Of a stretch of DNA of 64,000 nucleotides, positions 1 through 64,000 are shown piece by piece. A program made the translations under genes and the position numbers. The notes under the pieces were generated by a model, which had not been told where the DNA came from, searched no databases, and worked only from the letters and a program-made list of their open reading frames with translations. Source of the DNA: a virus; the IMG/VR virus record IMGVR_UViG_3300042691_039521, positions 1 to 64,000 of that record, one strand, 5' to 3'. Position 1 is the first letter of the stretch; the number at the start of each line of letters is the position of its first letter.

Positions 1-204
1 CCCCGCTTGCACTTTTTTGTAAGTTTACACTTGTACACTTGGTTGATTCTTATTTCTGCTTATGTATATCTATTTTCCTCTGTAATGCTCCTAGATTGCG
101 TTCTAAGGGCTTTTATGGTGTAAAAGGTACTGGTATACTGCTCTGGGGGTTGGATCGCTTAGAACGGCTTCTGGGGGCTGCGGGTTTTTGTGGGGAAATA
201 TACT

Positions 205-234
205 TTGACAAAATTTTATGTGATGTAGTATACT
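205..234 (+). promoter_or_regulatory. sigma70/SigA-type early promoter
   Basis: TTGACA (205-210), 18 nt spacer, TATACT (229-234), upstream of AGGAG RBS and ATG at 269. Confidence 0.75.
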
Positions 235-268
235 AGTTATATATGGTTAATTCGAAAAGGAGAAGATA

Positions 269-439
269 ATGGCCAAGGGATTGGTTTTTGAGAAAGATCC
301 ATTCTGGCTTACCGAGAAAGAGGGGGCAGCGGATCGTCTTGATGATTTTGCTGCGATAGCATTATCAGATGGACGCAAAGATATGTCGAAGCAATTGAAG
401 GCAATTGCTCAGCAACTAAGAGAAAAAAAGTTAATATGA
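269..439 (+). CDS. small hypothetical protein (56 aa, MAKGLVFEKDPFW...)
   Basis: Translated by hand; AAGGAG RBS; ATGA overlap with next gene. Confidence 0.7.
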   Translation: MAKGLVFEKDPFWLTEKEGAADRLDDFAAIALSDGRKDMSKQLKAIAQQLREKKLI

Positions 440-804
440 GTATAGATACACCGGTTTCATTGGATCGGCAAATAGATGAAGAGCCTATGATAAAGATAAC
501 AAAAGTAGGTTGGGCTGGATACATGTGGGATATACCTATTCCAGACACATTATGTCAACTGAGTATTGATCGTATTTATCCCACGAAGAAGTGGGCCTTA
601 TGGGCGGCACGGAGGCATTGGGTAAAGCATCAAAAAGAAATGAAAGTTGAATACTATCTCAGAAACGTGCAGATGCTAGAAGAAGGCCATCCTGATCTAG
701 TGTTAGCTTTCTCAGATAATCTAGAAGAATCCAAAGGAACTGCTATGATGGTAAAGTTAGCTAAAGATGCTGGAGTACCAGTGTATGTGATAGGAAGAGG
801 ATAA
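436..804 (+). CDS. hypothetical protein with C-terminal SLOG/YspA (DUF2493)-like half domain
   Basis: C-terminus RNVQMLEEGHPDLVLAF...SKGTAMMVKLAKDAGVPV matches second half of phage SLOG proteins; N-terminal half unrelated. Confidence 0.6.
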   Translation: MSIDTPVSLDRQIDEEPMIKITKVGWAGYMWDIPIPDTLCQLSIDRIYPTKKWALWAARRHWVKHQKEMKVEYYLRNVQMLEEGHPDLVLAFSDNLEESKGTAMMVKLAKDAGVPVYVIGRG

Positions 805-974
805 TGAAAGTATATGCTATAACCTACTATACAGGAGATGCTGACGTAACTTTTAAAGTTTACAAGAAAAAGAGTACAGCACTACGTGTTCTTAATGTAA
901 TGAACCTAATGGAACCAGCCACCCAACATTCAGGTGGAGATTTTTACAATCTAGTAGAATGGGAAGTAGAATGA
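804..974 (+). CDS. small hypothetical protein (56 aa)
   Basis: Hand translation MKVYAITYYTGDAD...; TAATG and ATGA coupling to both neighbours. Confidence 0.65.
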   Translation: MKVYAITYYTGDADVTFKVYKKKSTALRVLNVMNLMEPATQHSGGDFYNLVEWEVE

Positions 975-1222
975 TTGAAGTAAGTTTATATGAATCAGAT
1001 GTAGAAGTGTTAAAAAGCATCGCACATGGTAACGCACTATTTTCAGGTGGGGCTGGTGATTGGGACCCGAAAGTTGGTTTATCGCTTCTGATAGAGCGTT
1101 GGAACGAACAAGATGATGAAATAGAAAGATTACAGAAAAGAGTTAAAGAACTAGAAGAAAGTATACAACAAGCTTTTAGTGGAACCAAAAAACATGAGAA
1201 AGATATAGAGGCAGGACAATGA
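971..1222 (+). CDS. hypothetical protein with C-terminal coiled coil
   Basis: ORF 959..1222, start trimmed to ATGA-coupled ATG at 971. Confidence 0.65.
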   Translation: MIEVSLYESDVEVLKSIAHGNALFSGGAGDWDPKVGLSLLIERWNEQDDEIERLQKRVKELEESIQQAFSGTKKHEKDIEAGQ

Positions 1223-1389
1223 ATAGAATATTAGTAAGAACAAAACCAGAACTAGAAATAGTAGAATACCATGGATGTTCAATAATCCTAGATAACGCTG
1301 ATCGTAGCGTCAGAATTGAAAAAGGAAGCGAAACCGTAGCACACTACGATAAAGACGAATATCTAGTAATAACACAGGAGATAGGATGA
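1219..1389 (+). CDS. small hypothetical protein (56 aa)
   Basis: Hand translation MNRILVRTKPELEIV...; ATGA overlaps at both ends. Confidence 0.65.
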   Translation: MNRILVRTKPELEIVEYHGCSIILDNADRSVRIEKGSETVAHYDKDEYLVITQEIG

Positions 1390-1631
1390 ACATCATCAAC
1401 ACCACAGTAGAGTTCGAAGAAAGAGAACGAGTAAAAGACCCAAACATGCTAGGCTACGAATGGGGAAACTACGAAGACTACTACTGGTACGGCATCATGA
1501 AAATGAACGGAATACCAATCTTCGAAACAAGAATCAACTACATCTACGACGACGAACAACAAATGCTAGAACAAGTAATTGAAGCCTACGCTAGATACAT
1601 CAAACCATACAAAGAAACAATACTAGCCTAA
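1386..1631 (+). CDS. hypothetical protein
   Basis: ORF track; AGGAG RBS; followed by terminator. Confidence 0.7.
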   Translation: MNIINTTVEFEERERVKDPNMLGYEWGNYEDYYWYGIMKMNGIPIFETRINYIYDDEQQMLEQVIEAYARYIKPYKETILA

Positions 1632-1633
1632 GC

Positions 1634-1665
1634 AAACAGGGCACCCGCAAAGGTGTCCTGTTTTT
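1634..1665 (+). terminator. intrinsic terminator
   Basis: AAACAGGGCACC-cgcaaa-GGTGTCCTGTTT followed by T-run. Confidence 0.8.
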
Positions 1666-1711
1666 GCGTTACAGACGAAATATAAACTAGATTCGACAAA
1701 GGAGAAGCAGA

Positions 1712-2041
1712 ATGAAAGAAAGTATCTTCCTACAAAAAATGGCGAAACTCTACGCCCAAGAAGAAACAATGATGATCATGGAAGGTGACTTCGTGACATT
1801 TGCTGTAGAAGACGAAACAGAAATCGGTCGAGTAGAATACGTCATGACAGAAGGCTACTTCAGCATACCAGAATCAAAATACTACACCGAAGCCACACCA
1901 GAAAACCCAGCACTCCTCATTAGAATCTACGAAGAAAAAGAAGAAACAGAATACATGATAGGCAAACTCTACAGCGAAGTACAACCAGCCAACCTAGACG
2001 AATACGAAGCAAACGAAATGGAAAACGAAGAAGAAGACTAG
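1712..2041 (+). CDS. acidic hypothetical protein, possible HVA1/DUF2945-like Tudor domain
   Basis: EGDFV...GRVEY...EATPENPALLIRIY pattern; AAGGAG RBS; preceded by late-promoter-like motif at ~1674. Confidence 0.5.
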   Translation: MKESIFLQKMAKLYAQEETMMIMEGDFVTFAVEDETEIGRVEYVMTEGYFSIPESKYYTEATPENPALLIRIYEEKEETEYMIGKLYSEVQPANLDEYEANEMENEEED

Positions 2042-2063
2042 AAACAGGAAACAAGAAAGAAAT

Positions 2064-2597
2064 ATGCATAAAAATCTTAAATTTATATTATTGGCATTAG
2101 CATATTTGGGAGTCATACTTGCAGCAAACTGGGCGCTAGTTACATGGGGAATGATATCAATAGGATTCGGCCTAATGGCACCAGCCGGTGTATTCTTTGC
2201 AGGACTATCATTTGGTCTACGAGATGCATTACAGGAAAGCCATGGAAGGCTATCAACAATAACTCTCATTTTTATTGGAGCAGGACTATCGTGGTTCATT
2301 AGTCCAACGTTCGCTCTCGCATCAGGAATAGCATTTCTTTTTGGAGAACTAGCCGACCTTGCTGTATATACGCCTTTAAGACAAAAACAATGGACCACAG
2401 CAGTAATTGCTTCAAACATAGTAGGATCAATCATAGACTCCATACTTTTCCTTCTCCTAGCTTTCGGAACAGAAGAGCTAACATGGCAAGGACTAGCCGG
2501 ATTAACACTAGGAAAATTTTATATGATCATACCATCCATCTTCATAGTGAAATACTATAGAAATCAGACCAATGATCTACTACGGCAATCCGTGTAA
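2064..2597 (+). CDS. VUT/YhhQ-family membrane transporter (queuosine-precursor type)
   Basis: Multi-TM; ILAANW, PAGV..AG..F.LRD..QE..G, ASGIAFL..EL.D..VY, SN.VG...DS..F motifs of VUT family. Confidence 0.8.
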   Translation: MHKNLKFILLALAYLGVILAANWALVTWGMISIGFGLMAPAGVFFAGLSFGLRDALQESHGRLSTITLIFIGAGLSWFISPTFALASGIAFLFGELADLAVYTPLRQKQWTTAVIASNIVGSIIDSILFLLLAFGTEELTWQGLAGLTLGKFYMIIPSIFIVKYYRNQTNDLLRQSV

Positions 2598-3204
2598 CGA
2601 AAAGGTCAAAGATGCTATTTCTGCCGGAACAATAGGATGCATCACACAGCCAGGACAAAGAAACGTCACCTTTCCAGAAGAATGGGACATGATAGCAGAC
2701 AATGGATGTTTCTCAAATAAATGGAACCATCAACACTGGCTCAACTGGATGACAGAACTACCAAGACAAATGAGATTCATGGTAGCGCCAGATGTTTTTC
2801 ACAAAGACGGAACAGAATGTCATGAAGCAACAGTAGAAAAATGGAACTACTATGCCCCCATCATCGAACGACACGGATTCACCCCAGCATTCGTATGCCA
2901 AATAGGCTGCACACCAGACAACATGCCAGACGCCGAAGCATACTTCCTCGGCGGAACAACAGAATGGAAAATAGGAGAACCAGCACAACTCGTCAGCAAA
3001 GAAGCAAAACGACGCGGAGCATGGCTACACATGGGAAGAGTAAACTCACTTAAACGACTACGCATAGCCGCATCATTTGAATGCGACTCGGTAGACGGAA
3101 CATACCTCACATATGGACCCGACAAAAATCTACCACTATTAACAAAATGGATGAACATGGTAAACGAAGAAATAAGAAAAGGAGAAACACATGGAAATAT
3201 ATGA
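2572..3204 (+). CDS. DpdA-like (TGT-fold) 7-deazaguanine transglycosylase
   Basis: ADNGCFS, PDV, FLGGTTEWK, HMGRVNSLKRL, CDSVDGT motifs correspond to TGT DSGxF / H..G / DSxD; coupled to VUT gene. Confidence 0.7.
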   Translation: MIYYGNPCNEKVKDAISAGTIGCITQPGQRNVTFPEEWDMIADNGCFSNKWNHQHWLNWMTELPRQMRFMVAPDVFHKDGTECHEATVEKWNYYAPIIERHGFTPAFVCQIGCTPDNMPDAEAYFLGGTTEWKIGEPAQLVSKEAKRRGAWLHMGRVNSLKRLRIAASFECDSVDGTYLTYGPDKNLPLLTKWMNMVNEEIRKGETHGNI

Positions 3205-3382
3205 AGAAAGACCAACATTCCCCAGTCTCAAAGAAGCAGACACAGCACACAACATCATCCAAAAAATCGTCGCAGGAGCCTACCTCGACCTAGAAGACAA
3301 CACCATCTGCATCGACGGCTGGATACCCATCACCGACAACGAACTCACCTACATCAGAAAAATCGCCGCCCAACAAGCATAA
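3191..3382 (+). CDS. hypothetical protein
   Basis: ORF track; AAGGAG RBS. Confidence 0.7.
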   Translation: MEIYEERPTFPSLKEADTAHNIIQKIVAGAYLDLEDNTICIDGWIPITDNELTYIRKIAAQQA

Positions 3383-3435
3383 TCACCACGAATTAAAAAA
3401 ATAGGGATCAGAAAAAAATATATTGCGGAGAACGA

Positions 3436-3463
3436 CAAAAGCCCCCTCAATTGGGGGCTTTTG
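3436..3463. terminator. bidirectional intrinsic terminator between convergent gene blocks
   Basis: CAAAAGCCCCC-tcaatt-GGGGGCTTTTG inverted repeat with A/T tails on both sides. Confidence 0.85.
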
Positions 3464-3465
3464 CT

Positions 3466-3612
3466 TTACGCTGGATTTGTTCTCAGCCAACCACACTTAG
3501 GACACTGATTCACACCTGGAGCTAAAACAAACTTGCATTGCTCACCGTCAGGTTTTTTATGGAAATCAAACGTGAACGTTTTAGGTGGTTGATCAAAAGG
3601 ATCGTCCGTCAT
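3466..3612 (-). CDS. small Cys/His-containing protein (48 aa, CPKC motif)
   Basis: Hand translation MTDDPFDQPPK...HKKPDGEQC...CPKCGW; ATGA coupling to upstream gene. Confidence 0.55.
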   Translation of the reverse strand: MTDDPFDQPPKTFTFDFHKKPDGEQCKFVLAPGVNQCPKCGWLRTNPA

Positions 3613-4361
3613 AAACGATATGCGTTCAGAATACGGTCAATATATTCGTTAGGTCTACGTTCGATAGTAGACCAAGAAGGTAGCCAAACATCTGGCCGAC
3701 CAGCAGCAATCCACTGCCTAGCTCCACCTATACCAAGGTTATAGGATGCTACTTGATCACGAATATTATCCCCCAAATACAGTGAAGCAGTGTAGAGATA
3801 ATTTTCAATAAAGTCTATCGCCCAATATGGATCAAAAGCTTCTTGCATGGAAACCCTAGGATGAGCAATTGTATTGACTTGTGCCAAGCCCCAATCGTTC
3901 TTATCGGCATATCCAACCGCACCTGGGTCCCAACCACCCTCATAGTACAATATGCCCCAAATGGCGTGCCACTCATCATCATCCTGACCATCTACAACAG
4001 GTAGGAACATTAAAGTTTTCATTGTATTCGGGCCAACAACCCCATCAACTTTAATTGAACCAATTTTCTGTAACTTCTTCACGGCATAATCTGTGTCCGG
4101 ACCAAATACGCCATCAACTTTGATAGAAACACCAAGACCATCACAGTCGTTCAGAAGTCTCTGAATAGCTTTCACACCATAATGAACAGCAAGTTCATCT
4201 AGCGGAATTGGTTGACCATCAATAAAACGGAGAACGGCTGCTAACCCAGGCTTGTTCCATCCTTCGCCTAAAAGATAATATTTGCCGGGAGTTGTGGGGT
4301 TTTTAAGAGTTCCACCTCTACCGTCTGATGGCCACGCTCCACGTCCTTGTCTTTCTAACAT
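3609..4361 (-). CDS. peptidoglycan-binding domain + lytic transglycosylase (SLT-like) cell-wall hydrolase
   Basis: VDGVFGPDTDYAVKKLQ/VDGVVGPNT PG-binding repeats; catalytic YEGG, DWGLAQVN, ASYNLG SLT motifs. Confidence 0.8.
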   Translation of the reverse strand: MLERQGRGAWPSDGRGGTLKNPTTPGKYYLLGEGWNKPGLAAVLRFIDGQPIPLDELAVHYGVKAIQRLLNDCDGLGVSIKVDGVFGPDTDYAVKKLQKIGSIKVDGVVGPNTMKTLMFLPVVDGQDDDEWHAIWGILYYEGGWDPGAVGYADKNDWGLAQVNTIAHPRVSMQEAFDPYWAIDFIENYLYTASLYLGDNIRDQVASYNLGIGGARQWIAAGRPDVWLPSWSTIERRPNEYIDRILNAYRL

Positions 4362-4362
4362 T

Positions 4363-4539
4363 TTATCCTACTTTCTTCCAAAAGAATACTGTAATGTATG
4401 GTTTGCCGTCTACGACCTCGGGACCGTTGACGGCAATAAAATCTTTCATACCTTCAAATACGGCTTTTGTTTCTCCTTGCCCAAGAATACCTTGACATGG
4501 AAGTTTGAGCCAAGCTAATTTGTAACTATTCCCACTCAT
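4363..4539 (-). CDS. small hypothetical protein (58 aa)
   Basis: Hand translation MSGNSYKLAWLKLPC...; fills gap in minus-strand operon. Confidence 0.5.
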   Translation of the reverse strand: MSGNSYKLAWLKLPCQGILGQGETKAVFEGMKDFIAVNGPEVVDGKPYITVFFWKKVG

Positions 4540-4801
4540 TAACTTTTACCCATTCTGTTATCGTAACCTCTTTAGGGAAAACTGTATATACATTTGACGG
4601 TTCAAAATCTATTTCTGCGTCTCCAGCACCACAGTAATATGTAAAAGCATAAAAGGGTGTCGTCCCATCTTTTGAAGTAAATACAACTTCTTCATCAAAG
4701 CCCCAACGACGTTCGCCTTTATTATTTGTGGCGACAATAACCCATTTATCGGAAGCGTCCTCTGCAATTTTTTCTAGCTCTAGTTCTGAGAACTTAATCA
4801 T
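4526..4801 (-). CDS. hypothetical protein
   Basis: ORF 4526..4903, start trimmed to MIKFSELE. Confidence 0.6.
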   Translation of the reverse strand: MIKFSELELEKIAEDASDKWVIVATNNKGERRWGFDEEVVFTSKDGTTPFYAFTYYCGAGDAEIDFEPSNVYTVFPKEVTITEWVKVNEWE

Positions 4802-5045
4802 AGTATTCTTTATCCTCGTCAAATAAATTTGTTTCTTCACCATCTCTAGCATAACGATATCCGCTGAGAATGATTCTATTTCCTTTAATTTCGAATTCAT
4901 CATCGAAATCTATTTCTTCCCAAGCATCTAGGATTTGATCCATTAATATTTTAATACGAGAGTCTTCAAAATCAAATGGATCTTTAATTGTTTTTATTAC
5001 ATGAACTTTTTTCAATTCTCGTTCTACGCTTCTTCTTCTAGCCAT
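4794..5045 (-). CDS. hypothetical protein
   Basis: ORF 4794..5087, start trimmed to MARRRSVE. Confidence 0.55.
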   Translation of the reverse strand: MARRRSVERELKKVHVIKTIKDPFDFEDSRIKILMDQILDAWEEIDFDDEFEIKGNRIILSGYRYARDGEETNLFDEDKEYYD

Positions 5046-5206
5046 TTCTTTCTTTCCTCTAAGACTTTCGCTCCAGTATTCATACATTCAACCCAGTGAT
5101 CTACCTCATCTCCAGAGAAGTATTCTGACACAACTTCAAAGATAGTGTAGTTTCCCTCTGCTATGTACCACCGTCTTTCGTGATATATTTTTCTAAAATC
5201 ACCCAT
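5024..5206 (-). CDS. hypothetical protein
   Basis: ORF track, co-oriented with neighbours. Confidence 0.55.
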   Translation of the reverse strand: MGDFRKIYHERRWYIAEGNYTIFEVVSEYFSGDEVDHWVECMNTGAKVLEERKKWLEEEA

Positions 5207-5342
5207 GATGTTTCTCGCAATTCTTGAATAGATGGTTAAGAATTACAGCGTCAGGTTCTTCTGCATCAGAGTATTCTAGCAAAATCCAGCAATCTGGACA
5301 TCTTGTTTTATTGATCTTTTTCACAGGATAAACTCCTTTTAT

Positions 5343-5807
5343 TCACAGGGAAACGCCTATAACGTCTATGTTAGCTTCGTTAAACAGACCTAAAGTAACG
5401 TCTTCTCCAAGACGTTGGAAATCTTCTTTTAGATACACTATTCTAGCACATCCAGAGTTAACAATCAACTTGGCACAGTTGAAACATGGCCAACCGTTGA
5501 CATATAATGTTCCACCTTGACGCTTAAATGGATCTGAAACTGATAGACAGTTTTGTTCAGCATGGTTGGAGTAGCAGAGTCCATCACCATAATCGTATGG
5601 TGTTCCCGATGGAACATTGTTTATTGCTCTTGGACAGCCACCCCAATCACAATGCTCAAACCCTGAAGGTGTCCCATTATACCCTGTTGCGTTGATAATC
5701 CCATATCTATCAACAATTATTGCCATGTATTGTTTTTTGGAACAAGTGGAGAAAATCTTTGCACCATCAATACACCATTGCATCCATTTTAGATCTTTAT
5801 TTTCCAT
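5343..5807 (-). CDS. dCMP deaminase
   Basis: STC, TGYNG.PSG..HC, HAEQN, PCFNC zinc-dependent deaminase motifs. Confidence 0.92.
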   Translation of the reverse strand: MENKDLKWMQWCIDGAKIFSTCSKKQYMAIIVDRYGIINATGYNGTPSGFEHCDWGGCPRAINNVPSGTPYDYGDGLCYSNHAEQNCLSVSDPFKRQGGTLYVNGWPCFNCAKLIVNSGCARIVYLKEDFQRLGEDVTLGLFNEANIDVIGVSL

Positions 5808-6186
5808 ATTGTTGTATAAATTCTACAAAAATGTCCTGTAACTTAATTCCGTTTATTTTCAATTTATCATTACTTAATTTTATTTTAACTGGAAATTTAG
5901 AATAATGAAGATTACGACAGGCTATATACCGATGGTTACCATCAGAAAGAATGATACCATTTTGCCCTATTGTTATCTCTGCGGGGTTTATTAGCCCACG
6001 TCTCTGAATATCAGCCATAAGTTGGCCAATATATATTTTATCCTTAAAGTTGGTTTCATTGGAAATTTTTTGGTCAACAATTTTTTCCATGATAACCATC
6101 GGTATGTAAATATAATCTTTAGGTTTTTCTATTTGTAAATTTTCAGGATTTTCAAACTCTAAAAATTCACAACCCCAATTTTCCAC
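5797..6186 (-). CDS. ParB/Srx N-terminal-like domain protein
   Basis: LMADIQRRGLINP...LSDGNHRYIA motif. Confidence 0.7.
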   Translation of the reverse strand: MENWGCEFLEFENPENLQIEKPKDYIYIPMVIMEKIVDQKISNETNFKDKIYIGQLMADIQRRGLINPAEITIGQNGIILSDGNHRYIACRNLHYSKFPVKIKLSNDKLKINGIKLQDIFVEFIQQYGK

Positions 6187-6190
6187 TTAT

Positions 6191-7240
6191 TTAGAGTGTA
6201 ACTGATTTTGGATCAACCATCAGTTGTCGGAACTTGATTAATGCATCACCGGAAAGTGGCACGCCACCATTCAAATTCGTGTCGAAGTAACACGAACCGG
6301 GGGAGCCAATCTCAATAAGATGATTATACCATTCTTGCATTTCTGCTGCGCCCGAGGCTGTATGATCCTTATTGCCCCATTCACCTATTGCAATTCTTAT
6401 ATTTTTTTGCTTACAGAAGGCAAGTGTATTCAACCACATTTGAGTTTTTTGAGTAGTTGAGCTTGCTTCTACGTAATGGTCGATACCCATAAAGTCCCAA
6501 ATACCATCTACCCAATAATCTGCGGGATTCCGCCCACTACGTGTGTCCCAAGTCCATGCCATTAAAATTGGGGCGAATGCTACATTTTTAACTCCGGAAG
6601 CATTAAGCAGTTGACGAATATGTGTTTGCATAGCCCGCCAATCAGGTTCTGTACCCTGTCCCTCATCTGGATATGCTGTGCCGTTTCCACCTTCTGGTTC
6701 GTGATGAACACTAAACCATACAGGTTTTTGTAGAGAACCAAGAGACTTGATTAAAGCGATTAGTTCATTATCTAGTTGTCCTGCTGCAGTGTTTTTCCAA
6801 GAAACACTTACCTTGTTAATATTTGTTAACTTAATTGAAACCCAAGGGAGACGCCCAGCGGTATGATCAGCTTTACATGCTGAAATTAGTGAGCTTGCTT
6901 GATCAAGTCTCCAAAATGTTCTACGAACGCCAACTGGCACCCCGGCCGCTGTTTCGTGTGGAGTTGGAATCCCATTAGACATATAACTACAACCCCAACG
7001 AATCTTTCCCGCACCTGGGTCGCCAGGAAACGTTAATGTTTGTGCAGAAGGTTCGGGAGTGGAAGAATTTTCTAGAAGTCTTAGACGATCCTTAATGTCT
7101 TGCATACCTAAAAGAATATCTCTATTTGATTCTGCTAATCCAGCAATTTGCTGGCTTTGTTCGGTAACAGTTTGGTTTAATTCATTGATTTGCTTTTGTT
7201 TTTCCTCTAAGAGAGGGAAAATATCTGGATCAACGCCCAT
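6191..7240 (-). CDS. coiled-coil + GH26-like glycoside hydrolase
   Basis: HHEPEG (acid/base), DFMGIDHY, IAIGEWG (nucleophile); start trimmed to ATG 7240 after AAGGAG RBS. Confidence 0.7.
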   Translation of the reverse strand: MGVDPDIFPLLEEKQKQINELNQTVTEQSQQIAGLAESNRDILLGMQDIKDRLRLLENSSTPEPSAQTLTFPGDPGAGKIRWGCSYMSNGIPTPHETAAGVPVGVRRTFWRLDQASSLISACKADHTAGRLPWVSIKLTNINKVSVSWKNTAAGQLDNELIALIKSLGSLQKPVWFSVHHEPEGGNGTAYPDEGQGTEPDWRAMQTHIRQLLNASGVKNVAFAPILMAWTWDTRSGRNPADYWVDGIWDFMGIDHYVEASSTTQKTQMWLNTLAFCKQKNIRIAIGEWGNKDHTASGAAEMQEWYNHLIEIGSPGSCYFDTNLNGGVPLSGDALIKFRQLMVDPKSVTL

Positions 7241-7270
7241 TTTTTCTCCTTTATGATTAGTTCTATATAC

Positions 7271-7299
7271 AGTATATCGTATAAGTTCCATTTTGTCAA
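7271..7299 (-). promoter_or_regulatory. sigma70/SigA-type promoter for GH26-like operon
   Basis: Minus strand TTGACA-17-TATACT. Confidence 0.75.
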
Positions 7300-7351
7300 C
7301 TGACGATATTTGAATTGACAATCTATTTCCCAAGCGAAGGAGGGCGTTATT

Positions 7352-8617
7352 TTGCTCTATGTATTGGATACTTCAGTTATTCTTGCCGACCCGAAATGCT
7401 TAGAAAGGTTGTCTAACAAAAATATTATTATTCCACTTATAGTTTTAACAGAGTTGGAGGCTAAAAGAAATCATCCAGATCTTGGTTTTGCTGCTCGGTC
7501 TGCTTTAAGAAAACTTGAAGAATATAGAAAAATTAGAAACTTAACTGAAGAAATCCAAACAGAAAATGGTGGAACTTTACGAATTGAAGTTAATCATATT
7601 GATGAGTCTGGTTTACCGAAAGCCTTGCAGGTTCCAGAAAATGATAATAGGATTTTAGCAGTTGCATCTAATCTTTCAAAGAAATATGATGTTACCCTTT
7701 TAACAAAAGATTTACCTTTAAGATTAAAGGCTTCTATTGCCGGCCTTGAGGCTTCTGATTACAGAACAGATAACATTGATGTTGACTGGAGTGGTCTAGT
7801 TGAGGTTAGTGTATCAGAATATTTAATAGATGATTTGTATGAACATGGTTCTGTTTTCGTACATGATCTTGTTAAATATCCGGTGAATACAGGTATAATT
7901 TTGAAGTCTAGTAATTCTTCTAGTTCAGCTTTAGCGAGGCTAACTAAAAAGGGTGACGTTAAATTAGTTAGAGATACTCATTTATTTGATGTGAGAGGTC
8001 GAAGTGCTGAACAAAGAATCGCTTTGGACATTCTATCTGATGATAGCGTCGGAATTGTTTCTCTTGCCGGAAAAGCTGGTACAGGAAAATCACTTCTCGC
8101 TATCGCCGCTGGACTTGAATCAGTGGTTGAGAAAAGGTCTAAAAATAAAGTTACAGTGTTTCGACCACTTTATGCAGTCGGGGGACAAGATATCGGTTTT
8201 CTCCCAGGAACTGCTGAGGAAAAAATGGAACCATGGACCGCTGCAGTATTCGACGCTCTTGAAGCCTTCTGCGGACCAGAAGTTATCGAACAAGTAATTG
8301 AGGAAGAATTATTAGAAGTTTTACCTTTGACTTATATACGAGGAAGAACATTAAATAACAGTTTCATCATCATTGACGAAGCACAAAATTTATCAGAGAT
8401 GGTTCTTTTGACAGCATTAAGTAGAACAGGAAATAATGCAAAAGTAGTTATGACCCATGATGTTGGGCAAAGAGATAATCTCAGGGTGGGGAAATATGAT
8501 GGGATTTCGGCGGTTGTAAATAAGTTATCAGGAAATGAATTATTCGCACATATTACATTGAGAAAGAGCGAAAGATCGCCTATTGCCGAATTAGTTTCCA
8601 GCGTATTGGAAGGATAG
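7352..8617 (+). CDS. phoH: PhoH2-type protein (PIN domain + PhoH ATPase)
   Basis: YVLDTSV PIN start, NDNRIL, GKAGTGKS Walker A, YIRGRTL, IIDEAQN, SERSPIA. Confidence 0.92.
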   Translation: MLYVLDTSVILADPKCLERLSNKNIIIPLIVLTELEAKRNHPDLGFAARSALRKLEEYRKIRNLTEEIQTENGGTLRIEVNHIDESGLPKALQVPENDNRILAVASNLSKKYDVTLLTKDLPLRLKASIAGLEASDYRTDNIDVDWSGLVEVSVSEYLIDDLYEHGSVFVHDLVKYPVNTGIILKSSNSSSSALARLTKKGDVKLVRDTHLFDVRGRSAEQRIALDILSDDSVGIVSLAGKAGTGKSLLAIAAGLESVVEKRSKNKVTVFRPLYAVGGQDIGFLPGTAEEKMEPWTAAVFDALEAFCGPEVIEQVIEEELLEVLPLTYIRGRTLNNSFIIIDEAQNLSEMVLLTALSRTGNNAKVVMTHDVGQRDNLRVGKYDGISAVVNKLSGNELFAHITLRKSERSPIAELVSSVLEG

Positions 8618-8619
8618 AG

Positions 8620-9522
8620 ATGAATTGGTATAAATTTCTTAAAAGCATTTTTGGAACAAAAACGGCTGATAAACTAACCAATTATCAGTATTGGACAATT
8701 CCGATGGCGGAAAACATCGACCCCCCTCGTATTAGAGATAAGGTATCTCCAGATGGATCAATAAATTGGGAACCAGAGGTCGTTGATCTATACGTAGATT
8801 TTCGCGGTCGCCCTATGGCTGATGGTGTAATGACCGGTAATGCTGCTCAGCTAGGCACGGATCAGTATCGCTCTCTTACGTGGGGTTATGCAATTTGGGG
8901 TCAGATTGGAGCGCAAAATCCTGAATATAAGACTAGAATCCCCAGACCAAAGAGTGGCTGGTACTGGATAACTGGTCATCCGGTTCCATCTTATGATGAG
9001 GGTTGCATTATTACAGAGCCTCATGCAACCCAAAAGATCATTCATGAGATGGTTCAGTTTGATCCAAATCAGCCAGAGAATGTATTGTCAAATCAAGCCT
9101 TGACATGGGGCAAATGGGTTAATGGTGATCTTGTAGCCGGTAAATCAAGTTCTGCTACTGGTGGTTCTATATCCACATATTTATGGACTCCTTGGTCAAA
9201 AGAGAATCCTCACCGTTTGTCAATAGTTGTTTGGGACTATATTGGTGCCGATGGCACTTATGTAGACAAGGGTGTTGAGGCGGGTCGCCTCATTATGCTT
9301 GATCCAAATAGTGAATCTTACAAGAATATGGTTGCTCTTGGTGGAGAATGTGCAGCTATTGCAAAGGCTGCAGCAGAGTTTGGTGTGTTGGTTGCTGATC
9401 GTAGAGTTGGAGTAGCGACCCCACAGGGTGGTTCTTTCAGAATTCAACCCGGTGGTCAGTGGCAGTCCACGAACCTTAATCAATTAAAGATTAAGCATAG
9501 CGATTTCGTGTACGCAAAATGA
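8620..9522 (+). CDS. hypothetical protein (Trp/Gly-rich)
   Basis: 300 aa ORF, coupled to neighbours. Confidence 0.7.
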   Translation: MNWYKFLKSIFGTKTADKLTNYQYWTIPMAENIDPPRIRDKVSPDGSINWEPEVVDLYVDFRGRPMADGVMTGNAAQLGTDQYRSLTWGYAIWGQIGAQNPEYKTRIPRPKSGWYWITGHPVPSYDEGCIITEPHATQKIIHEMVQFDPNQPENVLSNQALTWGKWVNGDLVAGKSSSATGGSISTYLWTPWSKENPHRLSIVVWDYIGADGTYVDKGVEAGRLIMLDPNSESYKNMVALGGECAAIAKAAAEFGVLVADRRVGVATPQGGSFRIQPGGQWQSTNLNQLKIKHSDFVYAK

Positions 9523-10418
9523 AAAAGATAATTATTCTTATGGCGGCAATTTTGCTTATTGTAAGTTGTCAACCTTCTCCGACAGATGCACGGCGACCAA
9601 AGCCTACAACAACAAGTAGCACCACAACATCAACTACTACCACAAGTATAACTACGACAACAATTGTCGGCTCTGATTCAACTGCTGCTTTGCAAGCAGA
9701 CTTGAATGACGGGTCACTGTTTGTTGATCGTCAGTACATTGTGAATGGTATGCTGAAGCCGCCTGCTAACTCCATTATTACTTTTGGAACAAACGGTTCT
9801 TTTGTTAGAACCATTATCCCCACAGCAAATACCACGCCATTTATTATGATGGAGCAATCTGGTGTTACTATTAGAAATGCTCGGATTACTGGTACAAATC
9901 CATGCTACTGGACAAATACTATTACATATAATCCGGCTTCGATAGGAGAAAAGTATTCTCAGTGGGCCGCTGCTTCAGAGGAACAGGCAGCGTTCTATGT
10001 CAAAAACAAGGCCGGAAATATTATTATTGAGAATGCTATAGTCCGTGATGTATGGGGTGATGCCGTCACCTTATTAGATGCTGGATCTAATATTACTATT
10101 ACCAATCTTGACGCAAGATGTCTAGGTCGCTCAGGTATCTCTAATGTGAATTCAGATAGAGTAACGGTAACAGGAGGAAAAGTATCAGGTGCATTTTGGT
10201 GGGCGCTGAATATTGAGCCATTTAATACTCGCGTGGTATCGAATTACCGTGTAAGTGGAATGGAAATTGGTTACTCTAGAAACTATTGGCTTTTTGTTGG
10301 TGGTCCATATTTTAACTGTCAAGTATTTAATGTAGATGCTACTGGAAATACTTTATTACCAACAAGCAGTAGACCAGCACAAGTAAATAGTTGTGCTGTT
10401 TCTCAGGTGAAATATTAA
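9519..10418 (+). CDS. putative lipoprotein with Thr/Ser linker and right-handed beta-helix (pectin-lyase-like) domain
   Basis: MKK-hydrophobic-IVSC lipobox; TTTSSTTTSTTTTSITTTT linker; NIIIEN/WGDAV/NITITN/RSGIS/NIEP beta-helix coils. Confidence 0.7.
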   Translation: MKKIIILMAAILLIVSCQPSPTDARRPKPTTTSSTTTSTTTTSITTTTIVGSDSTAALQADLNDGSLFVDRQYIVNGMLKPPANSIITFGTNGSFVRTIIPTANTTPFIMMEQSGVTIRNARITGTNPCYWTNTITYNPASIGEKYSQWAAASEEQAAFYVKNKAGNIIIENAIVRDVWGDAVTLLDAGSNITITNLDARCLGRSGISNVNSDRVTVTGGKVSGAFWWALNIEPFNTRVVSNYRVSGMEIGYSRNYWLFVGGPYFNCQVFNVDATGNTLLPTSSRPAQVNSCAVSQVKY

Positions 10419-10627
10419 TGAAAATCAAAACTCATTTTCCATTAGATTTGCCACATATACCCTTAATGCCAAAACATCATGTAGATAAAATTGTTAAAAA
10501 AGTTCTAAAAGAACAAGTTGGAAAAGTTGTTGAAATAGAAATTGATGGCGAATCTTTCGAAGCAACTATCATAAAAATTATTAAAGTAGATGGTGGCTTT
10601 GATACAACAATTGAATATGAAGATTAA
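10418..10627 (+). CDS. hypothetical protein
   Basis: TAATG-coupled start MKIKTHF. Confidence 0.6.
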   Translation: MKIKTHFPLDLPHIPLMPKHHVDKIVKKVLKEQVGKVVEIEIDGESFEATIIKIIKVDGGFDTTIEYED

Positions 10628-10775
10628 TCCTCTTTAAAGAATTCTTCCCAGCCTTCTTTTTTAATTACATGTTCATATCTAACAGTAAAGCCTCCACCCT
10701 TTCTTGGTGTGAGGCTTCTTACTATTATCTCATAAACTTTTGGTTTCCCTGGCTGATCTTCTGAATCTGTTACTC

Positions 10776-11945
10776 TCAATAGTTGGTCCTTACTCCATAT
10801 CTCAAACTAAGATTTCCGCTCCAATCAGAGTAGAATCCTCCACCATTGTATAGATCAATAAGTTGTTGAAAATAGTTATCATATTTCCATTTAACAACTT
10901 CTGTTGAAAAATTATTAACTGCATACTTTCTTACGTCTGCTGGCCGCAAATGACTAGCATATTCCGCTGCCTTTGTGGCTTCTCCTATTGTTCTAAACCT
11001 GAAGCCGGAAATATCTGGAATCACTGTTTCAGTAAAAGCTCCAAAATCTGAAGCGACAACCGGAGTTCCGCAGAGCATTGATTCAATTGAAACACCACCA
11101 AAGGGTTCAATATATGTTGTAGGCACGAAAGTTGCCAAAGCTCCACCCATTAACTGAGAACGCTGTGCTGGTTCAACGGAACCAATATGTTCGATATGAT
11201 CACCCTCATATCTCATTCCATCTTCAGCCACAACATAACCATCACCTTGCTCAAGAACGCCTTGTCCAGCCATGATAAGCTTTTTACCAAGTCGCCTAGT
11301 GGCCTCAACAGCTATTTCGGCTCCTTTTCGCTGTATGAGTCTACCAATAAAAAGGTAGTAATCTTCTTTATTTAATTGTAATTCAAAATCATTTAGATCA
11401 AAATAATTTGGAATTACAGAATCATAGAATTTACCATCGTCTGTATGAAGACTACCATAAACCCAATGCATGTGAGAATATGATTCGAAAACTTTAAAGT
11501 TTGCAAATACACCAGTATAACCTATACCATATTCTACAACTATTGCGTCAGGAAAAGCATCTGCTATTTGTTTTTGACAATGCCCAGCGATTAGGCAAAT
11601 AATATCATTTTTTTGATATCTTTTTCGAATTTCTTCAATAGCTTTATTATTACCTTTCACCCAATGTTCATCACCTGGATTCCAAGTAATATTATAGAAT
11701 TTAGTCTTATAGTCGTGGTTGCCGAACCATTTCTCTTGGTCCGCATCTGAATAAATGGTAATATGTTCTTTTGCATCCATCTCTGGATGCTCGCCATGAT
11801 ATGAGTATATATCATATCCAATAGACGCCATCATATTACAAAAATTATAGTGCTTCATCGTGTAAGCACAAAGAGAATGTTTTTTACTTGCCTGTGTATG
11901 AGGGAGTCCTACAACATGTAGGCCAGACTTACCCAACATAAGCAT
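10776..11945 (-). CDS. GT4-family glycosyltransferase
   Basis: FIGRLIQRKG, EPFGGVSIESMLCGTPVV..DFGAFTETV GT-B motifs. Confidence 0.88.
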   Translation of the reverse strand: MLMLGKSGLHVVGLPHTQASKKHSLCAYTMKHYNFCNMMASIGYDIYSYHGEHPEMDAKEHITIYSDADQEKWFGNHDYKTKFYNITWNPGDEHWVKGNNKAIEEIRKRYQKNDIICLIAGHCQKQIADAFPDAIVVEYGIGYTGVFANFKVFESYSHMHWVYGSLHTDDGKFYDSVIPNYFDLNDFELQLNKEDYYLFIGRLIQRKGAEIAVEATRRLGKKLIMAGQGVLEQGDGYVVAEDGMRYEGDHIEHIGSVEPAQRSQLMGGALATFVPTTYIEPFGGVSIESMLCGTPVVASDFGAFTETVIPDISGFRFRTIGEATKAAEYASHLRPADVRKYAVNNFSTEVVKWKYDNYFQQLIDLYNGGGFYSDWSGNLSLRYGVRTNY

Positions 11946-12159
11946 CTACAACAATGCCGTCTTCTATTTGCATTGAAACACGGTCATCTTTTGTATCAGT
12001 ATTTCTAATGAAAAATTCGTTATCTTTTCTTGTAATGCGCCAAAAATATTGATTCTTTTCAATCACATTTTTAGCATCCTGTTCTTTTAATCCAATTATT
12101 GATGATGGTCTAAAAATTCTCATATCTTTCCTTATATCATATGTCGTAATTGTTTCCAA
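11929..12159 (-). CDS. small protein resembling potato inhibitor I / I78 peptidase inhibitor fold
   Basis: IIGLKEQDAK...RI...TD...RVSMQIEDGIVVDAYVG pattern. Confidence 0.5.
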   Translation of the reverse strand: METITTYDIRKDMRIFRPSSIIGLKEQDAKNVIEKNQYFWRITRKDNEFFIRNTDTKDDRVSMQIEDGIVVDAYVG

Positions 12160-12920
12160 CCGTTAAGATTTCCCTGCGGAGCAAACATTCCGGCTGGTGT
12201 TGCAATCATTTCATATGGAGCATAATGTTTAGGATCTGCATTAAAAAGTCTTTCTTCTAGTTCAAGATCTTTTTCTATATCCCATCCACCCTGGTTGCCA
12301 TATGATGTTTTTGCTACCCTAGCCACAGAAGCCTTTTTTAATAGCTCTATAGTGTATTCACTTTTCTCTTGTTCGGTAATATATGGTAGATGCCACTCAC
12401 CAACTTCTACAAGTTTTGGTTCAGAATTTTCAAGAGCTTCTTTTATTTTCTCTGCCAATACCTTAAATTCTGGTTGAGCATCTGAATGTATGCGTTGCCG
12501 AAACATGTTTTCCCAATCTACAGAAGATATAACGTTTGTTTGCCATAGATATGGTTCTAATATTCTTGCTGCCGTTTGTTTGTGCACATTCATTTTTTGT
12601 AGATATGTTGCATAATCTACCGCAGCGTTTGCTGATTCTATCCAAACAGATTCAGCTTCTATTCTTTCTTCTTCGCTGAGTTCTTCTTCGGCTACCATGC
12701 CTCTTTGATTTTTACCCCAATATACGGGTATAGCTGGATTTTGTTTTACTTCCTTTATTCTTTTAGTTAAAGGAATAGCTCTAGAAGATTGTGCTGACCT
12801 TGACCACATTCTATATGTATTTACTTCTGGTAAAATGAAGCGATGAAATGTACATTCTATGGTTGTTAGCCTATAATCTTCTGGTGATATACTGTCAAGT
12901 ATAATAGTTGCATTAATCAT
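12132..12920 (-). CDS. thyX: ThyX-like FAD-dependent thymidylate synthase (phage long form)
   Basis: RLTT, RFILPEVNTYR..SR...SSRAIP, HKQ...R.LEP, R.HSDAQPE, WHLPY, S.AR.A..SY motifs. Confidence 0.75.
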   Translation of the reverse strand: MINATIILDSISPEDYRLTTIECTFHRFILPEVNTYRMWSRSAQSSRAIPLTKRIKEVKQNPAIPVYWGKNQRGMVAEEELSEEERIEAESVWIESANAAVDYATYLQKMNVHKQTAARILEPYLWQTNVISSVDWENMFRQRIHSDAQPEFKVLAEKIKEALENSEPKLVEVGEWHLPYITEQEKSEYTIELLKKASVARVAKTSYGNQGGWDIEKDLELEERLFNADPKHYAPYEMIATPAGMFAPQGNLNGWKQLRHMI

Positions 12921-13023
12921 CTCGTTTTAAAACATTCCAATTCTGTAGTAGCCAAATAGTAAATATCACAACACCTAATACAACAATTATATCAGAAATA
13001 ACATCTAACCACAATATCAGCAT
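12913..13023 (-). CDS. small membrane protein (36 aa)
   Basis: MLILWLDVISDIIVVLGVVIFTIWLL; TAATG-coupled start. Confidence 0.55.
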   Translation of the reverse strand: MLILWLDVISDIIVVLGVVIFTIWLLQNWNVLKRDD

Positions 13024-13490
13024 TATTTTTTCCTGTCGGGGGAGTGCCACGAGTCGGGTGCCTTCTGGCTTGGCGAGATGCCCCAGTGACGATCGGCGCA
13101 CGGCTGTTCCATGCTCTCGGAGTCGTCGCTCCCGCACGTCGGGCAGACCGACGGCCGAGCGGGGCGCACGGTGTCCTTCGTGCCTGAGATGCGGACGGCG
13201 TGGCGCAGTGCATCAGGCAGACGCTGGGCAGCCTCTCGCGCCTGCTGCAACCCGTCACTGATCGGCGTCTCCCCCTCGGGGTCCACCGACCCCACCGCAG
13301 CGGCCAGAGCGTCGGCAAGGATCTGTCGCACCCCGGCGGCGCCGGTTGAGTGCATCGCTTCCTCAACTGCAAGGGCGAGCGCCCGCAGGCGTGCGGCGGC
13401 GTCCACGGCCTCGTCCCGTTCGCGCTTCACCTCGGCGTAGCGTTCGGCCCAGTGATGCGGAGCCGGGTCCTCAGGCGTGGCGTCACTCAC
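13023..13490 (-). CDS. hypothetical protein in high-GC island (coiled coil + CPTC motif)
   Basis: ORF 13023..13595 trimmed to GTG 13490 (MSDATPEDP), GTGA-coupled, preceded by AAGGAGAGGG. Confidence 0.6.
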   Translation of the reverse strand: MSDATPEDPAPHHWAERYAEVKRERDEAVDAAARLRALALAVEEAMHSTGAAGVRQILADALAAAVGSVDPEGETPISDGLQQAREAAQRLPDALRHAVRISGTKDTVRPARPSVCPTCGSDDSESMEQPCADRHWGISPSQKAPDSWHSPDRKK

Positions 13491-13632
13491 AGCGCCCTCT
13501 CCTTGGCGTAACAGGTCGAGCAGATGTAGGTGTTCCGCTTCGGGAACGGGCGCAGCTCCACGTTGAGTGGCAGGCCACGGCCACAGGTCCGGCAAGCGGG
13601 TGTGGCGTCACCCATCGGTCCCCTCCGCTTGC
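13032..13632. other. high-GC horizontally acquired segment
   Basis: 45/60 G+C in 13141-13200 versus 16/60 in flank 12961-13020; sharp borders. Confidence 0.9.
13487..13615 (-). CDS. small zinc-ribbon protein (42 aa, CRTC...CSTC) in high-GC island
   Basis: Hand translation MGDATPACRTCGRGLPLNVELRPFPKRNTYICSTCYAKERAL; GGAGGGG RBS. Confidence 0.65.
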   Translation of the reverse strand: MGDATPACRTCGRGLPLNVELRPFPKRNTYICSTCYAKERAL

Positions 13633-13880
13633 ATTGTTTCTAATGTTTTTAACTGTTCAGTCCAACCGAGTTCTTCAAGTTCTCTGAAGATTTTGCCGTT
13701 CATAATTTCGTTCAACTTTAAAGCTAAAGCATAGAAATCTTCAGAGTCTCTTTTCATTCTTGGTGTTTTGCCCTTATCGTCATTGACATAACAGTAGTTA
13801 TTTTTTAATGGAATGATCCGGCGCAAATCTCCAGACCATTCATATTCACCTTTTTTGCTTTTAGATTTTTTAGCACCCAT
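13608..13880 (-). CDS. hypothetical protein
   Basis: ORF track; first gene after promoter at 13917-13946. Confidence 0.7.
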   Translation of the reverse strand: MGAKKSKSKKGEYEWSGDLRRIIPLKNNYCYVNDDKGKTPRMKRDSEDFYALALKLNEIMNGKIFRELEELGWTEQLKTLETMQAEGTDG

Positions 13881-13916
13881 AATAACTCTTTCTCACGTAA
13901 ATTAAAGACGATACAT

Positions 13917-13946
13917 ATTGTAGCACATAAGCTATTCAATAGTCAA
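13917..13946 (-). promoter_or_regulatory. sigma70/SigA-type promoter (extended -10)
   Basis: Minus strand TTGACT-18-TACAAT with TGn extension. Confidence 0.7.
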
Positions 13947-13996
13947 GGAGAAAAGATGATTTATAAAGATCTTTACACTAGGAACGATAAGGGCTG

Positions 13997-14392
13997 ATGG
14001 ATCTAGCTCAGGTACTTGATAACATTTCTGAATCTTACCGGTTTCTTGCGGGCTTAAATGTTATAGATATTGACTTTGAATCAGGGCATTCCCTAGAAGT
14101 TTATGTTGCTTTGAGTCCTCATGAAAAGAAAAGGGGATTAGCTCATCTTGATTCTATAGATGCTGACGGAATGCTTTTCTGTTATGATACTCCAACATAT
14201 TCTCCTTTTACAATGAGAGATATGAAATTTGATCTTGATATAGCATGGTTTGATGCTTCGGGTGCCTTGATTGGTAATCAAACCTGGGTTGCTGGTTCTA
14301 AACTGCCAATGGTATGTCATCGCTCCTTTTCTTACGCTTTAGAGGTTCCTGCTGGAACTCTTCCTGTCTCAAACTTGAAGATTCATGGCTGA
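13997..14392 (+). CDS. DUF192-family protein
   Basis: VA.....KKRGL, DGMLF, FTMRDMKFDLDIAWFD, YALEVPAG. Confidence 0.85.
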   Translation: MDLAQVLDNISESYRFLAGLNVIDIDFESGHSLEVYVALSPHEKKRGLAHLDSIDADGMLFCYDTPTYSPFTMRDMKFDLDIAWFDASGALIGNQTWVAGSKLPMVCHRSFSYALEVPAGTLPVSNLKIHG

Positions 14393-14531
14393 AGAAAAAG
14401 ATTGGATGGATGATCATTGTTGCGCTGAATGCGGTGATCCTCACTACGAACCGTCCAAGGTGAAGGGGCTATGCATATATTGTTGCCCAATAGGAGTTCC
14501 TAAAAAGGAAGAACCCCAGCATTTACGCTGA
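14385..14531 (+). CDS. small Cys-rich protein (48 aa)
   Basis: Hand translation MAEEKDWMDDHCCAECGDP...GLCIYCCP. Confidence 0.5.
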   Translation: MAEEKDWMDDHCCAECGDPHYEPSKVKGLCIYCCPIGVPKKEEPQHLR

Positions 14532-14816
14532 GGTTCTGGTCTTTTTACCTATTGCTCTTATGGGTTCATATTTCCGTATCTGTTCCGGAAAAAACCAGTC
14601 GAACAGATGAAACGTTACCAATCCCCATATCAATATGACTGGCCATCTTTTTATTGGATGGGCTAATGCATACCTGAAAGATGTCGACATTGTGCAGTAT
14701 TGCTCTTTTCCCTTTCTTTCTTGTACTATAAGAAAGGTATCTGCGGTTACAACATAAATACTGAGTCCTAGCCAGCACCAACCTGCTGGACGTAGTTTAG
14801 TCGCTAAAGTCTTCAT
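14523..14816 (-). CDS. small membrane protein
   Basis: Two hydrophobic segments. Confidence 0.6.
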   Translation of the reverse strand: MKTLATKLRPAGWCWLGLSIYVVTADTFLIVQERKGKEQYCTMSTSFRYALAHPIKRWPVILIWGLVTFHLFDWFFPEQIRKYEPIRAIGKKTRTSA

Positions 14817-15036
14817 CTTCGTTGATGTAAAGATCTGAGACTACAGTTTTTCCTTGATATTTAATCGTTGGAAAGGGAATAACTTCTTCTAGCGCTTCTA
14901 TTGCTTTAGCAAAAATTACTATAGCAATATGTGGGGGGCAATTATCTAGGTCTATTCTGGGAGCTATTTCAGTTTCGTCCATGACTATAGTAATTACTGT
15001 TATACCAGTACCGAGGTCGTGCTCTTCTTGTGCCAT
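14797..15036 (-). CDS. hypothetical protein
   Basis: Start trimmed to MAQEEHDL after AAGGAG. Confidence 0.65.
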   Translation of the reverse strand: MAQEEHDLGTGITVITIVMDETEIAPRIDLDNCPPHIAIVIFAKAIEALEEVIPFPTIKYQGKTVVSDLYINEDEDFSD

Positions 15037-15073
15037 GAAGACTCCTTTGTTAGACCATATATTTAATCTAACG

Positions 15074-16234
15074 TCATGCATACATCCTTTTAAGTTTTTC
15101 TATAGAAATAAACTGTGGGTTTTCGCACGATCCGTTGTCTATATCATGTAGTACGATGATTCCACGCCAATATCCTGTACCCTGTGGACCCATGTAATGT
15201 TCTTGATGTTCATAGAATGAACCTGCTGCTATGCCAATTTGTTGTTTTTCTTGGATGTAGCGTGCAGCAAATTTTAGTCCTTGTTGATGACCCATCACGA
15301 AGGATCTTCCTATTGTTTTGAGTCTACCTTCTATTTCTCCACCGTATGGCTTTGATGTTGTTGGGTTATAGAAATAATGGGAGTAGGCTATTCCATCTAA
15401 ATCAACGATGTCAAGAAAATTGTGACGCTGCCAATCCATCGTATCACAATGTTCTGTGGTAAGTAAGCCATCTAACTGAATATCGTTTTCTACTGCTTTG
15501 TTGATTCTGTTTTCGTGGTTGCCGAACAGAAAGTGTTTGTCAAACTTTTTGTCGACTAGTTCACAATTGAGAGCTTTGAATCCTTCGTTGCCAGAGTTGA
15601 TGTCTGCAAGATATCTTCTTCCCTCCATATATCCCTTTCCTCTGTCATAGGAGGATAGGGAACCCATGTTCCAGTGGTCGCCTAGGTGAATTAGTCTCAC
15701 TACGTCATTGTCAACATGATCATTGATATAGGCGGAGGCCCACCATAGATGATCTATGGGCCTTCCTGGCTCTACCTGCGTGTCGGGAATAATGACATGG
15801 GTGACATTACCAGAAGATGATTTACTCTTCTTAGACGGCTTTCTAGGAGCCTTAGGAATGGATTGAAGTATTTCAACCTGTTCATCTGGTAACTTTGGTG
15901 TTACAGAAATAGAATAACCTGTTTTACTCAAGCTTATTCTTGTTATAATACCAAGATCCTCTGCTTCTTGAAGTTTAATATCTAAATCTGTTAAATCTAG
16001 ATCGCCCTCTTTTTTTTCTGTCCAGTTCCTTTGGCCGTACTTTCCCAAAGCTTTATAGGAGACTGTTGGCAGGTTATGTTCCTCAAGATATGTAATAATC
16101 TTCTTGGCTCTCATTCCCTGGTTTCTCCACAGATCTTCCATCAGGTCTTTATTTGGATGATCTGCTACTCCTGTTATTTTAGGCAAAATCTTTCCTTTCG
16201 TCGCAGCGACTGTCGTTAGAATAGATAACGACAA
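15074..16234 (-). CDS. calcineurin-like metallophosphoesterase with N-terminal extension
   Basis: IPDTQ, HLGDHW, GNHE, YSHY, MGHQQ motifs. Confidence 0.85.
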   Translation of the reverse strand: MSLSILTTVAATKGKILPKITGVADHPNKDLMEDLWRNQGMRAKKIITYLEEHNLPTVSYKALGKYGQRNWTEKKEGDLDLTDLDIKLQEAEDLGIITRISLSKTGYSISVTPKLPDEQVEILQSIPKAPRKPSKKSKSSSGNVTHVIIPDTQVEPGRPIDHLWWASAYINDHVDNDVVRLIHLGDHWNMGSLSSYDRGKGYMEGRRYLADINSGNEGFKALNCELVDKKFDKHFLFGNHENRINKAVENDIQLDGLLTTEHCDTMDWQRHNFLDIVDLDGIAYSHYFYNPTTSKPYGGEIEGRLKTIGRSFVMGHQQGLKFAARYIQEKQQIGIAAGSFYEHQEHYMGPQGTGYWRGIIVLHDIDNGSCENPQFISIEKLKRMYA

Positions 16235-16240
16235 GAAGAT

Positions 16241-16270
16241 ATTATATCACTTATCTTATTTTTCTGTCAA
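16241..16270 (-). promoter_or_regulatory. sigma70-type promoter, probably leaderless transcript of the metallophosphoesterase
   Basis: Minus TTGACA-18-TATAAT; TTG start codon at 16234 lies 6-7 nt downstream of the -10. Confidence 0.8.
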
Positions 16271-16272
16271 AC

Positions 16273-16301
16273 TTGACAGGAAGTAAATAGTGTTATATAC
16301 T
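16273..16301 (+). promoter_or_regulatory. sigma70-type promoter driving the structured non-coding region
   Basis: TTGACA-17-TATACT; back-to-back with the minus promoter (CTGTCAA-AC-TTGACAG inverted repeat). Confidence 0.8.
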
Positions 16302-16307
16302 TGAAAA

Positions 16308-16635
16308 CGGAAATAAGTTTAAGCTAATTTACGAGAGCAGAGTGTCGTACCTCTGTCGGGCATCACGACGTTTGTGAGGCACATTCATGTGTAGGGCTAG
16401 CTTCGTCCTTAAGCACCAGTAAGCACCCAGATATAGAATCCGGCTTGTAACGGCAGACCTGGAAAGCATCTTGAACACGGATTCTATGATACCGTGATCG
16501 CTCCAACGATTCGATGTTCCGTCCTGACGCTGTTCCGGCGTATTTGGTTAGGCTCCCTTCAGGTGATGGCTCTAAAAAGAATGACCAAATCTCTCTTATG
16601 AGAATGCTTTTTTTCTCATGAGGGGGATTTAATTA
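16308..16635 (+). ncRNA. candidate structured non-coding RNA (~330 nt), family not recognised
   Basis: No ORF >=60 aa; own promoter; at least 9 stems incl. ATAGAATCCG/CGGATTCTAT (10 bp), ATTTGGTTA/TGACCAAAT, and an 18 bp terminal hairpin with 3 G-U pairs. Confidence 0.6.
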
Positions 16636-16660
16636 TTCACCGCTTAGGTTCCAGATAAAA

Positions 16661-16689
16661 AGAATAAGTCAGTATGTTTGTGCTGTCAA
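16661..16689 (-). promoter_or_regulatory. sigma70-type promoter pointing antisense into the structured region
   Basis: Minus TTGACA-17-TATTCT. Confidence 0.55.
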
Positions 16690-16705
16690 TTCAACGGTTT
16701 GCGGT

Positions 16706-16734
16706 TTGACTGAGTGCGAATTTTGTGCTATAAT
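16706..16734 (+). promoter_or_regulatory. sigma70-type promoter of the phage sigma factor
   Basis: TTGACT-17-TATAAT with TGn extended -10. Confidence 0.85.
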
Positions 16735-16766
16735 ATTGTGTAGTTTATTTGTTGAAAGGAGTATTC

Positions 16767-17549
16767 TTGATCTTAAAAAATAAGAAGAAATACTCTGAGC
16801 AGGAAAAAGAAATTCTTTGGAATAGATATAGGGAAGATAGAAATAATGTAAAAGTTTTTAATGAACTTTTGGAAGCGTATCTTCCTTTGTTGGAAGTTAT
16901 TGCTTCCAAATCCAAGTCGAATCTTCCTTCTCAGATCGAAATTGGTGATTTGTTGAATGATGGGTTTTTTGGTTTAGTTGACGCTATTGAGCGTTTTGAT
17001 GAAACTAAGGGCTGGAAATTTGAGACGTATGCTTCTAACCGTATTCGTGGAGAAATCAACGATCGTCTTCGTGATTATGATTGGGTTTCTCGTTATTCTC
17101 GTTTGAAGTTTAAGCAGGTTTCTCAAACGGAAACTTTTTTGGTGGAAGAGTTGCAGCGCCAACCGACTTTACAGGATATTGCTGACCGTTTGGGTTGGGA
17201 TGTATCTGAAGTGAGTAAGGTTCAGGCAGCTTTTAATAATTCTTATTCTATCAATATTGATGAGTATATTTCAGATTCAACTCATGAATCATTTTCTTTG
17301 AGCGAGATGATTCCTGATAGTTCTGCCGGTCAGGCTGGTTTTGATCTGGATGTTGATGATTTAACAAAAATTATTGAAAGAAAGATGTTTTCTCTTGCTG
17401 AACATGAATCTATTGTTGTTTTTCTTTATATTTATGAGAATATGACGTTTGAGGAAATTGCTGAGGCCACTGATTCTAAAGCATCGAAGGTTATGAAGAT
17501 TTTCAATGAAGCTATTTCTAGTTTGAGAGAAAATCTTGGGGTTTATTGA
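16767..17549 (+). CDS. RNA polymerase sigma factor, FliA/WhiG (sigma28) family
   Basis: DLLNDGFFGLVDAIERFD..KG.KFETYA..RIRGEIND.LR..DWV.R region 2; region 3 L.RQPT..DIA..LG; region 4 HTH; start at TTG 16767 after AAGGAG. Confidence 0.9.
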   Translation: MILKNKKKYSEQEKEILWNRYREDRNNVKVFNELLEAYLPLLEVIASKSKSNLPSQIEIGDLLNDGFFGLVDAIERFDETKGWKFETYASNRIRGEINDRLRDYDWVSRYSRLKFKQVSQTETFLVEELQRQPTLQDIADRLGWDVSEVSKVQAAFNNSYSINIDEYISDSTHESFSLSEMIPDSSAGQAGFDLDVDDLTKIIERKMFSLAEHESIVVFLYIYENMTFEEIAEATDSKASKVMKIFNEAISSLRENLGVY

Positions 17550-17565
17550 CGATAAATGATCTACA
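17548..17565 (+). promoter_or_regulatory. putative phage-sigma promoter (GACGATAA) upstream of nrdA
   Basis: ACGATA-N7-TACA, variant of shared motif. Confidence 0.5.
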
Positions 17566-17596
17566 CTATTAATATATTTTTAGCAGGGGAGTTGAA

Positions 17597-19447
17597 TTGA
17601 GTATTATCAAAAAAGGTGCTGATCCGGATTATATCAATGATTTTTCGATGGCCTTATTGGATGGATTTTATTTATTAGAAGGAGAAACTTTTGATGACGC
17701 TATAGCTCGGGCGGCTGAGGCGTTTTGTTTCGGAGATTATCAACTTGCTCAAAGAATTTATGAAGCGGCTTGGAACGGTTGGTTCATGTTCGCTAGCCCT
17801 ATTCTAAGTAACGCCCCTAAGGGTTCTTGGTCGATGGATATGACAGAGGCTTGGAAAGAAGGCGGCTTATTGACTAATGGTTTCGTTGGTGAGCACACCA
17901 AAGCTATGCCTATTAGTTGTTTCAGCATGTATATTCCTGACACTATTGATGGTCAGATGGATGCAAATAAGGAACTTGCCGCCCTTTCTGTTGCCGGTGG
18001 CGGTGTAGGTTTGCACAACGGTATTCGTGCTACATCGAATAAGGCACCGGGACCAATTCCATACATGAAAACTATGGATGGTTTGATTGGGTACTATCAG
18101 CAGTCAAAGAATCGCCGTGGTGCTTGTGCTTATTATATGGATGTTTCTCATCCTGATATCATTGAACATATTCGTTTTCGCGTGCCATCTGGTGGGGATT
18201 CTGCTCGTAAGTCAGATAATCGCACACAGTTTCACTCTGCTGTGAACATCACAGAAGATTTCATTCAAGCTGTTTTGGCTGATGAAGATTTTGATCTTGT
18301 ATGTCCTCACACCAAAGAGGTTCGTGAAACCGTTCCTGCTCGTATGATTTGGGAAGAGATTCTTGAAACCCGTGCGTTAACAGGTGAGCCATATCTTTTC
18401 AAGATTGATACAACGAACAAAGCTCTTCCTAAAGCCCAGAAAAAACTTGGCTTAAAAGTTAATGGATCAAATATTTGCAGTGAGATTACTCTTCCCACTA
18501 GCGATGAAAGAACTTTTGTTTGTTGCCTATCTTCCTTGAACCTAGAAAAGTATGATGAGTGGGCTGATACAACCCTAGTTTCTGATTTGATCAGATATCT
18601 AGATAATGTTATTCAATATTTTATCGAACAAGCTCCGGACGCTCTATCTAAGGCCGTGTATTCTGCTGGTCGTGAACGTGCTCTCGGTTTGGGTACGATG
18701 GGCTGGCACTACTATCTTCAATCAAAGGGTATTCCTTTTGAGGGCGGCGGTTTCGGTTCCGCTATTCAGGAAACACACATGATTTTCAAGAAGATCAAAC
18801 AACAAGCCATAGCTGAATCAGAAAAGCTTGCTGTGGAACGGGGAGAAGCTCCCGATATGATCGGTACTGGTCGGCGTAACAGTCACCTTTTAGCTATAGC
18901 CCCAAATGCCAACAATTCTGTTATCGTTGGCACGTCGGCCAGTATCGAACCTGTTTCCGGTAACACGTATGCTCACTCTACTAGAGCGGGAACTTTTGTT
19001 GTGAAGAATCCTTACCTTCAGAGAATCTTTGAGTTTGCTGCTTGGGTCAAATTCTTAGAAGAAGATGAACGAGAGGCTTGGATAGAAGAACAATGGCGTG
19101 ATGTTATAGCTCATGATGGCTCAGTTCAGCATCTTGATTTCTTAACCATTGAGGAAAAAGAAGTATTCAAAACAGCTTTCGAGATTGATCAACATTGGTT
19201 GATCGAACAGGCTGACGCACGCCAGCAGTATGTGTGTCAGTCACAGAGTCTCAACATCTTCTTCCCAGCGGGTGTTGATAGAACATACTTCAACTCTGTT
19301 CATCTAAAAGCTATGACAGCAGAGTATGTTAAAGGTTTATACTATTCAAGAATGAAGAGAGGCGTTAATGCAGACGTTGTTAAAGAGATTGAAAGAAAAG
19401 TTATCGAAGACTGGGCCGGAGAAGACTGCGTGAGTTGCCATGGATAG
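17597..19447 (+). CDS. nrdA: class I ribonucleotide reductase alpha subunit
   Basis: ASPILSN, PISCF, SNICSEI, CCLSSLNL, AIAPNAN..., QSQSLN, LYY, C-terminal CVSC. Confidence 0.95.
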   Translation: MSIIKKGADPDYINDFSMALLDGFYLLEGETFDDAIARAAEAFCFGDYQLAQRIYEAAWNGWFMFASPILSNAPKGSWSMDMTEAWKEGGLLTNGFVGEHTKAMPISCFSMYIPDTIDGQMDANKELAALSVAGGGVGLHNGIRATSNKAPGPIPYMKTMDGLIGYYQQSKNRRGACAYYMDVSHPDIIEHIRFRVPSGGDSARKSDNRTQFHSAVNITEDFIQAVLADEDFDLVCPHTKEVRETVPARMIWEEILETRALTGEPYLFKIDTTNKALPKAQKKLGLKVNGSNICSEITLPTSDERTFVCCLSSLNLEKYDEWADTTLVSDLIRYLDNVIQYFIEQAPDALSKAVYSAGRERALGLGTMGWHYYLQSKGIPFEGGGFGSAIQETHMIFKKIKQQAIAESEKLAVERGEAPDMIGTGRRNSHLLAIAPNANNSVIVGTSASIEPVSGNTYAHSTRAGTFVVKNPYLQRIFEFAAWVKFLEEDEREAWIEEQWRDVIAHDGSVQHLDFLTIEEKEVFKTAFEIDQHWLIEQADARQQYVCQSQSLNIFFPAGVDRTYFNSVHLKAMTAEYVKGLYYSRMKRGVNADVVKEIERKVIEDWAGEDCVSCHG

Positions 19448-19901
19448 GTTAGAGTTGTTTGAAGCTAAAATATCCAAAGGACCTGATTGTTGGATTTGGG
19501 ATGGAGCAAGGTCTGGTAGGTACGGATCATTTCATTTCCCAGAGTATCCATATCCTCGTAAAATGGTTTCAGCACATAAGGCTAGTCTATATCTGTATGA
19601 AGGTATAGCAACCTCTCCAGAACAGAATGTTATGCATTCTTGTGATAATGGATTTTGTGTTAATCCAGATCATTTATCAGTTGGTACAAGATCTGATAAT
19701 ATGAAAGATATGGTTTCTAAGGGTAGACATGTTATTCCAACTCAAAAACTAGATCAGGCAGACGTAATATGCGCCAGACAAATGCGTAGAAGCGGAGTTC
19801 AAGTGAAAGAAATTGCAGAGGTTTTTAATATATCACCATCGCAAATGACTAGATTAACATCTGGGGTTTTGCCTAAATGGACAAGGAATGCATGGGTATG
19901 A
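19440..19901 (+). mobile_element. free-standing HNH homing endonuclease (HNH_3 + C-terminal HTH)
   Basis: CWIWDG, YG, AHK, VMHSCDNGFCVNPDHL..GT..DNM.DM..KGR; inserted between nrdA and nrdB. Confidence 0.88.
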
Positions 19902-20872
19902 GTCTAACTAAATATTCAGAAGTATATACTCCAACATATGTGCAGTTTGTCGAGTTAACTGTCAAGCACGAAAAAGTACACTGGTTCGAATCGGAAGCTA
20001 AACTTGGTGCTGATGTGACACAGTGGAAGAACGGTAAAATCACTGATGAGGAAAAGAATCTTATTTCTAATATTCTTAGACTCTTCACACAATCTGATGT
20101 TTCGGTTGGACAGGGCTACTATGAGAAACTGATTCCGGTCATCAAAAATAATGAGGCCAGAAACATGTTGGGTTCTTTTGCCGCCCGTGAAGCTATCCAT
20201 CAGCGGGCATATGCGCTTCTATCTGATACCCTCGGTTTCGGAGAGGACTTCTATTTCGAGTTTCTTGACTACAAAGAAATGAAAGATAAACACGAATTCA
20301 TGATCGAAGACATAGGTAAGACACAGAAAGACTTTGCTGTTTACCTCGCTAAGCAGACACTTATAGAGGGCGTAACCCTTTTCGCTAGCTTCGCTATGCT
20401 ACTGAACTTTGATCGCTTAGGGAAGCTTCCAGGCATGTGTGACGTGGTTCGCTGGTCAATGGTAGACGAGTCAATTCACATTGAAGGCAACTGTGCCTTA
20501 TTCAGAGAGTTTTTAGAAGAACACCCTAATATTGTTGACGATGATTTCAAAAAAGAGATATATGAAACAGCAAGAAAACTTGTAAAACTAGAAGACTCCT
20601 TTATTGATAGGGCTTTTAAGCTCGGTGGCGTCGATAACTTAGATAAGGAAGACATTAAAAAATATGTGAGATATGTTGCTGATTATCGACTGAATCAATT
20701 AGGCTTTAAAAAGAATTGGCACGTTAAGACAAACCCACTAGATTGGATTGATGGACTTATGGGAACAACACACGGAAACTTCTTTGAACGCTCTATTTCC
20801 GAGTATCAGAAAGCTAATTTGGATGGATCATTTTTAGAAGCCTATGGAATGTATGTGAAAGAAAATGCCTAG
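19898..20872 (+). CDS. nrdB: class I ribonucleotide reductase beta subunit
   Basis: HW..E, FTQSD, EAIHQRAY, EGVTLFASF, DESIH, NFFE; start trimmed to ATGA-coupled ATG 19898. Confidence 0.95.
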   Translation: MSLTKYSEVYTPTYVQFVELTVKHEKVHWFESEAKLGADVTQWKNGKITDEEKNLISNILRLFTQSDVSVGQGYYEKLIPVIKNNEARNMLGSFAAREAIHQRAYALLSDTLGFGEDFYFEFLDYKEMKDKHEFMIEDIGKTQKDFAVYLAKQTLIEGVTLFASFAMLLNFDRLGKLPGMCDVVRWSMVDESIHIEGNCALFREFLEEHPNIVDDDFKKEIYETARKLVKLEDSFIDRAFKLGGVDNLDKEDIKKYVRYVADYRLNQLGFKKNWHVKTNPLDWIDGLMGTTHGNFFERSISEYQKANLDGSFLEAYGMYVKENA

Positions 20873-21227
20873 AGAATATTCACCCTTTCTATCTGAGTTA
20901 CAACCAACGGAAAAGACAACCGGTAAAAGAACTTATGATCCAAAACAAATCTATCAATATCTATTTGACAATACGGACAGATATGGTATAATTATATATA
21001 CGCAAGCAGAGCTAGCGGAAGCCATTAAGATAAGATATGAAACTATGAATTATATTATAAGTGATTTTATATCTGTTGGCTTTATAGAAAAAGTTAATAA
21101 AAAAACCTTTAGAATTTTACAACATCCTGATAAAATTGAATGGACAGAAGAACTGTACAAGAGATTATCTGAATTGCGTAAAACACATCAAACATATTAT
21201 AGAAGAAAAAACAAACAAGGAGAATAA
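20865..21227 (+). CDS. winged helix-turn-helix DNA-binding protein
   Basis: TQAELAEAIKIRYETMNYIISDFISVGFIEK. Confidence 0.65.
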   Translation: MPREYSPFLSELQPTEKTTGKRTYDPKQIYQYLFDNTDRYGIIIYTQAELAEAIKIRYETMNYIISDFISVGFIEKVNKKTFRILQHPDKIEWTEELYKRLSELRKTHQTYYRRKNKQGE

Positions 21228-21229
21228 AT

Positions 21230-21535
21230 ATGACAGAAGCACTTAATGCGGTAGCCTCTTGGCTTCCTATTGTAGCATTCTTTCTGCCACTAATTGTTGG
21301 GTTGGTTTCAAAATCAACACTATCATCTTCTGGTAAGGCTGTAGTCATGCTCGTGCTTACGGGTGTTGCTGCATTAGCTAGCCAGGTAGATACTAATTCA
21401 GGTATCTTGACTCTAGAGATGGCAACAACATGGATTGGTACAATGATTGTTACCGTAGCCTCATACTATGGCGTATGGAACCCACTCGGGGCTGGCAACA
21501 TTGCCCCAGAAGTAGGTATTGGTCCTTCATCTTGA
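21230..21535 (+). CDS. putative holin (3 TM)
   Basis: Three hydrophobic helices, LP..VG.V, ASYYGVW.P.G pattern seen in actinophage holin-like proteins. Confidence 0.55.
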   Translation: MTEALNAVASWLPIVAFFLPLIVGLVSKSTLSSSGKAVVMLVLTGVAALASQVDTNSGILTLEMATTWIGTMIVTVASYYGVWNPLGAGNIAPEVGIGPSS

Positions 21536-21545
21536 GGAAAGGAGG

Positions 21546-21571
21546 TAAGGGGGTGAAAAGCCCCCTTATTT
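21546..21571 (+). terminator. intrinsic terminator
   Basis: TAAGGGGG...CCCCCTTA hairpin followed by TTT. Confidence 0.65.
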
Positions 21572-21575
21572 CTAT

Positions 21576-21908
21576 TTGGATGCTAAAATAGTTCTAACAA
21601 AAGCAATAGACTCTATGACTGAAGCCCTTGATTCAATAGGGCTTTATGTGATTGACTGCAATATGCTCATTCAGAGTACAAAACACTATTCAAATCTTGA
21701 GGATCTGAAAAGTGATGTATTAAACAAACAAGCTTCTATTATTCTAGATGTTGATTGCTTCATGGGAAATGCCGCTTGGAGACAGGACGCTCCCTTTATG
21801 CCAGAAATTTTAAATCCAACAGATTTTCTTAATGAAGTTATGTCTATAGATATTGGTGACATAGCTTCGATTTTGAAAGAAAAGAAAAATGAAACCTTCG
21901 ACGGCTAA
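21576..21908 (+). CDS. hypothetical protein
   Basis: ORF track. Confidence 0.6.
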   Translation: MDAKIVLTKAIDSMTEALDSIGLYVIDCNMLIQSTKHYSNLEDLKSDVLNKQASIILDVDCFMGNAAWRQDAPFMPEILNPTDFLNEVMSIDIGDIASILKEKKNETFDG

Positions 21909-22257
21909 AACTAAGGGCGCAAAAACTGAAGCAGATTTTGTTGACTGGATCAAATTACGTGGTGTTCCAAATGCTGAACGCAGACATTTATCTGGTCAGT
22001 ACGATAAAGGTGACGTTGCTGGTTGGGTTAAGGGAAATGGTGAAAAAAGTGTTTGTGTTGAAGTTAAATCAGGTGGTTCTCTGAAGATTCCTGCTTGGAT
22101 AAAGGAGCTTGACGCAGAGGTAAAAAATGCACAGGCTGATATTGGTTTCATTGCAATTCGTCCTAGTGGAAAACCAAAGGTTGAAGACTGGTGGGCTGTT
22201 CTCCCAATTCCGGAAATGATGCGCCTTCTTGAAGAAGCAGGATATATTCCAACATGA
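21889..22257 (+). CDS. Holliday junction resolvase (PD-(D/E)XK type)
   Basis: K.KG...E, AERR.L.G..DKGDV.G, VEVK, W..EL..E..NA motifs. Confidence 0.8.
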   Translation: MKPSTAKTKGAKTEADFVDWIKLRGVPNAERRHLSGQYDKGDVAGWVKGNGEKSVCVEVKSGGSLKIPAWIKELDAEVKNAQADIGFIAIRPSGKPKVEDWWAVLPIPEMMRLLEEAGYIPT

Positions 22258-22952
22258 AGATTGTTGTTGGCTGTCCCACCAGAAATAGAACATGGATTCT
22301 AGAAAAATGGCGCGACCATGTAGAGTTAGCAACCCCAGGTAATTGGGATTTAGAGTACTTATTTGTTGTTGGCGATAATGATCGTGAAACTATAGAGATG
22401 CTCTCTTCTTGGAAGAGAGCAAATATTATCTATGTTGAAGAACAAGATCCAGGCATGAAGCGAACTTGGAATTCTAGTCGATATGATCACATGGTTTTTT
22501 TGAGAAACACTCTTTTGGATTCGGTGCGACACATTAATCCAGATCTTTTTCTCAGCCTTGATTCGGATATTCTACTTGGACAAAACACTCTAAGAGAGAT
22601 GTACGAAACTGCTGTAGAGTATGAATTTGACGCTGTAGGCGGCTTGACTTGGTTGGACCCAATCGACCCTAAGTGTACAAATATTGCTTCTTGGGTTGGT
22701 TCAGATATGAAAGGCTTTAAGAGGGTTATCTCTAGGGGACATCATAAAGTTGATATCATAATGGCTATAAAACTGATGCTACCTTCAGCATATAATGTAG
22801 AGTATGCTTATCATAGAATGGGTGAAGATCTGGGTTGGAGTAAGAATATGTTTTTGAATCAAAAACGCATTGGAATGGATGGAAGAACTCCAAGTAAACA
22901 CATTATGAAACCCGAGTATTTGAATATGATTGATAAAAGGCTTTCTTGGTGA
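22254..22952 (+). CDS. GT2/GT-A-like glycosyltransferase
   Basis: VGCP..NR, LRN.LL, FLSLDSDI (DxD), GED.G. Confidence 0.75.
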   Translation: MKIVVGCPTRNRTWILEKWRDHVELATPGNWDLEYLFVVGDNDRETIEMLSSWKRANIIYVEEQDPGMKRTWNSSRYDHMVFLRNTLLDSVRHINPDLFLSLDSDILLGQNTLREMYETAVEYEFDAVGGLTWLDPIDPKCTNIASWVGSDMKGFKRVISRGHHKVDIIMAIKLMLPSAYNVEYAYHRMGEDLGWSKNMFLNQKRIGMDGRTPSKHIMKPEYLNMIDKRLSW

Positions 22953-23701
22953 AATTATTCTTGATGTTAGTGACCAAAAATGAATCATCAAGATATCTTC
23001 AAAAGTTTATAGAACACCACAACTTCTTTGATGATGTTTTCGTCTACGACGATAGATCGGATGATCAAACAGTTGAACTCGCTCGCTCAGCGGGCTGGAG
23101 GGTTGTGATTAGGCAAGAAGATGAACCCTCCTTTATGGAGCACGAAGGAAAGTTTAGATTTAATTCGTGGAAAAGCTTTGAAGAAAATATGCATCCCGAA
23201 TATGGCGACTGGATACTTTCAATAGATGCAGATGAATTTATTATCACAGAATCTGATTTAACAATTAAAGAAAATATACTAGAAGAAATAAAGAAAGCCG
23301 AAGATGCTAATCATCATTTAATTAGAATTCTCCGACGAGAAATTTGGAAAATGGATGAAACAGGTTGCTTCTTAAGGGTTGACGGATTCTGGAAAAATGA
23401 TATAATATATAGATTGTTTAAATACAAAGAAAATGGAACCTGGAGTAAAAAGCCCATGGGCTGTGGATCTGCTCCAACATATGTGGGAATGAATGGACGG
23501 CTTAGCCAGAATCTTTTTGTGCTTCATTTTGGTTATACTAATTCGGATGATAGACAAACTAGATATGATAGATATATTTCACTTCCAGATCATGGGCATA
23601 ACGATCAACACATTAAATCAATCATAAAGAATCCGGTGCTAAAGAAGTATTCAGGACCTAAACCGGAATGGGTAGATAGGGAGATAAGTGAAGCAGTATA
23701 G
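22946..23701 (+). CDS. GT2-family glycosyltransferase
   Basis: VTKNE..YL, VYDDRSDDQT, WILSIDADEF, LHFGY. Confidence 0.8.
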   Translation: MVKLFLMLVTKNESSRYLQKFIEHHNFFDDVFVYDDRSDDQTVELARSAGWRVVIRQEDEPSFMEHEGKFRFNSWKSFEENMHPEYGDWILSIDADEFIITESDLTIKENILEEIKKAEDANHHLIRILRREIWKMDETGCFLRVDGFWKNDIIYRLFKYKENGTWSKKPMGCGSAPTYVGMNGRLSQNLFVLHFGYTNSDDRQTRYDRYISLPDHGHNDQHIKSIIKNPVLKKYSGPKPEWVDREISEAV

Positions 23702-24500
23702 CTTTAAACAACTTGGTGATGTAGGTAGATTGGGTAATCAGCTATTCCAAATAGCTTGGACATATGCACAAGCTAAGGCTCATGGTGGAGATGTCTGTAT
23801 TATTCCTAATTGGGATTATAAGCCATTCTTTAGAATTCCAGAAGAATTCTATAGGGAAGCTGGACCAAGATCTATAGATGGAGGAAGAGAGTTTTACCAA
23901 GATTTAGATTATTGGAATGGATATCATCAAGATATATGGCATATGTTTCAACCTTCTAATGAAGCAATGGATAGAGTTATAGACTCTTTTGGTCTTGATC
24001 TATTCTCAACATTTGATGGAGCATGTTCTGTGCATTATCGACGCGGCGATTATCTAAACAACCCAAATCATTTCCCCACCTTACCAGATTCATATTATGA
24101 ATCTGCAATGAAAAAGGTCTTAGAAAAAAGGGAAGATACAATATTTTGGGTATTTTCTGATGGTATACCTTTTGTGCGAAATGCTCACTTACAATCTGAT
24201 TTTACAAAATCATTACTTGAGAATGATCAGATTATGTACTATCAAGGAGTCGTAACGCCAATACCCCCAAGTCAGAGAACCAGTGAGCCTTTAGACTGGA
24301 TAGATATGTTTGCCATGTCGTTTTGTAAGGATCACATAATAGCCAACTCCACATTTTCGTGGTGGTCAGCTTTTCTTTCTGGCCCAGGAGAAACTTTTTT
24401 CCCATCCAAATGGTTTGGGACCCACCCGGCAGTAAGAGATATACCATGGAGAAAAATGATACCAGAAGAATGGAGTGAATGTAATGTTGATGGACTTTAA
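23688..24500 (+). CDS. GT11-family (alpha-1,2-fucosyltransferase-like) glycosyltransferase
   Basis: GRLGNQLFQ, HYRRGDY, FSD, HIIANSTFSWWSAFL. Confidence 0.9.
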   Translation: MKQYSFKQLGDVGRLGNQLFQIAWTYAQAKAHGGDVCIIPNWDYKPFFRIPEEFYREAGPRSIDGGREFYQDLDYWNGYHQDIWHMFQPSNEAMDRVIDSFGLDLFSTFDGACSVHYRRGDYLNNPNHFPTLPDSYYESAMKKVLEKREDTIFWVFSDGIPFVRNAHLQSDFTKSLLENDQIMYYQGVVTPIPPSQRTSEPLDWIDMFAMSFCKDHIIANSTFSWWSAFLSGPGETFFPSKWFGTHPAVRDIPWRKMIPEEWSECNVDGL

Positions 24501-25119
24501 TCAAGTTTATAAAAAATACAAGTTGCAAATAAATGGGGTACTACATGTTGGCGCACATTATGCCGAGGAAGCCAAGTTATATTCAGACCATAAAACTGGT
24601 CCAGTATGGTGGATAGAAGCTAATCCCGAGGTCCAGAGCCTCATTAAGAATAACCTTAGAGGTTTTCCTAACCAAACATTAATTGAAGCTTTAGTTTTTT
24701 CTGAGGATGGGATAGAGAAGAATTTTAATGTTACAAACTATGGTGGAATGTCATCTTCTATATACGAGTTTGGAACACATACGTCCTTTAGTCCAGATAT
24801 TCATTTTGAAAAGACTCTAAAATTGAAGACTAAAACTATTGATTCTATATGGAAAGAAAATAAGATAGAAGCAAACTTTATGAACATGGATCTACAAGGA
24901 GCAGAGGGGCCAGCCTTGCGAGGGGCTGTAGATTCTATTCCAAAACTTGACTACGTAATGACAGAGGTAAACAAAGCAGAAGTATACGTAGGTTGTACTC
25001 AGATCGGTGAAATAGACGAGATTCTATCTGATTTTAAACGGGTTGAAACATTCTGGGTTGGGAACCAAGGTTGGGGTGACGCTCTTTATATACGCAAAAC
25101 ACTATTGGGAGGCAAATAA
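24475..25119 (+). CDS. FkbM-family methyltransferase
   Basis: LHVGAH..EE, IEANP, SSSI, MDLQGAE, TEV, WGDALY. Confidence 0.85.
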   Translation: MNVMLMDFNQVYKKYKLQINGVLHVGAHYAEEAKLYSDHKTGPVWWIEANPEVQSLIKNNLRGFPNQTLIEALVFSEDGIEKNFNVTNYGGMSSSIYEFGTHTSFSPDIHFEKTLKLKTKTIDSIWKENKIEANFMNMDLQGAEGPALRGAVDSIPKLDYVMTEVNKAEVYVGCTQIGEIDEILSDFKRVETFWVGNQGWGDALYIRKTLLGGK

Positions 25120-25862
25120 TGATGACAGATATTCACGTTTTGATTCCTTCGTACAACTGCTTGGAATGGATCGAAAGATGCCTAGACTCACTCTATAGTC
25201 AAACCACGCAGCCAGTGAAAGTTTTGGTTATAGACGATGCTTCAACAGAAGAGGGGTATGCGGAAAAGGCTCTAGAGGAATGTCAGAAACATGGGTATAT
25301 GTATCTACGCAATGATGTGAATGAAAAGTGTCCATATAACCTTTGGCTCGGAGCTAAGATTCTGAATCCTAATCCAGATGATGTTATTTTTCTTTTAGAT
25401 GGAGATGATTTTCTCCCTCACGAAAATGTGCTATCTCGGATTCAAGAAGTATATCAAGATCCAGATGTTTGGATGACATATGGAAATTATGTTCCATATC
25501 CAAAGAATACAGGGCAAACCCTAGCCTCAGCTTATCCTCCAAAAATTATTAAGAATAGAGATTTTCGTACAGGGGGTAACCATTTTAATCATCCAATTAC
25601 TTTCCGTAGATTCTTATTTGATGAGATTACAGAAGAAGATTTAAAAACAAATGATGGAAGATGGTTTCGTGGCGGCTATGATTATGCTATTATTGTGCCA
25701 ATGTTAGAAATGGCAACTGGCGAGCACTATAGATTCTTAAACGAAGTTCTCTATAGCTATAATGCTGTTAACCCAATTTCTGATTCGAAAGTAAATATTG
25801 ACTTAATTCATGAGACAAATCAACTAGTTAATCGGCCAAAAAGAGAGGTTCTTAATAGATGA
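25119..25862 (+). CDS. GT2-family glycosyltransferase
   Basis: IPSYN...IERCLDS, VIDDAST, LLDGDDFL. Confidence 0.85.
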   Translation: MMTDIHVLIPSYNCLEWIERCLDSLYSQTTQPVKVLVIDDASTEEGYAEKALEECQKHGYMYLRNDVNEKCPYNLWLGAKILNPNPDDVIFLLDGDDFLPHENVLSRIQEVYQDPDVWMTYGNYVPYPKNTGQTLASAYPPKIIKNRDFRTGGNHFNHPITFRRFLFDEITEEDLKTNDGRWFRGGYDYAIIVPMLEMATGEHYRFLNEVLYSYNAVNPISDSKVNIDLIHETNQLVNRPKREVLNR

Positions 25863-26560
25863 ATTTATTCAAGGATTCCGTTGAGAAGTTTCCTAATTAT
25901 AATTCACAGCACGGTGAAGATAAAATTATTGCAGGTATATTTGATCGTATAGGCGAGGGACAAAAAAGATGTATGGAATTTGGTGCTGCAGATGGAGTAT
26001 TTTGTTCTAACACCTATCCTCTATGGCATATGCGTGGATGGTCTGCTACCTTGATTGAGTCAGATGAAGCACTATTTAGTCAGTTGAAAGATAGGGTTGA
26101 CGGTAATGATAAAATTGAAATCATTAATGCCGAGGTGAATAACGTTGATGATTTTGTAGATTATGAATTAGATTTATTATCTATTGATGTTGACGGCGAA
26201 GACTATGACATATGGGATGCTACAACAATTCGTCACAGAGTTGTTGTGATAGAGCACAACCCCACGTTCCCACTACATGTTTGGTATCATGGCGGAAGAT
26301 GGCAGGGTTGCTCTGCTAGGTCTTTGCATCACTTAGCTGTTTCAAAGGGTTATAGATTAGTATCTGCAACCAAGACTAATCTAATCTTCGTAAGAGAAGA
26401 GGAAGCTTCTTTTATGAATGAGTTCGATGATACACTTGAAGCGAATTTTGATGACAGTCAATTAAATTACGTTATTACAGATTATCAAGGAAATTTTGAT
26501 GTAGTTGGAGAGCTTCCTTACGGGATGATTCACAGAGAAAAGATGGGGTTTCATGTCTGA
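25859..26560 (+). CDS. FkbM-like SAM-dependent methyltransferase
   Basis: SQHGED, EFGAADG..SNT, LLSIDVDGEDY, VIEHN. Confidence 0.75.
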   Translation: MNLFKDSVEKFPNYNSQHGEDKIIAGIFDRIGEGQKRCMEFGAADGVFCSNTYPLWHMRGWSATLIESDEALFSQLKDRVDGNDKIEIINAEVNNVDDFVDYELDLLSIDVDGEDYDIWDATTIRHRVVVIEHNPTFPLHVWYHGGRWQGCSARSLHHLAVSKGYRLVSATKTNLIFVREEEASFMNEFDDTLEANFDDSQLNYVITDYQGNFDVVGELPYGMIHREKMGFHV

Positions 26561-27182
26561 TTATAAACAAGAATACGAACAATGGAAAGAAGATGGGGCG
26601 ATTGTTACAAAAAGATCTGTACCAGAAGAGGTAAAATGGTTTCTTATTTTAGATTATGCAAAACGTTTTAATCTAGATACACTTATCGAAACTGGAACAG
26701 CAGTTGCTGATACGCTTATTCATGTGGGTCATCAGTTTGAAAATATTTATTCATTTGAGTTAATGGAAACTTATTGGACTGTTGCGAAGCAGAATTTACA
26801 AGAAGCAAAAATTGATGCACATGTATTTAATGAGTCTTCTGCTGGGCAGTCGTTTATAAACCTAGTTAAGACCATTGACCAACCAGCCCTATTCTATTTA
26901 GATGCACACTATTCTGGAGAGGGGACTGGTAGTGACCCTTCACTTTCCACACCACACGTTCCCGTCAGGCAGGAGCTTAAAGTTATAACAACACATTCTC
27001 CTTACAATAATAGAAATGTTATTATTGTTGATGATGCTCGTTGCTTTAAGGGACAAGAATTTCATTCTGATGAATATAGTGGATACCCATCCATGGAAGA
27101 ACTGCAAGAAATTGTAAAAGGAACTCATATTGTAACACGTCAAGCAGATGCTTTTGTATTAACACCTAAGGATGTATCATGA
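26553..27182 (+). CDS. class I SAM-dependent methyltransferase
   Basis: IETGT, SFE, FYLDAHYSG, IIVDDAR. Confidence 0.7.
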   Translation: MSDYKQEYEQWKEDGAIVTKRSVPEEVKWFLILDYAKRFNLDTLIETGTAVADTLIHVGHQFENIYSFELMETYWTVAKQNLQEAKIDAHVFNESSAGQSFINLVKTIDQPALFYLDAHYSGEGTGSDPSLSTPHVPVRQELKVITTHSPYNNRNVIIVDDARCFKGQEFHSDEYSGYPSMEELQEIVKGTHIVTRQADAFVLTPKDVS

Positions 27183-28150
27183 ATATACTAGTTGCTGGAG
27201 CGGGTGGGTTTATTGGGGGTCATCTTGCTCGTAGATTACTTGCAGAAGGTCATGATGTATGTGGAGTTGATATCAAACCAGAGTGGGATTGGTATCAGCT
27301 TAATACAGATTATGAAGATAATTATAGAAGATTCTGCCTTGATCTTAGAGATTACGGAAATTGTATTGATGTAACTCGTTGGAGTGGAGCGGAACGAGTT
27401 TATAATCTAGCAGCAGACATGGGGGGCATGGGCTTTATTGCAACTCACCGGGTTGATTGTATGCAATCTGCTCTGGTAACGATTAATATATTACGAGCAG
27501 CTGATCGGTTCGGAGTTGATCAGGTCTTCTATTCTTCATCTGCTTGTGTTTATAACGATAAACTACAGCAAGATACGGAGGTATCTCTTAAGGAGGATGA
27601 TGCATGGCCAGCAGATCCAGAGCCAGGATATGGTATGGAGAAACTTTTCGGAGAAGAAATTGCTAAATTCTATCGTGAAGAAACTGGTCTACGTACAGTG
27701 GTGGCTCGTTTCCACAACATTTTTGGTCCTAATGGCACCTTTGCTGGTGGTCGAGAAAAGGCTCCGGCTGCGATTTGTAGAAAGGTTATAGAAGCTAAGC
27801 TTAGTGGTAATTATGAGATTGAAATTTGGGGTGATGGAGAACAAACTAGATCATTCTTATATGTTGATGAGTGCTTAGAGGGTGTACAGAAAATGATTGA
27901 TGCCGACGTTGATTTTCCGCTCAATCTCGGTAGTTCAGAGCTTGTTTCAATTAATGATCTTGTTTCCATGGTAGAAGATATTGCGGGAATTAAACTGCAT
28001 CGAAACTATGATCTTTCAGCCCCTCAGGGCGTTCGTGGTCGAAATAGTGATAACACAAAAATTCAAGAAGTTCTAGGTTGGACTCCAACCGAATCTCTCT
28101 ATTCTGGTTTAGAAAAAACATATGAGTGGATTTATAATAAGCTTATATGA
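27179..28150 (+). CDS. NAD-dependent epimerase, GDP-mannose 3,5-epimerase (GME)-like
   Basis: GAGGFIG, NLAADMGGMGFI, SSACVY, YGMEK, RFHNIFGP..T..GGREKAPAA.CRK, GDG.QTRSF, GVRGRNSDN: GME signature motifs. Confidence 0.85.
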   Translation: MNILVAGAGGFIGGHLARRLLAEGHDVCGVDIKPEWDWYQLNTDYEDNYRRFCLDLRDYGNCIDVTRWSGAERVYNLAADMGGMGFIATHRVDCMQSALVTINILRAADRFGVDQVFYSSSACVYNDKLQQDTEVSLKEDDAWPADPEPGYGMEKLFGEEIAKFYREETGLRTVVARFHNIFGPNGTFAGGREKAPAAICRKVIEAKLSGNYEIEIWGDGEQTRSFLYVDECLEGVQKMIDADVDFPLNLGSSELVSINDLVSMVEDIAGIKLHRNYDLSAPQGVRGRNSDNTKIQEVLGWTPTESLYSGLEKTYEWIYNKLI

Positions 28151-28158
28151 TGTTTTTT

Positions 28159-28176
28159 GTCGATAAACATAATAGA
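28159..28176 (+). promoter_or_regulatory. putative late promoter upstream of packaging genes
   Basis: GTCGATA-N7-TAGA. Confidence 0.6.
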
Positions 28177-28199
28177 CGTTTACGAAAGGAAAACATAAA

Positions 28200-28874
28200 T
28201 TGCCACCCAAGGTCACTAATTTTAATACCGGTGAAGAAGTAGACATTACAGAAATAGAGGAAATAGAACAATATAAAGGAGTTACGGTTAAGACCCCATC
28301 AGGGGCGGAAATCTCCTTGTTAACAGATGATGAAGCTAGATTCTACAATCAAATAGCTAAACAATATCAAGAACATAATAAGTTTACAAATATTTCCGAT
28401 CTATTAGAGCTAGATAGGGTTTTGAATTTAGAAGTTTTATGTTTTCGTCAATCAACTTGGGCGTTGCTTGAGTCTGATTATGACGGTAAGCCTGTCTCCA
28501 AAGACTTGCAAAAGAACATAAAAGAGCTTTCAAGAGAGATTCGTGATATTAAAACAGGTCTTGGAATAGATAAAAAAACGAGAGACTTAGGCAAGGGCGA
28601 TACGATTGCAGAAAAATGGGAAAATCTAAAGAGACGTGCTCTTGAGTTTGGGTATATGAGAAATGAACAACTCATTAAATCTCATACCAATTGGAAAGAG
28701 TTGGAAGCAAGAATAACTGCATACAAGAATTCAACCGATGTTGAAAGAACTCAATTTGATTTACATCTTGAAGATATTGTTGAATGGTTAGAGGAAAAGT
28801 TTGTAGAATTTAATGAGATAGATGAAGCGTTTAGAGAGAGTCAGGCTATGTGGATTAGGGAGTTTAAGGCTTGA
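28200..28874 (+). CDS. putative terminase small subunit
   Basis: Position; helical; LGIDKKTR pattern. Confidence 0.45.
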   Translation: MPPKVTNFNTGEEVDITEIEEIEQYKGVTVKTPSGAEISLLTDDEARFYNQIAKQYQEHNKFTNISDLLELDRVLNLEVLCFRQSTWALLESDYDGKPVSKDLQKNIKELSREIRDIKTGLGIDKKTRDLGKGDTIAEKWENLKRRALEFGYMRNEQLIKSHTNWKELEARITAYKNSTDVERTQFDLHLEDIVEWLEEKFVEFNEIDEAFRESQAMWIREFKA

Positions 28875-29386
28875 GCAAGAAAAAAGAGTTACACGAAAAG
28901 ATCATTTCTCTTAAAGAGAAAAAATTTCCTCAACTCCAAGAAATAGATTGGTCTGAAGTTTTAAGAAAAAATCCTGATGTTTTAGAGAATATTGTCGGAG
29001 ACATTGTTAAAGTAGAGGGAGCGCGTAGAAAAGTTGAACGCTCTAAGGCTACTCGCAGGATTAGTGCTATCTATAACATTGATCACTCTGAGAGAGAGTT
29101 CAAAGAGTCTTTTTCGATTCTAACTGGCTCGGAAAGTCTTAGAAAAACAGCTTCTAAAATAGACGTTTCCCCAGCTTATGTTCATAACCTTAAGCTTGGG
29201 AAAGCACAACCAACATTGGAAATCATGGAAGCAATAGCCTATGCATATGATCGTCACCCATCATTTTTTCTTGAGTATAGAATTCATTATGTTTTAGAAT
29301 CTATTTCTTCTTTTTTAGTAAAGAACCCAGAAACGGCTACTGCTTGGTTTTCTAAGGTAACAAACGGGATATCTCTTCATGATTGA
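28871..29386 (+). CDS. XRE-type HTH DNA-binding protein
   Basis: SLRKTASKIDVSPAYVHNLKLGKAQPTLEIMEAIA. Confidence 0.7.
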   Translation: MSKKKELHEKIISLKEKKFPQLQEIDWSEVLRKNPDVLENIVGDIVKVEGARRKVERSKATRRISAIYNIDHSEREFKESFSILTGSESLRKTASKIDVSPAYVHNLKLGKAQPTLEIMEAIAYAYDRHPSFFLEYRIHYVLESISSFLVKNPETATAWFSKVTNGISLHD

Positions 29387-31001
29387 TTCAGATCTTACAG
29401 AGGAAGAGGCAATGTTGTTTGCTTTACTTATGGATGAATCCGGTGTTGATCACATGGAATTTTTGTGGGCAGATAATACGAGTGACGACGGCTTGTTCAG
29501 AACTTGGCCAATCCAAATGGCTTGGTGGAGAACGCCGGGGCAAAAAATTCTTTCTGCTGGAAGTAGATCTATTGGAAAAAGTCTTTCAATTTTAGGAAGA
29601 TCATTTTCATTTCCGTTCGTAGCGTCTGGTGAAGAAATGGTTATTACCGCTCCTGATGGCGATCGTTTGGGTGCTATTACCGATAAGGTTGAAACACTTT
29701 TTCTCAATAATGTCATAGCGGAAGCGATGTTAGCTCCTGGTACCAGAGGAAGAATTAAACATAGACCATTTCATATTTCTTTTGCTAATGGCGCTCGTAT
29801 TATGGGTCGTATCCCGCGACTTGACGGCACCGGCATTCAGGGTACTCACCCTTTGTGGTTAGAACATGACGAGGCCAGTACCTATCCGGAGAGAGGCTGG
29901 AAGGAAATTGTTGAAACTGTAAAGATTCAGAATCCCCGTGCCCGCTGGAGATGCCACGGTGTAACGATGGGTCCCGGTAACACTTTCGATGATAAGGTTT
30001 CTGGTAATGACCCAACTTGGATTGTTAAAAAACTTCCAGCTATGTATAGACCCAACTGGACAGAGAAGGAACGTCAAGATAAAATCATTGAATATGGTGG
30101 ATATGAATCTTTGGATTATAAGCGCAACATTCTTGGAACAGCAGAAGGTGCTGATAGTTCGCTTTTAGTTCTATCTCGTTTGATGGCCAATACAGATATT
30201 GACGAATTAAGCGAATTTAATGTATCTGAATATTATAGTGTCTCTGTTACAGACGCTCTTCTTGCAGAGGCAGATGATATTTTAGAACTTGTTGATCCAC
30301 CTATTTCTCATACTGAGTATAAGAAAGTATGGATGGGAATGGATTATGGCTTAACAACTTCTCTATCTTGTATTTTAGTTTTTACTGAAGTGCAATTACC
30401 GGGTGAAAAGTTTGGTAGATTGAAGCTTGTTTCTAGAATCATGATGTCAAAGATTCCCACTGAGCAACAGGTAAGAGTCATCAAGCATTTAATGTCTATC
30501 TACCGACCTATAGCAATAGCCTTCGATGCTCACGGCGTTGGGCAGCCAGCTTATGAATGGCTACAGAAAGAGGTTCGTGAAGATTCATCTATTTCATGGA
30601 TGCTTGATAGAGTTAAGGGATACTCATTTTCTGAGAATATAGTTGTTGATTTCGATGAGAAAGTTGATATCAACACTGATATAAAAGAGGATTGGAAAAG
30701 AGCGGTTATTACTAGAAAGACTAGTGATGCTTCATTAGATATACTTAGACTAGTTGTCGACACTGGCCGAATATGGCTACCTTATGACAAGGAATTGATT
30801 GGTGAGCTTCAGTCAATTCCAAGAAAAGAATTAATGACATTAGACGAATATGGTAAACCTCGCAGAAAAAAGGGTCAACATATGCTTGACGCCTTTAGGT
30901 TTGCTTTATTAGCCTGGAAGCAACAGCCAATAGAAGAGGTTGTTAGCAAGTATGAAAACTCATGGGAACCCCCTTCAATGATCATTATGGATTATTTATG
31001 A
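29379..31001 (+). CDS. terminase large subunit
   Basis: GSRSIGKS Walker A, LEHDEA Walker B, GMDYG and HMLDAFR nuclease motifs. Confidence 0.88.
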   Translation: MIDSDLTEEEAMLFALLMDESGVDHMEFLWADNTSDDGLFRTWPIQMAWWRTPGQKILSAGSRSIGKSLSILGRSFSFPFVASGEEMVITAPDGDRLGAITDKVETLFLNNVIAEAMLAPGTRGRIKHRPFHISFANGARIMGRIPRLDGTGIQGTHPLWLEHDEASTYPERGWKEIVETVKIQNPRARWRCHGVTMGPGNTFDDKVSGNDPTWIVKKLPAMYRPNWTEKERQDKIIEYGGYESLDYKRNILGTAEGADSSLLVLSRLMANTDIDELSEFNVSEYYSVSVTDALLAEADDILELVDPPISHTEYKKVWMGMDYGLTTSLSCILVFTEVQLPGEKFGRLKLVSRIMMSKIPTEQQVRVIKHLMSIYRPIAIAFDAHGVGQPAYEWLQKEVREDSSISWMLDRVKGYSFSENIVVDFDEKVDINTDIKEDWKRAVITRKTSDASLDILRLVVDTGRIWLPYDKELIGELQSIPRKELMTLDEYGKPRRKKGQHMLDAFRFALLAWKQQPIEEVVSKYENSWEPPSMIIMDYL

Positions 31002-31038
31002 TCACAGTAGACGTAATATTAGGAGAAAGGCAGTTAAT

Positions 31039-31332
31039 TTGACTTCAGATGAGGTTCTTGGACAATGGCGACCAGAAATACTTGGTTATCTAAAAGAAAT
31101 GTATACCTTTAAAGATGAAACAGATTCAAGAGAAATACTCAGGACTCTCTCAGCATTCTCTGCTAGAGCATCTTGGATGAGAAACCTTGCTATTCGTTCA
31201 TCACAGAATGATATTATTCGTTTTAGGCTAGATGAACTTGATCCATTTCTAGATGAGGTTGAAAGACAATTTAAGATATATAGCCGTCTAATCTCGGCTA
31301 ACCAATTTGAATTAGATCTTACCACAAAGTGA
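31039..31332 (+). CDS. hypothetical protein
   Basis: ORF between terminase and portal. Confidence 0.65.
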   Translation: MTSDEVLGQWRPEILGYLKEMYTFKDETDSREILRTLSAFSARASWMRNLAIRSSQNDIIRFRLDELDPFLDEVERQFKIYSRLISANQFELDLTTK

Positions 31333-31338
31333 GGATAG

Positions 31339-33036
31339 ATGACTAACGTTGATACTGGAATTTTAGAAGAACTCGGAGATGAGTCCGAGGTTCTATGGAT
31401 TAATGAAACCGATGTTGAGAATAGACTGATAGCAGAAGCCGTTCGTGAACAGGTTCCAGAATTAGCGTATCTAACCAGAAGCCTGAATCAATGGACTAAC
31501 GATTACTCTGGAAAGTCACGACCCGGTGGCCTATTCAGTCAGAATAAATATGTTGCTCCAGATAATATCTTCGATGAATTTAGATTAGCAGCAGAAGCTG
31601 CTCGTAACGATGATATTGTTTCAAATGCTGTAGAAACTACAGAGCAATTAGCGTTTAAAAGAATTATGGTTGAGTCACAGAATGATGATGAAACAACTAT
31701 TTGGGCACAAATCAAAGATGATCTTAACTTAGAAACCAGAATGAGAGAAATTTGGCGTGAGCTTTTCGTCGTTTCGCAGTGCTATGTCGCTGTGTTATGG
31801 GATAGAAAAGATTATAGAGTTAAAGGATTCACTGAATCTGGTAAAAAATCTAAAAAAGTATATAGAAACCTTTTGGTTCCAAAAGGCATCACTTTGTTAG
31901 ATCCATGTAAAGTTTTTCCTGTTGGTAATTTCATGTTTAATCAGGAAGAATTAGTTTATATTGCTGATGAGAGTGAAGCAAGATTATTCCACGAGACACT
32001 TGCTGGCCTGAATAGCTCCGATCTTATTGTTAAACAATTATTTTTGAAACCATATAAGGCTTCACCAGCTTTTATTTCGCAAATGCAGAACCTTACAGGT
32101 CAATATGCTTTAGCTGATAGATTGTTCCTACTTAATCCAGAGAATGTTTGGCGCATTACCTCTACTCGTCCTCAATACCAGATGTTTGCTGATGTCCGTA
32201 TGCGATCGGTTTTTGAACTTCTTGATATGAAGCATAATCTGAGAGAGATGGATCGTGCGGACATTCTTGGCAATCTTAACGCTATTATTTTAGTTAAGAA
32301 GGGTTCAAAGGAACGCCCAGCAACCCAGAACGAATTACAGCAAGCCTCTGCTCAGGTACAGAACTCTGCCCGTATTCCCATTATTGTTTCTGACGATCGT
32401 ATGGAAATTGAGATTATCACAAGAAAGACAGATAATACTCTTCGTCCAGAAAGATACAATAACCTTGATTCTAGAATTACCTCTAGATTATTCCAGATTC
32501 TTTCAACCGGTGCATATTCATCAGGTACGGCACTTGATAATTCGACAGGACTCTTTAAGGTTATTGCAGCCTCCATGGAAGCGCGAAGAGATAATATTCG
32601 ACAGGCTCTCATGGATAATATCTTTGATAAGATATACGAGCGTAATGATCAGATCCTTGATGAACCCGTGATGAACTTCTACCCAAGAAGAATCGCTTTG
32701 GAGTTTGACCCTCACTTTGCACAATACGTTTACGACCTGTTTATTCAGGGACAGATTTCTCATGAGACTGCTCTCGCTGAAATTGATATTACTCTATCTG
32801 AGGAAGCAGCGAAGAAACGTAAAGAAGAAGAGTTGTATGATGATATCTTTGATCCACCTAGACCACCTGGAGCGGCCGGTGGTGGTACCGGCGATCAGAA
32901 AACTGACGGAAGAACCGGTGGTGGCAATAATAATGGTGGAGGAACTAATCAGGAATCATTTAACTCTAATCCAAGAAGTGGTTCTCCTAATGAAGAGGAA
33001 ACAGCCGAAGCCGAAGAGGAAACAGCCGAAAATTAA
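31339..33036 (+). CDS. portal protein
   Basis: 565 aa, synteny after terminase, ISHETAL motif, low-complexity Gly/acidic tail. Confidence 0.8.
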   Translation: MTNVDTGILEELGDESEVLWINETDVENRLIAEAVREQVPELAYLTRSLNQWTNDYSGKSRPGGLFSQNKYVAPDNIFDEFRLAAEAARNDDIVSNAVETTEQLAFKRIMVESQNDDETTIWAQIKDDLNLETRMREIWRELFVVSQCYVAVLWDRKDYRVKGFTESGKKSKKVYRNLLVPKGITLLDPCKVFPVGNFMFNQEELVYIADESEARLFHETLAGLNSSDLIVKQLFLKPYKASPAFISQMQNLTGQYALADRLFLLNPENVWRITSTRPQYQMFADVRMRSVFELLDMKHNLREMDRADILGNLNAIILVKKGSKERPATQNELQQASAQVQNSARIPIIVSDDRMEIEIITRKTDNTLRPERYNNLDSRITSRLFQILSTGAYSSGTALDNSTGLFKVIAASMEARRDNIRQALMDNIFDKIYERNDQILDEPVMNFYPRRIALEFDPHFAQYVYDLFIQGQISHETALAEIDITLSEEAAKKRKEEELYDDIFDPPRPPGAAGGGTGDQKTDGRTGGGNNNGGGTNQESFNSNPRSGSPNEEETAEAEEETAEN

Positions 33037-33066
33037 TATAGAAGCATTAGAAAGGATGGTTGCTGC

Positions 33067-33837
33067 ATGACTATTTTAACGGAGGGTGAGAAGTCTTTCT
33101 TTTTGACTACCCCTGCAATTCTCATTGATGAATCTAAAGACGTAGCTTCCAACTGGGCTTCTGATCATATTAAGCCGAATCCAGCCTTGAAGTGGGTTCT
33201 TGGTAAATATGTTGAAGCTGATAACGCTAACTCTAATGGTCAATATTGGACTCTTGATGATTTGCGTATCTCAAGTCCTACAATTAATCATTCACCAATG
33301 AACATAGATCATCATTCGAATGAAATTGTTGGAACATGGGTGGCCTCAGAACTTCTATATCCTACCGAAGATAAGTCTAATATTACAAATCCTTACGTTG
33401 AAGTTCTTGGTGTCTTCTGGAAAGCTTATTTTCCAGAGATGCTAGATAAAGTTCAGGAAGCATTTGATTCTGGTACTCTCCATATTTCGATGGAATGTGT
33501 TGGTGAAACGGTTACCTGTGTCGGAACAGATAACGCTTGTGGGCAAACTTTTGAGTATGCTGGATCTTTCAGTGATACTTACTGTGAGCATATTCAGAAT
33601 CGTGAATCATATCGACAAATCAATAAACCACACTTCCTTGGTGGAGCATTAATTGTTCCACCAAACCGTCCCGGTTGGAAAGATGCTTCGGTGAATGAAA
33701 TAGCTAATCTAACAACCGATGAAGATGCTGATGCAATGATTAAAGAAATTGCACAAGGTTCTCCAGAAGGCTCCCCAGAAGAATGGGAAGCCATTATGTG
33801 GGAAATACAATTACGGAAATTCACTCAGATAAGTTAA
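33067..33837 (+). CDS. capsid maturation protease
   Basis: N.NG.., PMNIDH...IVG, ISMEC, F.GGALI...PG motifs; synteny. Confidence 0.75.
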   Translation: MTILTEGEKSFFLTTPAILIDESKDVASNWASDHIKPNPALKWVLGKYVEADNANSNGQYWTLDDLRISSPTINHSPMNIDHHSNEIVGTWVASELLYPTEDKSNITNPYVEVLGVFWKAYFPEMLDKVQEAFDSGTLHISMECVGETVTCVGTDNACGQTFEYAGSFSDTYCEHIQNRESYRQINKPHFLGGALIVPPNRPGWKDASVNEIANLTTDEDADAMIKEIAQGSPEGSPEEWEAIMWEIQLRKFTQIS

Positions 33838-33872
33838 TGTTTTTCAAAAAAATACTCTTATTTTTGTAAAGT

Positions 33873-33890
33873 GCCGATAATTTTTGTAGA
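33873..33890 (+). promoter_or_regulatory. putative late promoter (exact sigma28 -10 GCCGATAA)
   Basis: GCCGATA-N7-TAGA upstream of scaffold/capsid genes. Confidence 0.7.
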
Positions 33891-33910
33891 CGTAGAAAGG
33901 GGTTTAATTC

Positions 33911-34654
33911 ATGGATGAATTAAAGAAACTACATGATGAACATCTAGCGAACAAACCCGACTCTATGTCGGACGAGGACTATGCCTCAGTTATTGAGCAG
34001 CATAAAACCAATTGTCCATTTTGTAATGATCAAGCGATTTCCGATAACGATCCCGAAGAAGGGGGTGACATGGATACATTTACTCAAGAAGAATTAGATG
34101 CCGCTGTAGAAGCAGCCGTTGCCCCTATTCAAGCTGAGCTTAAGGGTCTTAAAGATTCTGCTGCTGAGTCAGAGGTAGACACCCGTGTTGCTGAGGCTAA
34201 GGCTGAAGCAGACGAGCGTGTGGCTGAACTACAGGCCCAATTAGAAGCAGCGGTTCTTGAAGCCCAAACGGCTAAAGATGAACTAGCTAATCTAAACTCT
34301 TACCTAGAGTCAGAAAAAGAAGCTGCCGAGCTAGCAGAACTTTACGAAGCTGTTAAGGCTGATCGTAAGGCAAAGATTGCTGAAGTAGCAAATTTCCCAG
34401 AAGACTTCCTAGAAGCAAATCTAGACCGTTGGTGCGCGGAAGATGAAGAATCTTTTGCTGCTCGCCTAGAAGAGTGGAAAATTTCTTCAAGCAAGAAAGA
34501 AGAAGTTGTAGAAGAAGCAAGCCTCAGCAATGAAGCTATCCGCTCTACTGCAATGAATTCCGTAAGACCTGTAGAGACAGAAGCGAAGATCAAGGGTGAC
34601 CTTGCTAATCTATTCGCTGCTGGCACTGCTGGTTATGATATTAAGAAACTATAA
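33911..34654 (+). CDS. capsid scaffolding protein
   Basis: Glu/Ala coiled coil, FTQEEL motif, synteny. Confidence 0.75.
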   Translation: MDELKKLHDEHLANKPDSMSDEDYASVIEQHKTNCPFCNDQAISDNDPEEGGDMDTFTQEELDAAVEAAVAPIQAELKGLKDSAAESEVDTRVAEAKAEADERVAELQAQLEAAVLEAQTAKDELANLNSYLESEKEAAELAELYEAVKADRKAKIAEVANFPEDFLEANLDRWCAEDEESFAARLEEWKISSSKKEEVVEEASLSNEAIRSTAMNSVRPVETEAKIKGDLANLFAAGTAGYDIKKL

Positions 34655-34668
34655 GAAAGGGGTAACAC

Positions 34669-35238
34669 ATGAATACTCGTAATTTTCAGTTCCGTGTATC
34701 TCCCCTAGATGGCGAGCGGGGAAGCCGCTTTGTTCTAGATTCTGAGTCCGATGCTCTACCACAGGGCGTTCCAGTAGTAGCAACCGGCGAGTTCGACGCT
34801 ACTGGTCGTGCTATTGTAGAACTAGCTACCGATGACGGTGGCAACCTTGACAAGCCTAAGGCTGGTCAAGGTGGGATTCTTGTTTACGAACAATTCCGCT
34901 ACGATGGGACAGATACTGCTATTACCACATACTCTGACATGGACACAGTTCCTGCTGGCCGTGGTGTTCAAGTTGTAACCGGTGAAAACCGTGTGAAGGT
35001 TGCATACAAGACCACTGATGCTACAGCGTTCTACAACCGTGCAAACTACCCAACTGCTCGTGTAATGGTTGCTGGCGCAGGCGCCACTCCTACCGTTGCA
35101 GTAGGTGACTACCTAACCCCAGGCACCGGCTCTGATGTTGCTGGCTACTGGAAAGAAACTTCAGATGCAGCCGAAGCTTGGTTAGTTGTAACATCCGTCG
35201 ATTCAAACGGCTGGGTTGAAGCCGTTCTAAACTTCTGA
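34669..35238 (+). CDS. capsid decoration/cement protein
   Basis: Position between scaffold and MCP; beta-rich, VGDYLTP. Confidence 0.6.
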   Translation: MNTRNFQFRVSPLDGERGSRFVLDSESDALPQGVPVVATGEFDATGRAIVELATDDGGNLDKPKAGQGGILVYEQFRYDGTDTAITTYSDMDTVPAGRGVQVVTGENRVKVAYKTTDATAFYNRANYPTARVMVAGAGATPTVAVGDYLTPGTGSDVAGYWKETSDAAEAWLVVTSVDSNGWVEAVLNF

Positions 35239-35252
35239 GAGGGGGTCAACAA

Positions 35253-36191
35253 ATGAGTACACTATTTTCTAAAACAGATCCTCTAGTAGAAGAAATGAAG
35301 GCTATTAAGGCTCGCGTTAATGAAGAAGCAGCAGCAAAATTCTATGATGACAAATGGCGTCGTGATGTTGCTCAGGAAATCACTGATGGTATCGAACAAG
35401 GTTTCGAAACTAACAACATCATTGACCTCTTCAGCGAAACCCTTAACCTAGAACTAGATGGTCGATTCGTAATCGAAGAACTTCGTGGTCTACAAGCCTT
35501 CTGGCATGGCCGTGGTGGTTACATTGAGGAAAGCGATCTATGGAAAGATGCATACGAAATTCTACCTGACACAATTGGCTTCCACGTCACTCAGTCAGAA
35601 GATCGTCTTCGTACAAACTTTGCTGAAACCGCTGAAACCCTAGTTCGTCTAGGTACCAAGCGTGTTATCGCTGAAATCAACAATCGTGTTCTAGCCGTAT
35701 ATCAGGCAGCTATTCAGTCTGGTGACGACTCCTACATTGGGGCTGGCTCCCTTTCTCTAGCGAACCTTAACTCCGCTCTAGCGGGTGTTCGGGACGCTTC
35801 AGAAAACTCCAACCCAGTAATCATTGGTCGTTCAACAATGACCGAGAAGATCATTGATCTTCTTACCGTAGGTAACACTTACCAGATGTTTACCCCCGAA
35901 ACCAACGAGAGCATTCTCGCCACTGGTGTTCGCGGTGTCTACCGTGGCGCTCAGGTTATCACTCTAAACAATTACACTGATGCTGATGGAAATTCAACTT
36001 TCCCAGCGAATGAAATCTTTGTTCTTGATAGAAGTGCTGGCAAGACCGCTTTCTTCGGTGGTCCTCAGTTCAAGGAATACCTTGAGCCTAACAACTGGAA
36101 CTGGCACTACATTGCACGTTGGGATGTCGCTTCGACTCTCATCTACAAGGATCGTGTCCGTCGTATCGTTGTTGGTGACGTAGCTCCTTGA
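35253..36191 (+). CDS. major capsid protein
   Basis: 312 aa, highly biased codons, synteny, followed by strong terminator. Confidence 0.8.
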   Translation: MSTLFSKTDPLVEEMKAIKARVNEEAAAKFYDDKWRRDVAQEITDGIEQGFETNNIIDLFSETLNLELDGRFVIEELRGLQAFWHGRGGYIEESDLWKDAYEILPDTIGFHVTQSEDRLRTNFAETAETLVRLGTKRVIAEINNRVLAVYQAAIQSGDDSYIGAGSLSLANLNSALAGVRDASENSNPVIIGRSTMTEKIIDLLTVGNTYQMFTPETNESILATGVRGVYRGAQVITLNNYTDADGNSTFPANEIFVLDRSAGKTAFFGGPQFKEYLEPNNWNWHYIARWDVASTLIYKDRVRRIVVGDVAP

Positions 36192-36217
36192 TAAGCTTTT
36201 AACCTAAGGTTCTAATT

Positions 36218-36253
36218 AAGCCGCCTTGCTCATATTGGCAGGGCGGCTTTTTT
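36218..36253 (+). terminator. intrinsic terminator after MCP
   Basis: AAGCCGCCTTGC...GCAGGGCGGCTT + T-run. Confidence 0.88.
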
Positions 36254-36272
36254 AGTTCTTTTCTTTATATCA

Positions 36273-36290
36273 TCCGATGTATATTATAGG
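36273..36290 (+). promoter_or_regulatory. putative late promoter
   Basis: TCCGATG-N7-TAGG directly after terminator. Confidence 0.6.
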
Positions 36291-36318
36291 AATCGTTTTT
36301 ATACAAAGGAGAAAAGAT

Positions 36319-36843
36319 ATGCCACGTAGAGAAGATTTAGAAGTTTGGGAAAACCGTAATCGTAGCGAATTTTGGGTCATGAAAGAAGATCTATCCGGTG
36401 ATGTCGTACCAGTTCGTGTTCCCCCAGGCAAGCAGATTGAGATTTCAACCTACGACCGCCAGCGGAATCAGGAACAAACAATCGACCCTAAATTTGATTG
36501 GTTCACTAATGGGGCTTTGTCAAGAGTTAGGCTTGTTGATACAGCCGAAGACATTGAAGAGATTGAGGCCAACCCCAATGCTAAGTCAGAAAAAGAACTG
36601 ATTGCGCTTCTTAATCTTAATGCCAATGAATTAAAAAAGGAACTTGCTGAGATTACAAGTCCATTGGTACTAGCTCGACTCAAAGAATTCATTGAATCCG
36701 ATGATGCAGATAAAATCGAAAGCCTCACCGTTGCTAAGAACAAAGCTGTTATTAGTAGATATGAAGAACTTCATCCACCTGTGACGGGCAAGGTTTTTGA
36801 TACATACGAAGAAGCTATTGCCAAACCCAAGAAGCTATCGTAA
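36319..36843 (+). CDS. hypothetical virion-module protein
   Basis: Start trimmed to MPRREDL after AAGGAG. Confidence 0.7.
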   Translation: MPRREDLEVWENRNRSEFWVMKEDLSGDVVPVRVPPGKQIEISTYDRQRNQEQTIDPKFDWFTNGALSRVRLVDTAEDIEEIEANPNAKSEKELIALLNLNANELKKELAEITSPLVLARLKEFIESDDADKIESLTVAKNKAVISRYEELHPPVTGKVFDTYEEAIAKPKKLS

Positions 36844-36861
36844 TCCGATATATTTGTTAGT
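36844..36861 (+). promoter_or_regulatory. putative late promoter
   Basis: TCCGATA-N7-TAGT. Confidence 0.6.
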
Positions 36862-36886
36862 ATTCTTTAAACTTGGAGGTAGTTAA

Positions 36887-37390
36887 ATGGCGTCAATCGA
36901 CTTAGAGGATCTCGTTCCAGATTTAGTGATTGAGCTAAATACTCCTGGTGCTAACATATATGGATCTGTTTCCAACGAAGAGTGGGTATCAAGACTGAGG
37001 AATGCTTTCTGGGAAGCCCATCTCAATGGGTTCATGGATGGGTGGACAGAATCAGATGGGATTGTATCAAAACTCAACGACCCTAGTGCCAACGCCATGA
37101 CTCGTGATCAACAACAGTTAATTATTTTACATGCAGGCATGAATGTTATTCGTGCCGAACTCAGAACGCTAAATACATCTGAATCATATAAAGCTGGACC
37201 CGTTGCTTATGAGGTACAAAAGTCTTCACAGGTTCTTAGGGCTTTGTTAGACGATATGACAAAAAGAATGAACTATCTATTGCAGCGACTAGCTGACATG
37301 GGTATAGCTAGAGATATTTACTACATCAATAGTTATATTGCCCGTCAAGATGCTATTAACTCTGGTGCAACTCCTTGGGTCGGTAACTGA
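36887..37390 (+). CDS. putative head-to-tail adaptor
   Basis: Synteny; helical; KAGPV.YE motif. Confidence 0.55.
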   Translation: MASIDLEDLVPDLVIELNTPGANIYGSVSNEEWVSRLRNAFWEAHLNGFMDGWTESDGIVSKLNDPSANAMTRDQQQLIILHAGMNVIRAELRTLNTSESYKAGPVAYEVQKSSQVLRALLDDMTKRMNYLLQRLADMGIARDIYYINSYIARQDAINSGATPWVGN

Positions 37391-37842
37391 TGGCTACGGT
37401 GCCGGGTTTTGGAGAGGGATTTCCTTCTACTGTTTTCAGAAATAATATTAAGAATGTTATGAGAATGGGTGCCCCCAGTGCTGTAGAACAGAGGGTTACA
37501 TTCCGATGGCCTTCAAAAAAAACTTTTGTTGGTAAAACAGACCCATCGGGTCGACCCTACGACTTAGCTTCAGCAACATCTTCTGTTGTCCAGAAAGAAG
37601 ATGTGCAGATTGATTGCGCTGTGGAGATTTTGGATAGGAACCCAACTGGAACACCTATTGGTGAATTCAATAATCCAAGAGCAACCATAACTGTTTTAGA
37701 TGTTGATTATGAAACAATTAAAGGCTCAACAATAGTTTTGATAGGTGGAAACACTTATAACGTAAACTATGTTGAGCCTGTTGGTTTGTTTGATGTAACT
37801 ATTTATACATTACATTGTCAGGCGGTGGATGAAGCAGCATGA
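37390..37842 (+). CDS. putative head-to-tail stopper
   Basis: Synteny; beta-rich; DPSGRP, IGGNTY. Confidence 0.55.
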   Translation: MATVPGFGEGFPSTVFRNNIKNVMRMGAPSAVEQRVTFRWPSKKTFVGKTDPSGRPYDLASATSSVVQKEDVQIDCAVEILDRNPTGTPIGEFNNPRATITVLDVDYETIKGSTIVLIGGNTYNVNYVEPVGLFDVTIYTLHCQAVDEAA

Positions 37843-38360
37843 GTGAGATAGTAGGTGGTCTAAGACGCAGACTTATTAAAGACAATCTTTATTATATGAT
37901 TCATAACTCTATGGATCAACTCAACTGGTTTAGTGGAGATTTAAGCAATGACCCAGTTGAACTCATTTCAGAGCAGATTGATTCATCAAAGGAGATTAAA
38001 CCAAACAAGATTTCTATTTCGGCAGAAGATCTAAATACCAGAGAATGGGAAATGGGTTCTACTTTAGATGAATATGCTTGGGAGATATATATAGATATCT
38101 TTGCTGAAGATGAATCTGTGGGCATTCATCTATCTGGCGATATATACGATATATTAACAGGAAAATTTACTTCTCTTGGTCGCTCAGATAATAGATTTAA
38201 TGTATATAATCTCGCTGTCGATGGCGAACCTTTTTTGTTTAGTTGTGAATTAAGAAACGTTGAGATTGGTAGAGTTAGAGAGTGGAACAAACCCTTCAAT
38301 AAATATTGGTGGGTTATAGGCGTAACAGTTGTAGATTACTATTATGGAGATGGAGGCTAA
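37839..38360 (+). CDS. putative tail terminator/completion protein
   Basis: Synteny; IYIDIFAE...L..DI.DIL pattern. Confidence 0.55.
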   Translation: MSEIVGGLRRRLIKDNLYYMIHNSMDQLNWFSGDLSNDPVELISEQIDSSKEIKPNKISISAEDLNTREWEMGSTLDEYAWEIYIDIFAEDESVGIHLSGDIYDILTGKFTSLGRSDNRFNVYNLAVDGEPFLFSCELRNVEIGRVREWNKPFNKYWWVIGVTVVDYYYGDGG

Positions 38361-38362
38361 TA

Positions 38363-38719
38363 ATGGCTACCGTATTTAACAATATTGATAGAGTAGCAGG
38401 TGACCCTTTAGTCTCTGTTAATGTAACGATTGAATTAGTTTGGGACACTTCTGTTAGCGCTTTAGCTAAAATTGCTGATGAAGATACTGTTGTTCGTGGT
38501 TTGTATGGAACAACAACTGATGCAGATGGCTATTGGGAAGTCGATTTGGTTTCAAATGATAATATTACTCCCGATGATTCTCTATATAAAATTACTGAAA
38601 GACTTTCTATTAGCAATGATTCTGTAACATATTATATTTCTGTTCCCGATGCAGCAACTCCAACATCTTGGATTGGTGACATTGTTGTTGATCCCGACGA
38701 CCTACCTACATGGGTGTGA
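38363..38719 (+). CDS. Ig-like virion protein
   Basis: TTDADGYWEVDL.SN..ITP..S.Y.ITE; start trimmed to MATVFN. Confidence 0.55.
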   Translation: MATVFNNIDRVAGDPLVSVNVTIELVWDTSVSALAKIADEDTVVRGLYGTTTDADGYWEVDLVSNDNITPDDSLYKITERLSISNDSVTYYISVPDAATPTSWIGDIVVDPDDLPTWV

Positions 38720-38722
38720 TGC

Positions 38723-39109
38723 GTGATGACTCCTATTAAGAAGGATTTAGAAATTTGGCAGGGTAAAACCTATGATGAGCCTTGGATTTTTGGTCGAGCC
38801 ATCAAAGATGAAACTGGTCAAGTTGTAGATACCGAGGTCACCAACCTTGGTGGCTATACTGGAAAGATGCAGTTAAGAGAATCTGTTGATTCAGAAGAAC
38901 CAACTTTAGAGCTTACTACCGAGAATGGACGTATTCTTATTGATGCAGAACATGGTGAGGTGAGATTGTTTCTTACTGCAGAAGAAACAGCCGCTTTACC
39001 TGTTGGATCTTATAAATATGATTTAGAGCTTATTACCGCTTCGGGTCGTGTTTATGGTCCGCTTTATGGAAAAGTTAAGGTTAGAGCAGAGGTAACACGC
39101 GATGCCTAA
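38723..39109 (+). CDS. BppU/LtfC-like fibre-attachment protein
   Basis: [35 protein letters not shown]. Confidence 0.6.
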
Positions 39110-40694
39110 TTATATAGAAGATGATGACAATGAAATCATTTTCTTGGGCGAAGACGTAGAGACTACCGAAACACTTATTCCTGGTGAACCGGAAACTCTA
39201 TTCGTGCAAATGGGTCTACAAGGACCAGAGGGAGCGCAGGGTCCTGCTGGCGATGGTGGTACCGGGCCAACAGGCCCAAGCGGTCCCACAGGCCCACAGG
39301 GCGATCCTGGCGGCCCCACGGGGGCGACCGGTCCATTTGGGGCAACCGGACCATTAGGAGCGACTGGGGCGACTGGGGCTATAGGAGCAACCGGAGCAAC
39401 CGGTATACAGGGCGCTACTGGTGCCGCTGGTGAAGTTGGCTACACTGGACCAGTAGGTGCGAGTGGTGGCCAAGGAGCAACCGGTTCGGTCGGTGCTACT
39501 GGTGCTACTGGAGCACATGGTGCTACTGGTTCAATAGGTTTACAAGGATTTACTGGACCCGCTGGTCCGGCCGGCGCTACCGGCGTTCAGGGTGAGATTG
39601 GTGAAGTTGGAAATACTGGTCCGAGTGGTGCTACGGGAAATCAGGGTTTTACTGGCGCAATCGGATCAACTGGCGCAACCGGGCCACAGGGTTCAACTGG
39701 CGCAACCGGTCTTGATGGCATAACAGGAGCGACCGGTGCTTCGGGTCCACAGGGTGATATTGGTGCTACCGGTCCTGCCGGAGCAACTGGAATAGCTGGA
39801 TCTACTGGGGTGATGGGAGCAACTGGTTCGCAGGGAGCAACAGGCGCAACTGGCCCAGCAGGTGCAACCGGCTCCCAAGGAAACGCTGGTTTTACCGGAG
39901 TCCAAGGAGCAACTGGTCCGATCGGTCCAGATGGAGCCACTGGTTCGGTCGGTGCTACTGGTGCTACTGGAGTTTCTGGTCTAGTGGGAGCCACTGGCGC
40001 ACAAGGTCCTACCGGATCAACTGGACCCATTGGCGAAACTGGCGCTACGGGGGTTGGTTCTGCTGGTGCGACTGGTGCTACCGGTCCAGACGGTGCGACC
40101 GGACCACAGGGTACTTCCATTATCACTAATGCTTCTACGTATTCTAGCAACTTAGGCTATCATTTACCCGGCGTACTCTGGGATAGTCTTAATAATGCTG
40201 TTGCGGTTACCGCTAACACAATTCGTTATGTTCCATTTCTAATTAGGGCTGGGACATTGACGGTAGATCGTATTTGTTTTGAGGTGACCACTCTTCAGGC
40301 TAATAGTAATGCGAGAGTTGGGGTTTATACTGCTGACTCAACATGGCAACCAACTGGTGCTGCTCTTATTGACGCCACGGCAACAACTGCGACTACAGGG
40401 GCTAAAAATATTACTGTATCAGGGACATTGCCTGCTGGGCGCTATCTTGCATGTATAGTTTCCGATGCCAACATCAGCGTAAGATCTGGAGCAGCTAGAC
40501 CAACATGGGGAACTGATCACGCCGCTACAGTTGTGACCGCTCCATCTTCTGCTCAAATTATTACTAGTCGTAGTACCTCGCTTACCTATCCATCTTCATT
40601 ACCAAATTCGGGGCCAGCTTGGAACGCTATATCTGGTTCTGCAACTAATCCAAATACTGATCCACTTATCTTACTAAGGGGCACTTACTCATGA
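39102..40694 (+). CDS. collagen-like fibre protein (Gly-Ala-Thr rich) with globular C-terminal domain
   Basis: ~300 aa Gly-X-Y run dominated by GAT/GPT/GST. Confidence 0.85.
39483..39972 (+). repeat. 31 bp exact direct repeat within collagen region
   Basis: ggttcggtcggtgctactggtgctactggag at 39483 and 39942. Confidence 0.8.
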
Positions 40695-40936
40695 TAACTC
40701 TTCGTACTGATATAGATATAGAAGGCAATGAAACAGATATTTGGTATGTGCCCGATGGTGGAATAACCATTTGGCATAATGGCGTAGACACTGGTGAACC
40801 TTATGTGCCAATAGAAATAGAATCTGCTTTAGATGCAGAACAAGCATTAGCCTTAATGGTGCTATGTATTGCCGATAATGATATGGAAGGTGCTCAAGAA
40901 GCTGCCCAAATGTGGAAGACGGCCGTAGGATTATAA
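40691..40936 (+). CDS. small protein, possible fibre chaperone
   Basis: ATGA-coupled to fibre gene. Confidence 0.55.
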
Positions 40937-40941
40937 CGTTT

Positions 40942-40959
40942 GACGTTATATTAAATAGG
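40942..40959 (+). promoter_or_regulatory. putative late promoter (variant)
   Basis: GACGTTA-N7-TAGG; nearly identical to 63424. Confidence 0.55.
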
Positions 40960-40978
40960 ATCGAATAAAGGAGATAAG

Positions 40979-43690
40979 TTGTCTACTACTTATATTGTAC
41001 AAGGTAAACAAGGACCAGAAGGCGCCCAAGGGGCAACTGGTCCACAGGGTGCAACTGGACCTGCTGGTGGTGGGACAGAAGGTCTTTTTCGATCCCAGTA
41101 TCATTCTCTCTTAGAGGGAGAATATATTCTAGATGACGAAGATGGGGTTATTGGTGGCGCTGGAACAATCATTTTACCAGCGATTTCAGAAGACGAACAA
41201 GATCCTAGAGTCTGGGTTATATCCGCTTATAGTGGTGATATAATTCTTCAGACCGAAAATGAAGCACCTATATTTATTCTGGATAATCAAAGTCAGCAGC
41301 CATACACCATTTCGCAGAATTCTGTTATTCATCTTTTAAGATATGTTGGTGTATGGAGAATTATTTATGATTCTTCTGTAATTGGCGACGCTAACCCTAG
41401 TGCATCTGTTATTCCAGCATCTGTTATTTTATATTGTCCAACACTCACGGCTGAAGACCTAACACCAGCAGAAAATGATGTTATGTACTGGGTTGAGCGT
41501 ACCCCTAATCTAGTAACACCAGATCCAGATACTGGTTTATCTGACTGGACAACTCGACAGGTCTTTTCTTGGACAGAGGGTTGGGCCACGGATAATGATC
41601 CCATTAATGTCTTGATGATGGTCGATTCAGATAGTTGGTTCCCAACAATATTGGCAGAGGTTGTGCCTGATGGTTTTAGCGCCATTGAAGTTTCTGGCGG
41701 TCAGCCAATTGTTCTTGGTTGTGGCGGATCTGCTGATCCATCCGGTTCTATATGGTCGGGATGGAATGTTGGAGATAATATGGCTGGTGCTATTGATCCC
41801 ATGGAGCCAGCAACTCATATTATCCCAGTTGGTTTAACAGCGGATTTAATCAGGTTAGTAGATCGTTTTGGTTCTGGTGATCATGAAAATCTAGCCGATT
41901 GGTATAGTGCTGTCAATGAGGCTCTCAAACCATCTAATTCAATTACTAAAGATAGTGATATTTGGTATTTAAATAATACTTCCCTTCCAGTGGATCAGAT
42001 TTCTGTTTCTGTAGAGAGAAATATTATTGCAACTCACGAAGAACTTGTTGATGCTGGATTAGAAGCTTATTTTGATGGTTCTAGTGGCGGTTATATTAAA
42101 GATTTAAGAGGTAAAGTTTGGAATGCCAATTTTATGTCCTCTGAACAAAGCGGGTTTGTTCCCATTGTTGATGGAATCTTTATTTTCTCTGATGCAGAAA
42201 CCATTCCTATTTCTAATTTACCAGAGGGATATTTAGGTTCTGGTGGACCAATATATGATATTGGTAATGGTACCGGCATGATGATTCTTCACTTAGAGGG
42301 CGCTTATTATCAAAAATTAGCAGCAGCCAAAGTTGTTATGGATGCAAATGGTCCTGTTTCAGTAACATATCTTGGTGATATTTACACTTCATATATGACA
42401 GAATCAGCAGTTCAAGCTTTAGAAGATTGGATAGCTTCTGCTGGCTCTGGTATTTTCACTATTTTCAATGATTATATGTATGTGTATGGTGTTGATTATT
42501 TGGATTCTAGTGGCGTTCCAATTTATACTGTTGCCCGCTGCTCAACTTCGGATATAGTTAATGCAATTTCCAGTGACCAAGCACCACTTTTCTATAAGTA
42601 TTATAACGATGAGTGGACAGAACTTGGCCTTGGTGGAAATGCTTTTGATTTAGGACTTGATAGCCCAAGAGGTAATGGAGATATTGTTATTCTCCCCGAT
42701 GGTCGTTATCTTTGGGTAGGAATTAATAGTCCACTTGGAGATAATGTCTTAGCTTATTCAACTTCTTTAGATGGAATTGATTGGTCCCCATGGTACAATC
42801 TATTTGACCCAGAGCCAGCGACTGTAGAATGGATTTATTCTACTATTTGGACGGGAGATGAACAATTTACAAACGAACACAAAGTCACTGGTTCTCAGAT
42901 AAAAGTTATGATTGTTGAAGCAGATCTTGCTGATCGCTGGGGTACCAATCAAATTCTTGAATTCACACTTAGACCAGCCGTTGCTAATGTAAATCTCATA
43001 GACATGCAAGAATCTATAGATACGATTGAAGATAGCATAGCTGATCTTACGGGCTATGATCAAATGTTATTTAGAGAACTTAGACTTGGTAGTGCATCGG
43101 TTTCTCCTGGTGGTGAGACTATTGGATATATGGCAGCTATGGCTGGGGCATTATTCCTTTCCGAACCATATACAGATTCCCTAATTGATACGTCATTATT
43201 AGGCGATCCAGTAGCAACTGCTTGGGATGTTAGTTCTGATCTTAGTCCCTCTGCTCCTGATCCATATTCTTTGGTTTTTGACTGGGGAGCGCCAGGTGAG
43301 GGTCCAGGCGTTGATGGAGCTTGGAAGTCATCAATGGCCTTTGTTATCCCTCAGACCCCATCAGGATTAGATTTTGTTGGATTCAGACTTTTGGGAGTTG
43401 TATATGATGTTCAGGAACCATTAATTTATAATTCTCTAACAATTGCAGCGGTTATTCTTAATTTTGACGATTTTAGTCTTTCTCCAGGGGCAATGGAGGG
43501 TTATAGTGGGTCTTATTCTACATATGTGATGGTCGTTGATAAACCTGTTCCCGCTGGAGTTCCTGAAATTGGAGTATCTGGTAAGACGGCAGTTGTTGAG
43601 TTTAACTGGAATAATACTGATTTCACTCCTCCTGGGAGCTTAACGATCGACGCAATAGAACTTCTTTATAGAAACCAAATAGTCATTTAA
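40979..43690 (+). CDS. large acidic virion protein with short collagen stretch and possible beta-propeller
   Basis: GPEGAQGATGPQGATGP; Asp-box-like STSLDGIDWS; 903 aa. Confidence 0.6.
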   Translation: MSTTYIVQGKQGPEGAQGATGPQGATGPAGGGTEGLFRSQYHSLLEGEYILDDEDGVIGGAGTIILPAISEDEQDPRVWVISAYSGDIILQTENEAPIFILDNQSQQPYTISQNSVIHLLRYVGVWRIIYDSSVIGDANPSASVIPASVILYCPTLTAEDLTPAENDVMYWVERTPNLVTPDPDTGLSDWTTRQVFSWTEGWATDNDPINVLMMVDSDSWFPTILAEVVPDGFSAIEVSGGQPIVLGCGGSADPSGSIWSGWNVGDNMAGAIDPMEPATHIIPVGLTADLIRLVDRFGSGDHENLADWYSAVNEALKPSNSITKDSDIWYLNNTSLPVDQISVSVERNIIATHEELVDAGLEAYFDGSSGGYIKDLRGKVWNANFMSSEQSGFVPIVDGIFIFSDAETIPISNLPEGYLGSGGPIYDIGNGTGMMILHLEGAYYQKLAAAKVVMDANGPVSVTYLGDIYTSYMTESAVQALEDWIASAGSGIFTIFNDYMYVYGVDYLDSSGVPIYTVARCSTSDIVNAISSDQAPLFYKYYNDEWTELGLGGNAFDLGLDSPRGNGDIVILPDGRYLWVGINSPLGDNVLAYSTSLDGIDWSPWYNLFDPEPATVEWIYSTIWTGDEQFTNEHKVTGSQIKVMIVEADLADRWGTNQILEFTLRPAVANVNLIDMQESIDTIEDSIADLTGYDQMLFRELRLGSASVSPGGETIGYMAAMAGALFLSEPYTDSLIDTSLLGDPVATAWDVSSDLSPSAPDPYSLVFDWGAPGEGPGVDGAWKSSMAFVIPQTPSGLDFVGFRLLGVVYDVQEPLIYNSLTIAAVILNFDDFSLSPGAMEGYSGSYSTYVMVVDKPVPAGVPEIGVSGKTAVVEFNWNNTDFTPPGSLTIDAIELLYRNQIVI

Positions 43691-43706
43691 TAGAAGGAAA
43701 AAGGAT

Positions 43707-43844
43707 ATGGATGCAGAATTTTTAGCAATGGTATTAGCGCCAGAGAATACACCTAAAGACTTAATGGAAGAAGATGGCGACCAACCATTTCACCCAGAAA
43801 TTTTAGTTGAATATGGGATAGAAGTACCCGAGGATCTACTATGA
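43707..43844 (+). CDS. small acidic protein (45 aa)
   Basis: Hand translation MDAEFLAMVLAPEN...; ATGA-coupled to endolysin. Confidence 0.55.
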   Translation: MDAEFLAMVLAPENTPKDLMEEDGDQPFHPEILVEYGIEVPEDLL

Positions 43845-44626
43845 CTTTTCAAGGTGATTTATCTAAGGTTGTAAATATAGCCCGTTCACAGATTGGCGTT
43901 GTTGAAAAACCAGTTAATAAAACGATGTATGGAGAATGGTTTGGATGGAATGGTGTTGCTTGGTGTGCTATTTTTGTAAGCTGGGTATTTGATAAAGCGG
44001 GTAATCGTATTCCCCCACTTCAGACCTCTAAGGGTTGTGCTTATGTTCCAACTTTCGTGCAACACGCTAAAGCAACTGGGCAGTGGCGTCCGAGGGGAAC
44101 ATATACCCCTAAAGCTGGTGATTTAATTATATTCCAGTTCACTAATCGACCAGACCATATCGGTATTGTTCAGTCTGTATTGCCAGATGGCAGAATTCTT
44201 ACTGTCGAAGGAAATACTAATGCTGCCGGTTCGCGGACTGGTGGTATGGTTGCTCAGCTTCACCGCCGTTCTGGTATTATTGGCTTTGTCGACGTAAGAC
44301 CAACTGCTCCGGTTATTGATTGGGCTGCAATTCGTAGATGGAATGCTGGTGTAGTTCTATCTAAACTACAGGGAGTGAGAACTCCATTAGATAGTAAGGG
44401 CTGGTCGGAAGATATCAAGATTCTTCAGCAGGCTTTGAATATCGTTCAGAATGCTGGTCTTACTGTTGATGGAATCTATGGTCCATCCACGTTCTTGAAT
44501 GTGGCCGGATTCCAGAACAACTGTAAGAAACTCGGATTAAAGATGAGCGATCCGGTGGGGATAATGGGTGATTCCACTAAGTGGTGGCTCTGCACCAATC
44601 TTCAGAATATTAGGGACGGAAGATAA
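43841..44626 (+). CDS. endolysin, CHAP domain + peptidoglycan-binding domain
   Basis: AWCAIFVSW, GDLIIF, DHIGIV, TVEGNT; LQQALN...LTVDGIYGPST. Confidence 0.88.
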   Translation: MTFQGDLSKVVNIARSQIGVVEKPVNKTMYGEWFGWNGVAWCAIFVSWVFDKAGNRIPPLQTSKGCAYVPTFVQHAKATGQWRPRGTYTPKAGDLIIFQFTNRPDHIGIVQSVLPDGRILTVEGNTNAAGSRTGGMVAQLHRRSGIIGFVDVRPTAPVIDWAAIRRWNAGVVLSKLQGVRTPLDSKGWSEDIKILQQALNIVQNAGLTVDGIYGPSTFLNVAGFQNNCKKLGLKMSDPVGIMGDSTKWWLCTNLQNIRDGR

Positions 44627-44648
44627 ACTATAAAAAGGAAAAAGGGAT

Positions 44649-44888
44649 ATGTTTAATGCAAACAAAGATTTTTTAGGAAAACGTCGAGATAGAGCTATAG
44701 CAACAATTTTAAGCTTTAAAGAAAAAGAATGTGATACTTATCTTCCACAAGATGTTTCATATGAATTAAGAAAAATTATTCTTGATCAAATCAATGATGT
44801 TGTTGATTTAGCTTATGATTTAATCAATGACGATATTGTTATTAATGAAGCTTTCTTGCAAAGGTTAGACGAGATTTTAAACATGTAG
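44649..44888 (+). CDS. hypothetical protein
   Basis: ORF track. Confidence 0.65.
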   Translation: MFNANKDFLGKRRDRAIATILSFKEKECDTYLPQDVSYELRKIILDQINDVVDLAYDLINDDIVINEAFLQRLDEILNM

Positions 44889-44897
44889 GGGTTTCTT

Positions 44898-45731
44898 ATG
44901 GCTAAGAATAGAAGACTTAGCGCTCAAGCGCAGGCTAGGTTACGTAATCGTGGAGGCCAGTTTGCTCGTCAAACTGGTGCTTCCTTTTTTCGTGTTGATG
45001 ATATTATGCGTGACGTTACGGATCAGGTATCTAAAGATCTTGCTGATAAGTTGACTTTTTGGGCTAATAATATTAAAACTAATGCTGAGAGAAGGGCTGG
45101 CTTAAGAGAGGTTAACTCAACTATTGCTAGAGAAACAATGAGTTTTGTTATCAATGCATATGAGAACAGAGGCTCTGAAGGCACTCCCGCCTACAGATAC
45201 GAAGACCCTGATGATGGACCACCACGGCAGTTTAAAAGATATTCTAATGGAGCTATGTTAAGGGCGTTAAGCGACCCTAATAACTATACGTTTTCACCTA
45301 GAGAGTTTTCTTTCATTAATTTTGAGATTATGGACTCTCATGCGAAACAATGGTATCGTTTGAACTTCGGTACAAAAGATCGGCCTGGAGACTCTCCTTC
45401 TGGTCCAAATATGAAATTTATGGGGGTTGAGACTTCAAGAAAAATAACCCTAGATCAATGGAAGCCATCTGATTATGTTGCCATGCCTAAGGGTTTTTGG
45501 TCTAAAACATTCGCTGCACAAACAGAGGGAACTCTTTTGAAGAGAGGACGTGGAGCTTTTTATCCAGCAACTCTTAATCCAGAATCTGGTGCAGCGAAGC
45601 CAGTTAACTTTAGAAAAGTTAAAGGTATTGAAGGTAAGCACTTCCTTGATCAAGGAGCTATTTTCATTAATAAGAGATACCCAGAATTACTTGAGAACAT
45701 GGTTGAAGACTGGATGAAAAGAGGTCTTTAA
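44898..45731 (+). CDS. putative neck/tail-completion protein (HK97 gp10-like C-terminus)
   Basis: LNFGT and KGIEGKHFL motifs; basic N-terminus; precedes tail tube. Confidence 0.45.
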   Translation: MAKNRRLSAQAQARLRNRGGQFARQTGASFFRVDDIMRDVTDQVSKDLADKLTFWANNIKTNAERRAGLREVNSTIARETMSFVINAYENRGSEGTPAYRYEDPDDGPPRQFKRYSNGAMLRALSDPNNYTFSPREFSFINFEIMDSHAKQWYRLNFGTKDRPGDSPSGPNMKFMGVETSRKITLDQWKPSDYVAMPKGFWSKTFAAQTEGTLLKRGRGAFYPATLNPESGAAKPVNFRKVKGIEGKHFLDQGAIFINKRYPELLENMVEDWMKRGL

Positions 45732-45740
45732 AAACTTTAG

Positions 45741-45758
45741 TCCGATAAATATTATAGG
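45741..45758 (+). promoter_or_regulatory. putative late promoter of tail tube gene
   Basis: TCCGATA-N7-TAGG. Confidence 0.7.
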
Positions 45759-45796
45759 AACTAACCCATAGTGTTGGTTTATATTATAATAAGCGG

Positions 45797-45853
45797 CCTC
45801 CCTGTAGGCTAATTGGAAAAAAGAAATAAATATTAGCTTACCTATAAAGGAGG
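45797..45853 (+). promoter_or_regulatory. RBS-sequestering leader hairpin
   Basis: CCTCC/GGAGG, TGTAG/CTATA, GCTAAT/ATTAGC nested pairing. Confidence 0.55.
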
Positions 45854-45859
45854 GTAAAT

Positions 45860-47143
45860 ATGGCAATTAAAGGTGGACAGATTCTACACTCATCTGGCAC
45901 ATATGTACTTGACCGTATTCAGTCAAGCGGTCCAGGTGACCTAAACATCCCCGAGGAAAAGATTTACGAACTTGGTAACTACGAATCAGTTGCTACCGTT
46001 CGTGACATTCCCGAAATTTCATTCGATCTAGAGTCATATGATATGACTACAGAGTTTGAGTGCATTCTTACCAACAAAGATCCAGTATCTTTCTCAAGCT
46101 CAGTTGGTTCAAACGATATTGATTTTGGCGATGCTGTTCCAATTGATATTATTTCACCTTGGAAATCACGTCGTGGTCAGTTCGACATTGTTAAGGGTGT
46201 AATTATTCCTTATCTAACCCTAGAGTCAGCTTCATACCGTTTCGGTGTTGGCGAAAACTCTTCACAGAGCTTCAGCCTTCGTGGCGATTCAATCTTCTAT
46301 ACCCCAGGTCAGCCCTGGTATGAAGAATTCACAAACACTGGCATTGGTCCATACACTCTAGAAAACAGCAATGTTGCAACCGTTTACAACGTTGGTCTTG
46401 ATAACATTTATGTTCTTTCTGTATGTCTAGTGGATTCAACCACAAACGCTTACAAGAGACTTTTCTTTGATGACACAGTTGACGGTACAACCGATTCAGG
46501 TTTCGGTGGTTACACTAACACCACAACTAGCGTTACACTACCTAATGATGAATCAGCAACTTACGACACTGTAAGAATCACTTACGGTACTGATGCTGGT
46601 ACATTTGATTACACTCAGACCGGTAACAACTTTGATGGTGATCAGCTAGTTCACCAGAACACCACAGTAAAGCCTGCCGCTATCCGTGGTAAGGACATTG
46701 ATATCTACATCGGTATTGGCGCCACTCCTGCTTGGACTCGTCTGAACTCAGTTCAGAACGTCGAAGTAACTTGGACTGCCAATCTAGAAAACGATGAGGA
46801 ACTCGGCAACGAACGCTATGTTTCAACAGAATATGACGTTCCAGAGGTTAATGGTTCAATCGGCGTAAAGCCTTTCGATCCAGCGGACCTTTTCGCTAAG
46901 ATTTCTCAGATTACCGGTGTTGATGATACTAAGGTTATCGGTCCTAACGTAACTACTCCAGTTGCTCTAGAAATCAGAATTAATCACCCAGATTCCGGCG
47001 CACGACTAAAGACTCTATACATCCCAGATGCAAGATTCTCAGTTCCCGGTTACAGTGGTCAGGCTAACACCACACTTGAAACCTCAATGAGCTTCACCTC
47101 TGATGGTGGTAACCTCACTGTTTACAACGGTTCAAGAGTCTGA
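45860..47143 (+). CDS. major tail (tube) protein
   Basis: Synteny before chaperone/TMP; YELGN and EELGN twin motifs; biased codons; terminator follows. Confidence 0.8.
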   Translation: MAIKGGQILHSSGTYVLDRIQSSGPGDLNIPEEKIYELGNYESVATVRDIPEISFDLESYDMTTEFECILTNKDPVSFSSSVGSNDIDFGDAVPIDIISPWKSRRGQFDIVKGVIIPYLTLESASYRFGVGENSSQSFSLRGDSIFYTPGQPWYEEFTNTGIGPYTLENSNVATVYNVGLDNIYVLSVCLVDSTTNAYKRLFFDDTVDGTTDSGFGGYTNTTTSVTLPNDESATYDTVRITYGTDAGTFDYTQTGNNFDGDQLVHQNTTVKPAAIRGKDIDIYIGIGATPAWTRLNSVQNVEVTWTANLENDEELGNERYVSTEYDVPEVNGSIGVKPFDPADLFAKISQITGVDDTKVIGPNVTTPVALEIRINHPDSGARLKTLYIPDARFSVPGYSGQANTTLETSMSFTSDGGNLTVYNGSRV

Positions 47144-47184
47144 TAAAAACCTTATGGGAGTCCATGTGGATTTCCTCTTCTAAG

Positions 47185-47220
47185 AGAAAGGTCGCTCTCG
47201 CAAGGGAGCGGCCTTTCTTG
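47185..47220 (+). terminator. intrinsic terminator with GCAA tetraloop
   Basis: AGAAAGGTCGCTCTC-GCAA-GGGAGCGGCCTTTCT. Confidence 0.8.
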
Positions 47221-47227
47221 ATGTTGT

Positions 47228-47245
47228 GCCGATATATGAAATAGG
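47228..47245 (+). promoter_or_regulatory. putative late promoter
   Basis: GCCGATA-N7-TAGG directly after terminator. Confidence 0.7.
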
Positions 47246-47278
47246 ACTGTAGATATAATCAAGGTATAGGAGAAAAGA

Positions 47279-48064
47279 ATGGCTAAAAAGAATGATGAAG
47301 TTATTGCGCCCGTAAAGCGCAGACTATCCGATCTGTTCGTCACAGGCGAAGAGGTAGTTTTTGATGATGGAGATGGCGATGCTCTTACTGTTTGGGTTCA
47401 AAAATTAACTCCAGCAGAAACCCAACTTGCTGTTGAGAGGTCGCGACCATCTAAAACTAAAATTATTTCTATCAAAAAGCTTCCTGATGACCACCACCTA
47501 AAGCTTCGTTATCTTGACGAACTAGAATCCGCTGGATTCGAAGAAAAAATTGATTTCATTAAATTCTTGATTAGATCAAAACTTGATGAAGCAAGAATCT
47601 CAGCACAGGAACGCGTAGCTGCAGAAGAAGAGTGGTCCAAAGATGATTATCTTGTTGGGCTTCAGGAGGCTTGGAATGAAGAATTGCAAGCTAAATGGGT
47701 AGACTCTGGTGACGAGGATGATGATGCTAACAGAGTTTATAATGAACTGAAACGGTATACGGATCAGGTTATGAATGAAGTAAAGACGGCGGAACAGGAA
47801 CTTATTAATGAACTTGACGATCTTTCACTAGAAGCGCTTCAGCGTCGAGCGGTAAACCGTTTAATAGAAACACATGGAGATAACGCTCTCATCGCTGAGT
47901 TCAGAAAGCAACAGTTATTCTATGCTGTCCGTGAGGGAGATAATCATAAAAAGAGATATTTTGAGAACATAGAAGAAATAGATACCTTACCCGGTGTTAT
48001 TTACACACGTTTGCTTAACACATACAGCGAGCTTTCTGTTGATTCTTTTGAGGGAAAAGACTAG
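47279..48064 (+). CDS. tail assembly chaperone (G-like)
   Basis: Position between tail tube and TMP; slippery site at 3' end. Confidence 0.8.
   Translation: MAKKNDEVIAPVKRRLSDLFVTGEEVVFDDGDGDALTVWVQKLTPAETQLAVERSRPSKTKIISIKKLPDDHHLKLRYLDELESAGFEEKIDFIKFLIRSKLDEARISAQERVAAEEEWSKDDYLVGLQEAWNEELQAKWVDSGDEDDDANRVYNELKRYTDQVMNEVKTAEQELINELDDLSLEALQRRAVNRLIETHGDNALIAEFRKQQLFYAVREGDNHKKRYFENIEEIDTLPGVIYTRLLNTYSELSVDSFEGKD
48052..48058 (+). other. programmed -1 ribosomal frameshift site GGGAAAA
   Basis: G GGA AAA in frame 0; -1 frame is open (K R L G G S S F F V R M) into ORF 48082..48420. Confidence 0.88.
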
Positions 48065-48420
48065 GAGGCTCATCCTTTTTTGTGAGAATGGCCTCCTTCG
48101 CTAAGTCCACTGGTTCGGGTAAATCTATACTTCCAAAGGGTATAGATTTACATAATATTACAAATGACCTATTTATTGCAATAGAACACTCTTTGAGGAT
48201 TCTATCGTGGCAAGAAAACCTTCCTTCGGATGAATGTCCTCCAGCATGGATGTGGCCTCTTGATTGGGAGATTGATGAATGGTTTAAGAAATTGAAGATT
48301 GAAAGAGATAACAAGTACGGTAGATCTTCATCTAGTAGCTACAATGATGAAGGCGACAGTCTATTTGATGAAAACGTTTACTTTGAACGATTGAAGACAG
48401 AAGGGTCTTTATTTGAATAA
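48055..48420 (+). CDS. tail assembly chaperone frameshift extension (T-like)
   Basis: Reached by -1 shift; E.PP.W.W...I..WF motif. Confidence 0.8.
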   Translation, partial: KRLGGSSFFVRMASFAKSTGSGKSILPKGIDLHNITNDLFIAIEHSLRILSWQENLPSDECPPAWMWPLDWEIDEWFKKLKIERDNKYGRSSSSSYNDEGDSLFDENVYFERLKTEGSLFE

Positions 48421-48421
48421 A

Positions 48422-48439
48422 GCCGATATCTAACATAGG
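48422..48439 (+). promoter_or_regulatory. putative late promoter of TMP
   Basis: GCCGATA-N7-TAGG. Confidence 0.7.
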
Positions 48440-48465
48440 ATACTGTGTAGAAAAAGGGGTTAGCT

Positions 48466-51400
48466 ATGGATGGAAATAAGTTTCTTATTGAGGTAGGCGT
48501 TGACACTTCCCCTGCCGAAAAAGATCTTGCTGCCTTCATGAACAAGCTGAATTCCATGAGAGAGAAGGCTGCCTCTCAGGATTCTGGCTCATCTTCTGCC
48601 CAGTTACCTCCACAGGTAGCTAGTGCAGCATTTAGTGACGCTCCTATTGATCTTTCAAAACAAACCTCTGATTTAAAAGAACAGGCAAAGATTCAAAGAC
48701 AAATTGTTCAAGACAGAGGTAAACTAGTTGGGCTTCTACAAGAAGAAGCTCGCATTTCTGGTTCTATAGGATCTGGGGATCTGCAAAACATTAGAAAGGG
48801 AGCGGAAGACGCTCTTGCCGCCGCCTTTGGATCAGATAAATTAAGCTCTTCTTTGAAGGGTGTTTTAACTAAAGCTATTAATCAAACAGTAGCAGAGGTG
48901 CGTACACCAGAAGGCAAGGTTACTCAAGCTCAAGCTTTGAGTGCCAAGAACGCTCCCGCTCCACCAGAAAGATTTGCTACTAGATCAACCGCTGTTCTAA
49001 AAACTGTTGGCATTGACGCTCCAACCGTCGTTAGACCAAATGTTGATATTCTAAAAGATTTCAATAAAGCTGTTCAAGCAAATCAGGGTGACATCATTGG
49101 TGTGTTAAACTCTATTTCTTCCAGCCTTCAATCAGTTGTCAAAGGGGCCGAGTCTCTAGCTGGTAACTTTACTTCTGCGGCTCAAGATCAAGGTAAAGCC
49201 CTTGACGATATGACAGACAGTATGACTGAAACAGCAAAGTCTGTTGGAAAAGTCAATGATGAGATTCTTAAATCGCTTGCCGATAAAGCTAAAAAGGCTG
49301 CTATTGATTCTCAGAAGAGCTTCGGTGGCCGTCAGAAAGAAGTTTTAAAAACAGTTGTTGATAATCCTGGCATCACCTATGAAGAGCTAAAAGCTACTGG
49401 TGCTCCACCTCAGACAATTCAGTCGCTTACAAACAGGGGTTTAAAAAGAACTGGTGATAAATTTGATTTAGACACCTCCGCTCTCACTAATTTTAATACC
49501 GAATTAACAGGGGTATTAACAGATTTCATTGGTACAAGTGCTGGTAGTATCAACGAAATACAAAAATTAGAAAAAGCTATAAACAACTTAATTGCTGGGG
49601 TCGATTCCGTTACCGCAGAAGTAGAGGGTACCGCTACGGCGGTCGCTCAGGACGGTCTATTTGGAGAGAAGGGTAAGACTGAAGCCGTTCGCAAGGGATC
49701 TGTTCCACAGGATGAACCCGCACCTGCTAAGAAAGAAAAGTTTGTTCAAACAGATTTTCTTGCACAAGAACAAACAATTGAAGATGCGTTAGCTGCTGAA
49801 GCTGAAGTTATTGAAGAAACTGTTGATGTTAGAAAACAAGCTTTAGAGTTACAAAAACAAGCTGTTCAAGCTCGCCTTGCCTCATCCAAGGCAGAGGGTG
49901 AATTCTACGATAAGTTTGATTCTATTATCCGTAAATATGGTGGCGACCCAGAGGGTGATGCTATAGTTAATAGAGACGTTGTTTTTGAAGACACAACAAA
50001 AGAACCTAAAGAAATAACAATGGCAGAATGGGAAACCCTTGGTTCGTTTGAGAGAAACTGGGAAAGACTTCACGAGGCAGCACTTGAAGCAACTAGGGCT
50101 TTAGAAGTATTTGTTCAAGCCAATAAGGTTTCTACTAAGGATTTGTTTGTAGAATCAGAGGGAAATGAGCCACAGAAACTTCTTGATAGTCTCAAGGCTG
50201 AATATGAAAGACTAAAATCTGTCCAGGGAGAGCAACTTAGTGCTGCGGCAGCGGCTGGTCTAAAAATAGATACAGAAAATCGTCGTGGCGAATTTGGTGG
50301 CGAAGGTCCAAGACAAGAAGTTATCGCTCAATATGAAGCAGAACTTGAAGCTTCTAAAGAGGCTGTGAGTGAAACATCAGCTAAATTACGTTCAGTATCG
50401 GCTAAGATCACTGAGCTAGAAAAATCCTTAGGTCTTGAAGTCTCCGCTCTTGAGCTTACAACTAAGGCTTCAGTTAATCTTACGAAAGCTCAGGTTGCTG
50501 CTATTCAAGAGATTTCTAAAGATGCTGCTTTTGGGCAGACCACTCTTAATGCAAAGGGTACTGGTGGTTTGTTCACATATGACAAAGCTGACGCAGAAAG
50601 AGTTGGAAGATTTGCACAAGGAGTTCTTGAGGACCCTCAATCTTCTGCTGTAGAAAAACGTGCTGCCACAAGAATCTCTGAATCAGTAGATATAACTCTT
50701 CAAGAAATAGAAAGAGCTAATACCGCTAGGTCTGAGATAGCTGACATTTTAGAAGATACTACAGAATATTTAGATGAATCAGCGCAATGGGAAAAAGAAA
50801 GAGCAGAACGAGCGAAAGTAAGGGCGCAAGAAGTTGCTGATGCTGTTGCGGCGGCAGAAGCGAAAGGATTAAAGACTATTCCTATCGCTTCCCAGGATGC
50901 GACTAATCTACAAAGATCTAGACTTACATTTGCTAAAGATAAATTCCTAGATCCACTAGGAAAAGACCAATACCCAGCTTCTGGTAAAGTAGAAAATGAT
51001 TTCAATTTTGATACAGCATTAATTTATGATCCAAATGATTTAGATTTAATTAGATCTAGAATTAAAGAGGTTATCAACGGCCTTACTAGCGATATAGCTT
51101 CAGTTGAAGCTGGTTCTGGATCAGTTTCTACTCCGCTTAAGTTTCTTCGTGAGCGTCTTGAATCTGTTGAAAAAATAGCTTCTGAAATTTTTGCCAATGA
51201 AGGTCAAACATTAAATCTAAATACACTTGAAATAATTAATGATAAAATTACAGACTTAACATCTGAAGCTGAGGAATCTGCTCAAATAACTAGAGAGCAG
51301 AATGCTATTGGTGGACAAATTACTGCAGCGATGGAGCAGGAGCTTAAAGCTCGTCGCGAGGCTGCTGACGCAGCGGCTAAGGCTCCGTTGAGCGATGCCG

Positions 51401-54400
51401 ATAAACAAGCATTGGCTAACGCAGAACAGCCTACTTTACTTTCTTCAAATTCTACACTTGATCCATCTCTTTCTGAACTTGAGAAACAGTTAATTCTTGC
51501 TGCTGAAAGAGTCAAGGCTATTGTCTCTGTTCCGGTAGAGCAACTTGAGGCAGGGGATGAAATTTGGCGTAACTCTGGCGCTGGTACGCTCTTGCGGAAA
51601 CTTCAGAATCCAATTGGTGGAAGAGAAGGAGTTCCGCAGGTTGTTGACTATGTACCAGAAACTAATTATCCAATTCTTGGTGACGCCACGCAGGGTGATG
51701 CAATTAAGGTTCTGAAAAAAGTTGATGCAGAGAGACTCGCCAACGGAGAAACGGCTCTTTCTGTAGAGGAAGCAAGAACCATCATTGCCCAAAAACTACT
51801 AGAAGTAGAAGCGGAACTTGTTCCGATGATGGCAGCGTATAAGACAGAAGAAGAAAAGGCTCTTGTTTTAAAGAAAGAGTTAAACGACTTTCTACAAAAG
51901 AAACTTGATGAACAGGGAGTCAATGTTAATGCTGAGGATGTAAGGGTAGTCAGTCCCACTGGATCGGTTTTTAAAAAATCTGGACCCGGCAGTAAGAGTC
52001 CATTATTTAAACTATCAGATACAGATTACGAAGAGTATATTAACAGATTGCACAAAATCCCTCAGTTAAGTGCTGCAAGGTTTAATAGAGAAGGCTACAA
52101 TCCCGTAGGTCTAGGAAGTGATTTTCCACGCGATGATTCGGTTCCTAGATCACTTAATCAGGTTAGTAGCGACTACGAGGCTCTATCTGACATTATTCGT
52201 AGGCAGGTTGATTCTTCCTTTGAAGCTTCTGTAACTCTTGATCAATTAAATGATCTTTTAAGTTCAACCGCTTTAAGTCAAGAGGAAATTAATAAAGTTA
52301 GTCTCATAATACTAGACAAGCAAAGAAAATCATTAGAATCATATCTAGTTAATAATCCTAACAGAACTGATACTGATGCTAATCCAAATGACCAATCTAT
52401 ACGTCAACAGGCTGAGCTTTCTAAAACATTAGAAGACATAAATACTATTCTTGGTTTAAGAAAAGAAGCAGAGCAGAAAGTTGTTGACGCTGTAGAACAA
52501 CAGGCTGCTGCTCAAGAAGATATAACTAGAGAAATCTTGAAGCCTGATGCCGTTATTCAGCCATCCAGACTTCCAGCCGAAGTTCGTGGACCAAAAATTC
52601 CAACTGCTCCACCGGAAATTATTGATGTTCAATCTGCTTCGGATGAAGATAAATTAGCTAAGAGATTAGCTAATCAAGAATATGCTCGACAAAAGCTAGC
52701 CCGATCAGCCGCTGGCACGATTGGGACCGAGCCAATTGAAGGTGTCGAAAAAAGTGCTGAACGTCTTTCCGCAACAATGGATGAGAGTCTTACATCCATT
52801 AAAGGCATGTCTCAAGCGATGCTTCAGATTATTGATCTTCTTGAAAAGAATCCTGATCTTGGGCTTGCAGAGTTTAAGCAGATTACCGGTGGAACAAAGG
52901 GTATGGGGCCAAGGGGCGCTTCTCTTAAGGCGTTACAGGATCGTGGTATTGTTACTTATGACGAACGATCTAAGTTAAAAGTTGCTGCCCGTGAAGATAT
53001 CCCAGGGTTGTTTAAAGCTTCTTCTGATAGAAGAGTGGAAAGCAAAAGGACAGCAGATGCCGAGCTTATTGCTCAAGCCCAAGCTGAACTAGAAGCTCAA
53101 ATCGAAGAATATGGAGCAGATGTTGTAGACGCATTCAGCGACAATCTTTCCGACCTTACTCAGCAGTACGTTGATTTACTCAAGGGGAGAATTGAGGCTC
53201 TAGAGTTTAGTCTTGGGAATGAAGATGGCGTTATTGGCGCTGTTGGTGACATTCCAACTCCTTTAATCAATAAAGATCTTTATGAAAGATTTGGTGAAGC
53301 AATTGGTCCTGAATGGGATTTCTATGTTGAAGCCTTTTTAGCTGAAAATTCTCCAGGTCTTCTAAATTTTCGGGGAACTAATTTTAGTAAGAGTGATATT
53401 GATTCCCTTCTTTTCTCGGAGGATGATCCTCAAAAGCAAATAACTAATGCTGCTAATGACATTAGGGATAGAATTGAAAAGTCTCAATCTAGAATTCCTG
53501 GTGATTCTACGTCAATTGGCTTTGAAGATTTCCTTTCTGAAACACCTAATCTCAGAGAAGCAAACCTAACCATTAGTGAATATGTAACCCAGTTGTTAGA
53601 GTTAGTATCTCTTTCTGAAGAGGTCACCAACATTTCTAATGGGCTTGCTGGCCTAGATCTTTCTACAGCCATGGCGCTGTTCGGGGGTCAATTGGAGAGC
53701 ATGGCTGCTGAGTCAGTCGTGCTCAGCGAAAATATAGCAAATGCGGCTAGGGAAGAAACTATCGCTAAGCTAGAAGCTATTTCACAAAACAAAGCTGCAT
53801 TAAGAGCATATAAGCAGGCTTTTGTTGAGGTTAGCGATGAAAGCTTTGCTGATTTGTCTATTGACTTCCAAGAGGTGCTACAAGAGCAGTTGCGACAGGC
53901 GGCAGAGAATGCTAGTGCGACTTTGCGAGGCAACGAGTCAATTCTTGGGGAGGCTTCAACAGCTAGAACAATCAATGTTGATGAAGGTCAAGCTATCGAC
54001 AATCTCCTTGGTATACAGAATGCTTTAGAGGCTAAGATCTTTAGGGAAGGTACGTTTAACTTACCTCCAACCGAAACGACGCCAAGTGTTGCTCCCGCAG
54101 CAGAAGCACAAGATTCATTAGTTAACGAGGTTTTTGAAGGCGCAAAGATTGAAGCCGAGACAAACACTCAAAGACGTAAGAATCTTGAAAAAACCAAACA
54201 AGAGGTTAATGCAGAACCCCTTAATTCGGAAGTCTTTGTTCAAGAAGAACAGGGTCTTGTTAGTGCTTTGGCAAGAAAGATTGAAGCTCTTGATCAACAA
54301 TCTTCTCTCTTAGAAAATATCTATCCTTCATTTGAGGAAGCTGAACGTCAGCTTGTTATAGCGCTGAATCGTAAGCGTTTACTTTTAAATGCTCAGGCTG

Positions 54401-57400
54401 ATGCGCTAGAAAATAACGGGGTTAGTTTAGCCCCAATTTCTGCTATTGATCCATTCCAGTCTGGCGGAGCAGATGGTGGTCCTAAGTATGGAGTAAATCC
54501 TTATGACACCATGAACCCTGGTGGCGGTGGTGGCGGTGGTGGCGGTGGTTATGTTGGTGAAGAGGGCGAGGGATTCGATCCAGTTGAAGCTGCTAAAGCC
54601 AGAGTAGAAGCTGCTCAAAATGAACTATTAATCAACATTGCTCTCTTTACTCAAATTTATGAGAAAACCACTCTTCTTCTTTCTGAAAAACTAGCCGAAC
54701 TACAGGCTGGAATCAAAGGATTCGATGAAAAACTAAAGGGCATGACCCTTCAAAGTATCATTGATCAAGGAGATGTTTTCAAAGATGTAACAGAAGGTAA
54801 GGCTGAGCAAAAGTCTGCTAAGGCTATGATTGATGCGGGAGCCGCAGAAGCACTTCTCGCAAATGATGATCTGTTGTTCAACTTTGTTGCAGGCCAAAAA
54901 CTACTGGCCGAAGCCATGGAGAAAATCTCTCAACAGATTTTCGATAAAAACCTTGAAGCAAACAAGCGTATTAATGCTGCTTGGGAAAAGGCTGCTGTAG
55001 CCTATGAGATTCTTACCGAAACAAACGCTGGTGCTGGGGAAAGTTTAGCTGAACTATTCAGTAAGTATTCTGGCGCCTTAAGCGTATTTAATCAACAGTT
55101 AACGGCTCTCACTAAAGAGGGGGTTACTGGTGATCCAGTGAGTTTACAGGCTATGGGCGAAGCAAAGGGCAGAACCCGTATAGCTGACACGGTTATATCG
55201 AATCAAACTAATCAGTCTATTCTTGATACTATTAACAATGATCCGAATGACCCTAATGGTGAACGTAATCTTGTTGAAGAACTCTTAGATGCTCAGGTTG
55301 CTCTGATTCGTTCAACATCAGAACTTGCTGAACTACGCAACCAACAGGTCGAGTTAACTGGTGATGTTATTAAGCAGTTAGCTGAAGAAGATACCTCTAT
55401 TCTCAATCTCAAGAACGCTCGCGAGGCTGCTGCTCAAGCTCTATTTGATAATCTTCCGGCTGGGGCACTGAAGGATAAACTAGCTCTTCAGAGAAGGGTT
55501 GGTCAAAGAGAGCTTAACGTTAATGATCCACAATACATTTCGTTGAGAAGACGTGAGAATCAGCTTAGGCAGCAAGAGGCTAGAGCTATTGTTGGCGAAA
55601 AACAGGCTCCAGGTTTAACTGGTAAGATTACCAGATACTTTGATTACCAGCCAGACCGTGGTGGCGCTGGCTTCAAGCAGTTCTTTGGTGGCGGTGCGCT
55701 TGCCGCTCTCCGCTATGGTTTACCAGGGCAGATTATGCGAAGCGGTGGTTCTCAGATTGTTAACACAATCAAAGAAGCAGAAGAACTTCAGTTCGCTTTA
55801 GCTCGTTTAGAAGGACAGTTCAAAACAGCCTTCCCAACAGAAAACTTTGAAGAAGTTCGTGCCAATATTAAAGCGGTCGCCGCTGAAACCGGTCTTGCAG
55901 CAGATGAGATTGCTAACTTCCAGATTCAGATTACAGGCGCCTTCTCTGATACGGAAATCAAGGGTGTTGGTGGAACTGATCTAATTGAGAAACAAGTTGA
56001 GTCTGCAGCTAAGCTTGCTCAAACGGTGGGACTACCATTGGCTGAAATTACCGATGGTTTAACTGCTGCTTCTCTTGCCTTTGGTGAAGACTTCGAACGT
56101 ATCGGTGATGTTGCTGTTCGTCTAGAAGAACGCTCTGGTGTTCTCGCTAAAGAAACTATTGCATTCATTGGTGACATTGCTCCCGTTGCCGAAGAAGCTG
56201 GCTATTCTATTGAAGAGTTCGCCGCACTTGCTGCTGTTGCTCAGCAAAGGTCTGGTCGTTCTGGAGCCGCCCTAGCTGAATCATTTGGTCGTGTGATCCC
56301 AGCGTTGAGTGAGCAAAAAGATAAACTTATGGAGTTGGCTCAGATCACTCCATCATTACAAAATCCTGGATTCATTGATGCTATTCGTCAATCTGACTCT
56401 AAGGAGATTCTTAACCAGATCGGTCAAGCATATCAGAGCATGGGTAAGGATGCTCAGCAGGCTACGATAGCTATTCTTGGTGGTCGTCGTGAAGCTCAGG
56501 CTCTTATTCCAGCACTAGCCAATCAGGAACTTGTTGCCAGATTACAGAAAGATGCAGAGAACTCTGTTGGTAGTTTGGATAAGAGATTTGAAGACATTCA
56601 AAAGACATTAACAAACTCTCTTGCTCGTTTAGGCGAATCTGTGAGACAGTTTGGTGTTGAACTTCTTGAATCAGGTTTGACAGATACATTTGAGCTAGCT
56701 ATCAGTTTAGCAGAGAAACTATTAGGAGTATTAACCCCTATTGCTGGTGTGTTTGCTGATATTAATAAACTTCTTGGTGGAGTTCCCGCTGCTGTTGCCG
56801 CTTTGTCTGCGGTTGGTGTGGCCTTCAAGTCATTTGCTTTCAAGGACCAAACAGAAATAGTTACCGATCCATTGACAGGTGTTGAAAGCGAAAATGTGAT
56901 AGGTAGACAGTTCATAGGAACTGACTTCATACAACAAATTGTTGGAAATATTAAAGAAGATTTTGCTGCCGGTTTCGTCGACTCGGGAAGAACCAGCGTA
57001 GAGAGAAGAACTGGTCAAGCGCTACCTGTTGGACCTTTCGCTGCTGGTCAGGGTATTCCAGAAACTGCTCAGCTTCTTACAGCGGGTGAAAAACTTAAGG
57101 CTGGTGGCACAGGGTTGTTAACGGCTGTTGGTGGCGGTTCCGCAGCACTCGGTGCAGGTGTTATCGGAATTGCAGCCCTAAGTACGGCTTACGGAGCTAT
57201 TCAGGGTCAAATTAATGCAACCAAGCAGGCTTTGGACGACCTTATTTTAGAAACTAAGAATGATATTGCGTCTACAGACCTTGATGTTGATGGGGCAAGA
57301 CAGAGGCTAACTGAAAACCTTCAAACACAAGCCGATGATGCTAGAAAAGCTTATGATGGCTGGACGGAGTTTTGGGGTGAACTTGGGAATAGCTTAAATC

Positions 57401-60400
57401 CTGGTGACTACCTTGAGGGGCAGGCCAATGTTATTGGCTCTTCGGATAAATTTAGAGATGCTTTAAAGATTTTTGAGTCTTCTGATTCTTTGCGTAAAGA
57501 TATATTTGATGAATATAAGGTTACGCTTGGTAAGAGTACCGGTGGACTTAGAGATATTGCTAAAAGCTATAAGGATAGTATTGAGGCGACAGACGGCTAT
57601 ATTGAAAAAGATGCTGAAGGAGCTTATAGACTATACAATGAGGCTGGCCAGGAGATGGCCAACGTTGCTCTTGAGGGTCAAGATGCCAAATACGTAGAGA
57701 ACTTAGCGTCTCAACTGGGCATTGATCCTACTGAACTTGATTTTGGTTTCGTTGAAGCCACACTGCAGAAAGACTCAAGTTCGGAAATTCTGAATTTAGC
57801 TAAGGGTGAAGAAGAGCAACTCAATAAATATGGATTAGAGGCACAGGAACAGGCTATAAGATATGTTGAAGTTATATCTGGTGTTGCTAGAACCAGTGAT
57901 GAATTCGGCGCAGAGATAGATAAGTTATTAGAAGATCTTGGTAAACTTCCCCCATTAGAATCAAATAAACTTAAGGGTGAAGAATTAAAGGCAGCATATG
58001 ATGTCGGTCTTCTTTCTTTTGAAGAATATTCTACTAGACTATTAGAAAATATAGAAGCTAGAAGAAACATTCTTGAAAATAGTGATCAAACCGAGGCATC
58101 TGAACTTGAGCTTTTGCAACTGAAGCAGCAGGAACAGGCTGCATATAAAGAGTTTGCTGAAATAATTATTGCAAGACAAGAAGAAAGATTAAGATTTGAG
58201 ACGGCCTTTAGCGGCTTGAGTGAGACTCAGGTAGCTGAGAGAACTAGACAAAACAATCTAGCTAATTTAGCTAACCCTAACTTTAATGATAGAGACTTAA
58301 GAGAACAAGCTGCGCTTGATATCATTGAAGCAGATAAACAAAACGCTATTAATATGGCAATAGCTGCTGGTTCGGCAGCCGAGGTAGCAAAACTTCTTTC
58401 GGAAGGAGTTGACGTTTCGCCTGTAGTCCAGGCCATTGGTTTAATTGATTCTCTTGAGGAAACTGATGCATGGAAAGAAACTAGAGACAAAATGCTCAGT
58501 GTCTTCAAGAAGCTTTTTGATATAGATCTTGATGAAGATGATATAACAAATTGGTATGAAAAAATATTAACAGATGCTTATGATGATGGACAATTAAGTG
58601 AGGTTAATAAACAAAATATTCTATCTAGATTAAATAGTAATCTAGGTGCTCTTAACGCTGCTTCTTTCGATAATCTTAGCCCTGATGAGCAAGAAGCTTT
58701 AGAGGATAGTTTTGAGCAACTCATTATGCTTCTCGCTGTTGGTGGAGTTAAGAGAGAAGAACTACTTGCCATTTTGAAGCGTAATGAACAATTTGCTAAC
58801 ATGACACCAGAAGAACTTGATGCGGCTCTTACGGGCATATTGGCTGGAAGTCCTTATGGAACTCCTGAAGATCAAGCTAAAATTAATTACAACCAAGCAA
58901 AAGATGCAAACGCTGCTATTGCTGACACACAGGTTACCAATGCGAAGGATAACAAGATTGCTATTGCTCAAGCTAAAAAGGCTGAAGCAGATGCTAATTT
59001 ATTAGCTGCCGAGGCTAGTGGTGATCCTAAGTTAATTCAAGAGGCTAAAAATGCCCAGGTGCGAGCAGAAAGAGAACTTCAGAAGGCATACAACAGCGCT
59101 CAGGTAGCTAAGTTAGAATATTATGCTACTATAGCAGAAATTAACGGTGACCTTATAGGCTCCATTGAATTAAATATTCAGGCTTTGGAAGCACAGTTGG
59201 CTCTAGCTAGACAAAATAATGATGAGGAAGCCATAGCGGCTCTTGAGGGTCAGATTGCTAGAGAGAGAGATAATTTAAGAAAGCAAGCTGTAACTGACGC
59301 AAATGCTCTTTCTAGACTATACGGGGGACTTGCAACTCTTCGTGGCGATCTGGTTGAGGCAGCACTGTTTGCCATAGAAGAAGCAAATAGAAATATGGAC
59401 GCGGCAAGAACACCAGAAGAAAAAGCGAATGCGGCTTTGGCTCAGGCTCAAGCTAATGCCGATCTGATCAAGGCGCAATTCAGTGAAAGAGCACGAGATT
59501 TCGATTTGTTTGCTGCATATCTATCTTCTAATGGTGACAGCTATGGCGCAGCGAAGACACAGCTAGTTAAGGCTCAAGAAGCTTTAGCGGCGGCTCTTCG
59601 TGGTGGAAATAAAGATGAGATTAATCAGGCAAGAATTGAACTCTTAAACCAAGAAGCCGCCTTCCGTCAGGCTGCTGGAGCTAAACGTGATGGTGAGTTT
59701 GCATTGTTGTCATCCATTATTGCTGGCGATGATCCTGTGAAGCAGGCTATTCTTGAACAGGCTGCTGCTCAAGAGGCTTTCGCTCGTGCAGTTGGTCCAG
59801 ATGAGATTCGTGATGCGACGATACGATTAAATGAGGCTAATAGGGCCGTAGCTAACGCTCAGAATGACGTTCGCATAGCTATGATGGGTCTGCGCCAAGC
59901 GGAATTAGAAGCCGTAGAAGACAGTGTAGGCTCCGCTCAGCTTGGTGTAGAAATTGCTCGACAGCAGTTGAATGATCTTATTAAAGCCGGTGCAGGTGAT
60001 GCTGCAATAGCAAACGCTAGAGCCGCACTGATCAGCGCAGATAAAGCCGCAAAGGATGCTGCTTTCCAAGAGCGTCAAGATGAATACAAGTGGCTTCTTG
60101 ACATGGGTAGAATTACAAAATCTCAATACATTAACTATCTTGAAGGACTCAAGAACACACTTCTCCCTGGAACAAGACAGTTCAAAGATTTAGAATTGGC
60201 AATTAAACAGTTAAAGAGTGATATTGGTGGCGACCTACAAGCCAATTTACCAACATCTTTGGCTCTTCCTACGTTATATGAAGTAAGAAGATTTAATCAA
60301 TCTCAAGGAGACTACAGTTCTAGAGCATCTGGCCAAGTAACAAACAACAATAATGAATCCAATCTGTATATTGAACAGGTTGTTCTACCACAGAACACTG

Positions 60401-60477
60401 GTCTGGCAGCTTTCGAAGATCTACTCTACAAGTTCTTTGCTCCAAGATCACAAGGCTTTGGAACTAGGAGAACATAA
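48466..60477 (+). CDS. tape measure protein (4003 aa)
   Basis: Follows frameshifted chaperone; helical Ala/Glu-rich; TMP core (IAPVAEEAGYSIEE.AAL...G) near 55.8-56.7 kb; hydrophobic segments. Confidence 0.9.
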   Translation: MDGNKFLIEVGVDTSPAEKDLAAFMNKLNSMREKAASQDSGSSSAQLPPQVASAAFSDAPIDLSKQTSDLKEQAKIQRQIVQDRGKLVGLLQEEARISGSIGSGDLQNIRKGAEDALAAAFGSDKLSSSLKGVLTKAINQTVAEVRTPEGKVTQAQALSAKNAPAPPERFATRSTAVLKTVGIDAPTVVRPNVDILKDFNKAVQANQGDIIGVLNSISSSLQSVVKGAESLAGNFTSAAQDQGKALDDMTDSMTETAKSVGKVNDEILKSLADKAKKAAIDSQKSFGGRQKEVLKTVVDNPGITYEELKATGAPPQTIQSLTNRGLKRTGDKFDLDTSALTNFNTELTGVLTDFIGTSAGSINEIQKLEKAINNLIAGVDSVTAEVEGTATAVAQDGLFGEKGKTEAVRKGSVPQDEPAPAKKEKFVQTDFLAQEQTIEDALAAEAEVIEETVDVRKQALELQKQAVQARLASSKAEGEFYDKFDSIIRKYGGDPEGDAIVNRDVVFEDTTKEPKEITMAEWETLGSFERNWERLHEAALEATRALEVFVQANKVSTKDLFVESEGNEPQKLLDSLKAEYERLKSVQGEQLSAAAAAGLKIDTENRRGEFGGEGPRQEVIAQYEAELEASKEAVSETSAKLRSVSAKITELEKSLGLEVSALELTTKASVNLTKAQVAAIQEISKDAAFGQTTLNAKGTGGLFTYDKADAERVGRFAQGVLEDPQSSAVEKRAATRISESVDITLQEIERANTARSEIADILEDTTEYLDESAQWEKERAERAKVRAQEVADAVAAAEAKGLKTIPIASQDATNLQRSRLTFAKDKFLDPLGKDQYPASGKVENDFNFDTALIYDPNDLDLIRSRIKEVINGLTSDIASVEAGSGSVSTPLKFLRERLESVEKIASEIFANEGQTLNLNTLEIINDKITDLTSEAEESAQITREQNAIGGQITAAMEQELKARREAADAAAKAPLSDADKQALANAEQPTLLSSNSTLDPSLSELEKQLILAAERVKAIVSVPVEQLEAGDEIWRNSGAGTLLRKLQNPIGGREGVPQVVDYVPETNYPILGDATQGDAIKVLKKVDAERLANGETALSVEEARTIIAQKLLEVEAELVPMMAAYKTEEEKALVLKKELNDFLQKKLDEQGVNVNAEDVRVVSPTGSVFKKSGPGSKSPLFKLSDTDYEEYINRLHKIPQLSAARFNREGYNPVGLGSDFPRDDSVPRSLNQVSSDYEALSDIIRRQVDSSFEASVTLDQLNDLLSSTALSQEEINKVSLIILDKQRKSLESYLVNNPNRTDTDANPNDQSIRQQAELSKTLEDINTILGLRKEAEQKVVDAVEQQAAAQEDITREILKPDAVIQPSRLPAEVRGPKIPTAPPEIIDVQSASDEDKLAKRLANQEYARQKLARSAAGTIGTEPIEGVEKSAERLSATMDESLTSIKGMSQAMLQIIDLLEKNPDLGLAEFKQITGGTKGMGPRGASLKALQDRGIVTYDERSKLKVAAREDIPGLFKASSDRRVESKRTADAELIAQAQAELEAQIEEYGADVVDAFSDNLSDLTQQYVDLLKGRIEALEFSLGNEDGVIGAVGDIPTPLINKDLYERFGEAIGPEWDFYVEAFLAENSPGLLNFRGTNFSKSDIDSLLFSEDDPQKQITNAANDIRDRIEKSQSRIPGDSTSIGFEDFLSETPNLREANLTISEYVTQLLELVSLSEEVTNISNGLAGLDLSTAMALFGGQLESMAAESVVLSENIANAAREETIAKLEAISQNKAALRAYKQAFVEVSDESFADLSIDFQEVLQEQLRQAAENASATLRGNESILGEASTARTINVDEGQAIDNLLGIQNALEAKIFREGTFNLPPTETTPSVAPAAEAQDSLVNEVFEGAKIEAETNTQRRKNLEKTKQEVNAEPLNSEVFVQEEQGLVSALARKIEALDQQSSLLENIYPSFEEAERQLVIALNRKRLLLNAQADALENNGVSLAPISAIDPFQSGGADGGPKYGVNPYDTMNPGGGGGGGGGGYVGEEGEGFDPVEAAKARVEAAQNELLINIALFTQIYEKTTLLLSEKLAELQAGIKGFDEKLKGMTLQSIIDQGDVFKDVTEGKAEQKSAKAMIDAGAAEALLANDDLLFNFVAGQKLLAEAMEKISQQIFDKNLEANKRINAAWEKAAVAYEILTETNAGAGESLAELFSKYSGALSVFNQQLTALTKEGVTGDPVSLQAMGEAKGRTRIADTVISNQTNQSILDTINNDPNDPNGERNLVEELLDAQVALIRSTSELAELRNQQVELTGDVIKQLAEEDTSILNLKNAREAAAQALFDNLPAGALKDKLALQRRVGQRELNVNDPQYISLRRRENQLRQQEARAIVGEKQAPGLTGKITRYFDYQPDRGGAGFKQFFGGGALAALRYGLPGQIMRSGGSQIVNTIKEAEELQFALARLEGQFKTAFPTENFEEVRANIKAVAAETGLAADEIANFQIQITGAFSDTEIKGVGGTDLIEKQVESAAKLAQTVGLPLAEITDGLTAASLAFGEDFERIGDVAVRLEERSGVLAKETIAFIGDIAPVAEEAGYSIEEFAALAAVAQQRSGRSGAALAESFGRVIPALSEQKDKLMELAQITPSLQNPGFIDAIRQSDSKEILNQIGQAYQSMGKDAQQATIAILGGRREAQALIPALANQELVARLQKDAENSVGSLDKRFEDIQKTLTNSLARLGESVRQFGVELLESGLTDTFELAISLAEKLLGVLTPIAGVFADINKLLGGVPAAVAALSAVGVAFKSFAFKDQTEIVTDPLTGVESENVIGRQFIGTDFIQQIVGNIKEDFAAGFVDSGRTSVERRTGQALPVGPFAAGQGIPETAQLLTAGEKLKAGGTGLLTAVGGGSAALGAGVIGIAALSTAYGAIQGQINATKQALDDLILETKNDIASTDLDVDGARQRLTENLQTQADDARKAYDGWTEFWGELGNSLNPGDYLEGQANVIGSSDKFRDALKIFESSDSLRKDIFDEYKVTLGKSTGGLRDIAKSYKDSIEATDGYIEKDAEGAYRLYNEAGQEMANVALEGQDAKYVENLASQLGIDPTELDFGFVEATLQKDSSSEILNLAKGEEEQLNKYGLEAQEQAIRYVEVISGVARTSDEFGAEIDKLLEDLGKLPPLESNKLKGEELKAAYDVGLLSFEEYSTRLLENIEARRNILENSDQTEASELELLQLKQQEQAAYKEFAEIIIARQEERLRFETAFSGLSETQVAERTRQNNLANLANPNFNDRDLREQAALDIIEADKQNAINMAIAAGSAAEVAKLLSEGVDVSPVVQAIGLIDSLEETDAWKETRDKMLSVFKKLFDIDLDEDDITNWYEKILTDAYDDGQLSEVNKQNILSRLNSNLGALNAASFDNLSPDEQEALEDSFEQLIMLLAVGGVKREELLAILKRNEQFANMTPEELDAALTGILAGSPYGTPEDQAKINYNQAKDANAAIADTQVTNAKDNKIAIAQAKKAEADANLLAAEASGDPKLIQEAKNAQVRAERELQKAYNSAQVAKLEYYATIAEINGDLIGSIELNIQALEAQLALARQNNDEEAIAALEGQIARERDNLRKQAVTDANALSRLYGGLATLRGDLVEAALFAIEEANRNMDAARTPEEKANAALAQAQANADLIKAQFSERARDFDLFAAYLSSNGDSYGAAKTQLVKAQEALAAALRGGNKDEINQARIELLNQEAAFRQAAGAKRDGEFALLSSIIAGDDPVKQAILEQAAAQEAFARAVGPDEIRDATIRLNEANRAVANAQNDVRIAMMGLRQAELEAVEDSVGSAQLGVEIARQQLNDLIKAGAGDAAIANARAALISADKAAKDAAFQERQDEYKWLLDMGRITKSQYINYLEGLKNTLLPGTRQFKDLELAIKQLKSDIGGDLQANLPTSLALPTLYEVRRFNQSQGDYSSRASGQVTNNNNESNLYIEQVVLPQNTGLAAFEDLLYKFFAPRSQGFGTRRT

Positions 60478-60887
60478 TGGCAAAATGGAAACTATATGAC
60501 CCAGAAGAAGATCAATATTTTTCTTTTGAATACAACCCATCTAAAGATGATGGATCATTTGCTTTAAATAAATCTACTGCCTATCAGGTTAATGCTGGTT
60601 CTTATAGAGATAATTCTAATAGAGACAATATAGCTAATATTATTTTTGAGAGCCATAAAGAGGTTAAGAAATTTTCATTCAGTGGAAATATTTATAATAA
60701 AGATGAATTTGATAGATTAGAGCTATGGTTTTCTAAAAAATATGATCTGATTCTCACAGATGATTTGAATAGAAATTTTAGAATTTATGTTAGCAGTTTC
60801 AGCCCGAGTAGAATTCGTTCTCGACAGTTTCCATATAAACATTCTTACACTGTTAAAGGCATTGTACACGAAGAGATTTTTGAGTAA
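60477..60887 (+). CDS. putative distal tail (Dit-like) protein 1
   Basis: Directly after TMP; F..NP, FSFSG, L.DDL. Confidence 0.6.
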   Translation: MAKWKLYDPEEDQYFSFEYNPSKDDGSFALNKSTAYQVNAGSYRDNSNRDNIANIIFESHKEVKKFSFSGNIYNKDEFDRLELWFSKKYDLILTDDLNRNFRIYVSSFSPSRIRSRQFPYKHSYTVKGIVHEEIFE

Positions 60888-60901
60888 GGAGTTAAGATAG
60901 A

Positions 60902-62968
60902 ATGGCATTTCCACCACCAAATTATCCATATCAAGATAATGTGCATGATGTTGTTGCTGTTATTGTGAACGAGATTATTGCTGAGATTCAAGCTCACGAA
61001 GCCTCTCAGGTGAACGTTCATGGGATAACAAACACAGCTAATTTAGTCACCACAGCGTCTCTTACAGAGCTTGTGCAGGATATTGTGGCTGCACAATTTT
61101 CTGCTGGCACCCATGTAGGCGCAACAATCACATATAATGATGGTGATGGTTCACTTGATGTTGAAATAAGTGCGACTGGCGCTACTGGCCCACAGGGACC
61201 AATGGGATATACTGGACCCTCTGGCGCTACTGGCCCCGCTGGCGTTGGTGTTATTGGTGCAACTGGTTCTTCTGGACCCTCTGGCGCCACTGGCCCCGCT
61301 GGATCTACCGGAGCAACCGGTTCCGGTGTTACTGGCGCTACCGGAGCACAGGGTCCCGTAGGTGCAACTGGTTCTCGTGGCGCAACTGGTGCCACCGGCG
61401 CAGGAGCGACCGGTTCCACCGGGGCGACTGGGCCTGTCGGAGTAACCGGTGCAACAGGTGCTGGCTTTACCGGGGCGACCGGTGTTGCTGGCCCCACTGG
61501 TTCAGCGGGCGCAACTGGCGCTACCGGCGTTCAGGGAAATGACGGAATTGCGGGTCCAACAGGTGCGACCGGCCCGGCTGGTTCTCCTGGTGGAGCAACC
61601 GGACCCACTGGTCCAGTGGGGGCTACTGGCGCAGGCGCAACTGGTGCCACTGGTCCGCAAGGTCCAATTGGAGCAACAGGTGTAGCGGGTTCACCGGGTG
61701 GAGCAACGGGGGCAACTGGGCCAGTTGGGGCAACCGGCGCTGGCGGTGGTGGTGGGGTTGAATATTTTGAAATGACCACTACCGATCTTGATTTAGACCC
61801 TTCTTTATTTAGTGCTTATAATATTATCGTGGTTAAGTACAATGCAACCAAAAAAGCTTTTAGACTGCCGATGGCCAACGAGGTTCCAGCCGGAACTGTT
61901 TTTCATTTTTTCCAACACTGCGTAGATGGTCCAGCGCCAGATACTAACGTTTACGATGATCTTGCTGAGGTTGGCGAATGTTATATTGTTAGAAATGACG
62001 CCGGAACCGCTGCTCCATATTATCTTACAAGCCCTGTCGGTATTTGGGGTGATACTTTAAACGGAAATAACTGGTATGTCCAAGATTTTACTAGATCTAG
62101 TATTGGCGGAAGTTTAAGGCAAACAATTTTTATATCTGATGGCGCAAGTAATTGGACTAATCCTTTTGGAGAGTACATTACAAAACATCCCGAGTTTAAC
62201 TCTTCTTCGCTTGTTACTGCTACTGGTGGCTATACTCCAGAAATGGCGTTGGACCCAGCGGTTTTTGCTGTTAACAAGCCTGGGGCTTATGTTTTGGGTT
62301 CTGGTGGATATAATCCTATTGATTGGATTCCACAGCCAAATAGAACAGCGCTAGCTAGACCAACTACCTCAATTGAGGGTGTTTTTGGTGGAACCCCTGT
62401 TTACCCAGATTTTCCCGATATATGGAATGGCACCGATACCTTTGCTGTGCCCGGGGTGAACTTAACATCTATTGGCACTGTTTCTATCGGAACTAGAAGA
62501 TATTATTCGCCAATGAGGCTTGATATGCCAACGGGAATACAAGAGATAATGCTTGAGGTTACCAGTGCTGGCACTGAAACAGAAATTAAAGTAAGATTAT
62601 TTAAGGCCGATCGACACTGGCAACCAGATAATTTTTGGGAATATGATTATTTTTGGGATCTTGGCACTTTCAATGTTGTTGGCAATGGGGTTAAAAAGCT
62701 TCCTGTTGGTGGCTATTATAATGCTGGAAATTATATTATAGCTTATCAAGCTAATAATAGAGGAAGCTGTACCGTAAGAGAATGGAGGGGTTCTATGCCT
62801 GGATGGGGCGTAATTGGAACGGGTGGATCTACTAGTTTTATATCTCGTGGTAAATTTGATACCACAATCAGTAATGAGGATATTACCGACCAACCCTGGT
62901 CAGCATATGATACATCTAGTTATGGTCTATCTTGCCCTATTCTCTTTAGATATTCTTACGGGAGATAA
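60902..62968 (+). CDS. collagen-like tail fibre protein
   Basis: N-terminal VHGI/QDIV..TY.D motifs, ~190 aa GAT/GPT repeats, globular C-terminus. Confidence 0.82.
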
Positions 62969-62972
62969 TTTT

Positions 62973-63425
62973 ATGGCAAGGTTTAACACCTTTCTTTTCA
63001 GTGAAGAAACATTTGGTTCCTCTGGTCAGCTACCAATAGAAGTTTCCGGAGAGAGAGTGCCATGGATTTTTATAGACCTATCAAGTGGAGATGAATACGA
63101 ATTTGCGGTCAATCCTTTAGATTGCTCGTTTTCGGGGAATGAAGAAACTCTTACTGAGAATTATAGTAGTGCTGGCTCTCCTATTTTATTTGGTGGTAGA
63201 CAAACCCCTAAAACCTTATCCTTTAGCGGGACAATTTTATATGAAGAGCATTTTCGAGCCATGGAAGAATGGTTTGAAAAGAATACTCAAATTACTCTTA
63301 TTGATGATTTGGGCAATAACTACAGCATTTACCTTCAGAATTTTTCTCCCACCAGGGCTTATGTCTCACAATACCCTTGGAGACATGAATATAATGCAAA
63401 CGCTGTTATTTTATCTTGGACTTGA
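62973..63425 (+). CDS. putative distal tail (Dit-like) protein 2, paralog of 60477..60887
   Basis: Start trimmed to MARFNTF; aligns by eye with Dit-like 1. Confidence 0.6.
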   Translation: MARFNTFLFSEETFGSSGQLPIEVSGERVPWIFIDLSSGDEYEFAVNPLDCSFSGNEETLTENYSSAGSPILFGGRQTPKTLSFSGTILYEEHFRAMEEWFEKNTQITLIDDLGNNYSIYLQNFSPTRAYVSQYPWRHEYNANAVILSWT

Positions 63426-63441
63426 CGTTATATTAAAAAGG
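63424..63441 (+). promoter_or_regulatory. putative late promoter (variant)
   Basis: GACGTTA-N7-AAGG; matches 40942 copy. Confidence 0.5.
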
Positions 63442-63467
63442 AAACAGGATGTATCTGAAAGGGAAGC

Positions 63468-64000
63468 ATGAAATATATTCCGGAGTTATTTGAGAAAGCT
63501 ACGAGCGGTAACTTCTTGGGCAATCGTGCGGCTAATGGACGTGTAACGGTTGAGCCAAATTGGAAAATTCAGGAAACAGCACCCATATATGGTAATTCTA
63601 TACGTGGACCATTTCGTTATTATACAGATGGTAACCCCGAAGAGTACGAGGTCCCGGCAATTCAGAACATTCAATGGAACAGATCATTTGGCCAAGATTT
63701 AGGTACGGCACAAATTACTATTTATAACTCTTGGCATAATCTTAATAATGAAGACCCCGAGATGACCGATAAGATTGGTAAACCGGGTTACTTCTGGCCA
63801 AGACGTGGTGAGGGTGATTCATTTTTAACTTGGAAACAGAACCCTGGCAAAGGTGCATATAAAAAGGATGGAACCTGGGACCCTAATTTTTCATGGAAAG
63901 ATATTCTTGTTCCAGATGCCCTTTTGAGAACCTATGAGGGATGGGGCGGTAAACCCACAGACGGTGGTTATGTTTCTGTTGATCAGAATATTACTGATAA
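63468..64000 (+). CDS. minor tail / baseplate hub protein, truncated by window end
   Basis: Open frame MKYIPELFEKATSGNFLG... to the window end; I.W.RS..QD..TA.ITI.N pattern. Confidence 0.65.
   Translation, partial: MKYIPELFEKATSGNFLGNRAANGRVTVEPNWKIQETAPIYGNSIRGPFRYYTDGNPEEYEVPAIQNIQWNRSFGQDLGTAQITIYNSWHNLNNEDPEMTDKIGKPGYFWPRRGEGDSFLTWKQNPGKGAYKKDGTWDPNFSWKDILVPDALLRTYEGWGGKPTDGGYVSVDQNITD

Follow-up and report, generated by a model that had tools for sequence, protein, structure and literature searches.

A structured RNA with its own promoter upstream of a phage sigma factor gene: a candidate new family of phage non-coding RNA

What is encoded by 532 nt without a gene, lying directly upstream of the sigma factor gene of an uncultivated phage, is the question raised by this locus. 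The window, i.e., the whole stretch of 64,000 nt that was analysed, covers the initial 64 kb of a phage record of 80.5 kb in IMG/VR (IMGVR_UViG_3300042691_039521) with an estimated completeness of 70%, and has a GC content of approximately 40%. Genes are mostly oriented leftward to the left of 16.2 kb, and all lie on the + strand from 16.7 kb to at least 64 kb. Positions 16235-16766 form the biggest gene-free gap of the window, as the initial annotation had claimed; the sole other gap of like size (1189-1711) is taken up by successive small, overlapping + strand ORFs. The gap is bordered by a gene for a metallophosphoesterase-like protein and by a FliA/WhiG-type sigma factor gene (Table 1), whose start was set at TTG 16767, behind AAAGGAG, because the sigma orthologues are 260 aa long. 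Downstream of the sigma gene follow, in order, the large subunit of ribonucleotide reductase, an HNH endonuclease, and the small subunit (nrdA-nrdB), with HNH genes near the RNA locus at 19440-19901. No cultured relative was found by tblastn of the sigma protein, the best identity being 32%.

Syntenic loci were fetched via the sigma protein and its relatives, and then searched with the gap sequence using nhmmer, which located it in L005 (E 2.5e-41) and L003 (E 2e-21), in each directly before the sigma orthologue. A further copy, L173, was obtained by scanning GTDB genomes with a 21-base pattern, which matched only this contig (profile nhmmer E 2e-104); it is a 149-kb contig binned with a Coxiellaceae MAG and shares approximately 88% DNA identity with L003 over the loci compared. 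The family as recovered here consists of four copies, representing three divergent lineages plus one near-duplicate, with sigma proteins 59-68% identical, and the element is single-copy in each record. All four records present the same order of back-to-back early promoters, RNA, sigma promoter, FliA-like sigma gene, and ribonucleotide reductase.

Wider searches were carried out for additional copies. The element had no match by distant blastn in 50,697 GenBank phage records, as an exact 30-mer in IMG/VR, or through the 21-base pattern in a metagenome collection. Four conserved-block patterns run against IMG/VR returned just the same two contigs and chance matches, the latter weeded out by the nhmmer profile, and a sigma-based search of metagenome loci retrieved mostly bacterial FliA and no further copy. 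Divergent copies upstream of other sigma orthologues were detected neither by nhmmer --max nor by a covariance model (R1), and one candidate (L027) was rejected as a chance match in GC-rich coding DNA. The comparison left out the contigs encoding the closest sigma orthologues (P0002-P0006, 81-85% identity), which are probably the best source of further copies.

The leftward, RNA and sigma promoters are all conserved in L005 and L003, with 11-12 of 12 matches. Equivalents of the leftward early promoter lie at 972->944 in L005 and 2479->2451 in L003 (11-12/12), those of the RNA promoter read TTGACA-17-TATAGT (L005, 974-1002) and TTGACA-17-TATACT (L003, 2481-2509), and those of the sigma promoter match at 12/12 positions (L005, 1406-1434; L003, 2937-2965). 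The RNA's own promoter (TTGACA-17-TATAnT) is kept in the three lineages, with the invariant ACGAG 23-29 nt past the -10 element in all of them. The initial annotation had described the gap as enclosed by four promoters. All four are sigma-70-type sites located where it had placed them, and the separate promoter that it attributed to the sigma gene is conserved in all lineages; the inner leftward site (16689->16661), however, has no counterpart in L005 or L003, so the possible antisense regulator deduced from it finds no support. This site overlaps the 3' end of the RNA, not its 5' part. The count of promoter sites is unremarkable (5 in 1.2 kb versus 3.1 expected); what counts is the quality and conservation of the three sites, not their number. 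A terminator scan of the window, L005 and L003 yielded no clean intrinsic terminator 3' of the RNA in any lineage, and read-through from the RNA into the sigma gene is therefore possible.

Table 1. Coordinates of genes, promoters and RNA elements at the locus (positions in the window).
Feature	Position	Strand	Evidence and remarks
Metallophosphoesterase-like protein gene	15074-16234	-	PHROG 221; left border of the gap
Leftward early promoter, TTGACA-18-TATAAT, TG-extended	16241..16270 (16270->16241)	-	12/12; metallophosphoesterase operon
RNA promoter, TTGACA-17-TATACT	16273..16301	+	11/12; paired back to back with the leftward site; start predicted at ~16308
Structured RNA, conserved extent	16308..16668	+	nhmmer; alignments A2, A3
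P1, candidate closing helix	16314..16318 with 16642-16646	+	RNAalifold and per-sequence check; weak, 4-5 A/U-rich pairs
Invariant ACGAG, unpaired in the model	16331..16335	+	Alignments
P2 hairpin, GCAGAG/CTCTGT	16337..16356	+	6 bp in all lineages; both sides changed in 4/6 pairs
P3 hairpin, TCACGA/TTGTGA	16363..16377	+	Other sequence in L005 and L003; one C-A mismatch each
P4 hairpin, GCACA/TGTGT	16379..16392	+	Compensated pairs 2/5
P5 hairpin, AGGGC/GTCCT, invariant loop TAGCTTC (UAGCUUC)	16393..16409	+	C-G -> G-C in L003 and L173
Near-invariant single-stranded junction TAAGCACCAGTAAGCACCCAGA (RNA form UAAGCACCAGUAAGCACCCAGA)	16410..16431	+	Alignment
P6, 11-bp helix around invariant TGTAA-GGCAGACCTGG core (UGUAA-GGCAGACCUGG)	16432..16488 (16432-42/16478-88)	+	Both-side changes in 7/11 pairs
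P7, optional hairpin GATCG/CGATT	16496..16511	+	GAGACA/TGTCTC in L005 instead; absent in L003 and L173
Invariant GTTCCGTCCTG (GUUCCGUCCUG), then P8 hairpin ACGCTG/CGGCGT	16517..16541 (P8 16527-41)	+	P8 compensated pairs 2/5
Helix ATTTGGTTA/TGACCAAAT around invariant TAGGCTCC-TTCAG	16542..16590 (16542-50/16582-90)	+	Two compensatory pairs
P10, long hairpin	16579..16638	+	Inverted repeat I1; weakly terminator-like on both strands
Conserved tail: ACCG, P1 3' strand GCTTA, second copy of TAAAAAGAAT	16639..16668	+	Direct repeat D1
Leftward antisense promoter-like site, TTGACA-17-TATTCT	16661..16689 (16689->16661)	-	10/12; this phage only
Sigma gene promoter, TTGACT-17-TGcTATAAT, TG-extended	16706..16734	+	11/12
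FliA/WhiG-type sigma factor gene, 260 aa, TTG start behind AAAGGAG	16767..17549	+	Pfam Sigma70 r2/r3/r4; 260-aa orthologues

Across the three lineages, long invariant blocks alternate with segments of differing sequence that still pair (Table 1). An example of such pairing is provided by P6 (ATAGAATCCG, ATAAGGTTTT, ATAATCAAC), with seven compensated pairs. Replacement or loss of P7 and the free tip length of the last hairpin are typical of real RNAs. The near-invariant junction at 16410-16431 has no complement elsewhere in the window, so that an antisense target there was rejected, and could form pseudoknots within the RNA, pairing AAGC with GCTT of the P5 loop, and CCAG with CTGG at 16459-62. 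The stems listed by the initial annotation are all present at their coordinates and are kept in the homologues mostly by compensatory change, except for two GTAA/GGAA arms inside P6, which lie in invariant sequence and have no comparative support.

Folding of the single sequence is weak evidence for such a structure, being just marginally above shuffles: the z-score of the + strand was -2.2 for 341 nt and -1.9 for 361 nt, against -0.3 for the - strand. The minimum free energy fold of the single sequence misses most of the conserved helices and is therefore unfit as a structure model; with the conserved helices enforced, the energy is -97.9 kcal/mol, the unconstrained optimum being -105. The evidence comes instead from comparison of the syntenic regions, where compensatory changes were found across the three lineages. 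RNAalifold run on three sequences returned 72 pairs, 24 of which exhibit a compensatory double change. In alignment A4, covering helices P5, P6 and P8, 97.6% of cells pair, and both sides changed in 10 of 21 pairs; none of 500 shuffles did as well, and pairing fell to 39-56% when the partner was shifted by 1-3 columns. The remaining helices were checked per sequence, anchored on the invariant blocks. Overall, nine helices in three lineages gave 135 Watson-Crick, 26 G-U, 4 A-C and 3 other cells (96% pairing), with changes on both sides in 21 of 56 pairs. These covariation statistics rest on few sequences, namely four copies from three independent lineages. As the initial annotation had argued from G-U pairs in the window, selection acts on the + strand RNA and not on DNA palindromes, because G-U cells exceed A-C cells 26:4; the strand difference in folding z-scores also favours the + strand.

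The level of conservation is similar to that of the neighbouring gene, nucleotide identity being 62-69% for the RNA and 65-67% for the sigma gene; for the close pair L003/L173 the RNA is the more conserved of the two, at 98.6% against 94.5% for the sigma gene. A small-protein gene was rejected as an explanation, since no ORF is conserved in position or frame, the longest ORFs differing in place and strand among the homologues, 1-nt indels occur in the conserved part, and ATG 16514 is ACG in L005. The optional hairpin likewise varies in length (0, 19 or 23 nt). In our judgement it is nearly certain that the gap encodes a structured + strand RNA that is under selection and has a promoter of its own.

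The 3' part of the RNA admits more than one pairing. The helix at 16542-90, correctly recognised in the initial annotation, carries its two compensatory pairs in a core that changes from GGTTA/TGACC to GACTA/TAGTT in L003 and GACT/AGTC in L005. The long hairpin at 16579-16638 competes with it through its base, and a competing helix was favoured by RNAalifold; the more stable form is the long hairpin in the window and the 16542-90 helix in L005 and L003. The tip of P10 is variable in length, and its 3' strand GGGGGATTTAAYTATTC (GGGGGAUUUAAYUAUUC) is invariant. This strand can also pair with the second copy, UAAAAAGAAU, at 16656-65 in the conserved tail, through GAATAA/TTATTC (16633-38) with one compensated pair. 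The 3' pairings are mutually exclusive (x:y versus y:z, and a:b versus b:c), with compensated pairing in each, and the terminator-like tip hairpin persists in either alternative fold. The tip hairpin may be a weak terminator, as a moderately U-rich invariant tract comes after it; the long hairpin followed by the invariant AUUUAAYUAUUC was not flagged by the terminator scan, and conservation runs approximately 30 nt beyond it, halting abruptly at ~16668. Candidate 3' ends of the RNA are ~16640, if the long hairpin terminates transcription, and at least 16668, if the conserved tail is included.

Comparison with known families returned no relative. No match at the gathering score was obtained with the 4,227 models of Rfam 15 in the whole window and 17 related loci, and relaxing the threshold to E 10 in 16150-16800 gave only four matches of 14-22 bits to unrelated snoRNA, sRNA and lncRNA models. 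The Rfam 15 models include group I and II introns, RNase P, tmRNA, 6S, SRP, T-box and riboswitches, as well as ROOL, GOLLD, HEARO, OLE, raiA and the phage pRNA. ARAGORN found no tRNA or tmRNA in the window, L002, L003, L005 or L010. The novelty of the RNA with respect to known families and the initial reading of the locus as free of tRNA, tmRNA, riboswitch or intron both agree with these results. Literature searches for conserved words of the RNA retrieved just one 11-base string, in unrelated contexts. The stretch AUAGAAUCCGGCUUGU, which may resemble part of the P4 strand of RNase P, is not conserved in L005 or L003, and the likeness was rejected.

Several known RNAs share some of its properties. 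ROOL and GOLLD, reportedly described as large "ornate" phage and prophage RNAs in a cryo-EM study, are likewise phage-borne and stand-alone, combine many helices with invariant junctions, and were found by conservation rather than phenotype; nevertheless, they are ~600-800 nt long against ~350 nt here, their models did not match at the gathering score or at E 10, and the RNA described here has no tRNA neighbours and no sign of multimer formation. The pRNA of phi29 is also a structured phage RNA and is transcribed separately, from a host-type early promoter, but it has ~174 nt, belongs to the phi29-type packaging motor, and its Phage_pRNA model found no match. A 6S-like role would suit the constant place beside a phage sigma gene and early strong expression, as would the example of actinobacterial Ms1, an RNA polymerase-binding RNA like 6S; however, 6S is an extended rod whose large central bubble mimics an open promoter, whereas the consensus here is a multi-branched, multi-helix junction without a match to the 6S model, and a link of this RNA to RNA polymerase is conjecture. 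Candidate structured RNAs from the same data source, IMG/VR, likewise identified by covariation in phage intergenic regions, were compared by length and are shorter (29-151 nt; PMC10690425). With no match among the known RNA families and systems compared, the RNA is, judging by its sequence, a new family.

The RNA is not a fixed part of its locus. The sister phage L002 is 99.5% identical to L003 up to L003 position 2432, and again 96% identical from position 2981; in place of the 548 nt in between (2433-2980), which span both left promoters, the RNA and the promoter of the sigma gene, L002 carries 999 nt of unrelated sequence, including an HNH-motif ORF abutting the sigma start. Since a 99.5%-identical sister phage has different DNA in place of the whole module, the RNA is an exchangeable accessory. 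Different elements are found at the same position in other phages. A GC-rich, highly conserved element of ~240 nt with a closing helix, without a match in Rfam, is present in L010-L016, while L002, L004, L006-L008 and L017 have in common an element of ~65 nt; it contains two terminator-like hairpins, and one of these shows covariation (CAGG/CCTG to CGGG/CCCG). Because other sigma loci carry unrelated conserved elements there, the site between the early and sigma promoters gives the impression of a slot in which early, non-coding transcription units of separate kinds are placed. Derivation of the RNA by insertion between ACGAG and UUCACC of the short L002-type element was considered and dropped, as only 11 bases are shared.

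The reading that we rank first, giving it about an even chance, is that of a stand-alone, trans-acting early phage ncRNA of a new family. The near-consensus host-type promoter at 16273-16301, placed a fixed short distance upstream, would allow the host RNA polymerase to make the RNA at the very start of infection. The transcript, predicted to begin at ~16308, can fold into at least nine helices kept by compensatory changes (four short hairpins, the 11-bp helix, the optional hairpin, two more helices and the long terminal hairpin), joined by invariant single-stranded segments, and would end at the weak terminator-like long hairpin (~330 nt) or slightly past it (~360 nt). RNA and promoters travel together as one single-copy cassette. 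The folded RNA would then act in trans, its invariant junctions offering a specific surface for a protein or a small ligand; invariance at so many unpaired positions hints at a specific tertiary fold or a surface for binding. This reading is ranked first on account of that invariance and because the RNA has a promoter to itself, the sigma gene has another, and the module is exchanged like a cassette. It is countered by the small number of copies, the lack of a clean terminator ahead of the sigma promoter, the competing pairings in the 3' third, the weak P1 and the existence of relatives without the element. It retains from the initial annotation a stand-alone, structured + strand RNA with its own promoter and outside any Rfam family, but not the possible antisense regulator. 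The transcription machinery would be the first candidate target, because the RNA is fixed in front of the phage's own sigma gene; a protein of host defence or of RNA processing would come second. Naming RNA polymerase or sigma is a guess made only from the gene neighbourhood.

The RNA could instead be a cis-acting leader, transcripts from the strong early promoter running through it into sigma-nrdA-nrdB and beyond. Such read-through would be controlled by the RNA, whether by attenuation in response to a ligand or protein or by a put-like action that produces terminator-resistant RNA polymerase along the ~47-kb rightward array. We rank this reading second, and consider it rather unlikely, because of the constant position (always directly upstream of sigma, in the same orientation), the absence of a strong terminator, none being conserved between RNA and sigma, and the mutually exclusive 3' pairings, each with a compensated pair. 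The RNA resembles HK022 put and riboswitch or T-box leaders in lying just after an early promoter and before a long co-directional operon, here with every gene from 16.7 kb to at least 64 kb on the + strand, and in its 3' alternative pairings; the put sites of HK022 lie just downstream of its early promoters. At 330-360 nt, however, the RNA far exceeds typical riboswitches and has several times the size of put, none of the riboswitch and T-box models matched it, and a conserved sigma promoter (11/12 or 12/12) stands between the RNA and the first gene in every lineage, which is not the arrangement of such leaders. L002 has a 96%-identical sigma gene without the element. Moreover, as the terminator-like tip hairpin is left undisrupted in both alternative folds, in contrast to riboswitches and attenuators, a classical terminator/antiterminator switch is probably not formed.

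A role in replication, proposed by the initial annotation as a primer RNA, would have the transcript form a persistent hybrid through its G5-6 tract and prime replication in the style of ColE1 RNA II or the T4 ori, under regulation, in this phage, by an antisense RNA. ColE1 RNA II/RNA I offers a parallel in its promoter-driven, folded transcript of several hundred nt, and the window has an inward antisense promoter; the RNA also lies at the divergence point of two gene arms, where the cumulative GC skew turns, and contains an invariant G5-6 run followed by an A/T-rich stretch. The skew turn is uninformative, though, because gene orientation changes at the same point; the antisense promoter lacks conservation, neither iterons nor an AT-rich unwinding element were found in the window, most relatives lack the RNA, and a phage with 99.5%-identical flanks dispenses with the module and has a different one. 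On these grounds the primer proposal finds no support, and an origin transcript is regarded as improbable. Patchy distribution among related phages, the HNH endonuclease ORF in the replacement block of L002 and the HNH genes nearby in the window could point to a mobile-element remnant or passenger, such as a degenerate intron or a homing-endonuclease-linked cargo RNA with no present function for the phage. This is very improbable, given purifying selection as strong as that on the sigma gene, the many compensatory changes over ~35% divergence, the conservation of the RNA's own promoter, the single-copy state of the element, and the lack of matches to group I and II intron models even at E 10.

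More tentatively, the RNA might found a new class of large phage RNAs with intricate folds, acting in trans during host take-over from an exchangeable "RNA cassette" slot, a reading that we regard as doubtful. In that case, it could serve as a decoy or scaffold for RNA polymerase or sigma, or for a host defence protein, or could even be a ribozyme. RNAs of several hundred nt rarely combine many covarying helices with invariant junctions; those whose function has been solved mostly proved to be ribozymes, riboswitch-like sensors, or assemblies made of ribonucleoprotein or of RNA alone. New is used here in the sense that no known RNA family or system matches, and the role of the RNA may yet prove familiar; the new family is solid, though tiny, with three lineages from uncultivated phages, whereas a new mechanism is not proven. 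Its promoter is defined, and its size is small enough for SHAPE, crystallography and cryo-EM. Given its place in the presumably first-transcribed position of a lytic-type phage, beside the phage's own sigma factor, this RNA may report on an RNA-based step in the take-over of the host.

Between two closely related records, L003, which carries a homologue of the large RNA, and L002, which lacks it, the entire intergenic module upstream of the sigma gene has been exchanged (L002 1988-2986 versus L003 2433-2980), while the flanks are 99.5% identical. The RNA cassette of L003 is replaced in L002 by a module that includes an HNH-motif ORF abutting the sigma start (see table). An element of ~65 nt (…ACCCACCG…ATGTCATC-hairpin) is common to six relatives without the large RNA (see table). 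It contains two hairpins that resemble terminators, of which one covaries (CAGG/CCTG to CGGG/CCCG), and it forms the end of an ORF-poor unit of ~440 nt upstream of the sigma promoter.

A sister clade typified by L010, with sigma proteins 35-39% identical, has the slot between the early promoters and the sigma promoter occupied by an element distinct from the large RNA. This GC-rich element of ~240 nt, confined to six IMG/VR contigs, is 75-90% conserved, with 1-nt indels, and is closed by the helix GCGCCCCA / TGGGGTG. Covariation was detected in 2 of 70 pairs, conservation being too high for such a test, and the Rfam search returned no match to the element even at E 10.

Coordinates of features in the window and in related records
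Feature	Record	Positions	Remarks
~65-nt element	L002	2447-2511	also L006, L007, L008, L017
~65-nt element	L004	about 2805-2870	
~240-nt element	L010	2693-2932	also L011, L012, L013, L014, L016
HNH-motif ORF	L002	2684-3004	106 aa
PIN-PhoH fusion gene	window	7352-8617	421 aa; left arm
Ribonucleotide reductase large subunit (nrdA)	window	17597-19447	616 aa
Ribonucleotide reductase large subunit	L003	3830-6661	943 aa
Ribonucleotide reductase large subunit	L005	2288-5224	978 aa
HNH endonuclease gene	window	19440-19901	between nrdA and nrdB

In this phage only, an antisense promoter (-10 at 16666-16661) faces a long hairpin (16579-16638; the region as a whole spans 16579-16689). A T-rich tract lies beyond this hairpin on the minus strand, and the site could thus give rise to a short antisense transcript of ~70-80 nt. 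The mechanical ORF of the sigma gene begins at TTG 16749, and TTG 16767 is the predicted real start because orthologues measure 260 aa and an AAAGGAG box is present.

The greater length of the ribonucleotide reductase large subunit in L003 and L005, compared with that in the window, suggests an intein or other insertion in these relatives. In the left arm of the window, dCMP deaminase and thymidylate synthase are encoded beside the PIN-PhoH fusion gene.

Among cultured phages, identity to the sigma protein does not exceed 32%. Over the compared loci, the 149-kb record L173 (CAZUVD010000006.1), another carrier of the large RNA, is 85-91% identical to L003. Its assignment to a MAG designated uncultured Coxiellaceae is either a binning artefact or a clue to the host.
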